From positions 95,973-159,972 of the forward strand of contig DATLQI010000038.1 in the NCBI GenBank assembly GCA_035535295.1: a stretch of DNA of 64,000 bases. Reading direction: 5' to 3'. The notes below the pieces were generated by a model. That model was given only the letters and a program-made list of their open reading frames with translations. It was not told where the DNA came from and did no database searches. The position numbers and the translations under genes are program-made. Below are positions 1 to 64,000 of the stretch, piece by piece. Positions within the stretch are counted from its first letter, which is position 1; each line of letters begins with the position of its first letter. This DNA comes from Solirubrobacterales bacterium. GTDB taxonomy: Bacteria > Actinomycetota > Thermoleophilia > Solirubrobacterales > 70-9.

Positions 1-805
1 GCTGCTCGACGCGCCCCGCAGACGCGTGTACGTCGACCTCGACCCCGGCTTCACCCAGGCCTGGCACGCCGACCCGAGCCTCGAGTTCACCGTCGACGGT
101 CACGACCTCTACCTCACCGTCGGGCAGAACGTCGGCAAGCCGGGCTGCCCGGTTCCGGTTTCCGGGATCGAGTGGACCCCGACCCTGCCGCCCGTCCTGC
201 TCGACCGGTGGACGCCGGCGCCCACCCCGGAAGGGACCTTGACCTTCACCACCGTGGCGACCTGGCGCAGTCCGTATGGCGGCCTTGAGATCGACGGGCG
301 GGAGATGGGCCTCAAGCACCATCAGTTCCGTCGCTTCGCCACCCTGCCCGAACTGGTGGAAGGGGCCGAGTTCGAGCTCGCGCTGGACATCCACCCCGGC
401 GACGCGGCCGATCTCGAGATGTTGCGCTCGCACGGGTGGAAGCTCGTCGACCCGGGTGCCGCCGCTGGAACCCCGGAAGCCTTTCGCGAGTACGTCCGTG
501 GCTCCGGGGCGGAGTTCTCCGTTGCCCAGGGGGTCTACGTCGAAGCGGCGACCGGATGGTTCAGCGACCGAACCGCCGCCTACCTGGCCTGCGGCCGGCC
601 GGCGGTGGTGCAGGAGACCGGCCTGGGCGGGCTCGGGTTCCCGGGGCTGCAAGCCTTCGCCGATCTCGAGGCCGCGGTCACCGCGGCGGAAAGCGTCCGC
701 GACGGCTACGAGGAGCACGCGGCGGCAGCGAGAGCGTTCGCCGAAGGACACCTCGATTCCGACCGCGTCCTCGGTCGCGTCCTCGACCTGGTGGGAAGGG
801 GCTGA
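1..805 (+). CDS. glycosyltransferase-like protein, 5' end beyond window edge; tandem paralog of 810..1934
   Basis: Frame open from base 2. The product aligns by eye with the C-terminal half of the next gene (DLDPGF-Q-W, GWFSDR-A-YLA-GRP-V-QETG). The functional label is a weak family-level guess. Confidence 0.55.
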   Translation, partial: LLDAPRRRVYVDLDPGFTQAWHADPSLEFTVDGHDLYLTVGQNVGKPGCPVPVSGIEWTPTLPPVLLDRWTPAPTPEGTLTFTTVATWRSPYGGLEIDGREMGLKHHQFRRFATLPELVEGAEFELALDIHPGDAADLEMLRSHGWKLVDPGAAAGTPEAFREYVRGSGAEFSVAQGVYVEAATGWFSDRTAAYLACGRPAVVQETGLGGLGFPGLQAFADLEAAVTAAESVRDGYEEHAAAARAFAEGHLDSDRVLGRVLDLVGRG

Positions 806-809
806 ACGC

Positions 810-1934
810 GTGCCCGAGGGCCTGAAGATCCTTTTCGCCGGCATGGTCGCCGGCGATCCCCACCAGGGGGGTGCCACCTGGGCGGTCATCCAGTACGTCC
901 TCGGCCTGCGCGAGCTCGGCCACGAGATCCTCCTCGTCGAGCCGATCTCCCGTCAACGGCTCGAGGGCGACAGCCGGATCCTCCCCTACTTCCACGGTCT
1001 GGCGTGGCTTGAGGGCGGCGCCGCGCTCTGGGACGAAACCGAGGGCAGCGTCGACGGTCTCGCTTCCGAGCGGGTGCTCGATTTCGCCGCCGAAGCAGAC
1101 CTGCTGGTCAACGTCTCCGGGATGCTGCGGGACGAGCGGTTGCTGGGCTCGATCCCGGTCCGGGCCTTCCTCGACCTCGATCCCGGCTTCAACCAGGTCT
1201 GGCAGGAGACCGGCAGCGAGATGGGGTTCGACCTCCACACCCACTTCCTCACCGTCGGCCAGCGGCTGGGTGAGGCCGACTGTGCGGTGCCGGACTGCGG
1301 TCGCGACTGGCTGCCGACGCTGCCGCCGGTGGCCCTCCGTCACTGGCCGAGGGCGGCGGCGCCGCCGCGTGAGGACGCCTACACCAGCGTCGGCCACTGG
1401 CGCAGCTACGGCTCGGTCGAGCACGAGGGGATCCACTACGGGCAGCGCGCCCACTCGCTGCGACGGCTGATCGACCTGCCCCGCCGCTCCGACGCCCGTT
1501 ACCTGCTCGCCTTGGGGATCCATCCCGACGAGAAGGACGACCTCGAGGCGTTGGAAGCCAACGGCTGGGACCTCGTCGACCCCTACCGGGTCGCGGGAGA
1601 CACCTCTTCCTACGCCGAGTTCGTCCGCGGCTCGAAGGGGGAGCTGTGCGTCGCCAAGAGCGGCTACGTCGATTCCCGCAGCGGCTGGTTCAGCGATCGC
1701 AGCGCCTGTTACCTGGCGAGTGGCCGCCCGGTCGTCGCCCAGGAGACCGGCTTCAGCAGTCGCCTGCCGACCGGGGAGGGCCTGCACGCCTTCGTCACCG
1801 CGGCCGACGCGGCGGCGGCGGTCGAGACGATCGAGGCCGATCCGGCCAAGCATGCGAAGGCCGCGCGGGAGCTGGCCGAGGAGTACCTCGACTCCGCCAA
1901 GGTGCTGCCCCGAATGCTCGATCTGCTGAGCTGA
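810..1934 (+). CDS. glycosyltransferase-like protein (tandem paralog)
   Basis: GTG at 810 lies in the frame of track ORF 276..1934, 4 nt after the previous stop. The first 178 aa of the track ORF are an Arg/Pro-rich shadow of gene 1. Confidence 0.6.
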   Translation: MPEGLKILFAGMVAGDPHQGGATWAVIQYVLGLRELGHEILLVEPISRQRLEGDSRILPYFHGLAWLEGGAALWDETEGSVDGLASERVLDFAAEADLLVNVSGMLRDERLLGSIPVRAFLDLDPGFNQVWQETGSEMGFDLHTHFLTVGQRLGEADCAVPDCGRDWLPTLPPVALRHWPRAAAPPREDAYTSVGHWRSYGSVEHEGIHYGQRAHSLRRLIDLPRRSDARYLLALGIHPDEKDDLEALEANGWDLVDPYRVAGDTSSYAEFVRGSKGELCVAKSGYVDSRSGWFSDRSACYLASGRPVVAQETGFSSRLPTGEGLHAFVTAADAAAAVETIEADPAKHAKAARELAEEYLDSAKVLPRMLDLLS

Positions 1935-1938
1935 GGGA

Positions 1939-3120
1939 GTGAGAACCGCCTTCGCCGCCGTCTGCCTCGCGGCGCTCGCGCTCGCCGCGGCGGTGAGCGG
2001 TGCGCCGGCGCCCGCCGACTCGCTCGCCGGTCCGCGCCTGCGTCCCGTCGCTCCGCCGCAGCTGGTCTTCGACTGGAGCGAGGACGCCTGCGAGCCGAGC
2101 CAGATCCCCGACCTGCCGACGCGCGCGTTCCGCGACGAGAGCGGCCGCACCCAACTGCTGCTCTCGCACTTCCGCAGCTTTCGCATGGTCGGTCCTTCGC
2201 TGGACGAGCTCCACGTCGAATGCGATCCGGTGATGAGCTCGCGCCTCAGCGCTCGTCCCGGCCGCTTCCGGGACCGCGAGTGGATCGCATCGCTCTACAC
2301 CGTCGACGGCAGGGAGATCTGGGCCCTGGTTCACGACGAGTACCAGGGGAACCGCCATCCCGGCCGCTGTCCGAGCGAGACCTACATGCGCTGCTGGTAC
2401 AACGCGATCACCCTCGCCCGCTCCACCGACGGTGGTCGCACCTACCGTGTGGTCCGCGGGGCCCGTCGCCTCGTCTCCGCAGCTCCCTATCGCTATCGGC
2501 CCGACGTCGGTCCCAGGGGGGTCTTCGCTCCGAGCAACGTCGTCACCGGGCCCGACGGCGCCCACTACGCGCTGGCGAGGATCAGGGACGGGGCGGGCAG
2601 GCGGGGCACCTGTCTCCTCCGCACGACGCGCATCGGTCGCGCCGGCAGCTGGCGCGCCTGGGACGGAGAGGGCTTCGGCGGCAGGTTCTCCAACCCCTAC
2701 CGCTCCCGGCCGCGTCCGCGGATCCCCTGCCGGCCGGTGGGTAAGGGCCTGATCGCCGAGATGGGGGAAAGCCTCACCTACAACACCTTCCTCGGCGAAT
2801 ACCTGTTGGTCGGGCTCGCCCCGCCCGGCAAGCTCAGCCTGGGGCCGAAGAAGCCGGGGGTCTACTTCTCGACCTCACCCGACCTGGTCCACTGGAGCAT
2901 GCGCAAGCTGGTGCTCGGCGTGCCGACCAAGCAGAGCTTCCGCTGCGGCCAGCGCTCCCCCATCGCCTACCCCTCGCTCATCGACCCGGACAGCGGCTCG
3001 CGCACGTTCGAGACCAGCGGCCGGCACGTCTTCCTCTACTACACCCAGATGCGGTACCGAGACTGCCGGATCACGCCGGAGCGAGACCTCGTGCGGATGC
3101 CGCTGGAAGTCATTCCCTGA
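1939..3120 (+). CDS. exported protein with BNR/Asp-box motif (sialidase-like fold guess)
   Basis: GTG start preceded by GAGGGAG. Signal-peptide-like N-terminus MRTAFAAVCLAALALAAAVSGAPA. One Asp-box, STDGGRTY. Confidence 0.6.
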   Translation: MRTAFAAVCLAALALAAAVSGAPAPADSLAGPRLRPVAPPQLVFDWSEDACEPSQIPDLPTRAFRDESGRTQLLLSHFRSFRMVGPSLDELHVECDPVMSSRLSARPGRFRDREWIASLYTVDGREIWALVHDEYQGNRHPGRCPSETYMRCWYNAITLARSTDGGRTYRVVRGARRLVSAAPYRYRPDVGPRGVFAPSNVVTGPDGAHYALARIRDGAGRRGTCLLRTTRIGRAGSWRAWDGEGFGGRFSNPYRSRPRPRIPCRPVGKGLIAEMGESLTYNTFLGEYLLVGLAPPGKLSLGPKKPGVYFSTSPDLVHWSMRKLVLGVPTKQSFRCGQRSPIAYPSLIDPDSGSRTFETSGRHVFLYYTQMRYRDCRITPERDLVRMPLEVIP

Positions 3121-3145
3121 GCACCCCCGAACTATCATCGCCAGC

Positions 3146-4462
3146 TTGGCCGGTCCCACCATCGATCAGGTAGAGGTCGAGCACAACCCGGGCTTCGGAG
3201 ATCGCGGACGCGGTCAGATCCGTGGCATCGTCGACGGCGGCCTGCTGACGATCCAGGGCTGGGTCATCGGCAACTGCTCCCTGCCGGTCAAGATCGAGCT
3301 GATCGACGAGACCGGGGTTCACGTGGGGGAGGTCCCGATCGACCAGCGGCGAGACGACATCGCCGAGGCGTTCCCAGGTGTGCCGGGGTCCTCTTCTGCG
3401 GGCTTCAGGGGAACCGTGCGCCCTGCGGGCAGAGGTGCCGGGGACCTGCGAGTCCTGGTCGATTTCGACGAGGGGGAAGCAGTTGAATTTGCGGTTCTCA
3501 GATGCCAGATCCTGGCCGAGGACAGCGCCACGAGCCCCGTCGAGGAACCGGGGAGATGGTCCTTGGTCACGATCGACCGCGAGGCGGAAAAGGTCTTTGT
3601 CGGCAAGGAGGGATGGCTCTACCTGCGCCGCGACACCAACGACATCCTCGGCCAGCAGACGGGCCGCGTGAGGTTGAGCGACGAGCAGCTGTTGGGCTGG
3701 CGATCGGTGCTGCTGAAGCGGCGGGATGAGAGCAGGCGGCTGGGAGCACGGTGGTCCTGCCTGGTCGCGCCCGACAAGGAGTCGGTGTACCCCGAGTTCC
3801 TCCCCGATCCCATCTCCCCGGTGGCGCGGCGCCCGGTGCACGAATTCCTCGACGTCGCCGCCAGCGTCGGTGCGCCGGTCGGGTACGCCCTCGAGCCCCT
3901 GTTGCAGGCGAAGGCCGACTTCGACGTCTACTCCCGGACCGATACCCACTGGAACTTCCGCGGCGCCTATCTTGCCTACCGTGCCTTCTGCGCCGACCTC
4001 GCCCGGCAGGGGGTCGAGCTCGAGGCTCTGGGGGAGGATGACTTGGAGTGGGTGGATGCCGAGATCGAGGGCGACCTCGGCAGCAAGGTCCGCCCGGAGC
4101 CGATGCGGGGACCCACCATCAGGGTTGGCATCTCCCACCCGAGGGGACGCCTCTGCTTCGACAACGAGGTGAAGAACCACGGCCGGGTGATGTGCTTCGA
4201 GCGAGAAGGAGACGGACTCACCTGCGTGTTGTTCGGCGAGTCGTTCGCCAACTATCTGCTGCCCTTCCTGAAGGAGACGTTCAGTCGCCTCGTCTTCGTC
4301 CACACCAGCATGTTCATCCCCAGGATCCTCGAGCTGGAGCGCGCCGACGTCGCCCTCAGCCTGCCCCTCGAGCGGTTTCTGGTCCGCGTCCCGGATGACG
4401 CCAACGCCTTCGCAGAGCTGGAAGCTACGACCCTCCGCAAGGGTGGAGGCCTGCCCTGGTGA
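3146..4462 (+). CDS. AlgJ/AlgX-like DHHW-family protein (polysaccharide O-acetylation type)
   Basis: RTDTHWNFRGAY motif typical of DHHW/AlgJ proteins. TTG start 7 nt after a TATCAT -10-like hexamer. Confidence 0.7.
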   Translation: MAGPTIDQVEVEHNPGFGDRGRGQIRGIVDGGLLTIQGWVIGNCSLPVKIELIDETGVHVGEVPIDQRRDDIAEAFPGVPGSSSAGFRGTVRPAGRGAGDLRVLVDFDEGEAVEFAVLRCQILAEDSATSPVEEPGRWSLVTIDREAEKVFVGKEGWLYLRRDTNDILGQQTGRVRLSDEQLLGWRSVLLKRRDESRRLGARWSCLVAPDKESVYPEFLPDPISPVARRPVHEFLDVAASVGAPVGYALEPLLQAKADFDVYSRTDTHWNFRGAYLAYRAFCADLARQGVELEALGEDDLEWVDAEIEGDLGSKVRPEPMRGPTIRVGISHPRGRLCFDNEVKNHGRVMCFEREGDGLTCVLFGESFANYLLPFLKETFSRLVFVHTSMFIPRILELERADVALSLPLERFLVRVPDDANAFAELEATTLRKGGGLPW

Positions 4463-5616
4463 AGCCCCTCTCTGGCGCCCCGATCCCCTTCAACCGTCCC
4501 TTCGTCTCCGGTCGCGAGCTGGAGTACCTCGAGCAGGCGATCGCCGCGCGCCACCTCGCCGGCGGCGGCGAGTTCACGCGGCGCTGCCAGGAGTGGCTGC
4601 GGGGGCAGACCGGTTCGCCGCTGGCGCTGATCTCGCACTCGGCGACGGGGGCGCTGGAGGCCGCGATGATGCTGGCGGAGCTGGGGCCGGGGGACGAGGC
4701 GGTGATGCCGTCGTTCGGGTATCCGACGATGGCGACGGCGGTGGTGCGACAGGGGGCGACGCCGGTCTTCGTCGAGATCGATCCGGCGACGCTGAACGTC
4801 GACCCTGAGCGGATCGCCGCGGCGGTCGGGGAGCGGACGAAGGCGATAGTCGCCGTCCACTACGGTGGCGTCGCCTGCGAGATGGGGCGGCTGGGGGAGA
4901 TCGCCGCCGCGCATGAGCTGACCCTGGTCGAGGATGCCGCCCACTGCCTGCTCGCCGAGCAGGACGGGCGGGCACTGGGGGCGATCGGCGACCTCGGCGC
5001 GATCAGCTTCCACGAGACCAAGAACGTCACCTGCGGCGAGGGCGGGGTGCTGCTGGTCAACGACCCGGCACTGGCCGAGCGCGCGCAGGTGGTCTGGGAC
5101 AAGGGCACCAACCGCTCGCAGTTCCTCCGCGGCGAGGTCGACCGGTACACCTGGGTGGACGTCGGCTCCTCCTTCGGCGCCAGCGACCTCACCGCCGCCT
5201 TTCTCCTCGCCCAGCTGGAGGCGGCTGAGGAAGTGACGGCGCGGCGGCGGGCGATCTGGGACCGCTACCACGCCGCTTTCGAGGATTTGGAGCGGGAAGG
5301 GCGAGCGCAGCGGCCGGCGACCCCGCCCGGCAGCCTCCACAACGGCCACGTCTACTACCTGGTGCTGCCGAGCGAGGAGACCCGTTCCGCCTTCATCGGG
5401 CGCCTGCGCGAGCAGGGGATCGCCACCGTCTTCCACTTCGTCCCGCTCCATAGCTCGCCCGCTGGCCAGCGCTTCGGCCGCGTCGAGGGACCGCTCGACC
5501 ACACCGAAACGATGGCCGGGCGGCTGGTGCGGCTGCCGCTCTTCGCCGAGCTCGGCGACGGCGACGTCGAGCGCGTAATCGAGGCCGCCCGTGCCGCCGT
5601 CCTCGAGCTGACCTGA
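4459..5616 (+). CDS. DegT/DnrJ/EryC1-family sugar aminotransferase, WecE-like
   Basis: Near full-length resemblance to dTDP-4-amino-4,6-dideoxygalactose transaminase as I remember it (IPFNRP, GGGEFTRRCQEWL, VHYGGVACEM, SFHETKN, KGTNRSQF, YTWVD-GSS). 4-nt overlap with the upstream gene. Confidence 0.9.
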   Translation: MKPLSGAPIPFNRPFVSGRELEYLEQAIAARHLAGGGEFTRRCQEWLRGQTGSPLALISHSATGALEAAMMLAELGPGDEAVMPSFGYPTMATAVVRQGATPVFVEIDPATLNVDPERIAAAVGERTKAIVAVHYGGVACEMGRLGEIAAAHELTLVEDAAHCLLAEQDGRALGAIGDLGAISFHETKNVTCGEGGVLLVNDPALAERAQVVWDKGTNRSQFLRGEVDRYTWVDVGSSFGASDLTAAFLLAQLEAAEEVTARRRAIWDRYHAAFEDLEREGRAQRPATPPGSLHNGHVYYLVLPSEETRSAFIGRLREQGIATVFHFVPLHSSPAGQRFGRVEGPLDHTETMAGRLVRLPLFAELGDGDVERVIEAARAAVLELT

Positions 5617-5618
5617 AG

Positions 5619-6602
5619 ATGAGCGCGCCGAGCGACGCCGAGCTGCGGACTGGGCTGGAGCGGGCGCTGGTCGGAGCCGGGCTGGAGCTAGCTGGCGCGG
5701 TCGAGCGCCGCCCCTCGTCCTACCGGACCAGCTTCCCGATCGAGGAGCTGCGGTTCGAGGTGACGGAGAGAGGAGAGGTTCGAGCGGGCTTCAAGCAGCT
5801 CGAGTGGGACCGGCTCGAGCCCGGCGCCCAGCTCGCCAAGCCGCGCTTCCTCCACGACCCCGAGCGCGAGCCCGAGGTCTACCGCGCGCTGCTGCCACAG
5901 GCGCCCGCCGGGCCGCCCGAGTTCTTCGGCTCGGTGCTGGAGGCCGGCCGCTGCTGGCTCTTCGTCGAGTGGGTCGAGGGCCGGGAGCTGTTCCAGGTGG
6001 GGGAGAGGGAGCTGTGGGAGGAGGCGGCGCGGTGGCTGGCGCGCTTCCACGTCGCCATGGCGCCGGAGTGGGAGCGGCACCGCCGCGAGGCACGGCTGCT
6101 CGACCACGACGCCGCCTTCTACCGCCGCTGGACCGAGCGGGCACGCGAGTTCGCCGCTGACCCGAAAAGGATCGAATGGCTGGCCGCCCGCCACGAGCGG
6201 GTGGTCGAGGCGCTGCTCGCCATGCCCCGGACCGTGGTCCACGGCGAGTTCTACGCTTCGAACGTGCTCGTCGCTTCCGACTTCGAACACACTTCAGTGG
6301 GGCGAAAGCCGGATACCCGTGTCGCCCCGGTCGACTGGGAGCTGACGGCGGTTGGCACCGGCCTCAGCGACCTCGCGGCCTTGGTCAGCGGCTGGCCGGA
6401 GGGAGACCGGGAGGCGATCGCCGCGGCCTACGCCGCCGAGTCCGGCGTCCCGAGCTTCAGCAGGCGCGACCTCGACCTCGCCCGGCTCCAGGCTGCGATC
6501 CAGTGGCTCGGGTGGGCGCCCCCGGCGTGGGAGCCGCCCGAGGGGCAGCGGCACGACTGGCTCGGCGAGGCCGTCGCGCTGGCGGAGGGGCTGGAGCTTT
6601 GA
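5619..6602 (+). CDS. phosphotransferase (APH/choline-kinase-like) family protein
   Basis: VVHGEFYASNVLV catalytic-loop-like motif and PVDWE segment. Sits in a sugar-modification context. Confidence 0.7.
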   Translation: MSAPSDAELRTGLERALVGAGLELAGAVERRPSSYRTSFPIEELRFEVTERGEVRAGFKQLEWDRLEPGAQLAKPRFLHDPEREPEVYRALLPQAPAGPPEFFGSVLEAGRCWLFVEWVEGRELFQVGERELWEEAARWLARFHVAMAPEWERHRREARLLDHDAAFYRRWTERAREFAADPKRIEWLAARHERVVEALLAMPRTVVHGEFYASNVLVASDFEHTSVGRKPDTRVAPVDWELTAVGTGLSDLAALVSGWPEGDREAIAAAYAAESGVPSFSRRDLDLARLQAAIQWLGWAPPAWEPPEGQRHDWLGEAVALAEGLEL

Positions 6603-7324
6603 GCGAGGAGCGCTTCCTCGTCGTCAACGCCGACGACCTCGGCCTCTCCGCTGCCGTCAACGAAGGCATCTTCCGGGCGCACGCCGAGGGGGTGGTCACC
6701 AGCGCCAGCCTGATGGTCCGCCAGGGCGCTGCGCCGGCCGCGGCGGAGGCCGCGCCCGCACATCCCGCGCTCGCGATCGGGCTCCACATCGACCTCGGCG
6801 AGTGGAACTACGAAGACGGCGACTGGACCCTCGCCTACTCGCACTGCGACTTCGACGACCCGAAGGCGGTCGAGGCCGAGTGCCGGGCTCATCTCGAGCG
6901 CTTCCGCGCCCTGCTCGGCCGCGACCCCACCCACCTCGACTCGCACCAGCACGTGCACGAATCCGAGCCGGTCGCGGGCGTTGTCGAGGCGCTGGCCGCC
7001 GAGGTCGGCGTCCCCCTGCGCAATCGGGCGATCCGCTACGAGGGGGGCTTCTACGGCCAGGGCGGCAAGGGCGAAGCCTTTCCCGAGGGCATCGCCCCCG
7101 AGCGGCTGGCCGAGCTGATCCGCGAGCTACCGCCCGGCTGGACCGAGATCGGCTGCCATCCTGCCGCTGGCCCAGTCCCGACCTCCTCCTACGACGCCGA
7201 GCGCCAAGTCGAGCTGCGAACCCTTTGCGATCCGTCGATCCGCGAGGCGCTCAATGTGACAAACGTCAAGCTGTGCTCGTTCGCACAGGTAGATCGCCTC
7301 TGGCGGCGTACCTTCGATACATGA
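6599..7324 (+). CDS. ChbG/HpnK (YdjC) family carbohydrate deacetylase
   Basis: TTG at 6599 overlaps the upstream TGA. N-terminal FLVVNADDLGLS, then HLDSHQHVH. Confidence 0.8.
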   Translation: MSEERFLVVNADDLGLSAAVNEGIFRAHAEGVVTSASLMVRQGAAPAAAEAAPAHPALAIGLHIDLGEWNYEDGDWTLAYSHCDFDDPKAVEAECRAHLERFRALLGRDPTHLDSHQHVHESEPVAGVVEALAAEVGVPLRNRAIRYEGGFYGQGGKGEAFPEGIAPERLAELIRELPPGWTEIGCHPAAGPVPTSSYDAERQVELRTLCDPSIREALNVTNVKLCSFAQVDRLWRRTFDT

Positions 7325-7428
7325 TCCGTTCCGCCCCACCCGCTCCGGTCAAGACCGCCGTGCTCACCCTCCTGATCGCCGTGGTCATCGCCGTGCTGGT
7401 CGCCTCCGGCGCCGGCTTTCAGGCCTGA
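7321..7428 (+). CDS. small single-TM membrane peptide (35 aa)
   Basis: ATG at 7321 overlaps the upstream stop (ATGA). Hydrophobic core VLTLLIAVVIAVLVA. No family recognised. Confidence 0.35.
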   Translation: MIRSAPPAPVKTAVLTLLIAVVIAVLVASGAGFQA

Positions 7429-7429
7429 C

Positions 7430-8422
7430 CTACCGCTCGGCGCCGGCCCGAGCCTTCGCCGGGCAACTGTCGACCGGTATCACGTTGTCGTACGGCCCAT
7501 TGGGGAGAGCGGTGGGCTTGTCACCTGCTTCCACCCTGAGCCCGTTCTGGCCGTTGACGAGGGAGCCGCAGATCGGCTTGCCGGTCGCCGGGGTGAACAG
7601 CACGGTGGCACCGGTCGCCCCCGATTCCGGTCCCGGCCCCGCCCAGGTTGCCGCCACCGCCCCCGCCAGCACGATTACCGCCACCACGGTGAGGACCCGG
7701 GACCAACGGAGCTGACCCTTGGCCGCTTCCGCGGACTCTCGCTCTGATCTGCGTAGAGCGGAGCCGCTCGGCCGTTCCAGGTTCTTCGGAGTCCCCTGTG
7801 CCGCGAGTGCGACCAAGACCGTCGCGATGACCGCGAGCGCGAAGGCCACCGTCAGCAGAGCGGCGGTCAGTCGCTGGACGTGGTCGGGCAGCTCGGCGAG
7901 TTCGTCGGGCCCCTTGATGACTAGAACAGTGGCGACGAGAGCCAGCAGGGCAGCCAGGGTCGCGGCCCATTTTTCTGCCGCGCCACGGACCTTGGTGAGG
8001 GTTTCGAACTCGAGCTCTTCCGCCCGTTTTTCCCACTTCGCCTCTCGCTCGCCGACCGGAGCAGGGCCGAGGACCTGCGGCTCCTTGCCCTTTGCGACTT
8101 CGATCTTCGCGCCCCAATAGGCGCCGCACCCCCTCGCCTCCGCAGGTCCCCCCGGATGCGGCATGTCGCAGTTGCAGCGAACCACGTAGCTCTCCGTCGT
8201 GGCCGGCGCGGCGGCGGTCGCCTCCTCCAGCACGATCACATCGTCGGCGATGAACTTCGTAGCCGGGTGATGGCAGACAGGACACTCCCCGACAAGCTCC
8301 CACCCGTCCTCCAACCGCTCCGGCTTCCACGCTTTCATCGCCTCGGCCCCCTCTCTGAACGAGGTCGCCTTGTAAGGCTTCGGTTTCGGCTCCTTAGCTT
8401 CATCCCGCGGCTCGGGGGTCAT
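7430..8422 (-). CDS. membrane protein with N-terminal Cys/His-rich segment, function unknown
   Basis: CPVCHH...CNCDMPH segment followed by 3-4 hydrophobic helices. Leaderless-type promoter lies directly upstream. Confidence 0.65.
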   Translation of the reverse strand: MTPEPRDEAKEPKPKPYKATSFREGAEAMKAWKPERLEDGWELVGECPVCHHPATKFIADDVIVLEEATAAAPATTESYVVRCNCDMPHPGGPAEARGCGAYWGAKIEVAKGKEPQVLGPAPVGEREAKWEKRAEELEFETLTKVRGAAEKWAATLAALLALVATVLVIKGPDELAELPDHVQRLTAALLTVAFALAVIATVLVALAAQGTPKNLERPSGSALRRSERESAEAAKGQLRWSRVLTVVAVIVLAGAVAATWAGPGPESGATGATVLFTPATGKPICGSLVNGQNGLRVEAGDKPTALPNGPYDNVIPVDSCPAKARAGAER

Positions 8423-8428
8423 GCGCCG

Positions 8429-8457
8429 AACTTATGCACACGATCAATTGCAGTCAA
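8429..8457 (-). promoter_or_regulatory. housekeeping-type promoter TTGACT-N17-TAAGTT, leaderless
   Basis: On the minus strand: TTGACT, 17 nt, TAAGTT, then 6 nt to the ATG at 8422. Confidence 0.55.
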
Positions 8458-8499
8458 GTACACACAATTTTGTCTTGGTAATCGTGTAGAGGGCGCTCA

Positions 8500-9111
8500 T
8501 CAAGGCCGGGTCGTGAGCACCATCGCGCAGTAACCCTCGGCGATCTCGGCTGACGAGAGGCGGCCGCCCGGCCGCACCCACTGCGGCGTGTAGTTGACCA
8601 TCCCCAGCAGGGCGAGGAGGGAGAGGCGGCGGTCGGCGAAGGTCATCGAGCCGTCGGCCTCACCGCGGGCGAGGACCTCGTCGAGGATCTTCTCGAAGGC
8701 CTGGCGCTGGGAGCGGACGCGGCGCCAGCGGGGCTCGCGCTCGATCGCCTGCCGCTCCTGGGTGAAAACGAGCATGTGGTGGCGGTGCTCGACCACGTGG
8801 TCGACCCAGGCCTCGACCAGGTCGCGCAGCTGCTGTACGGCCGGCGCTTCGGCGGTGAGGATCTCGCGGGCCTGGGCCAGCAGCGGTTCCAGCAGCTCGT
8901 CGCAGATCGCGATCAGGAGGTCGTCCTTGCCTTCGATGTAGTGGTAGAGGCCACCCGCGGCAAGCCCGGTCGCCTCGGTCAGCTCGCTCATCGAGGTGGA
9001 GTCGTAGCCGCGCTCGGCGAAGAGCTCGGCGGCGGTGGCGACGACTTGGCGGCGGCGGGCCTCATAGCGGGCGCGCAGGGCCGGGCGCGTGGGAGGGGAG
9101 GGAACCGGCAT
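8500..9111 (-). CDS. TetR-family transcriptional regulator
   Basis: HTH segment AAELFAERGYDSTSMSELTEATGLAAGGLYHYI. ATG at 9111 is preferred over the track start 9186, which would overlap the divergent gene. Confidence 0.85.
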   Translation of the reverse strand: MPVPSPPTRPALRARYEARRRQVVATAAELFAERGYDSTSMSELTEATGLAAGGLYHYIEGKDDLLIAICDELLEPLLAQAREILTAEAPAVQQLRDLVEAWVDHVVEHRHHMLVFTQERQAIEREPRWRRVRSQRQAFEKILDEVLARGEADGSMTFADRRLSLLALLGMVNYTPQWVRPGGRLSSAEIAEGYCAMVLTTRP

Positions 9112-9126
9112 TCCGGCGAGGGTATC

Positions 9127-9152
9127 GAATACCGAACGTTGATTCGGTATTC
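9127..9152. promoter_or_regulatory. TetR operator candidate: GAATACCGAA-N6-TTCGGTATTC
   Basis: Perfect 10-bp inverted repeat in the 48-bp divergent intergenic region. It overlaps the TATTCT (plus) and TACCCT (minus) -10-like hexamers, which lie 6-7 nt from the two start codons. Confidence 0.65.
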
Positions 9153-9159
9153 TGCGCGG

Positions 9160-10293
9160 ATGGACTTCAATCTCGGCGACGAGCATCGCCTGATCCAGCG
9201 CACGGTTCGTGACTTCGCCACCCAGGAGGTGGCCCCCGTCGCGGAGGAGCTCGACCGCGAGAAGCGGTTCCCCTACGAGATCGTGCGCAAGCTCGCCGAT
9301 CTCAACCTGATGGGGATCCCCTTTCCGCAGGAGTACGGGGGCGGGGGCGGCGACTCGCTCGCCTACGCGCTTGCGGTCGAGGAGCTGACCCGGGTCGATT
9401 CATCGGTGGCGATCACCCTCTGCGCCCACACCTCGCTCGGGACCCAGCCGATCTACCTCTTTGGCTCCGAGGCCCAGAAAGAAGAGTGGCTGCCGCGGTT
9501 GACGGCTGGCGAGGTCCTCGGCGCCTTCGGCCTGACCGAGCCCGAGGCCGGCTCGGACGCCGGCAACGTCCGCACCAAGGCGCGGCTCGACGGCGGCGAA
9601 TGGGTGATCGACGGCGCCAAGCAGTTCATCACCAACGCCGGCACCGAGATCTCCGGCGTCGTCTGCATCACCGCCCGCACCGGCGAGGACGAGATCTCCA
9701 ACCTGATCGTCGCCAACGGCACCCCCGGCTACGAGCAGGGCGAGCCGTACCGGAAGATGGGCTGGAACGCCTCCGACACCCGCCCGCTCACCTTCACCGA
9801 CTGTCGGGTGCCGGAGGAGAACCTGCTCGGACCGCGCGGGATGGGCTTCCGCCAGTTCCTGCAGGTGCTCGACATCGGCCGCATCGGCGTCGCCGCGATG
9901 GGCGTCGGCCTCGCCCAGGGCGCCCTCGACGAGGCGCTCGCCTACGCCAAGGAGCGCCAGGCATTCGGCCAGTCGATCTCCCGCTTCCAGTCGATCCAGG
10001 CCAAGCTCGCCGATATGGCGACCGAGATCGAGGCGACCCGGCTGCTCGTCTACAAAGCCGCGCGGATGAAGGACCGGGGCGAAAACTTCTCCCTCACCGC
10101 CGCCCAGGCGAAGCTGAAGAGCGGCCGCCTCGCCGTCCGCTGTTGCGAGGAGGCGGTGCAGATCCACGGTGGCTACGGCTACATCGAGGAGTACCCGGTC
10201 TGCCGCTTCTACCGCGACGCCAAGATCCTCACGATCGGCGAGGGCACCGACGAGGTCCAGCAGATGGTGATCGCCCGCGCCCTCGGGGCGTAA
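9160..10293 (+). CDS. acyl-CoA dehydrogenase (isovaleryl-CoA dehydrogenase suggested by context)
   Basis: Full-length ACAD pattern (TEPEAGSD, QFITNA, GGYGYIEEYPVCRFYRDAKI-TIGEGT). ATG at 9160. Confidence 0.9.
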   Translation: MDFNLGDEHRLIQRTVRDFATQEVAPVAEELDREKRFPYEIVRKLADLNLMGIPFPQEYGGGGGDSLAYALAVEELTRVDSSVAITLCAHTSLGTQPIYLFGSEAQKEEWLPRLTAGEVLGAFGLTEPEAGSDAGNVRTKARLDGGEWVIDGAKQFITNAGTEISGVVCITARTGEDEISNLIVANGTPGYEQGEPYRKMGWNASDTRPLTFTDCRVPEENLLGPRGMGFRQFLQVLDIGRIGVAAMGVGLAQGALDEALAYAKERQAFGQSISRFQSIQAKLADMATEIEATRLLVYKAARMKDRGENFSLTAAQAKLKSGRLAVRCCEEAVQIHGGYGYIEEYPVCRFYRDAKILTIGEGTDEVQQMVIARALGA

Positions 10294-10308
10294 GGGAGGC
10301 CTGGAGCC

Positions 10309-11253
10309 GTGATCCCGAAAGCCGTCCGCATCCGCGAGGTCGGCCCGCGCGACGGCTTCCAGAACGAGCCGGAGACGATCGCCACCGCGGACAAGGTGCG
10401 GTTGGTCGAGATGCTCGCCCGGACCGGTTTGCGGCGGCTGGAGGTGACGAGCTTCGTCCGCGCCGACGTCGTCCCGCAGCTGGCCGACGGGCGCGAGGTG
10501 CTGGAACGGGCTCGAATCCCTGATGACGTCTCGGTCTCGGTCCTCGTCCCCAACATGCGCGGCCTCGAAGCGGCGCTGGAGGTGCGGGAGAAGATCGACG
10601 AGGTCAACGTCTTCCTCTCCGCCTCGGAGACCCACAACCGCCACAACGTCAACCGCTCGGTCGAGGAGTCGCTCTCGGGACTGGAACACGTGCTGGCGCG
10701 GGCGACCGAGGAGGCGCTGCGCTGCGAGGCCGTGATCAGCACCAGCTTCGGCTGTCCGTATGAGGGCTACGTCCCGTTCGAGCGGGTCTTCGAGATCGCC
10801 AAACGCCTCTCCGCCGCCGGCGCGGTCGAGATCGGCTTCGGCGACACCACCGGGATGGCGAACCCGGTCCAGGTCGGCGAGTTCTTCCGCCGCGCCCACG
10901 AGGAGATCGTCGGGGCCGAGCTGACCGCCCACTTCCACGACACCCGCGGCCAGGCGCTCGCCAACGTGCTGGCGGCGCTCGAGACCGGGGTCGACTCATT
11001 CGAGTCGAGCTTCGGCCAGCTCGGCGGCTGCCCGGTCCCGCCCGGCGCCACCGGCAACGTCGCCAGCGAGGACCTGGTCTCGATGCTGCACGAGATGGGG
11101 ATCGAGACCGGCGTCGACCTCGGCAAGCTGCTCGACGCGGCGCGCGCGGCTCAGGATGTCCTGGGGCGGCCGCTCGCCTCCCACACCCTCGTCGCCGGCC
11201 CGGTCGAGTGGCACGCCGAGCGCGACCCCTTCAAGGAGAACCCGCCGCGATGA
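10309..11253 (+). CDS. hydroxymethylglutaryl-CoA lyase
   Basis: HMGL-like pattern ([36 protein letters not shown]). Confidence 0.9.
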
Positions 11254-12791
11254 GCGTGACCAAGGGAACGGCCGAGGGATCCCGCGAGCAGCACCTGGAG
11301 CTGATCGCCGAGCTGAACGCGGAGCTGGAGCGGGTCCGCGGCGGCGGCGGCGAGAAGGCGGTCGAGCGCCACCGCGGCCGCGGCAAGATGACCGCCCGCG
11401 AGCGCGTCGCCGGCCTCTGCGACGAGGGCACCGAGTTCCTCGAGCTCTCGCCGCTGGCCGCGCACGGGATGTACGACGACGCGGCGCCGGGAGCCGGGAT
11501 CGTCACCGGGGTCGGCGTCGTCAACGGCCGCCGCTGCGTGATCGTCGCCAACGACGCCACCGTCAAAGGCGGCACCTACTACCCGGTGACGGTGAAGAAG
11601 CACCTGCGCGCCCAGGAGGTGGCGCTGCAGAACCGGCTCCCCTGCATCTACCTGGTCGACTCCGGCGGCGCCTTCCTGCCGCTGCAGGACGAGGTCTTCC
11701 CCGACCGCGAGCACTTCGGCCGCATCTTCTTCAACCAGGCGACGATGTCGGCGCGGGAGATCCCGCAACTGGCGGCGGTGATGGGCTCCTGCACGGCGGG
11801 CGGCGCCTACGTGCCGGCGATGAGCGAGGAGACCGTGATCGTCCGCCACCAGGGGACGATCTTCCTCGGCGGCCCGCCGCTGGTGAAGGCGGCGACCGGG
11901 GAGGAGGTGACGGCGGAGGAGCTCGGCGGCGGCGACGTCCACGCCCGCAAGTCCGGCGTCGCCGACCACCTCGCCGCCGACGACGCCGAGGCGCTGCGGA
12001 TCCTGCGCGAGATCGTCGCCACGCTGCCGCCCGCGCCGGCGCCGCCGTGGGCGCGGATCGAGCCGCGGCCACCGCTCGGGGAGCCGGACGAGATCCTCGA
12101 CGCCGTCCCGATCGGCTCCCGTGCCCCCTGGGACGTGCGCGAGGTCCTGCGCCGCGTGGTCGACGCCGGCGAGCTGCGCGAGTTCAAGGAGAAGTACGGC
12201 AAGACCCTTGTCTGCGCCTTCGCCCACGTCGACGGCCACCCGGTGGGGATCCTCGCCAACAACGGCATCCTCTTCTCCGAGAGCGCCCTCAAGGGCGCCC
12301 ACTTCGTCGAGCTCTGCGACAAGCGCCGGATCCCGCTTGTCTTCGTCCAGAACGTCAACGGCTTCATGGTCGGCTCCAAGTACGAGGCCGGCGGCATCGC
12401 CAAGGACGGCGCGAAGATGGTCGCCGCCGTCTCCACCGCCCGGGTGCCGAAGCTGACCGTGATCGTCGGCGGCTCCTTCGGCGCGGGCAACTACGGCATG
12501 TGCGGCCGCGCCTACTCGCCCCGCTTCCTCTTCATGTGGCCCAATGCCCGCATCTCCGTCATGGGCGGCGACATGGCAGCGGCCGTGATGAAGGAGGTCG
12601 GCCAGCCCGACACCGCCGCCGAGCTCAAAGAGCAGTACGAGCACCAGGGCCGCCCCTTCTATTCCACCGCCCGCCTCTGGGACGACGGCGTCATCGACCC
12701 CCGCGACACCCGCCGCGTCCTCGCCCAAGCCCTCGCCGCCTGCGCCAACGCGCCGCTTGAGGAGGCGATGGCGCCCGTGTACCGGATGTGA
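11250..12791 (+). CDS. methylcrotonoyl-CoA carboxylase carboxyltransferase (beta) subunit
   Basis: ATG at 11250 overlaps the upstream stop (ATGA). Carboxyltransferase domain pattern ([36 protein letters not shown]). Confidence 0.9.
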
Positions 12792-13129
12792 TCGCCGGCT
12801 TCCTCTCAGGCCTTCTGGCTCTGCTGCTGGGCGCCGCAGGACCGGCACCCGCGCACTGCCCACCCGGTCACCCGGCCTGCCGGGAGACGGTCGGCCGGAT
12901 CGTCTACGTCGAGCGGGTCGATCCCGACGGGGACGGCGACGCCCACTTCGTGATCGCCGACCCCCAAAGCATCACCCTCCCGGGCCTCACCGCGATCGAC
13001 GTCCGCGCCGGTCTGCGCCCGCATCCGCTGCCCGGGCCGGGCGACCTGATCAGCGCCGCCGGCCCCGTTCAGACCGGCTCCTACGGCCAGTCCCAGATCC
13101 ACGCGCTCGAGCTGTACGTGGCGGAATAG
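12788..13129 (+). CDS. small exported protein, unknown function
   Basis: GTG overlaps the upstream stop. Hydrophobic N-terminus. GC3-rich codons. Confidence 0.45.
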
Positions 13130-13133
13130 CCGC

Positions 13134-14018
13134 TCAGCTCTTGGCTTTGGCTTTTTTCCCGGATTTGGATTTCCGCTCGCTCTTGCGCTTGACGTCGCCA
13201 TTCTCGATCGTCCCGCGCCAGCCTTTGTCGGGGTGCTCCTCCATCTCGACGTAGGCCTTGAAGCGGTGGAGGTCGCCGCGGACGGCGCGCTTGGTGAAGC
13301 GCATGCCGCGCCCGGCTTTCTCCAGCAGCGAGTCCGGCTTCACGTCCATCGTCACCTCGATCCGGGTGAGGCGCGGGGCCAGGCGGTGGAAGGTGACGAC
13401 GCCGCTGTTCATCAGCCCGTCCTCGGAGTGCCATTCGATCCGCTCGTCCGGCCGCTGTTCGACGATTTCGGCCTCGAACTCCTTGGTCACGCCCCAGACC
13501 TTGGTCGAGATGTGGACGGTCGAGTCGTCGACCTGCTGGACGCTGTCGACCCGGTGCATGAACTCCGGCCACTCTTCGAACCGGGTCCACTGGTCGTAGG
13601 CCTCGTCGATCGGCACCGCGACGTCGACCGATTGCTGGATCGGCATCCGCCGGCCGCTGCCGTGGGCCTCCGTCGCGTCCTCGGAGTCGTCGTCGGACCC
13701 GTTTTTACTGAAGAGGTCCCCGAGACCGCCCAGCTTCGAGCCGATCTTCTCGTCAGCGACGTCGCCGGCCACTTCCTTGGCGCCGGACGCGGCCTTGTCC
13801 TTCGCCTTCTTCCCGAGCTCCTCGGCCTTCTCCGCGGGGGAGCCGCCGCCGACCAATTTCGCGATTCCCTCCGCCGCGAACGGCAGCGCCATCATCGTCG
13901 CCCCGGCCGCGGCCATGGTCTTCGGCTTTTTCAAGTTCTTCAGTGGCGCGGCCGGCGATTTCCCTTTTTTGCGCGCCAGCTGCACCGCGGTGCTCGTGAT
14001 GTCGCTTACGTCGGGCAT
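13134..14018 (-). CDS. SRPBCC (cyclase/dehydrase) domain protein with Lys-rich disordered termini
   Basis: ATG at 14018 preceded by GGAGGAGGG. C-terminal 150 aa fit the polyketide-cyclase/START-like pattern. The track ORF 13134..15443 is a run-on artefact. Confidence 0.75.
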   Translation of the reverse strand: MPDVSDITSTAVQLARKKGKSPAAPLKNLKKPKTMAAAGATMMALPFAAEGIAKLVGGGSPAEKAEELGKKAKDKAASGAKEVAGDVADEKIGSKLGGLGDLFSKNGSDDDSEDATEAHGSGRRMPIQQSVDVAVPIDEAYDQWTRFEEWPEFMHRVDSVQQVDDSTVHISTKVWGVTKEFEAEIVEQRPDERIEWHSEDGLMNSGVVTFHRLAPRLTRIEVTMDVKPDSLLEKAGRGMRFTKRAVRGDLHRFKAYVEMEEHPDKGWRGTIENGDVKRKSERKSKSGKKAKAKS

Positions 14019-14135
14019 TGCGATCCCTCCTCCTCGGCGAAGCATCGGCCTCGCCTTCGCGTTCATAGCGACCCTCTCCTTGGCTTCCCCCGCGATTAAA
14101 AGCCAAACATTCCAATCCGGTGCGAGACTCGGGGG

Positions 14136-14963
14136 ATGCCGCGCCGCTTTGCCCAGGTCGACGTCTTCGGCAGCGGGCCCTGCTCGGGCAACCCGGTCGC
14201 GGTCGTGCTCGACGCGGAGGGGATGGGGGAGGAGGAGATGCAGCGGTTCGCGCGCTGGACCAACCTCGCCGAGACGACCTTCGTGTTGCCGCCGACGCGG
14301 GCGGAGGCCGACTACCGGGTGCGGATCTTCACCCCGGTCCTGGAGCTGCCGTTTGCCGGGCATCCAACTCTGGGCACCTGCCATGCCTGGCTGGAGGCCG
14401 GGGGAGAGACGGCGAGGGACGACGAGATCGTCCAGGAGTGCGAGGCGGGGCTGATCCGGATCCGGCGCGAGGGCGATCGATTGGCCCTCGAGGCGCCGCC
14501 GCTGGTCCGGTCCGGGCCCGCCTCTGAGGAGGAGACCTCGAAAGTGGCCGCCGCGCTCGACCTCGACCCCGCCGAGATGCTCGCGGTCCAGTGGGTCGAC
14601 AACGGCCCGGGCTGGATCGCCGCCCTCCTCGAGAGTCCGGAGCGCCTCTTGGAGCTGCGACCCGGTCCGCTCGACTTCGACCTCGGGGCAGTCGCCCTCT
14701 ATCCGCCCGGTTCCGAGGCGGCGATCGAGCTGCGCGCCTGGGCGCCTGTGAACGGCCAAGCGGTCGAGGACCCGGTCACCGGCAGCCTCAATGCCTCGGT
14801 CGCGCAGTGGTTGCTCGGGAACGGCCGCCTTGTCGCGCCGTACGTCGCGCACCAGGGAGCGGCGATCGAGCGCGAGGGCCGCATTCACATCACCCAGGAA
14901 GAGGGCGTGATCTGGGTCGGCGGCCGCACCGAAACGCTTGTCGAAGGCCAGCTCGAGCTCTAG
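14136..14963 (+). CDS. PhzF-family isomerase-like protein
   Basis: FAQVDVF, GNPVAVV, ETTFV and FAGHPTLG motifs. Confidence 0.85.
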   Translation: MPRRFAQVDVFGSGPCSGNPVAVVLDAEGMGEEEMQRFARWTNLAETTFVLPPTRAEADYRVRIFTPVLELPFAGHPTLGTCHAWLEAGGETARDDEIVQECEAGLIRIRREGDRLALEAPPLVRSGPASEEETSKVAAALDLDPAEMLAVQWVDNGPGWIAALLESPERLLELRPGPLDFDLGAVALYPPGSEAAIELRAWAPVNGQAVEDPVTGSLNASVAQWLLGNGRLVAPYVAHQGAAIEREGRIHITQEEGVIWVGGRTETLVEGQLEL

Positions 14964-15427
14964 CCGTGGACGCCGGTCCGGTGAACGACCGCGTGGCCCT
15001 TGCCGCGTGAAATCAGCCAGCGGTTGACCGGCCAAGCGACCAGGCCGGCGACTACCAGCGCAAAGGCGAGGCTGCCCCAGAAGAGGAGGCTGTCGAGGCC
15101 GGCATCCATCGCGCCGGGGATCGTCAGGACGATCAGGTTGTCGACGATCTCCATCGTCGCGATGCTGAGGGTGTCGGAGGCGAAGGCGATCGGGATGACG
15201 GCGCCGAGTGCCATCCCAGAGCGCAGCAGCGGCAGGCTGGTCAGCCCGTAGCCGAAGAAGAAGGCGAGGGCCACGGCCAGGACGATCGTGCCGAGGTTGG
15301 AGAAACCCAGCGCGGTCCCGATCGCCAAACCCGCCACCTCGCCGATCGCGCAACCGGTGAGGCAGTGGACGGTGGCGGAGAAGGCAAGCGAGTTGAGGCT
15401 CTGGCTGCTGTGGTCCACGCGCCCCAT
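14960..15427 (-). CDS. DUF4396-type integral membrane protein
   Basis: VHCLTGCAIGEVAGLAIGTALGF signature. ATG at 15427; a TTG at 15490 is an alternative start. Confidence 0.7.
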   Translation of the reverse strand: MGRVDHSSQSLNSLAFSATVHCLTGCAIGEVAGLAIGTALGFSNLGTIVLAVALAFFFGYGLTSLPLLRSGMALGAVIPIAFASDTLSIATMEIVDNLIVLTIPGAMDAGLDSLLFWGSLAFALVVAGLVAWPVNRWLISRGKGHAVVHRTGVHG

Positions 15428-15585
15428 CGTAGGTCCGAACCATTTGACGGCGCCCACCGAACCCTGAAAGGGTGCAGGGCTACCAGTCAAAGCCCCCGAT
15501 GAGCACCGTCGTAGCGAGTCTATCGCTATGTGACACGGATTCGTGTAATAAAAAGGTACTCGCGGGTGACCTTTGAGCGAAGAAA

Positions 15586-15618
15586 GGGCGCCCGTCGTGC
15601 GACGGGCGCCCTTTTCTC
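15586..15618 (-). terminator. intrinsic terminator (bidirectional stem GGGCGCCCGTC/GACGGGCGCCC)
   Basis: 11-bp perfect stem with a 4-nt loop, flanked by a T-run on the plus strand (TTTTCT) and TTTCTT on the minus strand. It lies 22 nt downstream of the 15640 stop. Confidence 0.75.
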
Positions 15619-15639
15619 AATCGGCTTTCGCGGTGCTGG

Positions 15640-16599
15640 TCAGCCGAGGTACATGATCGCGATCGCCATCGCGTCGTCGATCAAGTGGTGGCCTTCCGGC
15701 ACGTTGTAGATCCCGTGCAGGCGGATCGTCTGGCCTTTGCTGATCGTCGTGATCGGGTTCCCGGTGCAGACGTTCATCGAGGAGACGTGTTTACGGCCGT
15801 CGGGGGTTTCGTAACCCGCGCCGCCGTAACCCGCAACCGAGTTGCAGATCAGCGATTCGCCGGCGCTTTTGTTCGTCACTTCGATGTTGACGCCGTGGTC
15901 GTGGATGTGGCCGGCGGTGGCGATCACTTTGCCGCCGATGCTGGCGTTCCAGTCGTAGTGGGTGTCGCTGAGCCCGATCGGAACTTCGATGTAGGAGTTC
16001 AGCGAGCACTGGTTGGCGTCGAGCCAGACCGGGCGCAGGGCCGCGCGGCTGCTCGAGTCGGTGCCCGTGGCGTACTTCCAGGTCATCCGGATCTTCACCG
16101 TTTTGCTGGTCGTCGCCCAGTTCATCAGGTCGAAGACCATGTTCCAGGTCTCGGTGCTGTTGATCTTGTAGCCGTAGGGCAGGGACTGGAGGTCGACTTT
16201 GGTCCGCTCGTCGCCGGAGGCGAAGAAGCGTTCCCCGAGCAGGCCCGGACCGCTGCCAGCGCAGGTGACGTCGGACTTGCCGGTGGACTGGGCGGCGAAC
16301 ATCGCGTGGTGGAGCATCGGGCCTTCGCTGATCGTCGCTTTGGTCCCGTTTTCGTAGACCAAGTCCGGCGTCACGCCGATGATCGTGCAGCCGGTGCACG
16401 GCTTGGCGATGTTGCTGACGATTTTGTTCTGGATCATCCCCGCGTTTTCGTGGTCGTGCGGGTCGCCGTTGCCGGCCGGGATCGTGTACGGGCCGTAGTC
16501 GATCGTTTTCGAGGTGATGGTCGCGCTGGCGGTCGCCGGAACGGCGAACAGCGCCAGAGCGCAGACGAGCAGGGTCAAGCGTTTGAGCGCTTGCATCAA
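15640..16599 (-). CDS. secreted His-rich protein, possibly copper monooxygenase-like / SURNod19-like
   Basis: Signal peptide. His clusters GDPHDHENAG, MLHHAMF, GHIHDHG, PEGHH, plus SSMNVC. RBS GGGGGAG. Confidence 0.7.
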   Translation of the reverse strand: MMQALKRLTLLVCALALFAVPATASATITSKTIDYGPYTIPAGNGDPHDHENAGMIQNKIVSNIAKPCTGCTIIGVTPDLVYENGTKATISEGPMLHHAMFAAQSTGKSDVTCAGSGPGLLGERFFASGDERTKVDLQSLPYGYKINSTETWNMVFDLMNWATTSKTVKIRMTWKYATGTDSSSRAALRPVWLDANQCSLNSYIEVPIGLSDTHYDWNASIGGKVIATAGHIHDHGVNIEVTNKSAGESLICNSVAGYGGAGYETPDGRKHVSSMNVCTGNPITTISKGQTIRLHGIYNVPEGHHLIDDAMAIAIMYLG

Positions 16600-16665
16600 T
16601 TTCTCCCCCTTTGAGAGATGGAAATGAGGGCGCCTCCCTAGACAGCCCTCTTGAACGTTCAGCGA

Positions 16666-16694
16666 ACCTAAAGCAGCGACAGCCCTGGTGTCAA
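16666..16694 (-). promoter_or_regulatory. housekeeping-type promoter TTGACA-N17-TTAGGT
   Basis: Minus-strand hexamers with 17-nt spacing, about 60 nt upstream of the 16599 start. Confidence 0.45.
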
Positions 16695-16735
16695 ACGGGA
16701 ACTCCCTATTTCTTCATGTGGCTTCACCACCAAAC

Positions 16736-16765
16736 TTGACAGGTGACTATTTAGTCACATATCGT
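16736..16765 (+). promoter_or_regulatory. promoter TTGACA-N18-TATCGT with embedded 16-bp palindrome GTGACTATTTAGTCAC (ArsR operator candidate)
   Basis: Perfect 7-bp arms at 16743..16758 lie between the -35 and -10. The -10 ends 7 nt before the ATG at 16773 (leaderless). Confidence 0.55.
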
Positions 16766-16772
16766 TCCCTCC

Positions 16773-17090
16773 ATGGACGAGGTCTTCAAGGCGCTGGCCG
16801 ACCCCACCCGCCGTGAGCTGCTCGACCAGCTCTTTGCGCGGGACGGGCAGACGCTGAGCGCCCTCGAGGGGCGGTTGCCGATGTCCCGCTTCGGCGTGAT
16901 GAAGCACCTGAAGGTGCTGGAGGAGGCGGGGCTGGTGACGACCCGGAAGCGCGGCCGCGAGAAGCTGCACTTCCTCAACCCCGTCCCGATCCGGCTCATT
17001 CACGACCGCTGGATCGACAAGTACGCGGAGCCCTGGGCCTCGGCGCTCAGCGAGCTGAAGAAAGACATAGAGAGCGAGGAGAAGCGATGA
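16773..17090 (+). CDS. ArsR/SmtB-family transcriptional regulator
   Basis: ALADPTRRELL...MSRFGVMKHLKVLEEAGLV winged-helix pattern. Confidence 0.85.
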   Translation: MDEVFKALADPTRRELLDQLFARDGQTLSALEGRLPMSRFGVMKHLKVLEEAGLVTTRKRGREKLHFLNPVPIRLIHDRWIDKYAEPWASALSELKKDIESEEKR

Positions 17091-17578
17091 ACGACGAGCA
17101 GGCCTACACCGTGGTCGGCGGGCGCGGATCGATGACCGTGTTCGAGATCTACATCAAGACGACGCCGGAGCGCCTCTGGGAGGCGATCACCAGCGAGCAG
17201 ATGCGGGCGCGCTACAGCTTCGGGGTCGGAACCGTCTCTGACTGGACCCAGGGTTCCGAGTACAAGGCGTCGGTCCCGGGGGTGGTGGACATCGCCAGCG
17301 GCGAGAACCTCGAGGTCGGTCCGCCCCGGCGGCTGGTCCAGAGCTTCACCGCGCTCTGGAGCGAGGACGTGCAGAAGGAAGGCACCTCGCGCGTGACCTG
17401 GGAGATCGAGCCGGTCGGCAGCTCCTGCCGGCTGCGCGTCACCCACGACCAGCTCGGCAGCGACGCCAACAACGAACTCTACGGCGGCTGGCCGATGATC
17501 CTCTCCGGTCTGAAGACGTTGCTGGAGACCGGCGAGGACCTCGACACCCCGGGCTCGCTGCGCTACGCGGGCGCCTAA
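17087..17578 (+). CDS. SRPBCC / AHSA1-domain protein
   Basis: Typical partner of ArsR regulators. 4-nt overlap with the ArsR gene. Confidence 0.75.
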   Translation: MNDEQAYTVVGGRGSMTVFEIYIKTTPERLWEAITSEQMRARYSFGVGTVSDWTQGSEYKASVPGVVDIASGENLEVGPPRRLVQSFTALWSEDVQKEGTSRVTWEIEPVGSSCRLRVTHDQLGSDANNELYGGWPMILSGLKTLLETGEDLDTPGSLRYAGA

Positions 17579-17817
17579 AAGCGCTGGCGCCTGCCGCCGC
17601 CGTGAGCGGCGATCTCAGGCGCTGGCGGGTGCGGCTCCGGGGGATCGATGGGGGGCTGTGGCTCAGGTGGCCCCGGATCCGGCCGCGGTGGCGCCGGGTC
17701 CGGGGAGGGGGGAGCTGGGGGACCCGGCTCCGGCGTTGGCGAGGGCGGCTGCGGGTCTGGTTGGGGCGGACCGGGGATCGGGGTCTCCAGGACGGGGGTG
17801 TCGAGAAAGGTCTCCAT
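17575..17817 (-). CDS. small proline-rich protein (80 aa, about nine XPPX motifs)
   Basis: ATG preceded by GGAGGAGGG, which overlaps a GGGTAG-N9-ATG arrangement. GC3-rich codons. No family recognised. Confidence 0.45.
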   Translation of the reverse strand: METFLDTPVLETPIPGPPQPDPQPPSPTPEPGPPAPPSPDPAPPRPDPGPPEPQPPIDPPEPHPPAPEIAAHGGGRRQRF

Positions 17818-17838
17818 GCCCTCCTCCTACCCGCCATC

Positions 17839-17866
17839 GGTTTTTCTTGACCGGGGGCCGGGGTAG
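17839..17866 (+). promoter_or_regulatory. SigB/SigF-type promoter GGTTT-N17-GGGTAG (baeRF operon)
   Basis: Strict motif match. About 30 nt of leader with AGGAGGAGG before the ATG at 17899. Confidence 0.65.
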
Positions 17867-17898
17867 CCGAAGCGGACCCGACTCAGGAGGAGGCGTCG

Positions 17899-18993
17899 AT
17901 GACCCAACCGAGCTTGGAGGCCGCAAAGGAGTTGAGCGAATGGCGCCCGCCGCTGGGCGTCCTTTCCGTTTTCCTCGGATTCGACCCGGCCGATCGCGGC
18001 GGCGCTTGGCGAACCGCCTTGCGCAACGACCTCGACTCGATCCTCGAGACCCAGCAGGAAGCCGAGCACGACCGCCGCGTGGCGCTGCGGGCGACGGCGA
18101 AACGGCTGACCGAACGCTTCGAAGACGGGGAGTTGCGACCGCCTCCTCGGGGCGAAGTCGGCTTCGTCGAAGTAGCCGAGAAGGAGGGGACCGAGCACTG
18201 GTTCGGGACCGCGGTGGCGCCGGTCGCCGACGCCTGCGTCGAGTTCGGCGTCGACCCGGTGGTGGCGCCGTTGTTGGACCTCTGCGGCCGCGGCGGCGCC
18301 CGGGGAGTAGCCCTGCTCTCCTCTGAGCGGGTGCGGCTGTTGCGCTGCGCCGAAGGCTCGCTGGAGGATCTCGAGGACTGGGAGCTGAGCGTGACCATGC
18401 TCGACTGGCGTGAGCGCAAATCCCAGAGCACCAACAACCCGGCCCGCGCCCAGGGGGTCAGCGCCTCCGGCCACGACCAGTTCGACGAACGGCTCGACCA
18501 CAACCGCCAGCGCTTTTTGGGCGAGTGCGGTGGCCTGGTCGTCCGCCGCCTCGAGGCGGACGGGATGGGCGAGCTGATCGTCTTTGGTCCCAGCAAGGAC
18601 GTGGAGAGCTTCAAATCCGGTTTTGGCTCGCCGCAGGCGACGCTGACCGTCGGCGGCGACCAAGATCTGATCTCGGTCCCCACGGGTAAGGTGGCCGAGG
18701 TCGTCTCCGAGGTTGTCAGCCGCCTCGACGAGGAGCGAGATCGCGCTGTCGTCGAGCGAGCCCTGGGCGAAGCGAAGGGGGGCAGTCGCGGCGCTGCCGG
18801 CCTGCAGGAGGTGAAAGAGGCGCTGGTCGAAGGCCGCGTCGACCACCTCGTCTTCGACGGCGGGATCGGCGAGGAGGGCGAGTCGCTGATCCGGGCGGCG
18901 ATGTCCAGCGGCGCTCGGATCACGGTGATCCGCGACGAGCTCGCGGCCCCGCTGGCCGAGGCCGATGGGGTCGCCGCGCTCCTGCGCTACTGA
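17899..18993 (+). CDS. eRF1-like bacterial release-factor-family protein (baeRF / Vms1-like)
   Basis: N-terminal PLGVLSVFLGFDP, central SGHDQFDERLDHNRQRFL (resembles the eRF1 GGQ-RF-HN segment) and C-terminal GVAALLRY, as I recall for baeRF families. Confidence 0.65.
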   Translation: MTQPSLEAAKELSEWRPPLGVLSVFLGFDPADRGGAWRTALRNDLDSILETQQEAEHDRRVALRATAKRLTERFEDGELRPPPRGEVGFVEVAEKEGTEHWFGTAVAPVADACVEFGVDPVVAPLLDLCGRGGARGVALLSSERVRLLRCAEGSLEDLEDWELSVTMLDWRERKSQSTNNPARAQGVSASGHDQFDERLDHNRQRFLGECGGLVVRRLEADGMGELIVFGPSKDVESFKSGFGSPQATLTVGGDQDLISVPTGKVAEVVSEVVSRLDEERDRAVVERALGEAKGGSRGAAGLQEVKEALVEGRVDHLVFDGGIGEEGESLIRAAMSSGARITVIRDELAAPLAEADGVAALLRY

Positions 18994-19017
18994 GTTCCCT
19001 TTATGTGACCGCAGTCC

Positions 19018-19044
19018 GGTTCGCAGCTCCTCCAGCGGGGGTAC
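19018..19044 (+). promoter_or_regulatory. SigB/SigF-type promoter, near match GGTTC-N16-GGGTAC (CsbD-like gene)
   Basis: Lies in the 93-nt gap after the baeRF stop. It argues against the track start at 19045. Confidence 0.45.
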
Positions 19045-19086
19045 GTGGAAAGGAATGAAGAGGACGAACCGAGAAGGAGAGCGAGC

Positions 19087-19587
19087 TTGAGCGAGCAAGA
19101 GAAGGTCGCCGGAGGCCCCTTGGGCAAGGTAGTTGGAAAAGCAAAGCAGATGGCCGGCGCGGTTCTCGACCGCGACGACCTGCACCGCGAGGGGAAGCTG
19201 CAGGAGGTCCAGGCCGACGCGGAGGCGGAAGCCGCAGCGAAGGCGGCGGAGGCCGAGCGCAAGGAAGAGGAAGCCGAGATCGAGGCCGAGCGGGCGGAGA
19301 CCGAGGCCGAGCGCCACGAGGTCGAACTCGAGGCTGCCGAGATCGAGGCCGAGGAGGAGGCCGAGCGTCGGCGGGCCGAAGAGGAGCGGGAAGCAGCCAA
19401 CCGCGCCCAGGCCGAGAAAGCCGCCGCCGAGCGCCAACGGCTGGCCGGTGAAGAGCGCGCCGCTGCCAAACGCCAACAGGCCGCGGCAGAGAAGGGCGCG
19501 GCGAAGGGCGAGGCAGCCGAGCTGCAGCGCGAAGCCGACCGGGCCGAAGAGGCTGCTGCCGCGATCGATCCCAAGGAGGAGAACTAG
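19087..19587 (+). CDS. CsbD-like stress protein fused to Glu/Ala/Arg-rich coiled-coil (hydrophilin-like)
   Basis: TTG at 19087 after GAAGGAGAG. GKVVGKAKQMAGAVLDRDDLHREGK fits the CsbD pattern. The remainder is low-complexity EAER repeats. Confidence 0.6.
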   Translation: MSEQEKVAGGPLGKVVGKAKQMAGAVLDRDDLHREGKLQEVQADAEAEAAAKAAEAERKEEEAEIEAERAETEAERHEVELEAAEIEAEEEAERRRAEEEREAANRAQAEKAAAERQRLAGEERAAAKRQQAAAEKGAAKGEAAELQREADRAEEAAAAIDPKEEN

Positions 19588-19589
19588 AG

Positions 19590-20207
19590 ATGGCGATGCC
19601 GACTGTTCCGAGGACGATCTTCAACTCGTCGCTGAAGCTGGCCCGGGCCCCGTTCGACGTCGCGCTGGGCGCGCTCGGTGGCTCCGATTCCGGGGCCAAA
19701 CACCTGATCGACCGGGCCGAAGCGGGCGCCCGCAGCGCCACCGGCGTCCTCTTCGCCGACCCGGAGCTGCGCGAAGAAGGCCGAGCGGCGCTGCTGGCGA
19801 CGAAAGAGCGCGAGCGGGCGACCGAGCTGCGCGAGAAAGCCGAGGTGCGGGAAGGCGAGGCCGAGGAGCGCCAGGCCCGGGCCGCCGAAGCGGCCGGGAA
19901 AGCGGCCGCGGAGGCGCGGCGCAACGCCGAGCAGGAGAAGCGCAAAGCGGAGAAGCGGCGGCGCGAACGCGAGGCACGGGCGAAGAAAGCCGAGGCGAAG
20001 AAGAAGGAGAAAACCGCCAAAGCCGCGAGCAAAGCCAAACGCGCCAACGCCAAAGCCGAGAAGACCGCGCAGCTGGAGAAGCTCGAGGCCAAGGAAGAGA
20101 GCATCGAGGCCAAGGAGGAGGCGGCGGCGACCGAGCGCGAGGCGAAGCGACTGCAGGAGGCCGCGGCCGCGGCCAAGGAGGCGCGGAAGAACGGTGACGG
20201 CAGCTGA
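19590..20207 (+). CDS. charged coiled-coil / hydrophilin-like protein
   Basis: RBS GGAGGAG. Lys/Glu/Ala-rich C-terminal two-thirds. Confidence 0.55.
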   Translation: MAMPTVPRTIFNSSLKLARAPFDVALGALGGSDSGAKHLIDRAEAGARSATGVLFADPELREEGRAALLATKERERATELREKAEVREGEAEERQARAAEAAGKAAAEARRNAEQEKRKAEKRRREREARAKKAEAKKKEKTAKAASKAKRANAKAEKTAQLEKLEAKEESIEAKEEAAATEREAKRLQEAAAAAKEARKNGDGS

Positions 20208-20706
20208 CGGGACCTTCTTCCACAGCTGTCCGGCCGAAGCCGACCCCGCCTCGCTGCTGGACCCCGACCAGCAAATAACCGAGCCCTGGGGTGAGCCCGA
20301 ACACGGCCCCTGCGACAAGTGCGGAGGCCGCGGCACGACCGAGTACGAGTGCTTCTCCTGCATGGAGGCGGGCTCGGACCCCGGCTGCCTCGTCTGCCAG
20401 GGGCGGGTTCGCTTCGAGCAGACCTGCCCCACCTGCCAGGGAACTGGCGAGATCCACCGCACCCGGCGCAAGGGCATCGCCGTCTTCCCCCGCCGCGAGG
20501 GGCTCTATCGCTACCTCGCCTGGAAAAGCGATTCCGAGCCCGAGGGCAAGGTCGTGGTCGAGGTGGCGGCGAGACTGAGCGATGACTGTGACCTCGACGC
20601 CGACCACGGGGCACTGCTGGTCTTCCCGGAGCGGGTGGTCGCGGTCGAGCCGCTCGACCCTGAGGTGGTCGAGGCGATCAGCGAACGCGTCGGCGAAGAG
20701 AACTGA
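20194..20706 (+). CDS. DnaJ-type zinc-finger-like protein (four CxxC motifs)
   Basis: CDKCGGRG, CFSC, CLVCQG and CPTCQGTG motifs. The start overlaps the upstream gene end. Confidence 0.55.
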   Translation: MTAADGTFFHSCPAEADPASLLDPDQQITEPWGEPEHGPCDKCGGRGTTEYECFSCMEAGSDPGCLVCQGRVRFEQTCPTCQGTGEIHRTRRKGIAVFPRREGLYRYLAWKSDSEPEGKVVVEVAARLSDDCDLDADHGALLVFPERVVAVEPLDPEVVEAISERVGEEN

Positions 20707-20712
20707 GCGCGC

Positions 20713-21120
20713 TCAACCTTCGCGCTCCTGTTGCTCCCTCGGCTCGAGGTAGAAGACCTCTGCGCAGACGTCGACGCCCGCGTCGAGGCCGCTGATGAAG
20801 GCGCGGACCTTGCGCCCCGTCAGGCGTTCGACGATCTCCGTGAACCTGTCGTGGGTGGCCGCCTGGAAGTACATCCGGGTGTCGCGCAGGCGCTGGTGCT
20901 CGCCGAGGTCGGCGAGGCTGCGCTCGGCCGGCGTGAAGGTGTTCTCCAGCGAGCAGATGACGATGTCGGGACCGGCGAACTCGGTCCGCGCTTTGGTCGG
21001 CCCGCGCCCGAACAGTTCCTTGTAGAGACGGACCATCTCGCGCGAGATCTCCGCCCGGATCGACTCGAAGGTGTGGTGGTGATCGCCGTCCTGTGACGCC
21101 ATCGTCGGGTCGTGTGCCAT
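20713..21120 (-). CDS. DUF2294 (MpsC-like) family protein
   Basis: ISREMVRLYKELFGRGPTKART...ERSL...LTGRKVRAFIS pattern. Confidence 0.8.
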   Translation of the reverse strand: MAHDPTMASQDGDHHHTFESIRAEISREMVRLYKELFGRGPTKARTEFAGPDIVICSLENTFTPAERSLADLGEHQRLRDTRMYFQAATHDRFTEIVERLTGRKVRAFISGLDAGVDVCAEVFYLEPREQQEREG

Positions 21121-21129
21121 GTCGTTTCC

Positions 21130-21159
21130 ATACCCTCCGACCGCGACGATTTATCAACC
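21130..21159 (-). promoter_or_regulatory. SigB/SigF-type -10 GGGTAT with 9-nt gap to ATG 21120; weak -35 (GGTTG at N19)
   Basis: Exact GGGTAT and the recurring 9-nt spacing, but the -35 spacing is out of range. Confidence 0.4.
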
Positions 21160-21173
21160 TAATCCGCGGGTAG
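21148..21173 (+). promoter_or_regulatory. SigB/SigF-type promoter, near match GATTT-N15-GGGTAG (CDGSH operon)
   Basis: 14 nt before the ATG at 21188. Confidence 0.45.
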
Positions 21174-21187
21174 TCGAAACCGCGGCC

Positions 21188-21421
21188 ATGCCACCAGACC
21201 AGTCGCCCCCAGCCACCATCACCCCTTATCCCGACGGCCCTTACCTGGTCCGCGGCGAGTTCGCCGTCACCGACCAGGAGGGGAACGAGCTGCCGGTCGA
21301 GCGGCGCACGATCGCGCTCTGCCGCTGCGGCAAGTCCCGCATGCGCCCGTTCTGCGACGGCACCCACAAGCTGATCGGGTTCAAAGCCCCGAGTGGGCCG
21401 GAGCCATGGCCGGGCGCCTGA
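21188..21421 (+). CDS. CDGSH iron-sulfur domain protein
   Basis: CRCGKSRMRPFCDGTH signature. ATG at 21188 chosen over the track start 21119. Confidence 0.8.
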   Translation: MPPDQSPPATITPYPDGPYLVRGEFAVTDQEGNELPVERRTIALCRCGKSRMRPFCDGTHKLIGFKAPSGPEPWPGA

Positions 21422-22425
21422 TCGAGCTGCCCCCGCCGCGGGGGCCGCTCAGCGAGCAGCTGTTCGAGGCGCTGGAAGGGCCGGCGCGCACCCGCCTCGC
21501 CTGCCCGGGCCTGGTCGAGCCGGACGACCCGCTGGCCGACGAGGACCTTCAGCTCGCCCTCTACGTCGCCTACGAGCTCCACTACACCGCGATCGCCGGC
21601 GTCGACGAGGCCTGGGAGTGGTCGCCCTCGCTGCTCTCCTTCCGCGGCGCCCTCGAGCGCCCTTTCGAAGAAGCGGTGGCGGAGCTGGTGGCGCCGGCCG
21701 AAGCGGCGGAGCTGGAGTCGGTCGGGGCCGCCCTGCAGGAGATCGTCGCCGAGGACCCAGGCCCGCCGCTCTCCCGCTACATGGAGACGCAGGGGACGCA
21801 GGAGCAGATGCTCGAGCACGTCGTCCACCGCTCCGCCTACCAGCTGAAGGAGGCCGATCCGCACTCCTGGGCGATCCCGCGCCTAACCCCGCGGCCGAAG
21901 GCGGCCCTGCTGGAGGTCCAGTTCGACGAGTACGGCGGCGGCAGCGCCGAGCGCATGCACTCGGCGCTGTTCGCGCAGACGATGGCCGGCCTCGGCCTCG
22001 ACCCGACCTACGGGCACTACCTCGACCGTTGGCCGGGGATCACGCTGGCGACGGTCAACCTGATCACCAACTTCGGCATGCACCGCCGCCGCCGCGGCGC
22101 CCTCGTCGGCCACCTCGCCGGCTTCGAGATGACCTCCTCGATCCCCAACCGCCGCTACGGCAACGCCCTGCGCCGGCTCGGGCACGGCCAGGAGGTGACG
22201 CACTTCTACGACGAGCACGTCGAGGCCGACGCCGTGCACGAGAACATCGCCGCCTGGGACCTGGCCGGCGGGCTCGCCGCCGAGGAGCCGGAGGTGGCCG
22301 CCGACATCCTCTTTGGCGCCCGGGCGCTGCTCCAGGTCGAGGCGCGCTGGGCGGGCCACCTGATGGACTCGTGGGAGCGGGGGGAGACGTCGCTGCGCTC
22401 GCCCCTGGTCCCCGTCGCCGCGTGA
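21406..22425 (+). CDS. iron-containing redox enzyme family protein (heme-oxygenase-like diiron fold)
   Basis: EVQFDEYGGG, GHLAGFEM and DEHVEADAVHE carboxylate/His motifs. 16-nt overlap with the CDGSH gene. Confidence 0.7.
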   Translation: MAGRLIELPPPRGPLSEQLFEALEGPARTRLACPGLVEPDDPLADEDLQLALYVAYELHYTAIAGVDEAWEWSPSLLSFRGALERPFEEAVAELVAPAEAAELESVGAALQEIVAEDPGPPLSRYMETQGTQEQMLEHVVHRSAYQLKEADPHSWAIPRLTPRPKAALLEVQFDEYGGGSAERMHSALFAQTMAGLGLDPTYGHYLDRWPGITLATVNLITNFGMHRRRRGALVGHLAGFEMTSSIPNRRYGNALRRLGHGQEVTHFYDEHVEADAVHENIAAWDLAGGLAAEEPEVAADILFGARALLQVEARWAGHLMDSWERGETSLRSPLVPVAA

Positions 22426-23462
22426 GCGCTCCGCTCGAGCTCAGCTACGTGGTGCCGGTGCGCTGGCGGGGCGGCGAGCAGCGGGAGGATCTGGCGGCCT
22501 ACCTGGCCGAGATCGCGCCTCATTGCGCCGAGGTGATCGTCGTCGACGGCTCCCCAGCCGAGGTTTTCGCCGCCAACGCCCAGGCGTGGGGCGGGCTCGT
22601 CACCCACGTGCCGCCGCTGGAGGACGAGCGCTGGCTGATGGGGAAAGTCTCCGGGGTGCGGACCGGCGTCCGCCTCGCCTCGCACGAGCGGGTCGTGATC
22701 GCCGACGACGACGTCCGCTACGAACTCGAGGCGCTGCGCCGGACGGCCGCCCTGCTCGACGCCCACGACCTGGTGCGGCCGCAGAACTACTTCAGCTCGC
22801 TGCCCTGGCACGCCCGCTGGGATACTGCCCGCACCCTGCTCAACCGCTGCCTCGGCCGCGACTACCCGGGGACGTTGGCGGTGCGGCGCTCGCGCCTGCT
22901 GGCGATGGGCCTCTACGACGGCGACGTCCTCTTCGAGAACCTGGAGCTGATCCGCACCGTCCGCGCCCACGGCGGCAGCGACGTCGCCCCGCTCGACCTC
23001 TACGTCGCCAGGGTGCCGCCCTCGTCGGAGCACTTCTGGGGCCAGCGTACCCGCCAGGCCTACGACGACTTCGCCCTGCCGCTGCGGATGGCGCTCTGGC
23101 TCGCGGTCGTTCCGCTGCTGGCGCTGGACTGGCGCCGGAGACATGCCGACGGGACGAAAGTACCCCTATATGGAGGGAAATCGTCCCATCGGCCTCGTAG
23201 TGGGCTGATGGCGGCTGCTCTCTCGGTTGCGATGGCGGAGGTGGGACGCCGGCGCGCTGGCGGCGCCGCCTACTTCCCGGCCTCCTCTTCCCTCTTGGCG
23301 CCGGTCTGGGTCCTCGAGCGCGGGGTCTGCGCCTGGCTCGCGGTCCTCCAGCGCCTGCGCTTCGGCGGCGTCCGCTACGGCGACTCGGTCATCCCCGTCG
23401 CCGCCCACTCCGAGCGACAGATCCGCCGCCGGCTCGCCAGGCCGACGCCGGTCGGGAGCTAG
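22422..23462 (+). CDS. family 2 glycosyltransferase with C-terminal membrane segment; carries an in-frame 49-bp palindromic repeat
   Basis: GTG at 22422 overlaps the upstream stop (GTGA). SYVVPV...VIVVDGS...ADDD pattern. Confidence 0.75.
   Translation: MSAPLELSYVVPVRWRGGEQREDLAAYLAEIAPHCAEVIVVDGSPAEVFAANAQAWGGLVTHVPPLEDERWLMGKVSGVRTGVRLASHERVVIADDDVRYELEALRRTAALLDAHDLVRPQNYFSSLPWHARWDTARTLLNRCLGRDYPGTLAVRRSRLLAMGLYDGDVLFENLELIRTVRAHGGSDVAPLDLYVARVPPSSEHFWGQRTRQAYDDFALPLRMALWLAVVPLLALDWRRRHADGTKVPLYGGKSSHRPRSGLMAAALSVAMAEVGRRRAGGAAYFPASSSLLAPVWVLERGVCAWLAVLQRLRFGGVRYGDSVIPVAAHSERQIRRRLARPTPVGS
23145..23193 (+). repeat. 49-bp palindromic repeat, copy 1 (inside the GT2 coding sequence)
   Basis: 47/49 identical to 63622..63670. 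12-bp arms GCCGACGGGACG / CGTCCCATCGGC (one mismatch). 25-nt AT-richer loop GAAAGTACCCCTATATGGAGGGAAAT. Confidence 0.85.
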
Positions 23463-23827
23463 GCGGCGGGCTGGATCGCCTGGACGTCCGCGAGCGAGGC
23501 GTAGGGGAGCCTCTCCTCGAGCCCGGTCAGGCTGAGCACGCGGCGCACTCCCGGCGTTTCGCTGGGGATGAACTGAATCCGGCGCGCGTCCGGGCGCCCG
23601 AGCGCCGTGATCAGCAGGGCGATTCCGGTCGAGTCGAGGAACTCCAGCTTGCTGAGGTCGATCAGAACCGGCCGCTTCGAGTTGAGCGCCTCTTCCAGCT
23701 TCAGCTCGGCGGTGCCGGCGTTCGAGAGGTCGAGCTCTCCCTGCAGGCAGCAGCGAATGCGTTCGCCTTCTTCAAGCTGCTCGACGACCAGTAACCCGTC
23801 CTGGGTTCGAGAATCGATGATCGGCAC
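23459..23827 (-). CDS. STAS-domain anti-sigma-factor antagonist
   Basis: LDLSKLEFLDSTGIALL motif. GTG start after GGAGG. Confidence 0.85.
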   Translation of the reverse strand: MPIIDSRTQDGLLVVEQLEEGERIRCCLQGELDLSNAGTAELKLEEALNSKRPVLIDLSKLEFLDSTGIALLITALGRPDARRIQFIPSETPGVRRVLSLTGLEERLPYASLADVQAIQPAA

Positions 23828-23954
23828 TTCGGAAACCTCCGTTTTGAATTGATCGGAAGTCCCGGGGCGCCCCGCGGTGGGCGTACACGGTCTTGCCTTG
23901 GACTAGTGTCCAACCGGCGCCGCGGGGCGGCACCGGCGAACCCATCTGGGGATG

Positions 23955-24119
23955 CTACCGCAGTCGGGGAACCGTCGTGGAAATCGGCGAAAGCCTTTTT
24001 CGCGCAGCGCGGACTCGCTGCAGGATCCTGTCGCGCTTCAGAGCGGGTCCGAGCTCGGGTCCGCGAATCTCCTCCTGGGGACGGGCCAAGGGCTGGGTGC
24101 TGGGTGCTGGGGCGGGCAT
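23955..24119 (-). CDS. possible small ORF (54 aa) in the long STAS leader
   Basis: ATG at 24119 is 9 nt after GGAGGAAAG. No family recognised. Weak. Confidence 0.25.
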   Translation of the reverse strand: MPAPAPSTQPLARPQEEIRGPELGPALKRDRILQRVRAARKRLSPISTTVPRLR

Positions 24120-24259
24120 TTCTTCTTTCCTCCGGCTTTGGAAAATTGGGTGATCTGGTGGATCTGGTACCTCTCCCAATCTCCGTGCGACGCCGTGAGA
24201 AGTGAGCGGTTTTACCTCCCGACACAAGCCGCGCTGAGACGGTTATGCCGAGAGTCTGA

Positions 24260-24285
24260 TTACCCAGTGATCCGGTCCACAAACC
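24260..24285 (-). promoter_or_regulatory. SigB/SigF-type promoter GGTTT-N15-GGGTAA
   Basis: Strict match on the minus strand, about 130 nt upstream of the sORF and about 430 nt upstream of the STAS start. Confidence 0.6.
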
Positions 24286-24374
24286 TTGCCTTTCCGGAGC
24301 CCCTCAGTGACATCGTGCACGAAGCCGTTTCGATCCCCGGGTAGGCGGGAACACGCATTCGCAAGAGGTAGCTG

Positions 24375-25307
24375 ATGAAACACGCCGGTTTCCAACACGA
24401 AGCCCTCATCTACGACGGCCCCTCGGAGTACCTGGCCGGGACCGTCCCCTTCCTCCAGGCTGGAATCGAGTCCGGTCAGCGCATTCTGGTGGCTGTCGGA
24501 CCGGAGCAGACCGAGTGGCTGCGGCGGGAGCTGGGCGCCGACGCCAGGAGGGTCAGCTTCACCGACATGCGCGAAGTCGGACGCAACCCGGCGACGATCA
24601 TCCCCCTCTGGCGCGACTTCGTCGAGGCGGCCGGGGGCTGCCCGGTGCGCGGAATCGGCGAACCGGTCTGGGCCTCGCGCAGCGACGCGGCGCTGGAGGA
24701 GTGCCGGCGCCACGAGTCCCTGCTCAACTTCGCCTTCGACGGCGGACCCGCCTGGGACCTGCTCTGCCCCTACGACGCCGCCTCGATCGGCGACGACATC
24801 ATGGAGAAGGTGGCCCACTCGCACCCCTGCCTGCAGCGCGAAGGCCGCCACGAGCCCAGCGCCACCTACGAGCCCGACCCCGACTGCTTTGCCGGCGAGC
24901 TGTCGGTGCCGGCCGCGAGGCCGGAGGTCTTCGAGTTCTCCGTCACCGATCTCGGCGACGTTCGAAGCCGGGTCACCGCCGCGGCCGAGGAAGTCGGGAT
25001 GGACCCCGGCGGAGTGGCGGACCTGGTCGTCGCCGCGAGCGAGCTGGCCGCCAACAGCGTCATGCACGGCGGCGGCAGCGGCACCCTGCGCCTCTGGCGC
25101 GAGGACGGGCGGGTCCTGGTCGAGGTCGAGGACCGCGGCCGGATCGAGGACCCCCTCGTCGGCCGCCTCCGTCCCAGCATCTCGCAGGAGGGCGGCCGCG
25201 GCCTCTGGCTCGCCAACAAGCTCTGCGACCTGGTTCAGATCCGCTCCGGCGAGGCGGGCACGACGGTGCGCCTGCACGCGCTGGCGCCGGAGATGGCCTA
25301 CGTCTAG
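24375..25307 (+). CDS. MEDS domain + HATPase anti-sigma-factor-like regulatory protein (RsbA-like)
   Basis: N-terminal HEALIYDG...FLQAGIESGQRILV (MEDS). C-terminal ELAANSVMHGGG...GRGLWLANKLCD (HATPase_c-like). Confidence 0.75.
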   Translation: MKHAGFQHEALIYDGPSEYLAGTVPFLQAGIESGQRILVAVGPEQTEWLRRELGADARRVSFTDMREVGRNPATIIPLWRDFVEAAGGCPVRGIGEPVWASRSDAALEECRRHESLLNFAFDGGPAWDLLCPYDAASIGDDIMEKVAHSHPCLQREGRHEPSATYEPDPDCFAGELSVPAARPEVFEFSVTDLGDVRSRVTAAAEEVGMDPGGVADLVVAASELAANSVMHGGGSGTLRLWREDGRVLVEVEDRGRIEDPLVGRLRPSISQEGGRGLWLANKLCDLVQIRSGEAGTTVRLHALAPEMAYV

Positions 25308-25334
25308 ATCGAAGGCGTGGCATCGGGCTGCCGC

Positions 25335-25340
25335 GGGTAG
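25335..25340 (+). promoter_or_regulatory. GGGTAG -10-like element, 9 nt before ATG 25350 (no convincing -35)
   Basis: Same -10 sequence and 9-nt spacing as the strict sites. The -35 position reads GGCGT. Confidence 0.3.
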
Positions 25341-25349
25341 CTGGCGGAC

Positions 25350-26300
25350 ATGCCAGACAACGATCCCCAGACCCAGCTCGTCAAGTACCTGACCGACGTC
25401 CACTCGATCGAGGAACAGGCGCGAGTGCAGATGGAACGCGCCCCGAAGCTCGTCGAGGGCGCCTTCGCCGAGGCCTTCCAGCGCCACCTCGGTGAGACCG
25501 AATCCCAGGAGCAGCGCGTGCGCGAGCGCCTCGAGGCGCACGACGCCTCGCCCTCGAAGATCAAGGACGTCGCCGGCGCGGCCGGCGGCTTCGGGATGGT
25601 CCTCTTCGCCCGCTCCCAGCCCGACACGCCGGGCAAGCTGGCGATGCACGCCTTCTCCTACGAGCACATGGAGGTCGCCGCCTACGAGCTGCTGGGGATC
25701 GCCGCCCGCGAAGCCGGCGACGAGGAGACCGCTGCGATGGCGGCGACGATCGCCGACGAGGAGCGCGAGATGGCCGGCCGGATCGCCGCCAGCTGGGACG
25801 AAGCGGTCGAGCAGGCGCTGGCCCGGGTCGAACCCGACGACCTCGGCGACACGCTGAACACCTACCTCGCCGACGTCCACGCGCTCGAGGGTCAGTCGAA
25901 GAAGCTGCTGGAGAAAAGCCGCGAGCTCGACGTTCCGGAAGCGCTCCGCTCCGCCCTCGACCACCACCTGCGGGAGACCGAAGGCCACCTGGAGAAAATC
26001 GAGCGCCGGCTCGACGACCGCGGCGCCACCCCCTCGGCGATCAAGGACGCGATGCTCCGCCTCGGCGCCCTCAACTGGGGCGCCTTCTTCGCCGCCCAGC
26101 CCGACACCCCCGCCAAGCTCGCTGGCTTCGCCTACGCGGTCGAGAACCTCGAGGTTGCCGCCTACGAGCTGCTTTTCCGCGTCGCCCGCCGCGCCGGCGA
26201 CGGGGAGACCGTCACCCTCGCCGAATCGATCCTCGGCGAGGAGCAGGCGGCGGCGAAATCGGTCGCCGACCAATGGCCGGTCTCGATGTCGGTTGCCTGA
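25350..26300 (+). CDS. tandem DUF892 (YciE/YciF ferritin-like) domain protein
   Basis: Two repeats of the LVKYL-DVHSIE / LNTYLADVHALE ... H-ETE-Q/H ... EVAAYELL pattern. Confidence 0.8.
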   Translation: MPDNDPQTQLVKYLTDVHSIEEQARVQMERAPKLVEGAFAEAFQRHLGETESQEQRVRERLEAHDASPSKIKDVAGAAGGFGMVLFARSQPDTPGKLAMHAFSYEHMEVAAYELLGIAAREAGDEETAAMAATIADEEREMAGRIAASWDEAVEQALARVEPDDLGDTLNTYLADVHALEGQSKKLLEKSRELDVPEALRSALDHHLRETEGHLEKIERRLDDRGATPSAIKDAMLRLGALNWGAFFAAQPDTPAKLAGFAYAVENLEVAAYELLFRVARRAGDGETVTLAESILGEEQAAAKSVADQWPVSMSVA

Positions 26301-26302
26301 AT

Positions 26303-26339
26303 CTGTCTCAGTCCTCCCTATGCGGGGTCTGAGACAGAG
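26303..26339. terminator. hairpin between convergent genes (10-bp arms TCTGTCTCAG/CTGAGACAGA)
   Basis: Perfect 10-bp stem and a 17-nt loop with an inner CCC/GGG pairing. No U-tract. Confidence 0.4.
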
Positions 26340-26345
26340 TCGTCG

Positions 26346-26870
26346 TTAGGGGACGCCCTGGCTGCTGGCGGCGGTAGCGCTCGGCAACGCCCGCTGGGCG
26401 GCGGCGAGGTGGAGGTCTTCGACCTGCTGGCCCTGGCGGTCGGCGCGCTCGGCGAGGGCGTGGAAGTCGATCCCGTCGAGGCGCTCGCCGAAGCTCTGCT
26501 CGAGCCCGTTCCAGAGCTGCATCTTGCCGCCGATCCCGGAGGCGAGGATCTCCAGCTCGAGGACCCGGCTGAGCGGCGAGTAGCCGCGCCACTGCCCGTT
26601 CAGCTTCAGCCGCCCGAGCCGCTCGCCGACGACGGCAAGTGCTGGTTTGAAGCCCTTACGGTCGACGCCGAGCCGTTCCATCACCCGGATCAGCGTCTCC
26701 CGGTCCTCTTCGATCTCGGCGCAGATCCGCGCCAGCGGCTCGCCGAACTCGGGGTCGCCCCGGTTGCTCGACCGCAGGCGGCGGGCCAGCTCGACGCCGA
26801 GCGCGGCCCCCGCCAGGTGGTCGTTCAGGTAGATGGCCAGGAGCCGATCCGGGTCCGCGCTCTGGGCCAT
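26346..26870 (-). CDS. helical hypothetical protein
   Basis: ATG at 26870 (MAQSADPDRLLAIYLNDHLAG), 8 nt after the upstream stop. Confidence 0.55.
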   Translation of the reverse strand: MAQSADPDRLLAIYLNDHLAGAALGVELARRLRSSNRGDPEFGEPLARICAEIEEDRETLIRVMERLGVDRKGFKPALAVVGERLGRLKLNGQWRGYSPLSRVLELEILASGIGGKMQLWNGLEQSFGERLDGIDFHALAERADRQGQQVEDLHLAAAQRALPSATAASSQGVP

Positions 26871-26878
26871 CGGGCGGT

Positions 26879-27367
26879 TCAGGCCTCCTCGTAGGGGTCT
26901 TTCTCGCCGGCCAGCTGCAGCGCGCACTCCTTGGTCTCGCTGAAGTGCCGTTCCTGAATCGGCAGCGCCCACTCGACCAGTTCGGAGACCTGGTCCTCGC
27001 CGGCCTGCTCGTTGAGCTTTTTCAGCACCGCCCAGTGCCCGACCTCGCCGGCCTCGGCCATGGTCATGAACTCGAAGCCGTCGAGCCCGTCGGCGTCGTC
27101 GCCGAGGTAGGTGTCCATCATCTCGGACGCCTCGCCTTTGGTCTCTTTGGCCTTTTCGAGGATCGCGGTCTTCTTGCCGTCGCGCTGCTCGGCGACCTCG
27201 GTGCCGCGGCGCGCGGTCTCCTCGGCCTCCTCGCGCATCTGCCGCAGTTTCTGGGCGACGCTGTCGTCGTCGACGAGGCCCTCGACTTTCTCGGTCGCTT
27301 TCGTCGCCGCTTCGGCCAGCCCGATCACCTCCGCGAGCTTCTCCTCCAAGGTCGTCAACTCGGCCAT
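26879..27367 (-). CDS. acidic helical protein, ferritin-like guess
   Basis: RBS GGAGGAAG. GC3-rich codons. No firm family. Confidence 0.55.
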   Translation of the reverse strand: MAELTTLEEKLAEVIGLAEAATKATEKVEGLVDDDSVAQKLRQMREEAEETARRGTEVAEQRDGKKTAILEKAKETKGEASEMMDTYLGDDADGLDGFEFMTMAEAGEVGHWAVLKKLNEQAGEDQVSELVEWALPIQERHFSETKECALQLAGEKDPYEEA

Positions 27368-27406
27368 CGTCTTCCTCCTCTGGGTGGTTGGCAGGATGCC
27401 GTTTCC

Positions 27407-27892
27407 CTACCCGAGCCAGAGGTGTTCGAAGCGCAGGCCCGCGGCGATGGGGTGGAGGAGGCCCATCGAAGCGCGAGGGGCGCGGCGGCGCTCGGTCGGG
27501 CTGCCGGGGTTGAAGATCTGGAAACCGCCGTCGGTCTCGTGCAGGGGCAGGTGGCTATGGCCGAAGACGACGGCGTCGGCGTCGGGAAAGTGGGATCGGA
27601 GGCGGGGGAGACGGCCCTTGCTCGGCCCGGCGTCGTGGATCACCGCGACCTTGCGGCCGCCGACGTCGATCTCGATCGACTCCGGAAGCCGGTCCCACAG
27701 CTCTGGGTCGTCGACGTTGCCGCGGACGGCGTGGACTACCGGGCAAAGCGCTTCGAGCTCGTCCAGCACCGAGGCGGCGGAGAAGTCGCCGGCGTGGATC
27801 ACGGCCTCGGCGGCGGCGATTTGCTCGTAACAAGCGTCCGCCAGCCGTCGCTTGCCCTTCGGCATGTGGGTGTCGGAGATGACCGCGATCAA
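27407..27892 (-). CDS. YfcE-type metallophosphoesterase
   Basis: ISDTH, GD, GNVD and GHSH motifs. Confidence 0.85.
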   Translation of the reverse strand: MIAVISDTHMPKGKRRLADACYEQIAAAEAVIHAGDFSAASVLDELEALCPVVHAVRGNVDDPELWDRLPESIEIDVGGRKVAVIHDAGPSKGRLPRLRSHFPDADAVVFGHSHLPLHETDGGFQIFNPGSPTERRRAPRASMGLLHPIAAGLRFEHLWLG

Positions 27893-28779
27893 CTGGCGGC
27901 GGCGAGCGCCCCGTCGACCTCGTAGCCGAACTCGGTCAGGGTCTCGCCCATCACCTCGTGCATCGCGTGCTGCTCGGCGGGGCTGAGGTGGTCGCGCCAG
28001 CCGCCCGGCTGGGCGCGGCGGATGAAGTGCTGCCGGCCCCGCACGGCGCGTGGCTGCTTCTCGAAGCGGTGCGCTTCGACCACCTCGGGCACCGGCGCCG
28101 GGTCGAGTTCGACCATCTCGCAGATCCGGGCGAGGCAGGTCTCGGTGTCGCCGCGCAGCTCCTCGTAGCGGATCAGGATCCGGTCCGTCTCCGCCCGCGC
28201 CTCGTAGGCCTTGCGCACCTCGCGGCTGCGGAAGGCCCAGACTTCCGAGAGCCAGCGGATCAGGGGGATCCGCCCCTCCTCGGAGACCGGGAAGGCGCCG
28301 CCTGGGATCGCCCAGGAGCCGTCGCTGTAGGCGTCGAGCCAGGAGTCGACGACGTCGCGCCCGTCGCGGAGGAGGAAGATCACCTTCGAGCGGGGGAAGA
28401 GCTCCGCCAGGAAGGGGGCGACGTGCGAGCCCGGCTCCTTGACGACGAAGGCCGCCTCGGCGGTGTCGACCTTCCCTTCGGCCTGCGCTTCGAACCGCGC
28501 TCGGATCAGCTCGCGCAGCGGCTCTTCCCAGGCGTCCCGGTGGCGCTCGGCGAAGAAGTAGCCCGGCTCTTCGGCCTTGATCTCGAGCAGGGTGCTGAGC
28601 CGGGGCGGATCCTCACAGGCCGCCCAGGCCAGCGGGATCGGCCGCCAGACGCCGAGGTGGTGGCCGAGGTGGGGGTCGTCGACCGGCACCACCGGATCGA
28701 GGTCGGAGAGCATCTTCAGCAGCCAGGTGCTGCCGCTGCGCGACGAGCCGAAGATCCATGCCAGGCGCTTCTCCTGCAT
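27889..28779 (-). CDS. sulfotransferase family protein
   Basis: PAPS-loop-like GSSRSGSTWL. RDGRDVVDS. Confidence 0.75.
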   Translation of the reverse strand: MQEKRLAWIFGSSRSGSTWLLKMLSDLDPVVPVDDPHLGHHLGVWRPIPLAWAACEDPPRLSTLLEIKAEEPGYFFAERHRDAWEEPLRELIRARFEAQAEGKVDTAEAAFVVKEPGSHVAPFLAELFPRSKVIFLLRDGRDVVDSWLDAYSDGSWAIPGGAFPVSEEGRIPLIRWLSEVWAFRSREVRKAYEARAETDRILIRYEELRGDTETCLARICEMVELDPAPVPEVVEAHRFEKQPRAVRGRQHFIRRAQPGGWRDHLSPAEQHAMHEVMGETLTEFGYEVDGALAAAS

Positions 28780-28791
28780 GTTGCGCCGAGG

Positions 28792-28819
28792 CTACCCCCG
28801 GCGGCGGTCGCGGTAAACC
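28792..28819 (-). promoter_or_regulatory. SigB/SigF-type promoter GGTTT-N17-GGGTAG
   Basis: Strict match, 12 nt before the ATG at 28779. Confidence 0.6.
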
Positions 28820-29779
28820 TCAGGAGCTCTGCTTGAAAAGGCCGCGGACGGAGCCAGCGACGGCGGCGAGGAAGGCCCGCCGCAGAGTTCCCTGGCGCCG
28901 CGCGTGCCAGCCACCAGAGGTCGTGTAGGGGCCGCGGCTGCGCAGGACGTTGCCCGGCGCCGGGGCGGCTCCGACCTTGCCCCAGGTGCCGCGGACGAAG
29001 GCGCCGTGGGCGAGGCGGCGGTAGAGCGGCGGCGCCAGCGAGTGGAGGATCTCCAGCGCCCGCCCGGCCTGCCCGTAGTTGACTTCCCGCTTCGGGTTCT
29101 CGGCGCAGAGCTCGATCCCGCGGGCGAGCTCCTCGACGTCGAGCACCGGCGGGATCGGCCGCACCTGTCTGCCGGTGTAGTTGCCGGCGTGCTCGAAGAT
29201 CGGCGTGTCGACCGCCTGCGGGACCATCGTCGCGACGTGGATCTCCTCCTCGTCGACCAGTTCCCCGGCCAGGCATTCGGAGAAGGCGCGGACTGCGTTC
29301 TTGCTGACGATGTACGGCGTCACCTGCGGCGTGCTGACCCGGCCCCAGACCGAGGACATGTTGATCAGGACGCCGCTGCCCTGGGCGCGGAAGCGCCGCA
29401 GCGCCGCCCGCGCCCCGTGCACCTGTCCCATCAGGTTCGTCTCGACGATCCCGCGGAAGACCTCGGAGGGGATCTCCTCGAAGGGGCCGTAGGCGATCGC
29501 GCCGGCGTTGTTGACCCAGACGTCGATCCGGCCGAAGTCCTCCTCGACGGTCTCGGCGAAGGCCTCGACCGCGTCCTCGTCGGCGACGTTGAGAGTTCGG
29601 CAGAGGGTGGCGGCACCGCGCCGTTCGCACTCCTCCGCGACCTCGCCGAGCGCCTCCTGCGAGCGGGCGCATAGCGCCAGCGCCCGCGCCCGGTGCGCGA
29701 GCCGCAGTGCCGCGGCGCGGCCGATCCCGCTCGAAGCGCCGGTGATCACCACCACTGCCTCCTCCAGAGCGCGCGGCAC
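28820..29779 (-). CDS. short-chain dehydrogenase/reductase
   Basis: GTG at 29779 after AGGAG. VVITGASSGIG, NNAG and Y-VSK motifs. Confidence 0.85.
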   Translation of the reverse strand: MPRALEEAVVVITGASSGIGRAAALRLAHRARALALCARSQEALGEVAEECERRGAATLCRTLNVADEDAVEAFAETVEEDFGRIDVWVNNAGAIAYGPFEEIPSEVFRGIVETNLMGQVHGARAALRRFRAQGSGVLINMSSVWGRVSTPQVTPYIVSKNAVRAFSECLAGELVDEEEIHVATMVPQAVDTPIFEHAGNYTGRQVRPIPPVLDVEELARGIELCAENPKREVNYGQAGRALEILHSLAPPLYRRLAHGAFVRGTWGKVGAAPAPGNVLRSRGPYTTSGGWHARRQGTLRRAFLAAVAGSVRGLFKQSS

Positions 29780-29787
29780 GGGCGCTC

Positions 29788-30315
29788 CTAACCGAGACCC
29801 TTCTCCTCGGCGGCCTTGTAGGCGATCTGGAAGAAGTCCGAGATCGTCAGCGCCGAGAAGAGGGAGGCGACAAAGCGGGTAACGCGGGGTGCGAACACCA
29901 GCCCGATCGAGAAGCCGGCGACGACCCAGAGGCCGAGGCAGTAGGGGCAGATCAGCAGCTCGCCGATCGCTTTGCGCGCGCCGGTGCCGCGGCTGCTCTC
30001 CTCGAGCTCGGCCGGGCCGCCCTTGCCTTCGAGTTCGGTGAACGGCGCCCGCAGCGGGCTCGTCACCTTGTCCTTGGCGACGAGGCGGCTGAGTTTGTGC
30101 GAGGCGGTGCCGACTAGCAGCAGCTCCCCGGGGCTCACCTTGGCCGGCAGCTCGCGGCCTTGGCGCCGGGCGATCAGCAGCGCGGCGCTGACGAGCGTCC
30201 CGAAGATGCTCATGAAGGCGAGGTAGGGGAGGAAGGGCGGGCGTTTTCCCGGCTCGGCATAGCCGGCCACCGCCTCCTCCGGAATCTTCAGCGCCGATCC
30301 GTCCTCTGGGGCCAT
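29788..30315 (-). CDS. DUF1360 membrane protein
   Basis: LLICPYCLGLWVV signature. Confidence 0.75.
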   Translation of the reverse strand: MAPEDGSALKIPEEAVAGYAEPGKRPPFLPYLAFMSIFGTLVSAALLIARRQGRELPAKVSPGELLLVGTASHKLSRLVAKDKVTSPLRAPFTELEGKGGPAELEESSRGTGARKAIGELLICPYCLGLWVVAGFSIGLVFAPRVTRFVASLFSALTISDFFQIAYKAAEEKGLG

Positions 30316-30324
30316 TGCTCACTG

Positions 30325-30351
30325 CTACCCATTGCGATGACGGTTCCAACC
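30325..30351 (-). promoter_or_regulatory. SigB/SigF-type promoter, near match GGTTG-N16-GGGTAG, 9 nt to ATG 30315
   Basis: The -10 overlaps the stop codon of the upstream gene. Confidence 0.5.
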
Positions 30352-30570
30352 CTCGCTGCTGACCGCGACATGGAAGGCACCGTCGGGCCCGCGCCGCTCA
30401 ATCACCAGCCCCTGGGCGACGGCCCGCCGCACCGCCCGCCGGCGATCGCGCGATTCCAGGCGCGGGAACTTCTGTTCCAACTCGCCGCGCCGGCAGTACC
30501 CGTCGTCGGCGAGGGCGACGATCGCGGCGACGATCTCCTCCGGCGACGGCAGCGGCTTGCGGGGGGACAC
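30325..30570 (-). CDS. small hypothetical protein (possible winged helix)
   Basis: GC3-rich 81-aa ORF. No family recognised. Confidence 0.45.
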   Translation of the reverse strand: MSPRKPLPSPEEIVAAIVALADDGYCRRGELEQKFPRLESRDRRRAVRRAVAQGLVIERRGPDGAFHVAVSSEGWNRHRNG

Positions 30571-30739
30571 CGTCGCGAGCTTAAGTTAGGATCAAGCGGA
30601 TGCTCCGGACGTGGGCCGGCGCATCGCCCGACAACAGAGGCACGGGGTTCGGCTGGACGGTCGATCTACGGACCGAACGATGCGAATCGATCCGAAAAGG
30701 ATTTTCCCCATGCCCGATTCCGAAGTACGATCTGCTCAG

Positions 30740-31096
30740 ATGCAGCGCTTTAACGTAACCACCAAAGACCTGCGGCCCGGCTGCCGGGACGTCCAAGTCG
30801 AAGGGGAGCTCGACCTCGCCGTCGCCGGCCAGCTCGACGAGGTCCTGACCGCGGCCGTCGGCGAGTGCAGCTGTGTCCTCGTCGGCCTCGAACGCTGCGC
30901 CTTCATCGACTCCTCCGGGATCGCGGTGATCCTCCGCGCCCACAACCGGATGGAGGAGGAGGGGAACCGATTGGTCGTCTACGCCCCGACCGACCAGGTC
31001 GAGCGGATTCTCTCGATGACCGGCCTCACCGCCAACGGCCTCGTCTTCCACAGCGCCGAGGAGGCTCTCGCTGCGGTCGGCGAGCCGGCTGCTTAG
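30740..31096 (+). CDS. STAS-domain anti-sigma-factor antagonist
   Basis: ATG at 30740. FIDSSGIAVIL motif. Confidence 0.8.
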   Translation: MQRFNVTTKDLRPGCRDVQVEGELDLAVAGQLDEVLTAAVGECSCVLVGLERCAFIDSSGIAVILRAHNRMEEEGNRLVVYAPTDQVERILSMTGLTANGLVFHSAEEALAAVGEPAA

Positions 31097-32385
31097 GCGA
31101 GAGCCGCCCGCACCAGCAGGCTGCGCTGCGGCACCAGGACGGTGGCCCGCTGCACCATCCGCTCCGGCTCCTCCGCCAGCGGGCTGAGCGTCACCTTGCG
31201 CAGCACTGCCGGGACCACGGTCTCGATCTCGGCCAGGGCGAGCGGTTCGCCGACGCAGCGGCGGGCACCGCCTCCGAAGGGGAAGAAGGGCCAGGAGGGG
31301 GTGATGTCGGCGAGCCAGCGCTCGGGTTCGAAGCGGTCGGGATCGCGGAAGCCCCGCGGGTCGCGGTGGACGAGCGAGGCGGGGGCGATCACGGTGCCGC
31401 CGGCGGGCAGCTCGTGCCCGTCGACCTCCATCGGCGCCAGCAGCTTCCGCAGCGACCCCGAAGCGGGCGGGTGCAGGCGCAGGGTCTCGCGGACGATTGC
31501 GTCGGCGCGGGGACCGCGAGGCTCTTCGAGGTAGGTCGCCGCCAGCTCGCGGTCGCGGGAGAGGCGGTCGAGCAGCCAGGTGAGGGCGATCGAGGGCGGC
31601 TCCTGCGCGGCCATCAGCAGAGACATCAGCTCGTCGACGATCTGCTCGGTGGTCAGCTCGGCCTCGTCGCCGACCATGCAGCCGAGCACGTCGACCTCCT
31701 CGGTCGCTTCCGCCCGGCGTGCTTCCACCGCTGCTGAAAGCGCCGCCACGACCGGCGCCTGGCGCTGCTCGAAGAGAACGTTCCCGACCTCGCCCAGCAG
31801 CCCGTCCCCTTTGCCCGGGAGGGTCACCGGTGGGTTCCCAGGGGTGCGCAGCATGCGCCCGATCGCCTTGGTCAGGTAAATCGCAAGCTGCTCGTCGCGC
31901 ACGCCGAGGACGAGGCGGACGAAGATCTCGTCGCAGAGGGTTCGCATCCGCGAGAGCAGGCGAAAGGGGCGGCCGGTCGGCCATCCCGCCGCCTGCCGCT
32001 CGGCGATCTGCACCATCGCCGCTCGACGGGCGTTGATCACCTCGGGAGCAAAGGCGGGGGCGATGCGGGCGCGGGCCGCGCGGTGGGCCTCGGCGTCGCC
32101 GCCGAAGACCGAGCGGTTGGCGGCGAACGGCAGCACCGCCCGCCGCCCCTCGCCAGCGTGGGCCCGCTCGGGATCGGCGCCCAGCAGGTCTTTGACCGCT
32201 TGCGGCTCAGCGACGACGAAGGTCGGCCGCGCGGTCAGCAGCCGGATCTGGAAGACGTCACCGAACCGCTTCCACTGGCGACGCAAGAACTCGAGCGGGT
32301 CGCGGTGGAAGGCCACCGTCTGCGCGAGGACGCTGGAGTCCGGCCCGGGTGGAGGTGCGGGGCGGGCGATCGCGGGAGCTGACAT
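31093..32385 (-). CDS. cytochrome P450
   Basis: Heme loop FGGGARRCVGEPLA. ETLR motif. Confidence 0.9.
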   Translation of the reverse strand: MSAPAIARPAPPPGPDSSVLAQTVAFHRDPLEFLRRQWKRFGDVFQIRLLTARPTFVVAEPQAVKDLLGADPERAHAGEGRRAVLPFAANRSVFGGDAEAHRAARARIAPAFAPEVINARRAAMVQIAERQAAGWPTGRPFRLLSRMRTLCDEIFVRLVLGVRDEQLAIYLTKAIGRMLRTPGNPPVTLPGKGDGLLGEVGNVLFEQRQAPVVAALSAAVEARRAEATEEVDVLGCMVGDEAELTTEQIVDELMSLLMAAQEPPSIALTWLLDRLSRDRELAATYLEEPRGPRADAIVRETLRLHPPASGSLRKLLAPMEVDGHELPAGGTVIAPASLVHRDPRGFRDPDRFEPERWLADITPSWPFFPFGGGARRCVGEPLALAEIETVVPAVLRKVTLSPLAEEPERMVQRATVLVPQRSLLVRAALA

Positions 32386-32394
32386 CCCCCGTGT

Positions 32395-32422
32395 CTACCC
32401 AGCGGGCGCGCTGCCAGAAACC
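32395..32422 (-). promoter_or_regulatory. SigB/SigF-type promoter GGTTT-N17-GGGTAG, 9 nt to ATG 32385
   Basis: Strict match in the 46-nt gap upstream of the P450 gene. Confidence 0.65.
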
Positions 32423-32431
32423 GCGCGAGGA

Positions 32432-32662
32432 CTAGCCGAAGCGCGGTTCGAGCCGCTGGAAGGTGCGCCACCAGCCGCGGTCGAGTGTGGCGTGCTCGAC
32501 CGCCTGCAGCAGCGAGCCGTCGTCGTCGTGCAGCTCGTAGCTGACGACCGGGGTGTCGCCGTCGAGGTCGACGGCGACGATGCGAGCCATCATCAAATAG
32601 GGCGGGCAGCTGAGCCAGACCTCGCCAGGTTTGGGAAGGGTTTTTAGTCTGGAGCTCGCCAT
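32432..32662 (-). CDS. small hypothetical protein (76 aa)
   Basis: ATG at 32662 selected because GGGTAC lies exactly 9 nt upstream. The track start at 32683 would lie inside the promoter. Confidence 0.5.
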   Translation of the reverse strand: MASSRLKTLPKPGEVWLSCPPYLMMARIVAVDLDGDTPVVSYELHDDDGSLLQAVEHATLDRGWWRTFQRLEPRFG

Positions 32663-32671
32663 GGGTCTTCG

Positions 32672-32697
32672 GTACCCCTGCATTCGACGCGAAAACC
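32672..32697 (-). promoter_or_regulatory. SigB/SigF-type promoter GGTTT-N15-GGGTAC, 9 nt to ATG 32662
   Basis: Strict match. Confidence 0.65.
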
Positions 32698-32758
32698 GTG
32701 AACCTTCCCCGAGTTTGGGGTAAAGGCGAGATAATTCTTCCTATCTGCGGGGCGGGCT

Positions 32759-33823
32759 TCAGGTGCCCTGGCGCTGCCCGACGCCGGTGGCGACCTCGCG
32801 GGCGCGCATCGGGCCGCCAGCGGTCGGCTCCAGCGGTGGCGTCGGCGCCCCCTCGGCATTCCGCATCCCGCGCAGGAGGTCGTCGAGCGCTTCCAGGGAG
32901 GTGACGGCCGGATCCCAGCCCAGCTCGGTCCGCGCCCGGGTCGTGTCCATCATCGGCACCCCGAGCGCGAGATCGATCCAGCCGGGGGGAGAGGGCTGTA
33001 GCCGCAGCTTCCAGGTGAGGTCGGCGGCGGCGCGGAGGGCGCCGGCGGGCAGCGGAAAGCTGCGGGCGCCGAATAAATCGCGCAGCTCCTCGACCCCGAT
33101 CTCCGGCTCGGCGGCGATGTTGAAGGCGCCGTGGACCTCACGCACGACGGCTTGGCGGTAGGCCTCGCCGACGTCGCGCGAGTGGACGGCCTGGAAGCGC
33201 AGTCGCGGTACGTTCGGGACCAGGGGAATCAGTCGCTTCTGGACGAGGAAGCCGGGCAGGAAGGGTCCGGCGAAGAGGCGGCGGATCTCGCTCGCCGCCT
33301 CGGATTTGAAGATCAGGCCGGGGCGGAGGCGGACGACCCGGACCTCCGGCTCGCGCTGTTCGAAGGCGTCGAGGATCGTTTCCACCGCTGCCTTGTGGCG
33401 GGAGTAGAACGAGGTCCGGATCCCATCCACGGGCCAGGACTCGTCGACCTGCCGTTGCTTCGGCCCGGGGCTGTAGGCGCCGACCGAGGAGGCGTAGACG
33501 ACGGCTCCGACTCCGGCTTTCGCGACCGCATCGAAGACGCGGCGGCTGCCCTCGACGTTGATCCGCTCGGTCGTCGCTTCGTCGCGGCTCGGCTGGATCG
33601 CCCAGGCGAGGTGAACGACCGCGTCGGCGCCGGCGAAGATCGGAACCAGGTCGTCCTCGGTGACGTCGGCCCCGACCCAACGGACCTTCGGCATCTCCAC
33701 CGCGGGCACCCGCCGGGCGATCCCGACGATCTCCTCCACCGCGTCCTCGCGGCCCAGCGCCTCGAGCACGCTGGTGCCGACGTTGCCGCTCGCTCCGGTG
33801 ACGACGACGCGCATCTGGCTCAC
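32759..33823 (-). CDS. NAD-dependent epimerase/dehydratase family protein
   Basis: VVVTGASGNVG Rossmann motif. Confidence 0.8.
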   Translation of the reverse strand: MSQMRVVVTGASGNVGTSVLEALGREDAVEEIVGIARRVPAVEMPKVRWVGADVTEDDLVPIFAGADAVVHLAWAIQPSRDEATTERINVEGSRRVFDAVAKAGVGAVVYASSVGAYSPGPKQRQVDESWPVDGIRTSFYSRHKAAVETILDAFEQREPEVRVVRLRPGLIFKSEAASEIRRLFAGPFLPGFLVQKRLIPLVPNVPRLRFQAVHSRDVGEAYRQAVVREVHGAFNIAAEPEIGVEELRDLFGARSFPLPAGALRAAADLTWKLRLQPSPPGWIDLALGVPMMDTTRARTELGWDPAVTSLEALDDLLRGMRNAEGAPTPPLEPTAGGPMRAREVATGVGQRQGT

Positions 33824-33830
33824 AGGTCTC

Positions 33831-35012
33831 TCACGGCTGGATCACGAACTTGATCGCGCCGTCTTCCTTCTTCTGGAAGGTCTCGTAGGCGTCGGGGACC
33901 TCGTCGATCCCGATCTTGTGAGAGGCGAGCTCCTCGGTCCCGAGCGGGTCGGCGTCGTCGCTGACCAGGGGCATGATCTCGTCGATCCATTTCTTCACGT
34001 GCGCCTGGCCCATCCGCAGCTGCACGCCCTTGTCGAAGAGCTGCATCATCGGGATCGGGTCGACCATGCCGCCGTAGACGCCGCTGATCGAGACGGTGCC
34101 ACCGCGGCGAACCGTGTCGAAGCACTGGTAGAGGGCCGACATGCGGTCGATCGCCGCTTTTTCGATCAGCTTTTCGGCGACCGCGTCGGGCAGCATGCCG
34201 GCCGCTTTCTGGGCGAACTCGCCGATCGGGGCGCCGTGCGCCTCCATCCCGACCGCGTCGATCGCGCCGTCGGTGCCGCGGCCCTCGGTCATCTCGCGGA
34301 TCGTGTCGGAGATGTCCTCGTGCTCTTCGAGGTCGAGCGTCTCGACGCCGTGCTTCCGCGCCAGCTCCAGCCGCTCGGGGACGATGTCGACGCCGATCAC
34401 CCGCGCCCCTTTGTGGGCGGCGATCCGCGCGGTCATCTGCCCGATCGGGCCGAGGCCGAAGACGGCGACCGAGCCGCCCTCCGGGATCGCCGCGTAGTCG
34501 ACCGCCTGCCAGGAGGTCGGCAGCACGTCGGAGAGGTAGAGGAAGCGGTCGTCGGGCGGCCCCTCGGGCACCTTGATCGGCCCGAACTGCGCCTGCGGCA
34601 CCCGCAGGTACTCGGCCTGCCCGCCCGGCACCTGGCCGTAGAGCTTGGTGTAGCCGAAGAGGGAGGCGCCTTTTTCCTCCTCCCGGTTCTGGGTCGTCTC
34701 GCACTGGGCGTAGAGCTGCTGGTCGCACATCCAGCAGTGCCCGCAGGAGATGTTGAAGGGGATCACGACCCGGTCGCCGGGGGAGATGTGGGTCACCTCG
34801 GGGCCGACCTCCTCGACGATCCCCATCGGCTCGTGGCCGAGGATGTCGCCCTCTTCCATGAACGGGGAGAGAACCTCGTAGAGGTGGAGGTCGGAGCCGC
34901 AGATCGCGGTCGAGGTGATGCGGACGATCGCGTCGGTGGCTTCCTCGATCTTCGGGTCCTCGACCTCGTCGACGCGGACGTCGCGGGGGCCGTGCCAGAC
35001 GGCGGCTTTCAT
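33831..35012 (-). CDS. zinc-dependent alcohol dehydrogenase (formaldehyde-dehydrogenase-like)
   Basis: CGSDLH, GHEPMGIVEEVG and GLGPIG motifs. Confidence 0.9.
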   Translation of the reverse strand: MKAAVWHGPRDVRVDEVEDPKIEEATDAIVRITSTAICGSDLHLYEVLSPFMEEGDILGHEPMGIVEEVGPEVTHISPGDRVVIPFNISCGHCWMCDQQLYAQCETTQNREEEKGASLFGYTKLYGQVPGGQAEYLRVPQAQFGPIKVPEGPPDDRFLYLSDVLPTSWQAVDYAAIPEGGSVAVFGLGPIGQMTARIAAHKGARVIGVDIVPERLELARKHGVETLDLEEHEDISDTIREMTEGRGTDGAIDAVGMEAHGAPIGEFAQKAAGMLPDAVAEKLIEKAAIDRMSALYQCFDTVRRGGTVSISGVYGGMVDPIPMMQLFDKGVQLRMGQAHVKKWIDEIMPLVSDDADPLGTEELASHKIGIDEVPDAYETFQKKEDGAIKFVIQP

Positions 35013-35825
35013 CTACTCGCTCCTCTCGTTCGCGGTGGCGGGTTCGGCCTGTTTGCGGTGCATCTCGGCCTTGACCGAGTCGGGCAGAACTTTCGCCGCG
35101 GCGGCCTGGGCTTTGTTTTTCAGCGAGCCGCCGACGACCTTCCCCTTGCCGGCCATCAGCGCGTCGAACCCTTGGCGGGCGACTTCGGCGGGGTCGTCCT
35201 TCTCGCTTTCCCCGATCGGGGTGTCCTCCATTTCGGCCCGCTCGAAGAACTCGGTCTCGGTCGGGCCCGGCATCAGCGAGGTGACGGTGACGCCGGTGTC
35301 CTTGAGCTCGTTGCGGAGGGCCAGGGCGAAGGACTGGACGAAGGACTTGGAGGCGTTGTAGGCGGCCTGGAAGGAGCCCGGCATCGTCGAGGCGATCGAG
35401 GAGGTGAAGAGGATGCGACCCTCGTCGCGGGCGACCATGTCCTGGGCTACCAGCTTGCAGAGGTGGACGGTGGAGCGGACGTTGAGGTCGATCAGCCGCA
35501 GCACCTTGCGGAGGTCGTTTTCGCGGACGAAGTCGCCGCCGGCACCGGTCCCGGCGTTGAGGACGAGGACGTCGACGGGGCGCGCCGTTGCCTGGATCCG
35601 CTCGTAGAGCCGCGCCACCTCCTCCTCGCGCGAGAGGTCGAGGCGGGTGCACTCGACGCTGGCGGTCAGCTGGTTCAGCTCACGCTGTGCGGTGTCGATC
35701 TCCGCGTCCTCGGCGGTGATCAGGAGGTCGAAGCCCTCTTCGGCGAGGACCTTGGCGAGCTCGAACCCGATCCCGCTCGACGCCCCGGTCACGACCGCGA
35801 ACGGCCGCCTCTGCTGCGTGCTCAT
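35013..35825 (-). CDS. short-chain dehydrogenase/reductase
   Basis: VVTGASSGIG, NAG and Y-ASK motifs. Confidence 0.85.
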   Translation of the reverse strand: MSTQQRRPFAVVTGASSGIGFELAKVLAEEGFDLLITAEDAEIDTAQRELNQLTASVECTRLDLSREEEVARLYERIQATARPVDVLVLNAGTGAGGDFVRENDLRKVLRLIDLNVRSTVHLCKLVAQDMVARDEGRILFTSSIASTMPGSFQAAYNASKSFVQSFALALRNELKDTGVTVTSLMPGPTETEFFERAEMEDTPIGESEKDDPAEVARQGFDALMAGKGKVVGGSLKNKAQAAAAKVLPDSVKAEMHRKQAEPATANERSE

Positions 35826-35908
35826 GCTGGTTGCCTTTCCCTAGCTACTGACGGTTGCCAACTCCAACTCCCCGTGCCCGGGGAAGGCGAAACGGGAAGA
35901 AGCTCCGC

Positions 35909-36934
35909 TCAGGAGACGAGCTCGATCACTTCCCGCTCGATCTTCAGCCGCTGCTTCGCGGTCATCCGGCCGTTGGTGCTCGGGGCGGGGCGGATGGTCG
36001 TTCCGTCGCGGTAGCGGTCGAGGACGCGGGGGTCGATGTAGGAGGCGCGGCAGACGGCGGGGGTGTTGCCTAGCGCTTCGGAGACCTGGTTGACGGCGCG
36101 GGTGATCGCCCGTTTGGCGGCGGCTTCGGAGCGGGGCGGCTCCTCGCCGGCGAGGGCGACGGCGGCGAGCACGGTCCCGTGCCAGGTGCGGAAGTTCTTC
36201 GCCGTGAACTCCTCGCCGATCTTCTCGTGGATGTATTCGTTGATCTCGTCGGAGCGGACGTCGACCCATTCGCCGCCGGCCCGGTAGGCGAGCAGGTCCT
36301 CGGGGCCGCTGCGGCGCCGGTACATCGCCTCCAGCACCCGGCGCGCGGCGGCGTCGCGGATCGACTGCACCCGCCGCTGGCCGCTCTTGGCCGGAAAGTC
36401 GAAGACGACCTCGCTGCGCTTGACCGTGACGTGCTCGCGGCGCACGGTGGCGAGCCCGAAGCTCTCGTTTTCCTCGGCGTAGACCTCGCTGCCGATGCGG
36501 AAGAAGCCGAGATCGAGGAGGCGGACGGCGCAGGCGAGAGCGCGCTCGCGCGGCATCCCCTGGCGGCGCAGGTCGGCGGTGACGGCGCGGCGCAGCTTCG
36601 GCAGCTCGAGGGCGAATTCGCGGACCAGCTCGAACTTCCGTTCCGCTTGCCGCTGTTGCCAGCGCTCGTGGTAGAGGTACTGCTTGCGCCCGGCTTCGTC
36701 GTAGCCGGTCGCCTGGATGTGGCCGAAGGGATCGGGGCAGATCCAGACTTCCTTCCATGCGGGCGGGATCGCCAGCTGGCGGATCCGCTCCAGCGTCTCC
36801 TCGTCGGCGATCTTCTCCCCGGTCCCGTCCTCGTAGGTGAAGCCGCGGCCGCGGCGGACGCGCCTGATCCCGGGCCCGGCGCAGTCGGCCCGGCGCAGGC
36901 GGCCGCGGCGGGGGGCGGTCGCGCCCGCGCTCAC
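35909..36934 (-). CDS. DNA topoisomerase IB
   Basis: GTG at 36934 overlaps the UDG stop (GTGA). IPPAW, GRKQYLYH, FRTWHGT and SYIDPRV motifs. Confidence 0.85.
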   Translation of the reverse strand: MSAGATAPRRGRLRRADCAGPGIRRVRRGRGFTYEDGTGEKIADEETLERIRQLAIPPAWKEVWICPDPFGHIQATGYDEAGRKQYLYHERWQQRQAERKFELVREFALELPKLRRAVTADLRRQGMPRERALACAVRLLDLGFFRIGSEVYAEENESFGLATVRREHVTVKRSEVVFDFPAKSGQRRVQSIRDAAARRVLEAMYRRRSGPEDLLAYRAGGEWVDVRSDEINEYIHEKIGEEFTAKNFRTWHGTVLAAVALAGEEPPRSEAAAKRAITRAVNQVSEALGNTPAVCRASYIDPRVLDRYRDGTTIRPAPSTNGRMTAKQRLKIEREVIELVS

Positions 36935-37560
36935 CTGGCGGCGCCCTGCAGCGCGCTCGCCACGCCTTCGAGGTCGGCGACGAAGCCGGCGAACTCGGCC
37001 TCTCGCTCGTCGTGCTCCCGCAGCCGCAGGATCGCCGAGGGGTGGATGGTCACCGCGGCGACCGGCGCCAGCGGCGACTCCAGCGGCCGCCCCCGGTCCT
37101 TGGTCACCTTCACCTTCGGCCCGAACAGCGACCGCGCCGCCGTCGCCCCCATCGCCAAGACCGCCTGCGGCTTCACCGCCTCGACCTCGGCCTCCAGCCA
37201 GGGCTTGCAGGCCTCGATCTCCCCGGCTCGCGGAGTCTGGTGCAGCCGCCGTTTGCCTCGCGGTTTCCACTTGAAGTGCTTGACCGCGTTGGTCACGTAG
37301 GCCGCCGACCGATCGATCCCGGCCTCCTCCAGCGCTTTGTCCAGCAATCGTCCCGCCGGCCCCACGAACGGCTCCCCCGCCAAGTCCTCTTTATCCCCCG
37401 GCTGCTCCCCGACCAGAATCAACTCCGCGCTTTTCCGCCCCTGCCCGAAAACCGCCTGCGTCGCGTCCTCGTAGAGCGGACACCCCCGGCACCCCTGCAC
37501 CGCCTCCCCGAGCACCTTCAGCGACCGGGAGGAAGGCAAAAACTCCGCAGCACTCGACAT
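36931..37560 (-). CDS. uracil-DNA glycosylase, family 4-like
   Basis: ATG at 37560. GEQPGDKEDLAGEPFVGPAGRLL and HPS motifs. Confidence 0.85.
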   Translation of the reverse strand: MSSAAEFLPSSRSLKVLGEAVQGCRGCPLYEDATQAVFGQGRKSAELILVGEQPGDKEDLAGEPFVGPAGRLLDKALEEAGIDRSAAYVTNAVKHFKWKPRGKRRLHQTPRAGEIEACKPWLEAEVEAVKPQAVLAMGATAARSLFGPKVKVTKDRGRPLESPLAPVAAVTIHPSAILRLREHDEREAEFAGFVADLEGVASALQGAAR

Positions 37561-37569
37561 AAACCGCAG

Positions 37570-37597
37570 GTACCCAAGCCTCAGCCGGGGCGAAACC
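37570..37597 (-). promoter_or_regulatory. SigB/SigF-type promoter GGTTT-N17-GGGTAC, 9 nt to ATG 37560
   Basis: Strict match upstream of the UDG/topoisomerase IB pair. Confidence 0.65.
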
Positions 37598-37627
37598 GAG
37601 CCCCCCAAACCCTTAGAGAGGGAGCCC

Positions 37628-38587
37628 ATGTCTCCCTCTTCCGCCGAGACCGCAAAAACCATCCTTGAAGGAGGGTTTTTGCGGTCTCGCGATGATGATC
37701 GCTGGTTGGCGGGGCTGGCCGAGCGGCAATACGGGGTGGTGGGCCGGTGGCAGTTGCTGGAGGCGGGGTGGAGCAGTGGGGCGATTGAGAAGCGCACCCG
37801 GAGTGGGCGGCTTCACCCCTTGTACGCGGGCGTGTACCGCGTGGGACACGGGGTGATCTCGCGCCAGGGCGGCTGGATGGCAGCGCTGCTTGCTACTGGG
37901 CCCGACGCGGTCCTCAGCCACTGGTCGGCTGCGGCTCTCTGGATGATCCGGCCGAACTCGCGGTCGGTCATCGACGTCACTACGCCTCACAAGAGCAGAA
38001 CCTGGGACGGGATCAGACGACACCACAAAGCGCTGCCGGCCGATGAGGTCACGGTGGAGGAGGGGCTACCGGTGACCGGTCCTTGCCGAACCGCCTTCGA
38101 TCTCGCGGCCACGGAGCCACTCGACCTGGTCGAGAACCTGATCCGGGAGATGGAATTCCGCCAGTTGTGGGACCGGCTCTCGCTCCCGGACTTGATCGAG
38201 CGTTATCCGGGGCGCCGGGGAGTCCGGAAGCTTCGACTCGCCCTGGAACGCCTCGAGGAAGATCCAGCCGGCCGCAAGCGCTCGCCCCTCGAGGAGCGCT
38301 TCAGCCCGTTCCTGCGCCGCCACCGCCTGTCCCTGCCGCGCTACAACGACTGGATCCTTCTCCCGAACGGCAAGCGCTACCAAGTCGACTGCCACTGGCC
38401 GGGCACCAACCAGATCGTCGAGCTGGACGGCTGGCAGGGCCACTCCACCAAGAGCGCCTTTCGCGACGACCGAGCTCGCGACCGCCGTCTTACCGCCGCC
38501 GGCTACACCGTCACCCACATCACCTGGAACCAGCTCGACGACGAACCGGAGGCAATCGCCGCCGACCTGCGGGCGCTGCTGCGCTAG
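37628..38587 (+). CDS. AbiEi-like N-terminal domain + DUF559 endonuclease-like domain protein
   Basis: GVVGRWQLLEAG...SHWSAAALW N-terminal pattern. C-terminal D...GY-V-HITW pattern. Confidence 0.7.
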   Translation: MSPSSAETAKTILEGGFLRSRDDDRWLAGLAERQYGVVGRWQLLEAGWSSGAIEKRTRSGRLHPLYAGVYRVGHGVISRQGGWMAALLATGPDAVLSHWSAAALWMIRPNSRSVIDVTTPHKSRTWDGIRRHHKALPADEVTVEEGLPVTGPCRTAFDLAATEPLDLVENLIREMEFRQLWDRLSLPDLIERYPGRRGVRKLRLALERLEEDPAGRKRSPLEERFSPFLRRHRLSLPRYNDWILLPNGKRYQVDCHWPGTNQIVELDGWQGHSTKSAFRDDRARDRRLTAAGYTVTHITWNQLDDEPEAIAADLRALLR

Positions 38588-39231
38588 ACGCCTTTCGCCG
38601 GCTCGATGCGGAACGCTGACCGCAGCGGGTGGACCGGCTTGTAGAAAGTCGCCGTCTGCGTCTTCACCTGCCACGGATCGGGCAGCGCGCCGCCCGGGGC
38701 AGCGAGGAACCTGGTGAACAGGACCGAGGCGCGGCGGCAGCTGATTCCCGACTTGGCCGGGATGTAGATCAGGTACTGGCCCTTGGCGAAGAACAGGGGG
38801 CCGACGTGTGACCCGGCGTTGACGGTGAAGGTGCCGGGGCAGAGCTTGCCGGCGAGGTTGTTGTTCCCGCCGCCCCCGCCGCCGATTCGCTCGACGGTGA
38901 AGCCGGGGAGGTTGCCGCGCTCGAACGAAGCCTTGCCGCTCTCTTCGGCGATCACCTTCCAGGGGCTCGGCAGCTTGCCGTCCCAGTCCTGGAGGAAGCG
39001 GGCGAACAGTTTCGACGCTTCCTGGCAGCTGATCCCGGCCTTGACGCCGATCTCGTAGTTGCCGGCCGGCAGGACCGCCGCGCCGATGCGGTCGTCGTGC
39101 AGGACCCGGAAGCTCGGGCAGGTCGCCGCCGTGGCGGAACCGCCGCCGAGTGACAGCAACGCCAGCGCCGCGACAGCCGTTGCCGCAAAGGCGGCAAAGA
39201 AGCGATGACGGGAGGCGCGGACGGGACTCAC
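38584..39231 (-). CDS. secreted protein with an internal two-fold repeat
   Basis: Signal peptide. Two copies of CP-F-V...G-Y-I...ISC--AS-LF-RFL...LP-PW-V separated by a Gly/Asn linker. Confidence 0.6.
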   Translation of the reverse strand: MSPVRASRHRFFAAFAATAVAALALLSLGGGSATAATCPSFRVLHDDRIGAAVLPAGNYEIGVKAGISCQEASKLFARFLQDWDGKLPSPWKVIAEESGKASFERGNLPGFTVERIGGGGGGNNNLAGKLCPGTFTVNAGSHVGPLFFAKGQYLIYIPAKSGISCRRASVLFTRFLAAPGGALPDPWQVKTQTATFYKPVHPLRSAFRIEPAKGV

Positions 39232-39276
39232 GGCGCCGAAAGCTATCAGCGCCGATCCCTAGGATGCGAGCGACCG

Positions 39277-41244
39277 ATGCCGGAACCCGTCAAGCGCAAC
39301 CAGCGCTACATGCCTGGGCTGGACGGGCTGCGCGCGATCGCCGTCCTCGCCGTCATCCTCTTCCACCTCGGCGTCGACTGGGCTCCCGGCGGCATGCTCG
39401 GGGTCGGCGTCTTCTTCACCCTCAGCGGCTACCTGATCAGCGACATCCTCCTCGCCCAGCTGAACGCCCGCGGGCGGATCAAGCTGACCGCCTTCTGGCT
39501 CGCCCGTGCCCGCCGCCTGCTCCCGGCCCTCTTCGTGATGCTGGCGATCGTCGTCGCCTGGGTGACGATCTTCGGCCCGGCCCAGCCGGACCAGTTCCGC
39601 AAGGGCGTGATCTCGGCGATCTTCTACGTCAACAACTGGGAGCAGATCTTCGCCGACGTCTCCTACTTCGCCCGCTTCGAAGCCGAAGGCCCGCTCGACC
39701 ACCTCTGGTCGCTCTCGGTCGAGGAGCAGTTCTACATCGTCTGGCCGTTCCTGCTCCTGCTCGGGGTCAAGCTCGTCCACGAGCGCCCGCTGCCCTCCGG
39801 CGTCCGCCCCCGCCTGGCGCTGCTGACCCTCGCCGGCGCGCTCGCCTCCTCGATCCTGATGGTGGTCCTCTACGAGCCCAGCCTCGACCCCTCGCGGATC
39901 TACTTCGGCACCGACACCCGCGCCGGCGGCCTCCTCTTCGGCGCCGCCCTGGCGATGGTCTGGCCGAGCCGCAAACTCAGCCGCCGCATCGCCCCGCAGG
40001 CGCGCAATACGCTCGACGCGATGGGCGCCGCCGGCCTCCTGATCATCGCCCTGATGATCTGGCGGACCGGCGAACTCTCGGCCTTCAACTACCGCGGCGG
40101 CTTCGTCCTCCTCTCGCTGGCGACGGTGATGGTGCTGATGCCGCTCACCCACCCGGCCTGCCGCCTCGGCGCCTGGCTCGGGGTGAGGCCGCTGCGCTGG
40201 GTCGGCGTCCGCTCCTATGGGATCTACCTCTGGCAGACCCCGGTCATCGTCCTCACCTCGCCGCAGGGCATCCACGACGACAACCTCGTCCGCAGCCTGC
40301 TGCAGGTAGCGGCGATCTTCGGCATCGCCGCGCTCTCCTGGCGCTTCGTCGAGGAGCCGATCCGCCACGGCGCGATCGGCCGCTTCTTCGCCCGCCGCCG
40401 CGCCGTCGGCTGGAAATGGGAGACCTTCGCGCCCGGCATGCGGGTGGCGATCGTCGGCATGGGCGTCGTCCTCCTCGTCGCCACCGCCGGCATGGCTGGC
40501 GTCAACTCGAGCTCCGCCGAAGGGGAAAACATCCGCGTAGAGCAGGCGCGGGCGGAGGGGGGAGCGACGAAGCCGCCGCCGCTGACCAAGGCGCAGGCGG
40601 CGGACTCGACGAAATCGTCCTGCAAGACCGTCGTCCACATCGGCGACTCGACTTCCGAGGGCCTCGATAACGCCGAATACCTGCCCGAGGAAGGCCAGCG
40701 GATCCCCGCCCGCTACGCCGAAGTCGGGGTCAAAGAAGTCCACATGGAGGTGCAGGGGGCGACCTCGATCGAAGAGCAGTTCGAAGGCAACCCCAACGCC
40801 CAGGAAGTCGCCGCCGCCTGGAAGGCGGAACCCAAATTCGAAGCCTGCTGGGTGCTGGCGCTGGGGACCAACGAGGCCGCCAACGTCGCCGCCGGCTCGA
40901 CCGTCGGCGAGCGCGAACGGATCGAAAAAATGATGACGATCATCGGCGACGAACCGGTGCTCTGGGTCAACGTCCGCTCCCTGGTGGAAGCCGGCGACCC
41001 CTACTCGAAGGAGAACATGGAGAAGTGGGACGAGGAACTCGAAGCCGCCTGCGACTCCTACCCGAACATGCGCGTCTACGACTGGGCCTCCGACGTCAAA
41101 GACGACTGGTTCATCGAAGACGGCATCCACTTCACCACTCCCGGCTACGCCGCCCGCGCCCAGCTGATCGCGCTTGCGCTCGCCCACGCCTTCCCGGAAA
41201 AAGGCGAAACCGAAGGCGGCTCCAAGAACTGCGTGGTGAGTTAG
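39277..41244 (+). CDS. acyltransferase-3 family membrane protein with C-terminal SGNH domain (OatA-like)
   Basis: ATG at 39277. GLDGLRAIAVL-V-FH and multiple TM helices. C-terminal GDSTSEG. Confidence 0.85.
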   Translation: MPEPVKRNQRYMPGLDGLRAIAVLAVILFHLGVDWAPGGMLGVGVFFTLSGYLISDILLAQLNARGRIKLTAFWLARARRLLPALFVMLAIVVAWVTIFGPAQPDQFRKGVISAIFYVNNWEQIFADVSYFARFEAEGPLDHLWSLSVEEQFYIVWPFLLLLGVKLVHERPLPSGVRPRLALLTLAGALASSILMVVLYEPSLDPSRIYFGTDTRAGGLLFGAALAMVWPSRKLSRRIAPQARNTLDAMGAAGLLIIALMIWRTGELSAFNYRGGFVLLSLATVMVLMPLTHPACRLGAWLGVRPLRWVGVRSYGIYLWQTPVIVLTSPQGIHDDNLVRSLLQVAAIFGIAALSWRFVEEPIRHGAIGRFFARRRAVGWKWETFAPGMRVAIVGMGVVLLVATAGMAGVNSSSAEGENIRVEQARAEGGATKPPPLTKAQAADSTKSSCKTVVHIGDSTSEGLDNAEYLPEEGQRIPARYAEVGVKEVHMEVQGATSIEEQFEGNPNAQEVAAAWKAEPKFEACWVLALGTNEAANVAAGSTVGERERIEKMMTIIGDEPVLWVNVRSLVEAGDPYSKENMEKWDEELEAACDSYPNMRVYDWASDVKDDWFIEDGIHFTTPGYAARAQLIALALAHAFPEKGETEGGSKNCVVS

Positions 41245-41248
41245 CGGG

Positions 41249-43216
41249 CTAGCTCGGCAGCCCGGTGATCTCGACCGGCTCGGGGTCCCCGGCCGGCTCG
41301 AAGCCCATGATCCGGCCGTAGAAGTACAGCTCGGCTTCGAGGCAGCGGATGTTCGTCTCCGCCTTGCGGAAGCCGTGCTGCTCGCCCTCGAAGGCGAGGT
41401 AGGCGTGGGGGACGCCGTTGCGCTCCAGCGCCGCCGCCATCGTCTCCGCCTGGTTCGGCGGCACGACCATGTCCTCCAGCCCTTGGAAGAGGATCACCGG
41501 CGAGCGCAGTTGCTCGACGTGGTGGATCGGCGAGCGCTCGCGGTACAGCTCCGCCTCCCGCGGATAGGGCCCGATCAGGCGGTCGAGGTAGCGGGACTCG
41601 AACTTGTGGGTGTCGCCGGCCAGCGCCTCGGCGTCGGCGACCCCGTAGTAGCTGGCGCCGGCGGCGAAGGCGTCGTGGAAGGTGAGCGCGCAGAGGGTGG
41701 CGTAGCCGCCGGCCGAGCCGCCGCGGATCGCCAGCCGCGCCCCGTCGGCGAGACCCTCCGCGGCCAGGTACCGCGCAGCGTTGACGCAGTCCTCGGTGTC
41801 GACCACGCCCCAGGTCCCGCGCAGCTTGTTGCGGTACTCGCGCCCGTAGCCGCTGGAGCCGCGATAGTTGACGTCGACGACGCCGATCCCGCGGCTGGTC
41901 CAGTGGAGGAACTCGCGGCTGAGGGCGGGGGTGGCGTGGGAGGTGGGACCGCCGTGGCTCTCGACGATCAGCGGCGGCAGTTCCCCCTCCGGCGCTTCGA
42001 ACTCGGGGTTGGCCGGCGGGTAGTAGAAGCCGTAGGCGACCTCGCCTTCGCCGGTCGGGAATTCGATCGGCCGCGGCCGCGAGACGTAGGCGGGGTCGAC
42101 CGGCTCCTCGCTCGAGGTCCGCACCACCTCGGTCTCCTCGCTTCCTGCGTCGTAGATCACGACGGCGGCCTCGCTCTCGGGACTGGCGGCGGCGAAGGCG
42201 ACCTTCTCGCCCCGCGCCGAGAGGGCGGGATAGCCGAAGGAAGTGAACGGCAGGTCGAGGCCGCTCGGTTCCCAGCCCTCGGGCCGCAGTAGGAAGAGCT
42301 TTTCCTCGGCGTTCTCGGTGCGGACGCAGGCGATCGCGCCGCTCTCGAGGAAAGCGAAGGTGGCGCCGCCGAAAAGCCACTGCGGGTGGGCGAGGTCCGC
42401 CTTCTCCTCGGTCAGCTGAACCAGGGCACCGTCCTCGCCGCTGAGCTGCCCGCCAGGGTCGCTGGCACGGTAGAGGTTCCAGTAGCCGTCGCGGTCAGAG
42501 ACGAAGTGCAGGCGCCCGTCGCGATCCCACTCGGGCTGGAAGACCGAGCGCTCGTGGCCACCGGCGATCAGCCGCTCCTCGCCTGGATCCCCAAGCGGCG
42601 CCAGCCAGAGCTCGGTTCCGTCCCAGGGCATGTTCGGGTGGTCCCAGCAGGTCCAGGCGAGCCAGGCACCGTCAGGACTGATGCGCGGGAAGGAGTAGAA
42701 GTCGCGACCGCCAGCGAGCACCTGTGGCTCGGCGGAGCCGTCCAGCGGCAGCGAGACGATCTCGTTGACGGGTTCGGGCTCGGCGTCCCGTTCGCGCACG
42801 CAGACGACGGCGTCCCCATCCGGCCTCGGCCGCATGTCGGCGTAGCGCAGCGCCCCCGGCTCGGGCGCCTCCGGTGAGATCGGGACCGGCTCCTCTCCCA
42901 CTCGCTGGCGGTAGAGACGCTGGTCCTCGAAGCCGACGAAGACGACGAGGTCGGCCCCGACCAAAGCCCAGGCGCCGCCACCGTACTCATGGACGCGGGT
43001 GCGCACGTTGACCCCCTCCGCCGTCACCCGTTCGGGCTCGCCGCCCTCGGGCCGCCGCATCAAGCAGACGCGGCCGCTCTCCTCCGGCCGCCCCTCGGCC
43101 CACCAGACCGCGCCGTCCTCGGCCAGCGCCGGGAACGCCAGCCGCCGCCCCGCCCGCGCCACCGTCTCCGCCGCGATCGGCGAGGACCAGGACCCGTAGG
43201 GGGTGACGGTCGTCAT
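41249..43216 (-). CDS. S9-family serine peptidase (prolyl oligopeptidase / acylaminoacyl peptidase type)
   Basis: GGSAGGY nucleophile elbow. Beta-propeller-like N-terminal half. Confidence 0.85.
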   Translation of the reverse strand: MTTVTPYGSWSSPIAAETVARAGRRLAFPALAEDGAVWWAEGRPEESGRVCLMRRPEGGEPERVTAEGVNVRTRVHEYGGGAWALVGADLVVFVGFEDQRLYRQRVGEEPVPISPEAPEPGALRYADMRPRPDGDAVVCVRERDAEPEPVNEIVSLPLDGSAEPQVLAGGRDFYSFPRISPDGAWLAWTCWDHPNMPWDGTELWLAPLGDPGEERLIAGGHERSVFQPEWDRDGRLHFVSDRDGYWNLYRASDPGGQLSGEDGALVQLTEEKADLAHPQWLFGGATFAFLESGAIACVRTENAEEKLFLLRPEGWEPSGLDLPFTSFGYPALSARGEKVAFAAASPESEAAVVIYDAGSEETEVVRTSSEEPVDPAYVSRPRPIEFPTGEGEVAYGFYYPPANPEFEAPEGELPPLIVESHGGPTSHATPALSREFLHWTSRGIGVVDVNYRGSSGYGREYRNKLRGTWGVVDTEDCVNAARYLAAEGLADGARLAIRGGSAGGYATLCALTFHDAFAAGASYYGVADAEALAGDTHKFESRYLDRLIGPYPREAELYRERSPIHHVEQLRSPVILFQGLEDMVVPPNQAETMAAALERNGVPHAYLAFEGEQHGFRKAETNIRCLEAELYFYGRIMGFEPAGDPEPVEITGLPS

Positions 43217-43717
43217 CTATTCCTCTGCCTCGACCTCGCGCAGCCGGTGCGTGTCGACGTCGTAGACGAAGCCGCGCACGACGTCGCGGTGGGGGAGGAA
43301 GGGGGAGGTGCGGACGCGGCGGATCGACTGCCGCACGTCCTCCTCGACGTCGGCGAAGGCCTCGATCGCGAAGGAGGGGGCGACCCCGGTCGTCTCCTGC
43401 AGCTCCATGCGGAAGCCGTCCTCGGTGATCTTCTGCAGGCCGCAGTCGTCGTGGTGGATCAGCATCACCTCACGGGTACCCAGCCGCCGCTGCGAGAGCG
43501 CCAGCGAGCGGATCACGTCGTCGGTGATGACGCCGCCGGCGTTGCGCAGCACGTGCGCCTCGCCGTGGTCGAGACCCAGGGCGGCGAAGACGTCGAGCCG
43601 GGAGTCCATGCAGGTGACGATCGCCAGGTGGCGCTGAGGTTCGACGTCGAGGTGCCGCTCCGCGAGGCCAGCGGCGAAGGCCTGGTTGTTCTCCAACAGG
43701 GAATCGATCGTGTCCAT
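43217..43717 (-). CDS. beta-class carbonic anhydrase
   Basis: ATG at 43717. CMDSR and HHDDCG zinc-ligand motifs. Confidence 0.85.
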   Translation of the reverse strand: MDTIDSLLENNQAFAAGLAERHLDVEPQRHLAIVTCMDSRLDVFAALGLDHGEAHVLRNAGGVITDDVIRSLALSQRRLGTREVMLIHHDDCGLQKITEDGFRMELQETTGVAPSFAIEAFADVEEDVRQSIRRVRTSPFLPHRDVVRGFVYDVDTHRLREVEAEE

Positions 43718-43753
43718 GGCGCGGCAGACTAGCCATGAAAGCGAGAAGGAGCG

Positions 43754-43780
43754 CGTTTCCCCGCTCATCCCCTGGGGTAG
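43754..43780 (+). promoter_or_regulatory. SigB/SigF-type promoter CGTTT-N16-GGGTAG
   Basis: Strict GTTT/GGGTA match. About 55-nt leader with GAGGGAG before the ATG at 43843. Confidence 0.6.
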
Positions 43781-43842
43781 CCGCCAGGCGTGGACGACCG
43801 GCGACCCGACGAGTGACCAGACGACCAGAGGGAGTGAACGTG

Positions 43843-44352
43843 ATGGAGACCAGCAGCCTCGACAAGGGAATCTTCAGCGGCGATGCCTCCGGCACCCGCG
43901 AAGAGATCGTCGAGCTTCTGACCAAGGCCTACTGGATGGAGATCGAGACGGTGATGAGCTACCTCGCCGCCTCCACCAACCTCGACGGCGTCCGCGCCCA
44001 GGAGATCCGCGAGTCCCTGGCCGAAGACGTCGAAGAGGAGCTCGGCCACGCGAAAGCGTTCGCCACCCGGATCAAGGAGCTCTACGGCGTCGTCCCCGGC
44101 TCCGAAGCCTTCAGCGCCGAGCAGAGCTTCCTGCAGCCGCCCGAGCACCAGGTCGACGTCGTCCACGTGATCCGCGGCGTGATCAAAGCCGAGACCGGGG
44201 CGATCGAGCACTACACCCGGATCGTCGAGGTGACCGACGGGGTCGATCCCGTCACCCAGGACATGGTGATCTCGATCCTCCGCGACGAGCAGGGCCACCG
44301 CCGCCTCTTCGAGGGCTTCCTGCGCGAGTACGAGTTCGAGGGCAAGGCGTAG
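43843..44352 (+). CDS. ferritin-like (bacterioferritin/Dps-superfamily) protein
   Basis: E...EE-GH...E-G-I-HY...DE-GH four-helix diiron-type spacing. Confidence 0.7.
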   Translation: METSSLDKGIFSGDASGTREEIVELLTKAYWMEIETVMSYLAASTNLDGVRAQEIRESLAEDVEEELGHAKAFATRIKELYGVVPGSEAFSAEQSFLQPPEHQVDVVHVIRGVIKAETGAIEHYTRIVEVTDGVDPVTQDMVISILRDEQGHRRLFEGFLREYEFEGKA

Positions 44353-44371
44353 GCCCGAGGTCGCGCGGGTC

Positions 44372-45355
44372 ATGCGCTACCTCCACCTCTGCGCCCACGA
44401 GCAGTTCCCGCCCGAGCAGCTGCTGCGCCAGGCGGTCGCCGCCGAGCACGCCGGCTTCGACGGGATCGGCTGCAGCGACCACCTGCAGCCCTGGTGGGAG
44501 CCGGGGGAGGCGGGCCACGCCTGGGTCTGGCTCGGCGCCGCCGCGCAGGCGACCGAGCGGGTCAGCTTCGGCACCGCGGTGACCCCGCCGGGGCCGCGCT
44601 ACCACCCGGTCCTGATCGCTCAGGCCTGGGCGACGATGGAGCTGATGTTCCCCGGCCGTCCCTACCTCGGGATCGGCTCGGGGGAGGCGCTGAACGAGAT
44701 GCCGCTGGGGGCCGAGTGGCCCTCGCCGGGCGAGAAGGTGGAGCGGATGGAGGAGGCGCTGGAGATGATCCGCGCCCTCTGGGACGGCGAGCGCCTCAGC
44801 GGTGGCAGGTACTTCAAGACCGACCGCGCCTACGTCCACTCGCGCCCCGAGAACCGCCGGCCGCCGATCTACGTCTCCGCCTTCGGGCCCAAGGCCGCCG
44901 GCGTCGCCGGTCGCCAGGGAGACGGGATCTGGACCCTCGCCGACCCCGAAAAGGTGCCGGAGATCCTCGACGCCTACAAGGGCGCCGCCGAGGACGCGGG
45001 GCGGGAACCGGGCGAGGTGGTCCTCCAGGCCGCCTTCTCCTGGGCGCCCGACGACGACGCGGCGCTGGAGGGCTGCCGGGTCTGGAAGGGCTCGCAGCCG
45101 AAAGAGTTCTACCGCGACGAGTGGCACGACCCGCAGGCGATGTACGAGGAGGGCGCGCGCCAGGTCTCCGACGAGGAGCTGAAGGAGGCGCTGATCGTCG
45201 CCGCCGACCCTGAGGCGCACGTCGAACGGATCCGCGAGGTCGAAGCGATGGGGGCCACCATCGTCGCCCTGATGAACAACTCCGGCACCGACCCGTTGGG
45301 GGCGATCGACGTCTACAAGAACTCCGTCCTGCCGCGCCTCCAGGGCTCGGGCTGA
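44372..45355 (+). CDS. LLM-class F420-dependent oxidoreductase (G6PDH-related family)
   Basis: CSDHLQPW, GIGSGEALNE and PPIYVSAFGPKAA pattern. Confidence 0.8.
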   Translation: MRYLHLCAHEQFPPEQLLRQAVAAEHAGFDGIGCSDHLQPWWEPGEAGHAWVWLGAAAQATERVSFGTAVTPPGPRYHPVLIAQAWATMELMFPGRPYLGIGSGEALNEMPLGAEWPSPGEKVERMEEALEMIRALWDGERLSGGRYFKTDRAYVHSRPENRRPPIYVSAFGPKAAGVAGRQGDGIWTLADPEKVPEILDAYKGAAEDAGREPGEVVLQAAFSWAPDDDAALEGCRVWKGSQPKEFYRDEWHDPQAMYEEGARQVSDEELKEALIVAADPEAHVERIREVEAMGATIVALMNNSGTDPLGAIDVYKNSVLPRLQGSG

Positions 45356-45378
45356 GACGGTCGCCTAGGCTGCGAGCG

Positions 45379-45882
45379 ATGGCCACGGCCAACGACGTCG
45401 AGATCCGCGCGGCGACCGAGGAGGACGTCCAGGTCCTCTACGACCTGATCCTCGAGCTCGCCTCCTACGAGAAACTCGGCGACAAGGTCGCCGGGACCGC
45501 CGAGGCGCTGCACCGCTCCCTCTTCGAGCGTCAGGCGGCCGAGGCGCTGCTGCTGGAGACGAGCGACGGCGAAGCCGTCGGCTACGCGATCTTCTTCACC
45601 AACTTCTCCACCTTCGAGTGCCGGCCGGGCATCTGGCTCGAGGACGTCTACGTTCGCCCCGAGCACCGCCGCGGCGGCATCGGCCTGGCGGTGATGGAGC
45701 GCCTGGCGAGGATTGCCGAGGAGCGCGAGTACGCCCGCCTCGAATGGTGCGCCCTGGAGTGGAACGAGCCAGCCCTCGAGTTCTACGCCAAGCTCGGCGC
45801 CCGCCGCCTCGACGACTGGCGCATGCTGCGGCTCGAAGAGGACGGGATCAAGCGATTGGCTGCGGGGGAGGGGCATGGGTGA
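45379..45882 (+). CDS. GNAT N-acetyltransferase
   Basis: YVRPEHRRGGIG acetyl-CoA loop. The last four codons lie in a 29-bp inverted repeat arm. Confidence 0.85.
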   Translation: MATANDVEIRAATEEDVQVLYDLILELASYEKLGDKVAGTAEALHRSLFERQAAEALLLETSDGEAVGYAIFFTNFSTFECRPGIWLEDVYVRPEHRRGGIGLAVMERLARIAEEREYARLEWCALEWNEPALEFYAKLGARRLDDWRMLRLEEDGIKRLAAGEGHG

Positions 45883-45948
45883 CCCACCCCAGACACATCT
45901 CGCTATGGCTCGATGTTGAGTGTCTGGGGAGGGTCACCCATGCCCCTC
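45868..45948. repeat. 81-bp palindrome: 29-bp arms (28/29) spanning the stops of two convergent genes
   Basis: Left arm GAGGGGCATGGGTGACCCACCCCAGACAC. The reverse complement of the right arm is GAGGGGCATGGGTGACCCTCCCCAGACAC. 23-nt AT-richer loop. Both genes end in EGHG-stop inside the arms. Confidence 0.85.
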
Positions 45949-47187
45949 TGCACGCTGCAGTAGGAGGTCCTTCTCGCGGTCGTTGGTGGCCAGGGTCGCG
46001 GCTTTTCTAAATTCAGCTGCCGCTTCCTCGGGGCGGCCCGCTTTCTCGAGCAGGTCGCCGCGGACGCTGGGGAGGAGGTGGTACTGCGCCAGGGACGGGT
46101 CGTCTTCGATCTGCGTCAGGAGTTCGAGACCCGCCTCCGGGCCGAAGGCCATGCCCAGGGCTACCGCTCGGTTCAGCTCGACGACCGGAGAGGGGGCGAC
46201 CTGGGCCAGGGCCTCGTAGAGGGCGGCGATCCGCACCCAGTCGGTTTCCTCGGGCCGGATCGCCTGGGCGTGGCAGGCGGCGATTGCGGCTTGGAGGCCG
46301 TAGGGGCCGAGCGGGCCCGGCAGGGCTTCTGCTCGCTCCAACGCCCGTCGCCCGCGGACGACCAGGAGCGGGTCCCAGCGGCCGCGGTCCTGGTCGAGCA
46401 GCAGCACCGGCGCGCCGTCCGGTCCGCGGCGGGCGGCGCTGCGGGAGGCCTGGATCTCCATCAGCGCCACCAGCCCGTGCACCTCGGGCTCGGCCGGGGC
46501 CAGCTCGGCGAGGATCCGACCCAGGCGCAGCGCTTCCTCGCAGAGGTCGGTGCGAATCCAGTCCTCGCCGGCGCTCGCCGCATATCCCTCGTTGAAGACG
46601 AGGTAGATCACTTCCAGCACCGAGGGCAGGCGCTCGGCCAGCTCCGCCCCGCGCGGCACCTCGAACGGCACCTTGGCGTCGCGCAGGGTCCGCTTCGCCC
46701 GCACCAGCCGCTGCGCCACGGTCGGCTCTGGGGCGAGGAAGGCGCGGGCGATCTCCGGCGTCGTCAGCCCGCCGAGCAGGCGCAGGGTCAGCGCCACCCG
46801 CGCCTCGCGCGAGAGCAGCGGGTGGCAGCAGGTGAAGATCAGCGCCAGCAGGTCGTCGCCGATCTCGTCCTCGGCCGCCGCCTCGAAGTCCGAGCGCTCC
46901 ATCGCGAACATCGCCCCGGTCTCCCGCGCGACCTCTTCGCGCTTGCGCTGGTAGGTCTTCTCCCGCCGCAGGCGGTCGATCGCCCGGTTTTTCGCCGTCG
47001 CCATCAGCCAGGCGCCCGGGTTTTCCGGGACCCCGGCCTCCGGCCACTTCTCCAGTGCCGCCACCAGCGCGTCCTGCGCCAGGTCCTCGGCGAGGCCGAC
47101 GTCGCCGACCATCCGCGCCAGGCCGGCGACGAGGCGGGCGGACTCGATCCGCCAGACAGCCTCGATCGCGCGGGTGGCGTCGCTCAA
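45934..47187 (-). CDS. ECF-like sigma-70 family factor with long C-terminal domain (YCII-associated type)
   Basis: Region 2 (DLAQDALVAALEKWP) and region 4 (LTTPEIARAFL) patterns. About 230-aa C-terminal extension. Confidence 0.8.
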   Translation of the reverse strand: MSDATRAIEAVWRIESARLVAGLARMVGDVGLAEDLAQDALVAALEKWPEAGVPENPGAWLMATAKNRAIDRLRREKTYQRKREEVARETGAMFAMERSDFEAAAEDEIGDDLLALIFTCCHPLLSREARVALTLRLLGGLTTPEIARAFLAPEPTVAQRLVRAKRTLRDAKVPFEVPRGAELAERLPSVLEVIYLVFNEGYAASAGEDWIRTDLCEEALRLGRILAELAPAEPEVHGLVALMEIQASRSAARRGPDGAPVLLLDQDRGRWDPLLVVRGRRALERAEALPGPLGPYGLQAAIAACHAQAIRPEETDWVRIAALYEALAQVAPSPVVELNRAVALGMAFGPEAGLELLTQIEDDPSLAQYHLLPSVRGDLLEKAGRPEEAAAEFRKAATLATNDREKDLLLQRAEGHG

Positions 47188-47188
47188 G

Positions 47189-47584
47189 CTAGCCGCCGAA
47201 GTTCTCGCTGACGGCGTCCTGCACGTCCTGCGGGAAGTCCTCCATCTCGAAGACCCGCCGCACCTCGATCCTGCAGTTCTCGGCCGGGCAGCGGCTTGCC
47301 CACTCCAGCGCCTCCTCCTTCGAGCGGGCCTGGATCAGCCAGTAGCCGCCGACGACCTCCTTGGTCTCGGCGAACGGTCCGTCGGTGATCGTCGCCTTGC
47401 CATCGTCGATCGAGACGACGCCGCCCTCGCTCGGCGGCTGCAGCCCGTCCAGCGACAGCACCATCCCCGCCTTGCGCAGCTCCTCGTTGTAGCGGCTCAT
47501 CGCCTTGAACTCCTCGACGTTGTCGTCCTGCGGTCCCCAGTCCTTCTCCTCGATTTCGGGGTACATGAACATCATGAAACGCAT
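47189..47584 (-). CDS. YCII-related (DGPF) domain protein
   Basis: TDGPFAETKE-VGGYWLI pattern. RBS GAAGGAGA. Confidence 0.8.
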   Translation of the reverse strand: MRFMMFMYPEIEEKDWGPQDDNVEEFKAMSRYNEELRKAGMVLSLDGLQPPSEGGVVSIDDGKATITDGPFAETKEVVGGYWLIQARSKEEALEWASRCPAENCRIEVRRVFEMEDFPQDVQDAVSENFGG

Positions 47585-47639
47585 CTGAGTCTCCTTCGTC
47601 GGGGGCAGCGATTCCGCCCTTTTACCTCAACGACGAACG

Positions 47640-47664
47640 GGCGCCGTCGAAATCGACAGGCGCC
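47640..47664 (-). terminator. GC-rich hairpin downstream of the small ORF 47669..47878
   Basis: GGCGCC(G)TCGA / TCGAC(A)GGCGCC stem with one bulge, 5 nt after the stop, followed by CGTTCGTCGTT on the minus strand. Confidence 0.35.
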
Positions 47665-47668
47665 GAAA

Positions 47669-47878
47669 TTACTCGTCGCGGGGGGTGATGCGGAAGATCG
47701 AAACGACCTCGGCCTGATGCGCCTCCGGGTGGGCGACGTAGGCGCTGGGCCCGCCGCCGAACCAGCCGGATGCTTCGTTGTCGCCGACGAAGACGCCGGG
47801 GTGGCGGTTGCCGTCTCCGTCTTGGACCCAGACCTTGTCCCCCTCGCGGAACCCGTGCTCGATCGCCTTCTCGCTCAC
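47669..47878 (-). CDS. small hypothetical protein (69 aa, beta-rich guess)
   Basis: Strong GC3 bias. GTG at 47878 is 7 nt after a TAGACT -10-like hexamer (leaderless). Confidence 0.5.
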   Translation of the reverse strand: MSEKAIEHGFREGDKVWVQDGDGNRHPGVFVGDNEASGWFGGGPSAYVAHPEAHQAEVVSIFRITPRDE

Positions 47879-47926
47879 CCCAGGGAGTCTAGTCGGCGGC
47901 CGCCGAATCATTACCCTCCCGCGCCC

Positions 47927-47952
47927 AGTTTTGCCGCAAGGCCGCTGGGTAG
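47927..47952 (+). promoter_or_regulatory. SigB/SigF-type promoter AGTTT-N15-GGGTAG
   Basis: Strict GTTT/GGGTA match. Leader with AAGGAGGAGG before the ATG at 47994. Confidence 0.6.
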
Positions 47953-47993
47953 GAAAACGCATCGACAAAAGTAAGGAGGAGGCGCAAATCGCG

Positions 47994-48695
47994 ATGGCGG
48001 ACATGAATGAGCGTGACGCGAAGTTGGTCCAGTACCTCAGCGAGGCCTATGGCAAGGAGCGCGAACTGGAGGCTGCCCTGCAGGCCCATATCGCGATGAC
48101 CGTCAAAGGCCCTTACAAAAAACGGCTCCAGCAGCATCTGAAAGAGACGAAACAGCACGCCAAACAGGTCGAGCGCCGGATCAAGAGACTAGGCGGCGGC
48201 GGCCAGACCCTGCAGGGGGCGGTCGGCAAATTGACCGCGGCGGCGAAGGGCCCTCTCCACGCGATCCGCGGCAGCGGCGAGCAGGAGAAAATGCTGAAGA
48301 ACGCCAAGACCGAGTACTTCAACGAGCACGAGGAGATCGCCACCTACCTAGCGATCGAGACCCTCGCCGAAAAAGTCAAAGATTCCGAGACGGCGAAACT
48401 GGCGCGGGCGATCCGCCGCGAGGAGGAAAAAATGGCCAACTTCCTCCAGGGCCAGATCAAGTCGCTGACTGGCGCGGTAGCGCGGGAGGACATCCCAGCC
48501 GCCCAGCGTCGCGGCTCCAGCCCAGCCCGGAAACCGAGTAAAGCCAAAGCGAAACGGCCGGCAGCGAAACGCACGACGACGAAAGCAAAACGGCCGGCGG
48601 CGAAAGCGAAATCGGCGGCAAAACGCTCCTCCGGGGCGAAAAAAGCCAGCGGCCGCAAACGCAGCTCTGGCAAAAAAGCCGCGGCGCGCCGTTAG
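47994..48695 (+). CDS. DUF892 ferritin-like domain fused to Lys/Ala/Pro-rich histone-H1-like tail
   Basis: LVQYLSEAYGKEREL...HLKETKQH... pattern, followed by about 60 aa of KAKAKRPAAKR repeats. Confidence 0.75.
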   Translation: MADMNERDAKLVQYLSEAYGKERELEAALQAHIAMTVKGPYKKRLQQHLKETKQHAKQVERRIKRLGGGGQTLQGAVGKLTAAAKGPLHAIRGSGEQEKMLKNAKTEYFNEHEEIATYLAIETLAEKVKDSETAKLARAIRREEEKMANFLQGQIKSLTGAVAREDIPAAQRRGSSPARKPSKAKAKRPAAKRTTTKAKRPAAKAKSAAKRSSGAKKASGRKRSSGKKAAARR

Positions 48696-50920
48696 GCAGC
48701 CGACCGACTGATCGCGAGCTCCCCGGGCGCCTCGACATCCGAGGCGCCCTGGGGGCGAATCGCGAGCACGACCAGGTCATCGCGCAGCGTTCCTGAGCTG
48801 CGGCCGACGGCGTCGGCGCGAAGCCGCTCGGTTACCTCGTCGAGCTCGAGGCCGCAGAGGGCCTGCGTCATCTCGGCGAAGCTCTCGGGGCCCTGGTGGG
48901 AAGAGGTCGGACCGGCCTCCAACCAGCCGTCGGTGCAGAGGGCAACGGTGTTGGTCGCCCTGAGAACGCACTCGTGGCGCTCGATGTTGGCCTCGCGCCA
49001 GGCGCCGAGCACCGAACCGCCGCCGAGCAGTCGTGGCCCGTCTGGGCCCGCCAGTACAGCCGGTGGATGTCCCGCCGAGGCGAGCGTCAGCTTCCACTCG
49101 TCGCCATCGCGACGCAGGCAGGCGAGCATCCCCGTCGCGAAGTCATTGAGGCTTTCGCCGGTCAGCAGCAGCTCGTTGACGCGCCGCAGTACCTCGTCGG
49201 GCTCGGCGATCTCCCGGGTCAGCCCGCGCACGGAATGGCGCACCGCGACCGAGACGCCGGCAGCGGTGCTGCCCTTGCCGGCGACGTCGCCGACGAGGAT
49301 CCAGCAGCATTTCTCGCTCGGGATCACGTCGTAGAGGTCGCCCCCGACCTCGATCCCCTCGCCGGCCGCCTCGAAGACCACAGAGATGTCGAGCCCCGGC
49401 ACCTTCGCCGGCCGCGGCGGTCGCAGGCCGCGCTGCAGGTTTTTCGCCACCCGGTCGCGCTCCCGGTAGAGGCGGGCGTTGTCGAGCGCCAGCGCCGCCC
49501 GTTCTCCCAGCTCGGAGAGGAACTCGAGGTCGCCGTGGTCGTAGCGGAGGTCGCCGTGGGCGTGGAGGAAAGAGAGGGCGCCGAGGGTGCGACCGCGGGC
49601 GGTGAGCGGGACCACCGCGGCGGAGTTGTAGCCGGCGTCGTGCATCAGCTGCAGGTGGTCGGCGTTCTGGGAGACCTTGTCGACCACCTCCGGCGCTTTC
49701 AGGTCGCGCCAGACCATCGGCTGGTTCAGCCGCAGCACCTGCGCCACCGGGTGCTCGCCGGCCGGGTCGAGCGGCTGTTCGCGCCGGATCTTTTCCAGGC
49801 GCGCTGCCATCTCCGGATTGGCACCGGCGACGACGCTGTCGCCATACCAGCCGTCGGGACGGCGGAAGTCGATCAGGCAGAGCTCGGCCAGCTCCGGCAC
49901 TGCGGTGGAGACGATCGTCCGCGCCGTCTCGACCGGGTCGAGCGAGCTGTCGAGGAGGCGGCTGGCGGCGACGAGGAACTCCTGCGCGCGCCGCCGCCGC
50001 ACCTCGGCGGTGATGTCGCGGGCGACAACCGAGGCACCGATCAGCCCCCGCAGCGGACTGCGGATCGGGGAGACGGTGAGCGAGACGGCAATCCGAGCCC
50101 CGTCGGCGCGGAGCCGTTCGGTCTCGTAGGTCTCAAGCCGTTCGCCGCGCTTAATCCGATCGAGGATCACCATCTCCTCGTTCTTGTGGTCGGGGGGGAC
50201 GAGGAAGGAGACGTGGCGCCCGATCGCTTCCTCGGTGCTGTAGCCATAGAGCCGCACCGCGGCGGGGTTCCAGGTGGTGACGATCCCGTCCAGATCCTTG
50301 CTCAAAACAGCGTCCTGGGTCCCGCGCACGACCTCGGCCAGGTGCTGGCGGAAGCGCTCGGCCTCAGCGCTCTTCGCCTCCGCTCGGCGCCTGGCGATGA
50401 AGGTGCCGAGCTGATCGGCAAAGCTCGCCAGCAGCTCCATCAGCTCCTCGGACTGGGGATTGAAGGAGGTGGTGTGGAACTCGGCCACCGCGAGGACGTT
50501 CTCCGGCGAGCCGGTGGGCACGGGAATTGCCAGTGCCGCCTCCAGGCCCAGTTCGGCTGAGGTTTCGAAGCGCGGCGTCGGCGTTGGGTAGGCCTTGTAG
50601 TTGGGGGCGAGGGCGATCTGCCCGCTGCCCCAAGCGTCGCCGGGTAGCCCGGTGCCGCGCATGAAATCGATTTCGCGGCTGCGCCGCCAGAGCGGCCGGG
50701 CGTCGAGGTCAGGGGTGCTCCAGCCCGAGACCAGCCGCAACGGCTCCTTCTCGCCGGTCACTTCCCACATCGCTCCCGCCTCCCAGCGGAGCAGATTGGC
50801 GACGATTTCGAGGAAGCGGGGAGCCACCTGGTCGAGGGAGTCACCTTTGATCAAGCGGGCCGCGAGCTCACGCTGACTCCTCAGGTAGCGCCACAGCTCC
50901 AGTTCCTGCGGCTCTTGCAT
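48692..50920 (-). CDS. GAF-PAS-GAF-PP2C (SpoIIE/RsbU-type) serine phosphatase
   Basis: PAS segment (DGIVTTWNPAAVRLYGYS). PP2C segment (GGDLYDV...VGDVAGKG). ATG at 50920; a TTG at 50947 is possible. Confidence 0.85.
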   Translation of the reverse strand: MQEPQELELWRYLRSQRELAARLIKGDSLDQVAPRFLEIVANLLRWEAGAMWEVTGEKEPLRLVSGWSTPDLDARPLWRRSREIDFMRGTGLPGDAWGSGQIALAPNYKAYPTPTPRFETSAELGLEAALAIPVPTGSPENVLAVAEFHTTSFNPQSEELMELLASFADQLGTFIARRRAEAKSAEAERFRQHLAEVVRGTQDAVLSKDLDGIVTTWNPAAVRLYGYSTEEAIGRHVSFLVPPDHKNEEMVILDRIKRGERLETYETERLRADGARIAVSLTVSPIRSPLRGLIGASVVARDITAEVRRRRAQEFLVAASRLLDSSLDPVETARTIVSTAVPELAELCLIDFRRPDGWYGDSVVAGANPEMAARLEKIRREQPLDPAGEHPVAQVLRLNQPMVWRDLKAPEVVDKVSQNADHLQLMHDAGYNSAAVVPLTARGRTLGALSFLHAHGDLRYDHGDLEFLSELGERAALALDNARLYRERDRVAKNLQRGLRPPRPAKVPGLDISVVFEAAGEGIEVGGDLYDVIPSEKCCWILVGDVAGKGSTAAGVSVAVRHSVRGLTREIAEPDEVLRRVNELLLTGESLNDFATGMLACLRRDGDEWKLTLASAGHPPAVLAGPDGPRLLGGGSVLGAWREANIERHECVLRATNTVALCTDGWLEAGPTSSHQGPESFAEMTQALCGLELDEVTERLRADAVGRSSGTLRDDLVVLAIRPQGASDVEAPGELAISRSAA

Positions 50921-50996
50921 CCGGCTCACTCTCTCACGCGGCCACAACCGCTACGCGACATCTCTTAGGGCCTCGGGTGACAAATTACGCAAGTCT

Positions 50997-51023
50997 CGTT
51001 TTCCCCCATTGGACCAAGGGTAG
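50997..51023 (+). promoter_or_regulatory. SigB/SigF-type promoter CGTTT-N16-GGGTAG
   Basis: Strict GTTT/GGGTA match, 48 nt before the ATG at 51072. Confidence 0.6.
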
Positions 51024-51071
51024 TGAAGCGCCCAACGGGCTTCGACAAATGGGATAGACGGGAGACTCCAG

Positions 51072-51266
51072 ATGTTTCGGTGTGACAACTGCGGAAGTGG
51101 ATACTCGGCACAGGCAGCGTCCTCGTGGACTTCTTGCCCGCGCTGTTTGGCGAGAGAGCGGGTCCAGGTTCCCCTCACCTTTGAGCTCGGTTGGCAGCGG
51201 CAGGGGAGCAAGGCGCAGGCAGTGCCGGCGGCCGGTACCTCCGACGCCCGGGCCGCCGCGCGTTAA
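51072..51266 (+). CDS. small zinc-ribbon protein (64 aa)
   Basis: CDNCG...CPRC pair. RBS-like GGGAGA. Confidence 0.5.
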   Translation: MFRCDNCGSGYSAQAASSWTSCPRCLARERVQVPLTFELGWQRQGSKAQAVPAAGTSDARAAAR

Positions 51267-51286
51267 GCCTCCCGCGGCGGGGGTAC
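51261..51286 (+). promoter_or_regulatory. SigB/SigF-type promoter, near match CGTTA-N15-GGGTAC
   Basis: Upstream of the DJ-1/PfpI gene. The -10 abuts a 12-bp-arm palindrome. Confidence 0.4.
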
Positions 51287-51315
51287 TCGTCAGGTGACCG
51301 CAATCACCTGACGAG
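51286..51315. promoter_or_regulatory. perfect palindrome CTCGTCAGGTGA-N6-TCACCTGACGAG
   Basis: 12-bp arms positioned over the predicted transcription start of the DJ-1/PfpI gene. Could be an operator or a leader hairpin. Confidence 0.4.
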
Positions 51316-51331
51316 CACGAGGAGGGTCGCG

Positions 51332-51913
51332 ATGTCCGACCGCCTGCAGGGAAAGAAGATCGCCTTCCTGACCGCCAACGAGGGCGTCGAGCAAGTGGAG
51401 TTGGTCGAGCCGCTGGAAGCGGTGCGCGAGGCCGGGGCTGAAGCGGAGTTGCTGGCGCCCGAAGCCGGCGAGGTCCAAGCTTTCAACCATCTCGACAAGG
51501 CCGACACCTTCGAGGTCGACCGCACCGTCGGCGAGGCCGATGCCGGCGAATACGACGGGCTCGTCCTCCCCGGCGGGGTCGCCAACCCCGACCAACTGCG
51601 GACGAAGCCGGAGGCGCTCGAGTTCGTGCGCGGGTTTTTCGCGGCGGGCAAGCCGGTCGGCGTGATCTGCCACGGACCCTGGACCCTGATCGATGCCGGC
51701 GTCGCCAAGGGCCGCACCCTCACCTCCTGGCCGAGCCTGGAGACCGACCTGCGCAACGCCGGCGCCGAGTGGGTCGACGAGGAGGTCCACGTCGACCAGG
51801 GCCTCGTCTCCAGCCGCAAACCGGACGACCTCGAAGCCTTCAAGGCGAAGATCGTCGAGGAGTTCGCCGAGGGCGTCCACGAGGGCCAGCGCCGGAAAGC
51901 GAGCGTGAACTGA
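51332..51913 (+). CDS. DJ-1/PfpI family protein
   Basis: ATG at 51332 after GAGGAGGG. ICHGPW nucleophile elbow. Confidence 0.85.
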   Translation: MSDRLQGKKIAFLTANEGVEQVELVEPLEAVREAGAEAELLAPEAGEVQAFNHLDKADTFEVDRTVGEADAGEYDGLVLPGGVANPDQLRTKPEALEFVRGFFAAGKPVGVICHGPWTLIDAGVAKGRTLTSWPSLETDLRNAGAEWVDEEVHVDQGLVSSRKPDDLEAFKAKIVEEFAEGVHEGQRRKASVN

Positions 51914-52074
51914 TGCCACCGCGCGGAGTCAAGAAGGGCAGCAAGCGGGACCGCCAGTACAAACACATCAAGAAGAGCGAGAAGGAAGAAGGGCGCTCGG
52001 AGAAGCGGGCGGAGGAAATCGCCGCCCGCACCGTCAACAAGGAAAAGGCGAAGTCCGGGGAAGCGAAGAGCTAA
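51913..52074 (+). CDS. small Lys/Glu-rich hydrophilic protein (53 aa)
   Basis: ATG overlaps the upstream stop (TGATG). Sequence KKGSKRDRQYKHIKKSEKEEGRSEKRAEEIAARTVNKEKA. Confidence 0.5.
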   Translation: MPPRGVKKGSKRDRQYKHIKKSEKEEGRSEKRAEEIAARTVNKEKAKSGEAKS

Positions 52075-52340
52075 TTCCGGCGCAGGGAAGAGCGGGAGGT
52101 GATCCCGAAGAAGTCCTCGCGGCTGCCGCGGCGGGGCTCGCTGTAGACGAGCTCCAGGCAGCCGCACTGAATCAGGGTCTTGGCGTGGTAGACGATTACG
52201 CCCAGGCTCGCGTTCAGCTCCCGGGAGAGTTCGACCGGGCTGGCGATCCGGCCCTGTAGCCTTTCGAGGATTTCCACCCGCAGTGGGTGCGACAGCGCCT
52301 TGACCAGTTCCTGATCCACTCGGTCCTGTCTCCTCGCCAC
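52071..52340 (-). CDS. ArsR-like winged-helix regulator
   Basis: GTG at 52340 after GGGGAGG. LSHPLRVEILERL...VYHAKTL. Paralog-like to 59261..59893. Confidence 0.65.
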   Translation of the reverse strand: MARRQDRVDQELVKALSHPLRVEILERLQGRIASPVELSRELNASLGVIVYHAKTLIQCGCLELVYSEPRRGSREDFFGITSRSSLRRN

Positions 52341-52377
52341 CGGGAGAACCTCCCCGATGAAGACCCTGCGGCCAAGC

Positions 52378-53037
52378 TCAATTTGCAGAGGACTCCGCAA
52401 ACAGCGGCTCGAAATCCAGCTCCGCTATCGATTCGACCACTTGCGAGGCGCCCGCATCGCGTAGCTCCGCCTCCGAAAAGCCGCCGGTGAGGACGGCGAG
52501 GGTGGGCACCCCGGCCGCTTTCGCCGCTTTCACGTCCCAGACCGAGTCACCGACCATCACCGCGGGGTTGTCGTTGCCCGCCTTCTCGAGTGCGGCAAGG
52601 ACGAGGTCGGGGGCGGGCTTGGTGCTCTCGACGTCGGCGGAGGTGGTCCAATCGTCGATCAGCTCCCGCGCCTCCAGCAGGTCGAGGTAGTGGTCGACCT
52701 CCTCCTGCTTGGCGGAGCTGGCGAGGATCACGCTGGCGCCGGCGTCGCGCAACTTCTCGATCAGCTCTCGCGCCCCCTGCATCGGCTCGACTTCGTCGAT
52801 CAGCTCTCCGTAGGCCTCCGCCTCGGCTTCGCGGATCGCGTCCCCCTCCTCGGCCGCGGCCTCCTCGCCAATCAGGGCGTCGAGGATCTGGTCGCCCCCC
52901 ATGCCGATGTGACGGTGGACCTTCCACATCTGTACGGGGTGGCCGTGGGCGTGCAGTGCCCGGTGCCAGGCGAGGGCGTGGTGATAGTTGGTGTCGACGA
53001 GGGTCCCGTCGACGTCCAGGATCGCGTTCAGCGGCAT
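52378..53037 (-). CDS. HAD-superfamily hydrolase
   Basis: ILDVDGTLVDT motif I. GDSVWD motif. Confidence 0.85.
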   Translation of the reverse strand: MPLNAILDVDGTLVDTNYHHALAWHRALHAHGHPVQMWKVHRHIGMGGDQILDALIGEEAAAEEGDAIREAEAEAYGELIDEVEPMQGARELIEKLRDAGASVILASSAKQEEVDHYLDLLEARELIDDWTTSADVESTKPAPDLVLAALEKAGNDNPAVMVGDSVWDVKAAKAAGVPTLAVLTGGFSEAELRDAGASQVVESIAELDFEPLFAESSAN

Positions 53038-53050
53038 GGATGCGGGGTAC
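53025..53050 (+). promoter_or_regulatory. SigB/SigF-type promoter, near match CGTTC-N15-GGGTAC, 10 nt to ATG 53061
   Basis: The -35 lies inside the divergent HAD gene start region. Confidence 0.4.
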
Positions 53051-53060
53051 CCGGGCTGAG

Positions 53061-53799
53061 ATGAAACATGTGCGAATCGGTTGTTCGGGCTGGGTCTACG
53101 ACTCCTGGCGCCACGGCATCTACGAAGGGGTGCCGCAGGCGCGCTGGCTCGAACGCTACGCCGAGATCTTCGACACCGTCGAGGTCAACAACACCTTCTA
53201 CCGCCTGGTCAAGCGCGAGGTGGTGGAAGGGTGGGTCGAGCGCACCCCGCCCGGCTTTCTCTTCGCGGTCAAGGGCAGTCGCTACCTCACCCACATGAAA
53301 AGGCTGCGCGGGATCGAGCCGGGGCTCGCCCGCTTCTGGGAGCCGCTGGAGCCGTTGCGCGAGAGCGGCAAGCTGGGGCCGCTGCTGTGGCAGCTGCCCG
53401 GCAACTTCCACCGCGACGACGCCGTCCTCGCCGCGGCGCTAGAGCTGTTGCCCCCAGCGCGCCACTGCTTCGAGTTCCGGCACTCGAGCTGGTTCGTGCC
53501 AGCGGTGCGGCGGATCCTCGAGGACCACGGCGCCTCGCTGGTGATTCCCCACGACGGCAGGCGGGACCTGCCGGAGGCGCGGCCGGCCGGGGGGGGTCGC
53601 TTACCTGCGGCTGCACCACGGCGCCCGTGGCCGCAACGGCAACTACTCGAAGACCGAGCTCGACCACTGGCGGCGGCGGATTGCCGCTTGGCGTTCCCGC
53701 CGCGAAGTCTTCGCCTACCTCAACAACGACTGGGAGGAATTCGCTCCCCCCAACGCGATCACCTTGCGGCAGGGACTGTCGGTTCCGCAACTGGTGTAA
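53061..53799 (+). pseudogene. DUF72 (UPF0759) family gene with +1 frameshift in a G8 tract
   Basis: The N-terminal 177 codons are in frame 0 (IGCSGWVYDSW...LVIPHDGRR). The conserved C-terminus (VAYLRLHHGARGRNGNYS...FAYLNNDWEEFAP) continues in frame +1 after GGGGGGGG at 53589..53596. Confidence 0.7.
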
Positions 53800-53820
53800 T
53801 CCGGCGGGGACGCCGGGTAT
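53793..53820 (+). promoter_or_regulatory. SigB/SigF-type promoter, near match GGTGT-N17-GGGTAT, 9 nt to ATG 53830
   Basis: Consensus GGGTAT and the recurring 9-nt spacing. Confidence 0.45.
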
Positions 53821-53829
53821 GGGGCGGAC

Positions 53830-54021
53830 ATGTCAGCGATAAAGAAGAACCTCACCAAGAAGGTGGCCAAGGCCGCCGCCAAGCACACCGCTCACGGCAC
53901 CGCCTCGAAGTTGAAGCGGGACCCGATGCGCGCCGCGACCCTGCTCGGTCTCGGGGGCGCGCTCGGCGCCGCAGCCGGCTGGATGGCCGCCCGCTCCGCC
54001 TCGGTCAGCACCGGTTCTTGA
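53830..54021 (+). CDS. small Lys-rich protein with C-terminal hydrophobic segment (63 aa)
   Basis: Start fixed by the -10 spacing. No family recognised. Confidence 0.45.
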   Translation: MSAIKKNLTKKVAKAAAKHTAHGTASKLKRDPMRAATLLGLGGALGAAAGWMAARSASVSTGS

Positions 54022-54059
54022 GCCGGCAAACAGCCGGCCCGGCCGCCGGCCGGGCCGGC
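54022..54059. terminator. GC-rich double hairpin between convergent genes
   Basis: GCCGGC-AAACA-GCCGGC, followed by 11-bp perfect arms GCCGGCCCGGC / GCCGGGCCGGC with a 5-nt loop. No U-tract. Confidence 0.45.
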
Positions 54060-54069
54060 ATGGCATCCC

Positions 54070-54300
54070 TCAGGAAGAGAGGCGCGAGCGAAGAAGGTCC
54101 TTACCCTGCTCGGCGCCCTTGCGGCTCGTCTCCTGCGCGCGGCGGAAGAAGTCCGCAAGATCAGAGTCGCCCTCGCGCTCCGCGTCTTCGACGTAGGTCT
54201 CGAGCCGCAGCACGTTGCTGAGGCACTGCTCGGTGAACCAGATGACGTTGTAGTCCTTGTCCTTGGTGCCGGTGATCTGCCCAGCCTCTTGGGTGCCCAT
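54070..54300 (-). CDS. small cytosolic hypothetical protein (76 aa)
   Basis: RBS GAGGAGGAG. GC3-rich codons. Confidence 0.55.
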   Translation of the reverse strand: MGTQEAGQITGTKDKDYNVIWFTEQCLSNVLRLETYVEDAEREGDSDLADFFRRAQETSRKGAEQGKDLLRSRLSS

Positions 54301-54336
54301 CTCACTCCTCCTCAGTCGTTTCCGTTCACCTTGCGA

Positions 54337-54362
54337 GTACCCCGAGGGAAGGGTGGAAAACG
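54337..54362 (-). promoter_or_regulatory. SigB/SigF-type promoter CGTTT-N15-GGGTAC
   Basis: Strict GTTT/GGGTA match. 36-nt leader to the ATG at 54300. Confidence 0.6.
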
Positions 54363-54371
54363 AAGACGCGG

Positions 54372-54398
54372 AGTTTCGTGCCTGCGCGGCAGGGGTAC
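54372..54398 (+). promoter_or_regulatory. SigB/SigF-type promoter AGTTT-N16-GGGTAC, 9 nt to ATG 54408
   Basis: Strict GTTT/GGGTA match, back-to-back with the minus-strand promoter. Confidence 0.6.
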
Positions 54399-54407
54399 CG
54401 GCCCAGC

Positions 54408-54638
54408 ATGTACGTCATACCGATTGTCCTGATCATCCTGCTGGCGCTGATCGCGGTCGCCTGGTCGCCGATCTTCGCGCTGATCTTCTTCGTAATCGGC
54501 TTCGTCGGCTTCCTCGCCTACGCGGGGATGAGTCGGCGCGCCGACGAGAAACTGGCCCCGCCCGAGCAGCCCGGCCGTCAGCCTCAGCACCAGGCCCAGG
54601 GCGACACCGGCATGTGGGGAGAGAGGAAGCCTTCGTGA
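54408..54638 (+). CDS. small two-TM membrane protein (76 aa)
   Basis: ATG at 54408 is fixed by the promoter spacing; the track start at 54378 lies inside the promoter. Begins MYVIPIVLIILLALIAVAW. Confidence 0.55.
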   Translation: MYVIPIVLIILLALIAVAWSPIFALIFFVIGFVGFLAYAGMSRRADEKLAPPEQPGRQPQHQAQGDTGMWGERKPS

Positions 54639-54958
54639 GCGAGCCGGAGAAAGACCCGATCGCCGAGGAAGAGGCCGACGCCGCGGCCGCGGAAGCCGCA
54701 CGGATCGGCGGCCCCGCCCCCGATGACCCCGTCGACGACCCGGCCCAACGGCCGTTGGTCGAGGGCGGGGAGGGGGAGGCCGAGGGCTTCGAGCTGGCCG
54801 AGGCGGAGCTGATCGACAACGCCGAGCACGGCGACGAAAAACGGTTCCCGAATCGCGACGCTGGCTCGCCAGAGGAGCCGAGTGACACCTCGGCCTTCGG
54901 TGAAGCGGACGAAGAGATCCCGCAGGACGCCGACGAGGCGATTCGCCGCAACGAGTAG
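54635..54958 (+). CDS. acidic disordered protein (107 aa)
   Basis: GTG overlaps the upstream stop (GTGA). Asp/Glu/Ala-rich. Confidence 0.45.
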   Translation: MSEPEKDPIAEEEADAAAAEAARIGGPAPDDPVDDPAQRPLVEGGEGEAEGFELAEAELIDNAEHGDEKRFPNRDAGSPEEPSDTSAFGEADEEIPQDADEAIRRNE

Positions 54959-54969
54959 GAGGTCCAGCC

Positions 54970-55782
54970 ATGTCCCGCCGAGTGATCGCGATCGTCACCG
55001 ACGACCTTCACGGCTCCGAGCCGCTGGAGCAACTGCAGGCCAATGCCAACGGCACCGGAGTGGAGGTGCGGATCGTCGTCCCCGCAGTGGAGGCAACCCC
55101 GCTGCGGCACACCCTTGGGGACATCGAGGGCCCGCGGGAGCGGGCCGAGAATCGCCTGGAGCGCAACCTGAAGGCGCTGCGCGACGGTGGCCTCGAGGTC
55201 AGCGGCGAGGTTGGCGATCCCGACCCGGTGCAGGCCGCGCAGGACGCGCTGTTGAAACAGCCGGCTGACGAAGTGCTGATTTTCACCCACGCCGAGGGAC
55301 AAACGGAGTGGTACGAGAAAGGCCTCTACGAGCGGGCGGAGGAATCGATCGAGCCGCCACTGCGGCTGGTCGCCCTCGAGCACGCCGAGAACGAGCCCGA
55401 CCACGTGGTCGACGTCGAGGAGACTGGTCGCGGCACGATCAACCCGCTCGCCGGCAAGGAAGTCGCAGGCGGCGCCTACATCCCTGGGATGACCCGCTCG
55501 GACCTGGCGGGAATGGTGGCCGGGATCGTCGGCACGATCGTCGTTGCGATTCTCGCCGCGGCGATCGCCTCCGGCAGCGGCCACGAGTCCGGCTGGGAAG
55601 CGGTGGCGATCCTGATCGCGATCGGCGTCGCCCTCGCCAACCTCGCCCACGTCGTCGGTCTCGGCATCTTCGAGAGCATCCGCTACCGGGGCGGGTTCGC
55701 GAAGTTCTTCCGCACTCTCGCCTTGACGTTCACGCCGCTGGCGATCCTCGTCAACCTGGCGATTCTGATCTTCGCCGACTGA
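54970..55782 (+). CDS. membrane protein with N-terminal USP-like alpha/beta domain
   Basis: The N-terminal about 130 aa resemble the universal-stress-protein fold pattern. C-terminal 3-4 TM helices. Confidence 0.55.
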   Translation: MSRRVIAIVTDDLHGSEPLEQLQANANGTGVEVRIVVPAVEATPLRHTLGDIEGPRERAENRLERNLKALRDGGLEVSGEVGDPDPVQAAQDALLKQPADEVLIFTHAEGQTEWYEKGLYERAEESIEPPLRLVALEHAENEPDHVVDVEETGRGTINPLAGKEVAGGAYIPGMTRSDLAGMVAGIVGTIVVAILAAAIASGSGHESGWEAVAILIAIGVALANLAHVVGLGIFESIRYRGGFAKFFRTLALTFTPLAILVNLAILIFAD

Positions 55783-55785
55783 GTA

Positions 55786-56721
55786 CTACTCGCGCCGCGT
55801 TTCCGCCGTCGCCGGTTCGGAGCGTCGCAGCGCCTCCAGCACCTCCTCGGCCAGCTGCGAACCGTCCTCGGGCCGCAGCGGCGTCGCGTTGACGCGGAAG
55901 ACGACCGCGTCGCCGTCGAGCTCCTCCAGGGAGACGCTGGGCTTGTAGCGGGTGGGGACGCTGATCGCCTGCAGCAGGCGTTGCTCGATCGCGCGCGGGC
56001 TCGCCTGGGCCGGGAAGCGGACGCGAACGTCGACCTTGTCGGGCTCGCGCAGCGGCACGACGACGAGGCTGAGGAGGACGTTGTTCGGCACCAGCAGCCG
56101 GTCGGCTCCCTGGCTCAGGGTCGTGTAAAAGAGGCCAAGTGAGGTGACGGTCCCCTCGATGGAGCCGGCGAGGGCGCCGCCGACCAGGCGCACCCGTTCG
56201 CCGACCCGGAACGGCCGCGTGCTCTGCAGGACGATGCCGGCAAAGATCCCGCCCAGCGCCTGCTGCGCAGCCAGCCCCAGCAGCACCGCGGTGAAGGCCC
56301 CGCCGACGGCAAGGGTGCTGGCGTTGACCCCGGCGATCCGCAGGGCGAGGACCACCACCGCCGTCATTGCCAAGAGGCGGACGACGAAGCCGGCGGTGCC
56401 GGCGGTGGCGGGGTCGAGGCGCCGGTAGAGCCGGGGAGAGAGCCCCCGCACCAGCCAGTGCACCGCGGCCGAGCCGACGATGATGAGGACGACGACCGTC
56501 CCGATTCGGATCCACTGCCCGTAACCGGGCGCGATCTCGCGCCGGTGCCCGTAGACGAAGAGAGTGCCGGCGATCACCAGCAATGCCAGCAGTAGGCCGC
56601 CGAACTGGCGTTTGGAGAATCGCGGCGCCAGCTCGTCACCGAGGCCGAGCGAGTGCCAGGCGTGGCTGCGGGTCTCGAACAGCTCCCGGGGGAGCCGGGG
56701 ACGGCGCGGAGCGGGGGACAT
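55786..56721 (-). CDS. MscS-family mechanosensitive channel
   Basis: TM3-like GGAFTAVLLGLAAQQALGGIFAGIVL, followed by RPFRVGERV. Confidence 0.85.
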   Translation of the reverse strand: MSPAPRRPRLPRELFETRSHAWHSLGLGDELAPRFSKRQFGGLLLALLVIAGTLFVYGHRREIAPGYGQWIRIGTVVVLIIVGSAAVHWLVRGLSPRLYRRLDPATAGTAGFVVRLLAMTAVVVLALRIAGVNASTLAVGGAFTAVLLGLAAQQALGGIFAGIVLQSTRPFRVGERVRLVGGALAGSIEGTVTSLGLFYTTLSQGADRLLVPNNVLLSLVVVPLREPDKVDVRVRFPAQASPRAIEQRLLQAISVPTRYKPSVSLEELDGDAVVFRVNATPLRPEDGSQLAEEVLEALRRSEPATAETRRE

Positions 56722-56731
56722 CAGGAAGCGG

Positions 56732-56757
56732 CTACCCCAGGGCGGGGGCGCTTAAGC
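56732..56757 (-). promoter_or_regulatory. SigB/SigF-type promoter, near match GCTTA(A)-N15-GGGTAG, 10 nt to ATG 56721
   Basis: The -35 overlaps the stop codon of the upstream STAS gene. Confidence 0.4.
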
Positions 56758-57114
56758 CGTCAGCGCGGCGAGGGCATCGTCCCGGGTCAGGTGGACCGGG
56801 ATCGAAAGCTCCAGGCCGGTGATCTCGAGCACGCGGCGGACCTGGTCGTTCCCGCTGCAGATGACCAGGGCGCGGCCGTTTTCGCCGCCGTCGAGGCGCT
56901 GCCAGGCGCGGACGATGAGGGCGATGCCGGTGGAGTCGATGAACTCGCAGCCAGAGAGGTCGATCAGCACCGAGCCCTCGTCGCTGGCCAGTACCTCGTC
57001 CAGTGGACCCTCCAATTCAGGAGCGGTGCTGAGGTCGAGCTCGCCACGGACCGCGACGGTCCGGACGCCGTGCTCGAGATCTCCCACTTTTACCTCGAAC
57101 GGGACTGGATTCAC
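56752..57114 (-). CDS. STAS-domain anti-sigma-factor antagonist (RsbV-like)
   Basis: CEFIDSTGIALIV motif. GTG start. Confidence 0.85.
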   Translation of the reverse strand: MNPVPFEVKVGDLEHGVRTVAVRGELDLSTAPELEGPLDEVLASDEGSVLIDLSGCEFIDSTGIALIVRAWQRLDGGENGRALVICSGNDQVRRVLEITGLELSIPVHLTRDDALAALTA

Positions 57115-57153
57115 GGGACGATGCTACCGCAGGCGAGCAAGATGTCTGCATGG

Positions 57154-57180
57154 CGTTTTGCGGTCCACCGGCAGGGGTAA
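57154..57180 (+). promoter_or_regulatory. SigB/SigF-type promoter CGTTT-N16-GGGTAA
   Basis: Strict GTTT/GGGTA match, about 118 nt upstream of the anti-sigma kinase-like gene. Confidence 0.55.
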
Positions 57181-57297
57181 GCAGGCTTTGTAGAGAGGCG
57201 GCAAAGTATGCTCGCGCCTCTGGAATACGAGCCTCGACGTTCCTGGGGGCAGGCTGGAACTTTGAATACCTCAACCAATGACCGATCGGGGCTCCAA

Positions 57298-58098
57298 ATG
57301 TCCCTTCCCGCGCGGGCTGAGAACGTGGCGGTGGTCCGCCACGCCCTCGCCGGCCTGGCGGAACGCTTGGGAATGGATGAGGCGTCTCTCGCGGACCTGA
57401 AGACGGTCGTCACCGAGGCCTGCATGAACGTTGTCGTCCACGCCTACGCCGGCAGCGAGCCGGGGCCGCTGGAGGTCGAGGCCGAGAGCGATCTCGAGGG
57501 GCTCACGGTCGTGATCCGCGACCACGGCACCGGGATCAGGCCTCGCCCCGACGTTGAGCGCCCGAGCCTGCGGATCGGTCTGACTCTGATCGCCGCCCTC
57601 TCCAGCAGCTTCGAGATCAAAGGCGGGGCGGAAAAAGGCACCGAGATCCGCATGCACCTGCCGCTGCAGGCGCGCGAGAACGGCGCCGTCACCGGCTCCA
57701 CCTTCGCGGTGATGGCTGACGAGGAGACCCGGATCCGGGTCGGCCCGCCGGAGATCGTCGGCCCGGTCCTCAGCCGCGCCCTCTCCGCCCTCGCCGCCCG
57801 CCAGGACATCAGCGTCGACCGCCTCTCGGACACGATGCTGCTCAGCGACGCGATCTCCGCCCGGGCGCCCCAAGGCTTCACCGACGGCCACGTCTCCCTC
57901 AGCATCGCTGAGCTGCCGAAGGGGATCGAGCTCAAGGTCGGCCCGATGACCCACGGCGGCGCCGAGCGCCTCCGCGCCAGCTTCGAGCTTCCCGAGGTCG
58001 GCGGCTCCCTGGAGAAGCTGACCGACGAGCTGCGGGTCGAGGAGGGCGACGAAGGCGAGTACCTCGTCGTCGCCATCTCCTCGTTCTCGAAGAACTAA
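57298..58098 (+). CDS. anti-sigma-factor serine kinase-like protein (RsbW/SpoIIAB-type HATPase) with C-terminal extension
   Basis: ATG at 57298. VVTEACMNVVVHAY...DHGTGI pattern. Confidence 0.75.
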   Translation: MSLPARAENVAVVRHALAGLAERLGMDEASLADLKTVVTEACMNVVVHAYAGSEPGPLEVEAESDLEGLTVVIRDHGTGIRPRPDVERPSLRIGLTLIAALSSSFEIKGGAEKGTEIRMHLPLQARENGAVTGSTFAVMADEETRIRVGPPEIVGPVLSRALSALAARQDISVDRLSDTMLLSDAISARAPQGFTDGHVSLSIAELPKGIELKVGPMTHGGAERLRASFELPEVGGSLEKLTDELRVEEGDEGEYLVVAISSFSKN

Positions 58099-58113
58099 GA
58101 AGCGCTGCTGCAT

Positions 58114-58239
58114 GAGGGGGTGCCGGTGGGGGTGCCCCGGAGCACCTCCGCCGCGTGACTTGTGGTTGGGCTGACGCCGCGAGCGGTATTGGCGCGGCTC
58201 CATGCTGAGTACCGGGACACCCCCACCGGCACCCCCCTC
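58114..58239. repeat. 126-bp imperfect palindrome between convergent anti-sigma and sigma genes
   Basis: Left arm GAGGGGGTGCCGGTGGGGGTGCCCCGG (58114..58140). The reverse complement of 58212..58239 is GAGGGGGGTGCCGGTGGGGGTGTCCCGG. The 71-nt spacer contains further GGAGC/GCTCC pairing. Confidence 0.75.
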
Positions 58240-58257
58240 CCAACCCCAGCCCCGCTG

Positions 58258-59079
58258 TTACTCGGTCTCAGTGGTCGCGGCGCCGCTTTGCTCGGCGACC
58301 TCGGCGCGGATGCGCTCCAGGGTGCGGCGGAGGATGCGGGAGACGTGCATCTGGGAGTGGCCGATCCGCTCGGCGATCTGCGACTGGGTGAGATCCTCGA
58401 CGAAGCGGAGCTGGAGGACGAGGCGCTCGCGCTCGTCGAGGTGGGGGAGGGCTCCCTCGAGGGCGAGTTTGTCCTCGACCAGCTCGTAGCCGGTGTCCTC
58501 GTCTCCGACCCACTCCGAGGCCGGCGATTCTTCCGCGTCCTCGCCGCCGACGGGGCGGTCGAGTGAGAGCGGTCGCCGGTTGTGGTTGGCCTCGAGCACC
58601 TCGAGCACGTCGGTAGGGTCGACCTCGAGCCGCTCGGCGATCTCGGTGACCGAAGGGGAGCGCTGCAGCTGCACGGTCAGCTCGGAGATCGCTTTCTCGA
58701 CTTCGGCCATGCGGTCGTGGAGGCCGCGGGGGACGCGGACGGTCCAGACCCGGTCGCGGAAGTGGCGCTTCAGCTCACCGAGGATCGTCGGCGAGGCGAA
58801 GGCAGTGAAGGGAGCGCCGCGATCGGGGTCGAAACGGTCGATCGCGTTGACGAGGCCGAGGCTCGCCACCTGCAGGAGGTCGTCGAAGGACTCGCTGGCG
58901 CCGCGGTAACGCAGGGCCAGGTTTTTCGCGAAGGGCAGATAGCGGCGGACCAGCTCCTCGCGGATCGCGGGATCGCGGTCTTTGACGAAGCGCGCCCAGA
59001 GCACGCGCTCGCTTGCCAGGCCCTCACCGGGACCCGGGCTCGACTGGTCTGCGCTTTTCGGCGTCTCTTCCCTGTTCAC
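58258..59079 (-). CDS. SigB/SigF/SigG-family (group 3) RNA polymerase sigma factor
   Basis: Region 2 (FDDLLQVASLGLVNAIDRFDP), region 3, and region 4 (LTQSQIAERIGHSQMHVSRIL). Confidence 0.9.
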   Translation of the reverse strand: MNREETPKSADQSSPGPGEGLASERVLWARFVKDRDPAIREELVRRYLPFAKNLALRYRGASESFDDLLQVASLGLVNAIDRFDPDRGAPFTAFASPTILGELKRHFRDRVWTVRVPRGLHDRMAEVEKAISELTVQLQRSPSVTEIAERLEVDPTDVLEVLEANHNRRPLSLDRPVGGEDAEESPASEWVGDEDTGYELVEDKLALEGALPHLDERERLVLQLRFVEDLTQSQIAERIGHSQMHVSRILRRTLERIRAEVAEQSGAATTETE

Positions 59080-59212
59080 AGCATCGATCGATTAGGCGGC
59101 GTTACTTGTCCAACGTCGCTGCCCTGAGAGCGTCAGTCCGAAGCTGTGCAGCGCGACGGCAAGAAGCGGCCGTCAACGCAACGATAGCGAGAGGGGAAGA
59201 TGGGCCAACCAA

Positions 59213-59241
59213 CGGCGCCGCCCGGATGGCGGGCGGCGCCG
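59213..59241 (-). terminator. GC-rich hairpin downstream of 59261..59893
   Basis: 12-bp perfect stem CGGCGCCGCCCG / CGGGCGGCGCCG with a 5-nt loop. No clear U-tract. Confidence 0.4.
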
Positions 59242-59260
59242 GGTTAGCGGTAGAGGGCGC

Positions 59261-59893
59261 TTAGGAGGCGGTGGGTTCAGCCGCGTCGCTGACCTCGGCC
59301 TCCGTCTCCGCGTCCGGGTTCGGCGACTTGAAGTGGAGCATCACGACTTTGGCGAGCATGCTTTCCTCGTCGCTCCCGGCGAGCCGCTCGGTTGCTTCGG
59401 CCTGGATCTCGAGCAGCCGGTTGAGCGTCTCCCTCAGAAGCTCAGCCGAGTCCTTCCAGGCTTTCTCGTCTACGACCATCGGGGTCCGGCTCAGGTGGCG
59501 GTCTTCCAGTTCGTCCAGGGTCCCCTTGTCGAGGGCTTCCTCGACGTCGTCGAAGGCGGACTTCAGCATCGCGCCCGACAGTCCTGGTCGGAGGCTTTTT
59601 GGCAGTCGTGACCATTCGCTGTCAGTGAGGAACTGGCGGCGGGTGGCGCGGTAGAAGTGCTCGGTGGCGCCCCGTCGCTGCTTCGTGTCAACAAGCTCGA
59701 TGCAGTCGTATTTCTCGAGCACGCGGACGTGGTAGGCGACCAGGTTGAGGCTCTGGTCGAGTTGCTGCGCGAGCATGTTCGGGCTAGCGACCTTCTCGTT
59801 CAAAATGATCAGGATCTGCACGCGCAGGGGGTGGGCGAAGGCTTTTGCGACTACTTGTTCGACGCCCTCTTTCTTTTGTTTGGTCTTCGGCAT
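59261..59893 (-). CDS. ArsR-like winged-helix regulator with long C-terminal helical domain
   Basis: FAHPLRVQILIILNEK...VAYHVRVLEKYDCIELV. Visibly lower GC3 than neighbouring genes. Confidence 0.7.
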   Translation of the reverse strand: MPKTKQKKEGVEQVVAKAFAHPLRVQILIILNEKVASPNMLAQQLDQSLNLVAYHVRVLEKYDCIELVDTKQRRGATEHFYRATRRQFLTDSEWSRLPKSLRPGLSGAMLKSAFDDVEEALDKGTLDELEDRHLSRTPMVVDEKAWKDSAELLRETLNRLLEIQAEATERLAGSDEESMLAKVVMLHFKSPNPDAETEAEVSDAAEPTAS

Positions 59894-60277
59894 GGCCTTT
59901 TCTTGGTTTGGTTCCAGGGGATATGGCCGATACGAAGACTTTACACCTTGTCAATCAGGATTTTCACAACGCTCGCGCGTTTTCCGATTATTGACGAGTT
60001 TTACTGCCCCCACCTTGATTGCTGGAATTATTTAGAGTAAACAATGATCAGTCATTTTCGACTGGGCCGCGGGGGAGCGGCGCAGCAATCGAGGGAGAGG
60101 GGAGGTGGACTCATGAAGATCAAGATCGGAGAGCGTCTTACGCCTACTACGCTCACCAAGGGCTCCTAAGCCGCGAAGTTCTTTCAAGGGGGCGGCGATC
60201 GCATCTCGAGGAGCTTTACGGGTGGCCCGTCGAAGCTTTCTCTCCTGGTTGCGCGATCGCCGTCCCTTCACGTCGGG

Positions 60278-60550
60278 TTACCGGTCCAGCAGTTCACTGA
60301 ACCGCAGCGCCGCCCGCGTTGGCACGACGTATTCCCCGCCCTCGTGCAAGAGGCCGGCAGCGCTGAGTTCCCGTACCGCCCGCTCGACTGCGTCGCGCTC
60401 GGCGAAATCCTCGCGATCGCTGCCCATCTCCCGTCGCAGCTCTGCCAGCGTCAGTCGAGTCGGATGCAGGTCCAGCAGCTGCAGCAGCACCGCCGACTCG
60501 ACCCCTTCGTCTTCGGTCCAAGTGGTCCGACTCACTTCAGATTTGTTCAT
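60278..60550 (-). CDS. small winged-helix-like hypothetical protein (90 aa)
   Basis: ATG at 60550 after GGGAGG. The longer track ORF N-terminus overlaps the GH15 3' end. Confidence 0.5.
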   Translation of the reverse strand: MNKSEVSRTTWTEDEGVESAVLLQLLDLHPTRLTLAELRREMGSDREDFAERDAVERAVRELSAAGLLHEGGEYVVPTRAALRFSELLDR

Positions 60551-60743
60551 TAGCGCCTCCCTGGCGTCTTCTAATCGGAGCGCCGTCGGAGCTCTGTCCG
60601 GTCCCGCTCCAATCACTTTTCCCCTAGGTCGAGAGCCTGCGTCGAACTCCTTGCAGGCTTCCTCCTGGCTGGTAGTTATGGCACGGCCCTCGGCCAGAAC
60701 CCAGTGTAGGAGAAAGGAAACTCGTTGTCTGTAGGTCTTTTGT

Positions 60744-62672
60744 CTATGGGGCGCCGGCGTCCTCGCGGACGCCACCCATCTCGGTGAAGACCGCGGTGAC
60801 GCCGCCGTCGGCGCGCTTCTCGTCGGCGATCACGTGGGAGACGGCGTTGATCAGCGCCAGGTGGGTGAAGGCCTGGGGGAAGTTGCCGAGGTGCCGGCCG
60901 GATTCGGCGTCGAGCTCCTCGGCGAAGAGGTCGAGCCAGCCAGCCGCCTCGAGCAGCCGTTCGCAGAGTTCGCGGGCGCGGTGGGGCTCGCCGATCTCCG
61001 AGAGGGCGGAGACGAGCCAGAAGGAGCAGATCAGGAAGGTGCCCTCGCGGCCCTGGAGGCCGTCGTCGGTCTCCTCGACCTTGTAGCGGCAGACGAGTCC
61101 GTGCTCGGTCAGGTCAGCGGCGATCGCGTTGACGGTGGCGCGGACCCGCGGGTCGTCCGGGGGGAGGAAGCGGAAGAGCGGGATCAGCAGCAAGGAGGCG
61201 TCGAGGGCGTCGGTGTCGTAGTGCTGGCGGAAGACGCCGTCGCGGACGCCGCGGTCGAGGATCTCGGCCTTGAACTCGTCGGCCTTCGCCCGCCACTCGT
61301 CGGCCAGCTCCTCGAAGCCGCCGATCTTGGCGAGGCGGGCGCCGCGGTCGACCGCGACCCAGATCATCAGCTTCGAGGAGACGTAGTGCTGGGGCTCACC
61401 GCGGGACTCCCAGATCCCCTGGTCGGGGTGCGGCCAGGCCTCGATCGCCGCTTCCACCTGGTAGCGGATCAGCTCGCGCGTCGCCCCCGTGCCGCGCCCG
61501 CGCAGCGCCTTTTCGTGGATGTAGATCGAGTCCAGGAGCGAGCCCCAGACGTCGTTCTGGCGCTGATCGTAGGCGCCGTTGCCGATCCGCACCGGCTTGG
61601 CGCCGCCGTAGCCTTCGAGGTGGTCGAGGGTCTGCTCGGTGAGGTCGCGCTCGTGCCCGATCCCGTACATGATCTGCAGGTCCGGGCGGTCCTTGCAGAC
61701 GTCGACGATGAAGCGCATGAAGTCCCGTGCCTCGTGGTCGAAGCCGAGCGTGTGCAGGGCCCAGAGGCTGAAGGTCGAGTCGCGGATCCAGCTGAAGCGG
61801 TAGTCCCAGTTGCGTTCCCCGCCCGGCGTCTCCGGCAGCGAGGTGGTGGGGGCGGCGACGATCGCCCCGGTCGGGGTGTAGGTGAGGCCCTTGAGGACGA
61901 GGGCGGAGCGCTGCAGGTGGATCCGCCAGGGGTGGTCGGGGAACTCGCCGTCGCGCAGCCATTCGCGCCAGAACTCTTCGGTCGAGTCGATCCGCTCCAG
62001 CGCCTCGGGGGCGCTGCGGGGGCCGCCGAGGTCGCCGTCGCTCCAGGTCAGGGCGCAGAACGCGGTCTGGTCTTCGCGCAGGGTGACGTGCCCGCGGGCG
62101 GCGCTGTCCTCGATCTCCAGGTGCATGTCGCTGGTCAGCATCAGCTCGGTCCCGTCGGCTGCGGTGGCGGTCGCTTCGCCGAGCTCGCCGCCGCTCCATC
62201 TCGCCCCTTCGACTCCGTAGTCGAAGCGGGGGACGCACTCCATCTCCATCTCGACCTCGCCGTCGATGCAGGTCATCGTCCGCAGCAGCGAGCAGTCGTT
62301 TTCGTGTTCGGTCTCCGGGCGCCCCTGGCGGTTTTCCTCGTCGCCGTCGGCGGGGGCCCAGTCGGCGATCGTCAGAGCGTCCTTGACCACGACCCAGCCG
62401 GTGTCGGTGACCCAGGTGGTCTCGATCACCAGGGTGCCGGGCGCGTAGCGGCGGGCGATCGGGACGGTCACGCCCCTTGGCCGCAGCAGCATGTGGCCGG
62501 CGCCGCGGTCGAGCAGGGCGGCGAAGGCGCTGGGGGAGTCGAAGCGGGGGAAGCAGAGCCACTCGACGCTGCCGCCAAAGGAGACCAGGGCGGCGGTGTG
62601 GCAATCGGAGAGGAAGCCGTAGCTGCCGATCGGGGGAAAGCGGTGGTTGCGGGAGCTCACGGGCTGAGCCAA
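60744..62672 (-). CDS. glycoside hydrolase family 15 (glucoamylase/trehalase-like)
   Basis: N-terminal YGFLSDCHTAALVS--GSVEWLCFPRFDS. Catalytic-domain pattern NWDYRFSWIRDS. TTG at 62672 or GTG at 62660. Confidence 0.85.
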   Translation of the reverse strand: MAQPVSSRNHRFPPIGSYGFLSDCHTAALVSFGGSVEWLCFPRFDSPSAFAALLDRGAGHMLLRPRGVTVPIARRYAPGTLVIETTWVTDTGWVVVKDALTIADWAPADGDEENRQGRPETEHENDCSLLRTMTCIDGEVEMEMECVPRFDYGVEGARWSGGELGEATATAADGTELMLTSDMHLEIEDSAARGHVTLREDQTAFCALTWSDGDLGGPRSAPEALERIDSTEEFWREWLRDGEFPDHPWRIHLQRSALVLKGLTYTPTGAIVAAPTTSLPETPGGERNWDYRFSWIRDSTFSLWALHTLGFDHEARDFMRFIVDVCKDRPDLQIMYGIGHERDLTEQTLDHLEGYGGAKPVRIGNGAYDQRQNDVWGSLLDSIYIHEKALRGRGTGATRELIRYQVEAAIEAWPHPDQGIWESRGEPQHYVSSKLMIWVAVDRGARLAKIGGFEELADEWRAKADEFKAEILDRGVRDGVFRQHYDTDALDASLLLIPLFRFLPPDDPRVRATVNAIAADLTEHGLVCRYKVEETDDGLQGREGTFLICSFWLVSALSEIGEPHRARELCERLLEAAGWLDLFAEELDAESGRHLGNFPQAFTHLALINAVSHVIADEKRADGGVTAVFTEMGGVREDAGAP

Positions 62673-62699
62673 GCTACCAGCGGGCTACGCTGAAACTGC

Positions 62700-63614
62700 A
62701 TGAACTTCTTGCTGGGCCACGTAGGCGCCACGTTCGCCCCCGTCGAGGTCCTGCCGCTGCTGGTCGCGGCCGTCCTCTACGCCAAGCGCTCGATCACGCT
62801 GGCCGAGCGGGGCCGGCCGGTGCCGCTCTGGCGCCAGCTCTGCTTCGCCGGCGGGCTGCTGACGATGGCGATCGCCTTGGTTTCGCCGGTGGCCCACGTC
62901 GCCGAGGAGCTGGTGATCGCCCACATGGTCGAGCACCTGCTGCTGGGCGACGTCGCCACCCTGCTCCTGGTCCTCGGGCTGACCGGCCCGCTGCTGCAGC
63001 CGATCCTGGCGATTCCGGCCTTCGACCGGCTGCGGATCCTCGCCCACCCGCTCGTCGCCTTCCCGCTCTGGGCGCTCAACTTCTACTTCTGGCACATCCC
63101 CGCCCTCTACGACGCCGCTTACGGCGGCGCCGCGGTGCACGCGCTCGAGCACATGAGCTTCGTCTTCTTCGGCTGCCTGATGTGGATGCCGATCTTCGGG
63201 CCGCTGCCGAAGCCGAGCTGGTTCAACGCCGGCTGGAAGGTCGCCTACGTCGTTGCCGTCCGCTTCGCCGGGGCGATCCTCGGCAACGTCCTGATGTGGT
63301 CGGGGACGGTCCTCTACCCGAAGTACGCGGCCGGCGAGGCCTACTGGAACATCTCCCCGCTGGCCGACCAGAGCACCGCCGGCGTGGTGATGATGGTCGA
63401 GGGCACCTTCCTCGGCCTCGGCCTGCTCGCCTGGGTCTTCTTCGAAGTCTCCCGCGAAGGGATCGAGAAGCAGCGCCTGCTGGACCTGGCGACGGAGCGG
63501 GGGGTCGAGCTGGACGAGGCGCGGGCGCAGCGGGCGGTCGCGGCCGGCCAAGGAGCGCGGCTGGAGCGGCAACTGACCGGCGCCGGGGGGGACCGCGACG
63601 ACCGTCCAGGCTGA
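62700..63614 (+). CDS. ctaG: cytochrome c oxidase assembly factor CtaG (Caa3_CtaG type)
   Basis: Multi-TM protein with HMVEHLLL and FYFWHIPALYD motifs. Confidence 0.8.
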   Translation: MNFLLGHVGATFAPVEVLPLLVAAVLYAKRSITLAERGRPVPLWRQLCFAGGLLTMAIALVSPVAHVAEELVIAHMVEHLLLGDVATLLLVLGLTGPLLQPILAIPAFDRLRILAHPLVAFPLWALNFYFWHIPALYDAAYGGAAVHALEHMSFVFFGCLMWMPIFGPLPKPSWFNAGWKVAYVVAVRFAGAILGNVLMWSGTVLYPKYAAGEAYWNISPLADQSTAGVVMMVEGTFLGLGLLAWVFFEVSREGIEKQRLLDLATERGVELDEARAQRAVAAGQGARLERQLTGAGGDRDDRPG

Positions 63615-63621
63615 AAACCCC

Positions 63622-63670
63622 GCCGACGGGACGGAAGTACCCCTATATGGAGGGAAATCGTCCCGTCGGC
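63622..63670 (+). repeat. 49-bp palindromic repeat, copy 2 (8 nt after the ctaG stop)
   Basis: Perfect 12-bp arms GCCGACGGGACG / CGTCCCGTCGGC. Loop GAAGTACCCCTATATGGAGGGAAAT. Confidence 0.85.
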
Positions 63671-63678
63671 AGCGGGGG

Positions 63679-64000
63679 CTGCTGGCGGCGCTGGTCTTCG
63701 TGGTCGGCGCTTCCAGCCTTGGGGTGGAGATCGCGGCGGCGCGGCTGCTCGCTCCTTACTTCGGGGCCTCGACGATCGTCTGGGCGAACACGATCGGGGT
63801 CGTCCTCGTTGCCCTCTCGGTTGGCTACTGGTTCGGCGGCCGCTACGCCGACCGCCACCCACACCTGCGCGGGCTCTGCCTGCTGGTGCTGGCGGCGGCG
63901 GTCCTGATCGCGCTGGTGCCGTTCGCGGCGCGGCCCTTCCTCGGCTTTTCGGTCGACGCCTTCGACACCGTCTCGGTCGGCGGCTTCGCCGGCTCGCTCT
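63679..64000 (+). CDS. spermidine-synthase-like multi-TM protein, 3' end beyond window; start codon unresolved
   Basis: Frame 1 reads LLAALVFVVGASSLGVEIAAARLLAPYFGASTIVWANTIGVVL. The frame is open from 63577, but the first canonical-type start candidates are CTG at 63679 and GTG at 63700. Confidence 0.6.
   Translation, partial: MLAALVFVVGASSLGVEIAAARLLAPYFGASTIVWANTIGVVLVALSVGYWFGGRYADRHPHLRGLCLLVLAAAVLIALVPFAARPFLGFSVDAFDTVSVGGFAGSL

Follow-up and report, generated by a model that had tools for sequence, protein, structure and literature searches.

The 64,000-nt stretch of Solirubrobacterales DNA analyzed here (the window) contains two copies of a hairpin-forming sequence, termed type A, which is most probably a short non-coding palindromic dispersed repeat of one Solirubrobacterales sub-clade, similar to REP sequences or to miniature transposable elements. 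Type A probably spreads as DNA, and a nuclease of the AbiEi_4+DUF559 type is the candidate enzyme suggested by the genes that such hairpins accompany.

Results

Two copies of the hairpin in the window

Copy 1 (23145-23193, forward strand) lies in frame 0 (ADGTKVPLYGGKSSHR) inside a gene for a GT2-like glycosyltransferase, and copy 2 (63622-63670, forward strand) at, or inside, the 5′ end of a spermidine-synthase-like gene. A preliminary description of this DNA had reported that both segments are 47/49 identical and on the same strand. Direct comparison confirmed this, the two differences corresponding to element positions 13 (A/G) and 43 (A/G). When the window was searched allowing up to three mismatches, exactly these two copies were recovered, with 0 matches expected from 100 shuffles, which agrees with the earlier statement that the match is not due to chance. 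The same two copies alone were detected with an nhmmer profile of 58 family members. Upon folding, both copies form a 13-bp stem and a 23-nt loop with a small inner helix, so that the hairpin with nested pairing proposed from the sequence was reproduced. Folding energies are -26.1 kcal/mol for copy 1, the stem of which contains one C.A mismatch, and -31.0 kcal/mol for copy 2 (z of about -6), and both strands are able to fold. The loop had been described as AT-richer; its G+C content is 40%, versus 69% for the window.

Copy 2 starts 8 nt after the stop codon of a Caa3_CtaG gene (62700-63614, forward strand; PF09678, E = 3e-51), with 7 nt between them. The open frame of the spermidine-synthase-like membrane protein (63577-64000, forward strand) runs off the window and is read through copy 2 in frame 0; relative to this downstream ORF, copy 2 is hence in the same frame as copy 1, a point missed in the preliminary description. 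The first canonical start codon of this frame is GTG 63700, the upstream GTG found in the 94%-identical relative L139 being GGG here. At the site of L139 orthologous to that of copy 2, the stems are identical and six loop bases are swapped, which indicates that occupied sites turn over. We also considered that the spermidine-synthase-like gene might be bracketed by two elements; this was rejected, as its right junction lacks a hairpin.

Type A is a dispersed family with sharp borders

Type A was studied in about 1 Mb of related DNA, all of it from MAGs and metagenome contigs, where a profile search yielded 63 copies, distributed over 15 Solirubrobacterales MAGs and several contigs. A BLAST-type search for further copies had been proposed earlier; an exact 20-mer of the type A loop matched 51 loci, which are spread over 15 Solirubrobacterales MAGs (at most 14 per MAG) and lie in unrelated contexts. 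Additional copies, which carry one or two changes in the loop or a loop of a second type, are present nearby in L020, L021, L024, L028 and L045, the flanking DNA containing about 5 per 330 kb. The arms are inverted repeats of 12–13 bp, GCCGACGGGACG(A) and (T)CGTCCCGTCGGC, the loop is 23–25 nt long and mean identity between copies is about 95%. Similarity ends exactly at the element borders in the 51 genome loci and in the two window copies. The weak similarity of about 16 nt that had been noticed downstream of the window copies lies outside the element, since flanks are unrelated across these 53 copies. Right flanks are G-rich, and the stretch of about 16 nt located 3′ of both window copies codes for the beginning of a hydrophobic helix (GLMAAA and GLLAAL).

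Viral contigs scanned with the type A 20-mer gave 0 matches, and the element is thus not phage-borne. No gathering-level match to Rfam 15 was obtained anywhere in the window, a permissive E-value returning only miRNA-hairpin noise of 14–17 bits. Covariation in the stem was not significant when 58 copies were analyzed (92.5% of pairs paired versus 91.8% after shuffling), and columns 10/40 of the stem are mismatched in 17/43 distinct sequences; the hairpin may matter solely as a property of the master sequence. Compensatory changes recognized by eye in L016, L004 and L019 were therefore dropped as proof of selection on the stem. Neither a target-site duplication of at least 3 nt, at any boundary offset, nor a clear target motif was found, and the search for a filled/empty pair with near-identical flanks yielded none for a solo type A copy. 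Flanks are no more complementary to each other than in shuffles (P ~0.8), which led us to reject the possibility that copies occupy the apex of a larger palindrome that was already present. In the open-access literature we found no description of palindromic repeats from the Solirubrobacterales.

Type A copies cluster at gene ends and are read through in frame

About 16 type A copies are located 3–40 nt past the stop codon of a forward-strand gene and about 17 lie 0–20 nt from that of a reverse-strand gene, many copies overall being within 10 nt of a stop codon. Intergenic copies occupy convergent (9) and co-directional (13 + 7) gaps and no divergent gap (0), and both orientations relative to the neighboring genes occur. 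At positions +1 to +12 downstream of the hairpin, T is scarce, being either the least frequent base or a minor one. When judged as intrinsic terminators, in which a GC-rich hairpin is followed by a T-run, the elements provide the hairpin, and the T-run is absent across the flanks examined.

Intragenic copies account for about one-fifth (about 20%) of the independent type A sites, and the reading frame of the host gene continues through at least 10 independent copies. One of them lies directly after the DKTGT motif of a P-type ATPase and another in the linker of a GATase/Anth_synt_I (anthranilate-synthase) fusion; a GT87 protein, a GH15-like protein and several membrane proteins are further hosts. 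All copies within ORFs are in the sense orientation, and frames 0, 1 and 2 are used. As five of the six element frames are open and the net length is a multiple of three, stop-free read-through is in itself unremarkable. These two properties, the net length being 48 nt (16 codons), together with the location of the sites in inter-helix loops or inter-domain linkers, explain why translated copies are tolerated. It had been pointed out beforehand that the peptide could be a conserved protein motif; it is not one, since three sense frames are used and copies are mostly outside genes.

A loop of the GT2 protein is a hot spot for hairpin insertion

The gene that hosts copy 1 (22422-23462, forward strand; start codon GTG 22422, stop 23462) codes for a GT2-like glycosyltransferase of 346 aa, recorded exactly as a Solirubrobacterales MAG protein. 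The Pfam Glycos_transf_2 match is below cut-off for the window protein, and PF00535 is recorded on its orthologues. The element occupies a loop between two hydrophobic segments. GC3 is 0.94 before it and 0.90 after it in the same frame, and copy 1 is truly, as initially described, an in-frame sequence without a stop codon. The predicted translation product of the GT2 hairpin is the peptide ADGTKVPLYGGK.

The locus is syntenic in relatives (zf-CDGSH/Haem_oxygenas_2/GT2/STAS), and the loop measures 96 nt in distant orthologues, 144 nt in carriers and 81 nt in a third form. Copy 1 therefore added a net 48 nt (16 codons) to the ancestral loop of 96 nt, which was short and arginine-rich. The alignment of orthologues, suggested in the preliminary description as a check, shows that the segment of about 17 aa is lineage-specific: distant orthologues have the 96-nt loop, and close relatives have either no insert or different ones. 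Loop states found among relatives are type A, type A with diverged loops, a type B hairpin, a third hairpin, and the 96-nt and 81-nt forms. That several hairpin families, or none, occupy the same loop identifies the site as a hot spot. Insert states are scattered on the GT2 tree, requiring 33 parsimony changes versus 58 when shuffled. Type B has copies at sites outside GT2 and represents a second dispersed family; the interpretation of the GT2 type B insert as decayed type A was rejected for this reason. For the type C hairpin (L053), no further copy was detected in the related DNA searched. In GT2 orthologues, the residues encoded by the arms (ADGTK and KSSRR) are kept and those encoded by the loop drift. 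This hints at a constraint on the stem or on the peptide, which a purely selfish model does not need.

Hairpins accompany genes coding for DUF559 nucleases

The window contains a further hairpin of the same class and of a different family, type E (CGAGACCGCAAAAACC..GGTTTTTGCGGTCTCG; 37645-37689, forward strand), at the 5′ end of a gene coding for an AbiEi_4 + DUF559 (Vsr-like nuclease) protein (37706-38587, forward strand). An alternative start codon of this gene, ATG 37628, reads through the hairpin. The type E hairpin is kept in L141 and L142, with compensatory changes. A hairpin is present at the 5′ end of 6/6 independent DUF559 paralogue loci examined, against a background of 196 strong hairpins per 998 kb, and types A, D and that of Tsukamurella are found at both ends of DUF559 genes. 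The clade of the DUF559 paralogue co-varies with the hairpin family (A, B, D, E and one in Tsukamurella). Each of these families, the Tsukamurella palindrome included, is also represented by solo copies. The same DUF559 paralogue occurs in three different genomic neighborhoods. AbiEi_4+DUF559 is the sole gene family repeatedly flanked by these hairpins; no Y1 transposase was seen beside any type A copy in the approximately 1 Mb of DNA.

For type A, the link to DUF559 consists of one locus in two MAGs (L021 and L045). In L021, two hairpins in direct orientation (1430-1478 and 2394-2442) touch the ends of the DUF559 ORF, and L045 is alike; whole hairpins, not half-ends, lie on either side of the gene, for which Pfam reports AbiEi_4, DUF559 and MTES_1575. 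Two type A copies likewise enclose a gene for a LuxR-type regulator. The type D cassette, a 1.2-kb insertion that at least 15 syntenic loci lack, has inverted flanking hairpins, as does that of Tsukamurella. Type E paralogues carry a hairpin at the 5′ end only, which may be no more than a regulatory element of the gene.

No PDB entry matched the DUF559 protein at the sequence level. Fold searches retrieved Vsr-like nucleases and AbiEi; for the model of the C-terminal domain of the window protein, the best match was I-Bth0305I (PDB 3r3p; TM 0.72–0.74 on the target), followed by other Vsr-like nucleases. D, E-x-D and H residues are conserved in the DUF559 proteins. No match was obtained upon searching plasmids with the window protein (tblastn, 1e-8), and a search with the L021 paralogue at 1e-3 led to the Tsukamurella case. 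The DUF559 family comprises 21,512 clusters at 50% identity with E ≤ 0.001. To our knowledge, it is a huge family of no known function. No description of a link between DUF559 and repeats was found in the open-access literature.

Discussion

Type A repeats as probable mobile DNA

We propose that type A would spread as DNA through hairpin-dependent cut-and-copy or gene conversion, catalyzed in trans. The best candidate enzyme would be the AbiEi_4+DUF559 (Vsr-like PD-(D/E)xK) nuclease, because the hairpins found at its genes correspond to the paralogue clade and because one of these genes has type A on either side. From these associations we infer that the nuclease might mobilize the hairpins. 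Any host-level role, such as that of a 3′-end or terminator hairpin, would be secondary. The element had been compared in the preliminary description with the palindromic elements (RPEs) of Rickettsia. Our analysis supports, by analogy, an RPE/REP-like selfish reading, namely an in-frame palindrome with further copies, inserted in a lineage-specific manner and corresponding to no protein motif. Type A is not a member of those families; the likeness to RPEs is functional only, size, phylum and probably sequence being different.

Several of our observations could also suit a functional structured-RNA motif (a terminator, a 3′-end stabilizer or a translation brake) kept by selection rather than mobile DNA, an explanation that we regard as unlikely. 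Copies cluster right past stop codons, fill convergent gaps and are missing (0) from divergent ones, the hairpins are strong, and all copies within ORFs are sense. Moreover, copies at orthologous sites persist across species while flanks diverge (L025/L034/L039, L012/L022 and others), and stems persist in GT2 while loops drift. Nevertheless, selection on an RNA is difficult to reconcile with the use of both orientations relative to neighboring genes and of three frames inside ORFs, with the absence of a T-run after the element and of an Rfam match, and with presence/absence and replacement at one site. In addition, 95% identity without significant compensatory change is the pattern left by copies of one master sequence, not by structures that are maintained independently. 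Some type A copies may have been co-opted by the host. We likewise give little weight to the proposal that solo hairpins are the footprints of lost cassettes (hairpin, DUF559 gene, hairpin) that recombined between the flanking copies, as solo LTRs do. Each of the at least 10 independent solo copies in intact genes, including that of the P-type ATPase, would first have had to survive a 1-kb disruption; there are 63 type A copies for one cassette locus, and the inverted type D flanks would lead recombination to invert the gene, not to delete it. What speaks for such losses is that the type A and type B copies at the gene, whether flanking or accompanying it, are in direct orientation, and that L067 retains half of the 3′ type D hairpin where sister lineages carry the whole cassette.

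It is also improbable that type A is a classical REP or MITE moved by a conventional transposase (a RAYT/Y1 HUH protein, or that of an IS with the same inverted ends) encoded outside the DNA examined, the DUF559 association being incidental. The architecture and the placement of type A are REP-like, published REP superfamilies include intragenic in-frame copies (PMC3733652), and the related DNA examined amounts to about 1 Mb. However, type A lacks a GTAG/CGTC tag and a target-site duplication, and its loop is far longer than those of described REP families (PMC3733652). Furthermore, no copy seen is next to a Y1 transposase, the RAYT surveys found in the literature do not mention Actinobacteria, and clade-matched hairpins are present at 6/6 DUF559 loci and in Tsukamurella. 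Finally, the 17-aa peptide could be an ordinary conserved feature of GT2 proteins, its match with 63622-63670 being a coincidence or an assembly artefact. The ADGTK..KSSRR peptide is indeed present in 41/120 GT2 orthologues. With 0 chance matches expected, the same DNA recovered from 15 independent MAG assemblies, where it occupies unrelated genes and frames as well as intergenic sites, and the segment absent from distant orthologues, this explanation is already refuted and we give it virtually no credence.

Comparison with known repeat systems

Type A shares several features with REP/REPIN sequences and their RAYT transposases: many dispersed copies of a short GC-rich palindrome, the coexistence of several families in a genome, placement downstream of genes in convergent or unidirectional gaps, occasional intragenic in-frame copies, and a single-gene locus flanked by cognate palindromes in which gene clade and repeat family co-vary. 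REP sequences have an unpaired GTAG or CGTC tag at one end, a 5–13-bp stem and a 2–20-nt loop (PMC3733652). Here, the stem is of 12–13 bp and the loop of 23–25 nt, whereas REP units of 20–40 nt have loops of 2–20 nt; the type A alignment shows no unpaired GTAG/CGTC tag at either end, CGTC occurring inside the 3′ arm only. Type A copies are singlets and not inverted doublets as in REPINs, the flanked gene codes for AbiEi_4 + DUF559 (PD-(D/E)xK, Vsr-like) and not for a Y1 HUH transposase, and the host phylum is Actinomycetota. REP sequences also act as hot spots at which other mobile elements insert (PMC1525189). Repeated occupation by different small elements is likewise seen in the GT2 loop and at the ctaG junction; unlike those cases, the site here is a coding loop and the incomers are other hairpin repeats, not IS elements.

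Like type A, RPEs are selfish palindromes, many of which lie in frame within functional genes and are translated as part of surface loops or linkers. Descriptions of RPEs set type A apart: RPEs are about 100–150 bp long and belong to alpha-proteobacterial endosymbionts, whereas type A is of 48–49 nt, belongs to the Solirubrobacterales and has only about one-fifth of its sites within genes. Bacterial MITEs with intragenic in-frame copies include ERIC, Coxiella QMITE1 and Anabaena MITEs (reviewed in PMC10969869). Type A resembles them in being non-autonomous, with hairpin-forming inverted ends and open frames that permit translational fusions, and differs from them in lacking a target-site duplication and in being below the usual 70–300 bp. 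No parent IS with type A ends was seen in about 1 Mb of related DNA. The L021/L045 locus recalls IS200/IS605 elements in that one gene lies between two similar same-strand hairpins, no target-site duplication exists and hairpin-only derivatives are scattered. In contrast to IS200/IS605, the cassette contains neither a HUH Y1 transposase (PF01797) nor tnpB, and some cassettes have inverted flanks (type D, Tsukamurella) or a 5′ hairpin only (type E). According to the structural model, the C-terminal domain of the window DUF559 protein would have the same fold as I-Bth0305I, a Vsr-like 'EDxHD' homing endonuclease, and both may be regarded as selfish-gene nucleases. The latter is intron-encoded in a phage, whereas the former is free-standing, fused to an AbiEi-type winged helix and accompanied by palindromic repeats.

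Implications

Small palindromic repeats that are translated within proteins have been a textbook curiosity, known from Rickettsia and a few proteobacteria. If type A is read as we propose, the same process now extends to a high-GC soil actinobacterial order, with a 16-codon unit and a coding-loop hot spot where families replace one another. The host proteins, mostly membrane glycosyltransferases and transporters, offer a natural experiment on how an inserted peptide is tolerated and kept. The hairpins also matter for annotation, as they shift predicted starts and extend ORFs, as in the spermidine-synthase-like gene and at the N-termini of DUF559 proteins.

A dedicated transposase is reportedly lacking in one REP superfamily. 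We tentatively suggest, as a possibility somewhat short of even, that the Actinomycetota may carry a RAYT-independent REP-like system: long-hairpin families would each be tied to their own AbiEi_4+DUF559 clade, which, by recognizing the cognate hairpin, would mobilize solo copies or home into them. The cassette of such a system would consist of a conserved leader, a cognate hairpin, a free-standing nuclease gene and, often, a second hairpin, and solo copies would reach the ends of genes and also enter protein loops in frame, as in GT2. The clade-matched pairing of DUF559 genes and hairpins in the Solirubrobacterales and Tsukamurella provides a concrete enzyme hypothesis that can be tested at the bench.

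A dispersed palindromic repeat family

The segments of the window at 23145-23193 (copy 1) and 63622-63670 (copy 2) were compared directly. They are identical at 47 of 49 positions, on the same strand and 40 kb apart, as the preliminary description had stated. Its claim that the match exceeds chance also held: a search of the window allowing 3 mismatches found these two copies and no others, where chance predicts none. A profile built from 58 relatives of this repeat (type A) gave the same two matches. Upon folding, each copy forms a 13-bp G+C-rich stem and a 23-nt A+T-richer loop with a small inner helix (-26 and -31 kcal/mol, z about -6), and this is true for either strand; the window has a G+C content of 69%.

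The exact loop 20-mer matched 51 loci in 15 species-level MAGs (maximum of 14 in one MAG), all of them Solirubrobacterales except one labelled only Actinomycetota; viral contigs gave no match to it. When the matches were oriented and stacked, similarity was bounded exactly by the 49-nt unit, the flanks being unrelated. The 8-kb loci around the matches, referred to by L-numbers, contained extra copies with 1-2 loop changes or a second loop type (AAAACGGKCCTATA.AGACCGRAAT), and a profile search retrieved 63 type A copies in about 1 Mb. Mean identity between copies is 95%, and 17 of the 43 distinct sequences have a mismatch at columns 10/40. Type A is a dispersed palindromic repeat family; the reading of the shared segment as a protein motif and chance similarity were both excluded.

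Other repeats were observed as well. Two more hairpin families recur in the same genomes, CGTGGTTCCTTTYGCAC..GTGCGAAAGGAACCACG and GGGATGGGGATCGGGCACCCTCC..GGAGGGTGCCCGATCCCCATCCC (L014:5714, L020:6394, L048:3742, L059:1717; L008:5068, L014:3421, L020:4090). A hairpin of 81 nt, its stem 29 bp long, lies at window 45868-45948; its 38-nt apex (CAGACACATCTCGCTATGGCTCGATGTTGAGTGTCTGG) recurs in L002:303-385 within a wholly different outer stem and may represent another repeat family or a structured RNA. The type A loop and hairpins with unrelated stems (L013:4293, L006:6686, L099:2512, L088:1601, L032:5817, L131:8154, window 26299) have in common an apical C-TATA-G-like motif (CCTATATGG, GCCTATAGCC, GCTATAGCC, CCTATATCG), a resemblance that hints at a recognition feature common to the hairpin families. 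The longest direct repeat of the window is a 136-nt sequence (487-622 and 1616-1751; 73% identity, 1.1 kb apart).

Copies inside genes and the GT2 hot spot

Copy 1 lies within a GT2 glycosyltransferase gene (GTG 22422 to stop 23462), the product of which matches a Solirubrobacterales MAG protein at 100%. As the GC3 coding signature keeps one frame across the element (0.94 upstream, 0.90 downstream), copy 1 is truly read through in frame, in agreement with the preliminary description. Five of the six frames of type A are open, and at least 10 independent read-through sites were found, every one in sense orientation. Frame 0 is used in GT2 (window, L010), in a P-type ATPase directly after DKTGT (L006), in a GH15-like protein (L015/L031), at the N-terminus of a DUF559 protein (L021/L045) and, putatively, at that of a spermidine-synthase-like protein; frame 1 in the linker of a GATase/Anth_synt_I fusion (L002), a membrane protein (L025/L034/L039) and a GT87 protein (L037/L046); and frame 2 in two different membrane proteins (L042, L050). 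On both sides of the element the Pfam domains of the host genes run on, and most sites fall in loops joining hydrophobic helices or in linkers between domains. In-frame intragenic copies of type A are recurrent. For the translated copies scored for orientation (window 23145; L002, L006, L010, L015, L025, L037, L042, L050, L021), the sense-only bias, despite two of three antisense frames being open, has a probability of 0.6^10, about 0.006.

Among 120 GT2 orthologues (74-88% identity) the loop is hypervariable. ADGTK..KSSRR is present in 41 of them, with arm-encoded residues kept at 80-100%, figures raised by the selection pattern, and loop-encoded residues at 34-76%; the others carry a RFSKPVVDKSASRR-type insert, a AFGNRIRLSPQPGVAKIR-type insert or none. 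We compared the loop DNA of six relatives and 80 metagenome loci. Almost every orthologue below about 66% identity has a segment of 96 nt, the length we regard as ancestral; with type A the segment reaches 144 nt, so that 16 codons (48 nt net) have been added. In some close relatives it measures 81 nt, less than the ancestral length, which would fit loss of an insert along with some flank. Perfect type A stems with other loop sequences occur in L056, L069 and L061. The second insert type is a hairpin too (GGCGCTTT..AACC-NNN-GGTT..AAAGCGCC) and, as like hairpins occur outside GT2 (L008, L025, L026), it belongs to a second dispersed family, type B; the third, in L053, also forms a hairpin, an imperfect one. 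On a GT2 tree from which the loop was left out, insert states take 33 changes versus 58 when shuffled: they are inherited in part, yet many gains, losses or swaps have occurred. Hairpin elements of several families thus have a hot spot in the GT2 loop, where copy 1 is a 48-nt insertion. A hairpin of about 48 nt with a 20-bp stem (GCCGCACGGCTGGAGTCCTGGAAGGGAG.CAGGACTCCAGCCGTGCGGC) was also observed at a conserved syntenic position 2-3 kb upstream of GT2 (L058:2662, L059:2056, L062:3083, L064:3029, L067:3100, L071:2642); none was seen in the window.

Placement of copies and turnover at the copy 2 site

Flanking coding frames were assigned from GC3 and open frames. About 16 copies lie 3-40 nt past the stop of a same-strand gene and about 17 lie 0-20 nt from that of an opposite-strand gene; in L007, L013, L018, L024, L027, L044 and L051 type A fills the whole convergent gap. 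The reading frame of the upstream gene runs across the element at six copies, ending 18-26 nt beyond it. Intergenic sites are convergent (9) or co-directional (13 + 7), never divergent. No T-run was found downstream of the copies. The flanks are rich in C on the left and in G on the right, with complementarity no better than chance. Placement of type A is REP-like.

Copy 2 starts 8 nt past the Caa3_CtaG stop codon (7 nt in between), and its frame relative to a spermidine-synthase-like ORF, open from 63577, is that of copy 1. On the L139 = L146 contig (CtaG 94% identical) the site holds an element with stems identical to those of copy 2, six changed loop bases (AAAACGTCCCTATATGGACCGAAAT) and flanks about 7% different; 9 nt are absent directly after it. 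Point mutation is an unlikely cause of the six changes, which are better accounted for by another family member having replaced or converted the element; occupied hairpin sites undergo turnover. A 517-aa spermidine-synthase-like ORF is called in L139 from a GTG upstream of the element. When window 63577-63700 was compared with L139:1690-1800, this GTG proved to be GGG in the window, where the candidate starts are GTG 63700, the first canonical one, or a non-canonical CTG. The start is accordingly ambiguous, and translation of copy 2 stays putative. In L138 and L140 the gene is absent (order ctaG, 39-aa ORF, tig); its right junction carries no hairpin.

Hairpins at DUF559 nuclease genes

In L021, two type A copies 950 nt apart and in direct orientation bracket one gene and contact its ends, and L045, from another species, shows the same arrangement. 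The encoded protein combines AbiEi_4, DUF559 and MTES_1575 REase domains. By tblastn, nine AbiEi_4+DUF559 genes were found in the related DNA examined, with a strong 5' hairpin at 6/6 independent loci; comparable hairpins occur at a background frequency of 196 per 998 kb, about 0.03 per 100-nt interval. Besides type A on both sides (L021, L045), we found type D (CCCGAACTGCATCA..) on both sides and mutually inverted (L069, L076, L080), type B at the 5' end with a second copy within the reading frame (L026), type E (CGAGACCGCAAAAACC..) at the 5' end only (window 37645-37689, L141, L142) and type E' at the 5' end (L032). Types B, D and E/E' also occur elsewhere as solo copies, without the nuclease gene. 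Paralogue clades match hairpin families (64-81% identity within, 33-45% between), the nuclease motif D..VExD(G/S)..H is kept in all paralogues compared, and a leader of about 45 nt (CGGCAC..CGCACCACNCGYGCGC..CACGCTC) is common to clade A, D and E cassettes, the proteins of which are only about 36-40% identical.

The type D cassette (L069, L076, L080) occupies 1.2 kb between convergent genes as an insertion that at least 15 syntenic loci lack; in L067 half a hairpin is what is left of it. Among the loci without it is window 26290-26347, a short convergent gap with a small terminator-like hairpin (26299-26341) and the empty counterpart of the cassette site. In the window itself, a 21-bp-stem hairpin lies directly 5' of an AbiEi_4+DUF559 gene or within its first codons (37645-38587). 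This paralogue group occupies three different neighbourhoods (window, L141, L142) with the hairpin kept in each, and the inner stem shows compensatory changes (AAAAACC/GGTTTTT versus AAAATTC/GAATTTT). As the called N-termini of more than 100 relatives read M-P-AETAK-(variable)-FLRSR, the type E arms are kept and the loop varies. The pairing of hairpin families with DUF559 genes in indel cassettes is consistent and clade-matched.

The second type B hairpin of L026 (893-933) lies in frame in a degenerate DUF559 gene, where tblastn aligns it as about 13 additional residues, so the nuclease genes themselves take in-frame hairpin insertions. In L028:5583-6325, a LuxR-type response-regulator gene has a subfamily-2 copy of type A on one side and a main-type copy on the other, at a spacing of 700 nt, and bracketing is thus not exclusive to DUF559 genes. 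The hairpin-DUF559 pattern extends beyond Solirubrobacterales: Tsukamurella tyrosinosolvens (Mycobacteriales) has an annotated DUF559 gene between two 41-nt palindromes. Solo copies of this palindrome occur on other replicon records, where one of them takes up the whole gap between two convergent genes.

The predicted structure of the window DUF559 protein (pLDDT 71.5 overall, 85-94 across most of the end domains) best resembles, at its C-terminus, the catalytic domain of the Vsr-like homing endonuclease I-Bth0305I; further model matches are AbaSI/PvuRts1I nuclease domains and NGO0050 (C-terminus) and AbiEi (N-terminus). The DUF559 family is very large, with 21,512 clusters (50% identity) reached at E <= 0.001.

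Interpretation

We favour a model in which the hairpins would spread as DNA; the DUF559 proteins may act on them, by analogy with a RAYT or a homing endonuclease. The hairpin might be an RNA element of the host, which we consider unlikely; Rfam holds no match to type A, and compensatory change in its stem is not significant (92.5% paired versus 91.8% in shuffles), stem pairing being a property of the consensus. It is rather improbable that the solo hairpins are footprints of former cassettes. There is likewise little probability that a conventional transposase, encoded outside the DNA examined, moves the hairpins; at type A copies, no target duplication reaching 3 nt was found. One REP survey states that CGTC-type REPs have no dedicated transposase and does not mention Actinobacteria, and in the open-access literature we found no paper linking DUF559 to repeats.

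In-frame intragenic copies have likewise been described for RPEs, some REPs and MITEs (PMC10969869; PMC3733652). Type A behaves in this way too; its unit is smaller, and the phylum is new for such insertions. The comparison with RPE-like selfish elements made in the preliminary description stands as an analogy and, taken on its own, would add type A, as a new family, to an already known kind. Two features raise the finding above that, to a variant worth pursuing: the hot spot located in a coding loop and the association with nuclease genes.

What the first reader, a model, noticed from the sequence alone, without database searches (positions are those of the whole stretch)
45868..45948. 81-bp near-perfect palindrome supplies the last four codons and the stop codon of both convergent genes
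Arms of 29 bp (28/29 complementary) flank a 23-nt AT-richer loop.

The GNAT gene (+) ends GAG GGG CAT GGG TGA inside the left arm. The ECF-like sigma gene (-) ends with the same 15 nt inside the right arm. Both proteins therefore terminate in EGHG-stop.

This is far beyond chance. It suggests either a MITE-like palindromic element inserted at the junction that replaced both native C-termini, or a bidirectional terminator that has been absorbed into both coding regions.
Basis: seen in the sequence. Interest (0 to 1): 0.65.

Follow-up and report, generated by a model that had tools for sequence, protein, structure and literature searches.

The report
Conserved gene-end hairpin element family
The palindrome is real and is one copy of a previously undescribed family of strongly structured hairpin elements that sit at gene ends in soil Solirubrobacterales-type actinobacteria; here a copy landed where two convergent genes overlapped and now supplies the same four-residue tail and stop codon to both proteins.

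Summary
Observation confirmed: the arms are 45868-45896 and 45920-45948, 28/29 complementary, with a 23-nt loop. The GNAT (+) and sigma (-) ORFs both end EGHG-TGA inside their proximal arm.

It is not a one-off. The same hairpin occurs in 6 MAG species and in at least 119 soil-metagenome loci (57 independent genomic sites). The apex is nearly invariant and asymmetric: bulge UCAAC, three covarying pairs, tandem G.A, a small loop. The 28-29-bp stem differs between copies but stays 95% paired, with 25/35 pairs covarying. There is no Rfam match and no match in plasmids, phages or viral contigs.

Copies lie at gene 3' ends: convergent junctions are enriched about 2x and divergent ones depleted about 7x. 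They follow core genes such as fdxA, glnA, amt, yebC and relA.

Relatives without the element have sigma and GNAT ORFs overlapping by 23-29 nt. Relatives with it carry identical, co-varying tails (EGHG, ERDG, EGDG, EGEG). The tails are therefore dictated by the stem, not by the proteins.

Function is inferred, not shown. It is most likely a REP/TRIT-like gene-end hairpin acting on single-stranded nucleic acid. There is no U-tract. The fold is optimised on one strand (G.U 36 vs 5), which is often antisense to the abutting gene. This is unexplained.

The parts
45868..45948 (.). Core of the element: an 81-nt hairpin/palindrome with a 29-bp stem and a 23-nt apex.
45862..45954 (-). Full match to the family covariance model R1. 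The minus strand is the 'TCAAC' strand on which the fold is optimised, and it is the sense strand of the sigma gene.
   Evidence: 96.2 bits (E 5e-18) on the - strand and 55.5 bits on the + strand. The next best hits in the window score about 20 bits.
45920..45948 (-). 5' arm of the fold on the TCAAC (minus) strand. It carries sigma's last four codons and its stop: GAG GGG CAT GGG TGA.
45897..45919 (-). Conserved asymmetric apex. On the minus strand it reads UCAAC (bulge), AUC / GAU (covarying pairs), G.A/A.G tandem, GC/GC, and loop CAUA.
   Evidence: The apex is invariant in 6 of 6 copies that were found through an arm-only pattern.
45868..45896 (-). 3' arm of the fold on the TCAAC strand. On the + strand it carries GNAT's last four codons and its stop.
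45880..45882 (+). TGA stop codon of the GNAT gene, inside the stem (GGGTGACCC).
45934..45936 (-). TGA stop codon of the sigma gene, inside the stem.
45379..45882 (+). GNAT acetyltransferase gene. Its last 12 coding nt plus the stop are supplied by the element.
   Evidence: Orthologues carry PF00583.
45934..47187 (-). ECF-type sigma factor gene (Sigma70_r2, Sigma70_r4_2, DUF6596). Its last 12 coding nt plus the stop are supplied by the element. It lies downstream of a YCII gene (47189..47584).

Best explanation
SHOWN: what the element is.
- The palindrome is one copy of a lineage-specific family of structured hairpin elements, about 81-95 nt long. The family occurs in Solirubrobacterales-type soil Actinomycetota.
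- Each copy has a 28-29-bp G/C-rich stem. The stem sequence drifts from copy to copy but stays complementary.
- The stem is capped by an almost invariant, asymmetric apex: a 5-nt bulge UCAAC, three covarying pairs, a tandem G.A, a GC(C) mini-stem and a 3-5-nt loop.
- Copies occupy the very short spacers at gene 3' ends. They persist at orthologous sites in different species, with compensatory changes in the stem.

SHOWN: what happened at this locus.
- A copy sits exactly where relatives have a 23-29-nt overlap of the convergent sigma and GNAT ORFs.
- The stem of this copy contains GGGTGACCC. Each ORF therefore reads 12 nt into its proximal arm and stops at that TGA.
- As a result both proteins carry the same four-residue tail, and the tail co-varies with the stem in orthologues.

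INFERRED: how it works.
- The element works as a folded single strand at gene ends, most likely in transcripts.
- The very stable hairpin would delimit or insulate neighbouring transcription units and block 3'-to-5' exonucleases, much as REP elements do.
- The conserved apex would serve as the docking site for a lineage-specific factor.
- The fold is optimised on the strand that here is the sigma sense strand.
- Both stop codons lie inside the stem. Ribosomes finishing either gene must therefore melt the hairpin, which couples its formation to translation.
For: Family and spread.
- An arm-only pattern found 6 MAG species, in four different gene contexts, all with the same apex.
- In the source DNA runs, loop words are 8-13x deeper than the flanks.

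Structure.
- In 106 distinct copies, 94.9% of cells are paired, against 75.9% in shuffles and 44-54% in slid controls.
- There are 673 double-sided changes against 185 in shuffles, and 25 of 35 pairs covary.
- The stem ends sharply at 28-29 bp.

Strand-specific fold.
- G.U wobbles number 42 vs 5 over all copies and 36 vs 5 at site level (p 8e-7).
- Purine-purine mismatches outnumber pyrimidine-pyrimidine mismatches 32 to 16.
- The TCAAC strand is the more stable one in 88 of 106 copies.

Gene-end location.
- With the element, junctions are tandem 56, convergent 36, divergent 3. Without it they are 368, 123 and 143.
- The median gap is 105-115 nt with the element and 23-28 nt without.
- The genes in front of the element are core genes: YebC, acyl-CoA dehydrogenase, ferredoxin, Amt, two glutamine synthetases, RelA/SpoT, NuoN-like, SMC and PriA.
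- Orthologous sites in 3-5 species keep the element with different stems.

This locus.
- Empty sites L127 and L129 have overlapping ORFs and no hairpin.
- Of 120 sigma orthologues, 61 end (E/G)xxG; the rest end SRAARR, RAAHMA and so on.
- The tails of the two proteins are identical at every filled site: EGHG, ERDG, EGDG, and EGEG twice.

Transcription.
- Family loop words occur in soil and wood-decay metatranscriptome contigs.
Against: - There is no U-tract on either strand, so canonical intrinsic termination is unlikely.
- In mycobacteria the analogous TRIT hairpins overlap few mapped 3' ends (bioRxiv 10.1101/2022.06.01.494293).
- No stranded RNA data exist for any copy. The metatranscriptome contigs run through the hairpin and could be DNA carry-over.
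- The strand on which the fold is optimised is antisense to both neighbouring genes at 16 of 22 independent tandem sites.
- Where two copies sit between convergent genes, each shows its other sense to the gene it abuts. A plain mRNA 3'-UTR model does not predict either of these last two observations.
- Perfect complementarity could in part be kept by template-switch conversion between the arms rather than by selection.
- At tandem junctions the next start codon often follows within 4-57 nt. The element therefore cannot be an efficient terminator in that sense.
Confidence: 0.5

Rival explanations
1. Selfish REP/MITE-like mobile element. A trans-acting transposase (RAYT/IS200-type, or unknown) recognises the folded TCAAC strand as single-stranded DNA and copies the hairpin to new sites. 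Gene ends are simply where insertions are tolerated. The host gets no function from it.
For: - The family is dispersed and multi-copy.
- The element is present or absent at the sigma/GNAT junction among close relatives.
- It adds about 85-90 nt to otherwise 23-28-nt spacers.
- It avoids divergent (promoter) spacers.
- The strand-specific wobble pattern fits recognition of one DNA strand.
- Sister hairpins with the same stem design but other apical inserts exist, resembling deletion or insertion derivatives.
Against: - Copies are not near-identical. Stems differ at almost every variable position, which argues against recent bursts.
- Orthologous sites keep the element across species, with in-situ compensatory changes.
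- No target-site duplication is visible (A2).
- No transposase lies next to any copy examined; between the paired L018 copies the only long ORF (7977..8585, 202 aa) was read by eye as a PaiB-like regulator, without a family search.
- There are no hits in viral, phage or plasmid collections.
- These genomes are very compact, and neutral 90-nt inserts should be lost.
Confidence: 0.2
2. DNA-level site. The palindrome extrudes as a cruciform or is bound as duplex DNA by a dimeric protein, for example gyrase as at REP/BIME, a nucleoid protein, or a replication or recombination factor. The site would relieve or organise topology at the ends of transcription units.
For: - The inverted repeat CCAGACAC...GTGTCTGG is conserved in both arms.
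- The element lies at gene ends, where transcription-driven supercoils accumulate.
- There is no terminator-type U-tract.
- REP/BIME elements bind gyrase and IHF (own knowledge).
Against: - A duplex or cruciform site should tolerate the two transition types equally. The observed 36:5 wobble bias and the G.A tandem on one strand only point to one folded strand.
- The outer 20 bp of the stem are free to vary as long as they pair. This is unusual for a sequence-specific duplex-binding site.
Confidence: 0.12
3. One-way insulator or antisense-directed element. The functional molecule is the TCAAC-sense transcript. The hairpin stops or processes RNA polymerases or RNAs that run towards the 3' end of the abutting gene (convergent read-through or antisense transcription). 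It lets sense transcription pass.
For: - The fold is optimised on the strand antisense to the abutting gene in every context class.
- Paired copies between convergent genes each face the opposing gene's transcription in TCAAC sense.
- At tandem sites in GTTGA sense the next start codon follows closely, which implies read-through in that sense.
- Convergent junctions are enriched.
Against: - There is no known source of antisense transcription at the 16 tandem sites.
- The orientation bias (16:6, p 0.05) and the spacing differences (p 0.06-0.13) are weak after collapsing orthologues.
- There is no U-tract in this sense either.
- No RNA data are available.
Confidence: 0.12
4. Ordinary bidirectional intrinsic terminator that drifted into both coding regions.
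For: - The hairpin is very stable and lies between convergent genes.
Against: - There is no U-tract on either side, here or in the family.
- Canonical U-tract terminators do exist in this genome and look different (window 15571-15626).
- The conserved 23-31-nt apex and the family-wide homology are not features of ordinary terminators.
- Empty sites show an insertion-type difference, not gradual absorption.
Confidence: 0.04
5. Chance palindrome or assembly artefact.
For: - Short-read unitigs break inside the loop.
Against: - No shuffle reproduces the arm match or the fold.
- Independent assemblies and more than 100 homologous copies exist.
- The arms match each other although each copy has a unique stem.
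Confidence: 0.01

Closest known systems
TRIT ('Tuberculosis Rho-independent terminator') hairpins of Mycobacterium (Gardner et al. 2011, PMC3152330)
   Same: - Lineage-restricted family in Actinomycetota.
- Conserved in both sequence and structure, palindromic, and without a canonical U-tract.
- Tens to about 150 copies.
- Narrowly positioned at stop codons and often reaching into the coding sequence (around -8). The authors proposed a factor that binds the conserved motif.
   Different: - The host order and the sequence differ.
- Here the loop is the conserved part and the stem is variable.
- The apex and the wobble pattern are strand-asymmetric, whereas TRITs were described as mostly bidirectional.
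- TRIT function is itself unproven, with little overlap with Term-seq 3' ends.
- Homology could not be tested because no TRIT model was available.
REP / BIME elements of Enterobacteria and Pseudomonas (with RAYT transposases)
   Same: - Dispersed imperfect palindromes in spacers at gene 3' ends and within operons.
- Enriched between convergent genes.
- Act as exonuclease barriers and can influence translation when close to stop codons (own knowledge: Higgins/Newbury 1980s; Liang, Rudd & Deutscher 2015).
- Orientation-specific single-strand recognition by RAYT (own knowledge).
   Different: - REPs are 20-40 nt, carry a 5' GTAG, have conserved stems, and number in the hundreds.
- This element is 81 nt or more, has no GTAG, has variable covarying stems and a conserved 23-31-nt apex.
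- No RAYT has been identified.
MITEs such as Correia (Neisseria), ERIC, RUP/BOX
   Same: - Small non-autonomous repeats that can fold.
- They insert next to genes and can donate stop codons, terminators or promoters.
- Insertion polymorphism between relatives.
   Different: - MITEs have conserved terminal inverted repeats, target-site duplications and near-identical recent copies. None of these is seen here.
Integron attC sites
   Same: - Imperfect palindromes directly after the stop codon of a gene.
- Structure is conserved more than sequence.
- The folded, functional strand is the bottom (template) strand of the upstream gene. This is the same odd geometry as here.
- The bulge heptamer ACTCAAC even fits RYYYAAC.
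   Different: - attC has R''/R' boxes paired at the base of the stem, extrahelical bases and a variable centre.
- attC sites occur in cassette arrays next to an integrase.
- Here the conserved part is apical, the heptamer is single and unpaired, and the neighbours are core genes.
I-shaped (U-tract-less) hairpin 'terminators' of high-G+C Actinomycetota
   Same: - GC-rich hairpin at a gene end without a U-tract.
   Different: - Those are not homologous to one another.
- Mycobacterial RNA polymerase needs a U-tract in vitro (PMC3993855, title/abstract).
- The present elements share a conserved apex and stem design.

Membership tests
REP/BIME | Dispersed extragenic imperfect palindromes at gene 3' ends, many copies per genome | tested here: met
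   There are 57 independent sites, and some contigs of 33-141 kb hold 2 copies. Loop words are 8-13x deeper than the flanks in the source sample. Junction bias is shown. The per-genome copy number (tens) is only estimated.
REP/BIME | Conserved 5' GTAG tetranucleotide and a conserved 20-40-nt stem sequence | tested here: not met
   The position matrix of 121 copies shows no GTAG. The stems are 28-29 bp and vary with covariation.
REP/BIME | Cognate RAYT (IS200-like Y1) transposase in the genome | not testable with these tools
   No whole genome was available. No such gene was seen next to the copies examined.
TRIT (Mycobacterium) | Conserved palindromic hairpin family tightly placed at or over stop codons | tested here: met
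   The stem base lies -15 to +16 nt from the abutting stop codon at most sites. At three sites an ORF ends at the TGA inside the stem: the sigma/GNAT junction, L035 and L038.
TRIT (Mycobacterium) | TRIT sequence motif / covariance model match; restricted to Mycobacterium | not testable with these tools
   There is no TRIT model in Rfam 15 and no Rfam hit at all. The hosts here are Solirubrobacterales-type MAGs.
MITE | Conserved terminal inverted repeats and target-site duplication | tested here: not met
   The outer arm sequence differs in nearly every copy. The filled-versus-empty alignment A2 shows no duplication.
MITE | Related autonomous transposon sharing the ends | not tested
   None was seen in about 0.8 Mb of loci by eye. 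No systematic search was made.
Canonical intrinsic terminator | GC-rich hairpin followed at once by a 7-9-nt U-tract | tested here: not met
   The flanks are C-rich (TCAAC sense) or mixed (other sense). The consensus scan calls no terminator at the palindrome. U-tract terminators are rare overall: 29 of 669 gene ends.
Integron attC | R''/R' core sites paired at the stem base, extrahelical bases, cassette array with integrase | tested here: not met
   Only one RYYYAAC-like heptamer is present, and it lies unpaired in the apical bulge. The neighbours are core genes.
Any Rfam 15 family | Score at or above the gathering threshold | tested here: not met
   There were no hits at the gathering threshold in the window or in 13 loci. 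In E-value mode only generic miRNA-precursor hairpin models hit, all below threshold.

The most novel reading that the evidence does not exclude
The element is a new class of strand-specific gene-end element. Its functional fold lies on the strand antisense to the gene it abuts. It would be either a one-way insulator that stops convergent or antisense transcription at the exact 3' border of a gene while letting sense transcription through, or a single-stranded-DNA structure of the template strand read by an unknown lineage-specific protein that docks on the invariant apex (UCAAC bulge plus tandem G.A).
Probability: 0.3. Interest if true: 0.75.

Novelty: new variant of a known kind. Interest (0 to 1): 0.6.

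Why it matters
Solirubrobacterales are among the most abundant soil actinobacteria, yet almost nothing is known about how their genes are punctuated. Canonical U-tract terminators are rare in these genomes: about 4% of gene ends in the loci read here.

The family reported here has very strong covariation, an invariant apex and a clear strand preference. It gives a concrete handle on two things: non-canonical gene-end signals in high-G+C bacteria, and the unresolved TRIT question in mycobacteria.

The sigma/GNAT junction is also a clean natural example of a nucleic-acid structure dictating protein sequence. Two unrelated proteins carry the same four-residue tail, and that tail changes in step in both proteins as the stem covaries.

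Tried and rejected
- Further copies of the arm in the window: none at up to 3 mismatches.
- Other family members in the window by covariance model: only generic hairpins, plus one related 'type C' hairpin.
- Rfam at gathering and E-value thresholds, on the whole window, on the region, on the apex alone and on 13 loci: nothing meaningful.
- Viral contigs, phage and plasmid collections: no match.
- RNA runs for the window: none.
- RNA contigs at the ferredoxin locus L043 came from relatives and did not resolve transcript ends.
- Metatranscriptome contigs with the loop run through the hairpin and carry no strand information.
- Test of whether the element replaces canonical terminators: uninformative, because such terminators are rare with or without it (3/127 vs 29/669, p 0.46).
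- SECIS-like reading (UGA followed by a hairpin): rejected, because most copies lack TGA in the stem.
- attC reading: rejected on architecture.
- REPtron idea for the paired copies in L018: rejected, because the only long ORF between them (7977..8585, 202 aa) looks like a PaiB-like regulator rather than a transposase. This was judged from its sequence by eye; no family search was run.
- Promoter (-10/-35) readings of the flank motif CGACAG and of the loop GTTGAG: no convincing fit.
- Orientation and spacing asymmetries looked strong on raw counts (44:13). They weakened after collapsing orthologous sites (16:6, p 0.05; spacing p 0.06-0.13) and are reported as suggestive only.
- Literature searches for a description in Solirubrobacterales or Conexibacter: nothing found.
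A loop scan of isolate genomes was therefore not possible.

Full report
OBSERVATION

- The arms are 45868-45896 and 45920-45948, 29 nt each, 28/29 complementary, separated by 23 nt.
- The GNAT ORF 45379..45882 (+) ends GEGHG-TGA. The sigma ORF 45934..47187 (-) ends AEGHG-TGA.
- Each ORF uses bases 1-15 of its proximal arm.
- No shuffle of the window gives a second match to the arm.
- Both strands fold far better than shuffles: -77 and -74 kcal/mol, z about -8.
- Two DNA runs from soil hold the locus. Their unitigs break inside the loop, where word depth jumps from 46 to 380-605. This already shows that the loop is a multi-copy repeat in the sample.

NOT A ONE-OFF

A scan of one genome per species with an arm pattern (TGGGTGACCCNCCCCAGACAC) returned six Solirubrobacterales or 'uncultured Actinomycetes' MAGs, plus one chance hit.
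- Each of the six carries one such palindrome.
- The copies lie in four different gene contexts.
- All six have the same loop.

It returned none in viral contigs. Several contigs hold two copies. After clustering by flanks, the 131 copies represent 57 independent genomic sites. A covariance model built from 106 distinct copies finds only this one copy in the 64-kb window: 96 bits on the minus strand and 55 on the plus strand.

ANATOMY

I orient the element by its loop and call this the 'TCAAC strand'. In the window it is the minus strand, which is the sigma sense strand. On that strand the element reads:
- a 5' arm of about 25 variable nt with the design GGAGGGG-NC-GGG-NNN-CCC-TCTCC-AG;
- ACAC;
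- a 5-nt bulge UCAAC;
- three pairs that covary (AUC/GAU, CAC/GUG, CGC/GCG, CCC/GGG, CUC/GAG);
- a tandem G.A/A.G;
- GC(C)/G(G)C;
- a 3-5-nt loop;
- GUGU and the 3' arm;
- a short C-rich tail.

Across the 106 copies:
- 94.9% of cells are standard pairs, against 75.9% in shuffles and 44-54% with slid partners.
- There are 673 double-sided changes against 185 in shuffles.
- 25 of 35 pairs covary.
- Several stem positions show all four Watson-Crick pair types with almost no mismatches.
- The stem stops sharply at 28-29 bp.

Apex conservation is not only an artefact of the search pattern. The six copies found through the arm alone all have the apex. So do most extra copies found in flanks by the model. 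Two of those extra copies carry a compensatory ACAC/GUGU to GCAC/GUGC change.

STRAND ASYMMETRY

The fold is better on the TCAAC strand.
- In stem positions 1-22, G.U wobbles number 42 on that strand and 5 on the other. At site level the count is 36 vs 5 (p 8e-7). The bias holds in every context class.
- Mismatches are mostly purine-purine on that strand, 32 vs 16.
- The tandem G.A exists only there.
- That strand is the more stable one in 88 of 106 copies.
- The usual mutational asymmetries (C-to-T on the non-template or lagging-template strand) would give the opposite sign.

I read this as selection on one folded single strand, either RNA or DNA.

CONTEXT

These genomes are compact. In the loci read, median spacers are 28 nt (tandem) and 23 nt (convergent) without the element, and 105-115 nt with it. 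The element is therefore an add-on of about 85-90 nt.
- With the element, junctions are 56 tandem, 36 convergent and 3 divergent.
- Without it they are 368, 123 and 143.

This is a gene-end signature.

The genes in front of it are core genes: YebC, acyl-CoA dehydrogenase, ferredoxin, ammonium transporter, two glutamine synthetases, RelA/SpoT, a NuoN-like subunit, SMC and PriA. The same site is occupied in 3-5 species with different, still complementary stems.

Neither flank is U-rich. Canonical U-tract terminators exist (window 15571-15626) but are rare, with or without the element.

At tandem junctions the TCAAC strand is antisense to both genes at 16 of 22 sites (p 0.05). The next start codon often follows within 4-57 nt. 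Where two copies lie between convergent genes (L026, L050, L069), each turns its other sense to the gene it abuts.

THIS JUNCTION

The sigma factor has 120 listed orthologues at 85-100% identity.
- 61 end (E/G)xxG, mostly RRAEG[HDGQE]G.
- The others end SRAARR, RAAHMA, ARPGA and so on.

In two 'other' loci (L127, L129) the same YCII-sigma / GNAT arrangement is present without any hairpin. There the two ORFs overlap by 23 and 29 nt. Aligning filled and empty sites shows a clean difference of about 85-95 nt. It lies exactly between sigma's ...RA codons and GNAT's ...LA(A/G) codons. No target duplication is visible.

At every filled site the last four residues of the two proteins are the same, and they change together:
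- EGHG/EGHG in the window;
- ERDG/ERDG in L004;
- EGDG/EGDG in L005;
- EGEG/EGEG in L070 and L132.

The variable third codon is a covarying stem position. The tails are therefore a by-product of base pairing. The stop codons come from the GGGTGACCC version of the stem, which necessarily reads TGA on both strands. Upstream ORFs at two other sites (L035, L038) also end in that TGA.

WHAT IT IS AND HOW IT PROBABLY WORKS

Shown:
- a dispersed, lineage-specific, structurally constrained hairpin family at gene ends;
- one copy inserted into the overlap of two convergent genes, which now provides both C-termini.

Inferred: it acts as a folded single strand. My preferred reading (about 0.5) is a REP/TRIT-like gene-end element in transcripts. 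It would be a very stable hairpin that delimits or insulates adjacent transcription units and protects 3' ends, with the invariant apex as a docking site for a lineage-specific factor. In the window both stops lie inside the stem, so terminating ribosomes must open it.

The strand paradox keeps three rivals alive:
- a one-way, antisense-directed insulator (0.12);
- a selfish ssDNA-mobilised repeat (0.2);
- a DNA-level protein or cruciform site (0.12).

A plain bidirectional intrinsic terminator is unlikely (0.04).

COMPARISON WITH KNOWN SYSTEMS

- The nearest analogue is TRIT of Mycobacterium: 147 conserved palindromic hairpins centred about 8 nt inside the stop codon (PMC3152330). Its terminator role is not borne out by Term-seq.
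- REP/BIME share the location and the likely RNA-end role. They differ in size, in the GTAG motif, in having conserved stems, and in the RAYT link.
- MITE criteria (conserved terminal repeats, target duplication) are not met.
- attC sites share the odd 'folded template strand right after a stop codon' geometry, but not the architecture.
- Nothing in Rfam 15 matches, and I found no description in the literature.

I therefore rate it as a new variant of a known kind.

LIMITS

- There are no stranded RNA data for any copy.
- There is no whole-genome census.
- Gene calls come from my own GC3-based caller. It reproduced the window's genes but misses some small genes.
- Orientation and spacing biases are only suggestive once orthologues are collapsed.

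Noticed in passing
window 58116-58236: A second long G/C-rich hairpin: 25-bp arms, 96% complementary, with a 71-nt structured insert (-92.9 kcal/mol, z -5.5). It lies between convergent ORFs 57208..58098 (+) and 58258..59079 (-). It is homologous to 'type C' hairpins in L061:320-448, L099:6647-6763 and L057:6215-6330. These share the stem design of the studied family but have a different, larger apex.
   Followed up: partly
L065:3609-3687, L065:3728-3806, L073:9145-9223, L082:3437-3515, L086:9350-9428: 'Type B' sister hairpins of about 79 nt. They have the same G-run/C-run stem and CC(A/G)GAC top, but a short conserved loop CTCCCCGCTGTTG. This suggests a superfamily with interchangeable apical modules.
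   Followed up: no
window 15571-15626: A canonical intrinsic terminator with an upstream A-tract and a downstream T-tract (GGGCGCCCGTCG-TGC-GACGGGCGCCC-TTTTCT). U-tract terminators therefore exist in this organism, although only about 4% of gene ends in the loci have one.
   Followed up: partly
window 37645-37689: A 22-bp near-perfect hairpin with a 1-nt loop (CGAGACCGCAAAAACCATCCTT / AAGGAGGGTTTTTGCGGTCTCG). It is unrelated in sequence to the family.
   Followed up: no
5' flank of copies (TCAAC sense), e.g. L041:519-530, L016, L026, L050, L111: The motif [CG]TGTC(G) sits at a fixed position 3-4 nt before the stem in 21% of copies, against 2% background. It repeats the GTGTC at the top of the 3' arm. 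Some copies extend the motif to CGACAG-N(7-8)-GGCAGAC on the other strand. Its meaning is unknown.
   Followed up: partly
L026:4893-4966, L050:4027-4134, L069:10535-10610; also L016 and L111: The spacer between paired, oppositely oriented copies is conserved across species (…CGACAGAGCTCCGGCAGACG…GCTGCCGTG…). It has no Rfam match and could be a small RNA or a regulatory region.
   Followed up: no
window 45897-45919 (+ strand) and all copies: On the GTTGA strand the apex contains a five-codon mini-ORF, AUG GCU CGN NGU UGA (MARC*/MARG*). It is probably incidental.
   Followed up: no
L043:9987-10131 and L065:5085-5230: c-di-AMP (ydaO/yuaA) riboswitches lie within about 0.6 kb (L043) and 1.3-3.7 kb (L065) of family or sister hairpins. 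In L043 the riboswitch-controlled gene converges on the ferredoxin gene, with the element between them.
   Followed up: no
L128:829-2214: In one relative, a DDE transposase sits next to the YCII-sigma operon. There sigma has a longer, unrelated tail, and the GNAT gene is displaced by about 0.9 kb.
   Followed up: no
window 45889-45927 in DNA runs X1 and X2: The short-read unitig graph breaks in the loop, and summed word depth there is 8-13 times that of the flanks. This is a caution that contigs of this lineage may end or be mis-joined at these elements. For example, L130's contig ends inside the palindrome.
   Followed up: partly
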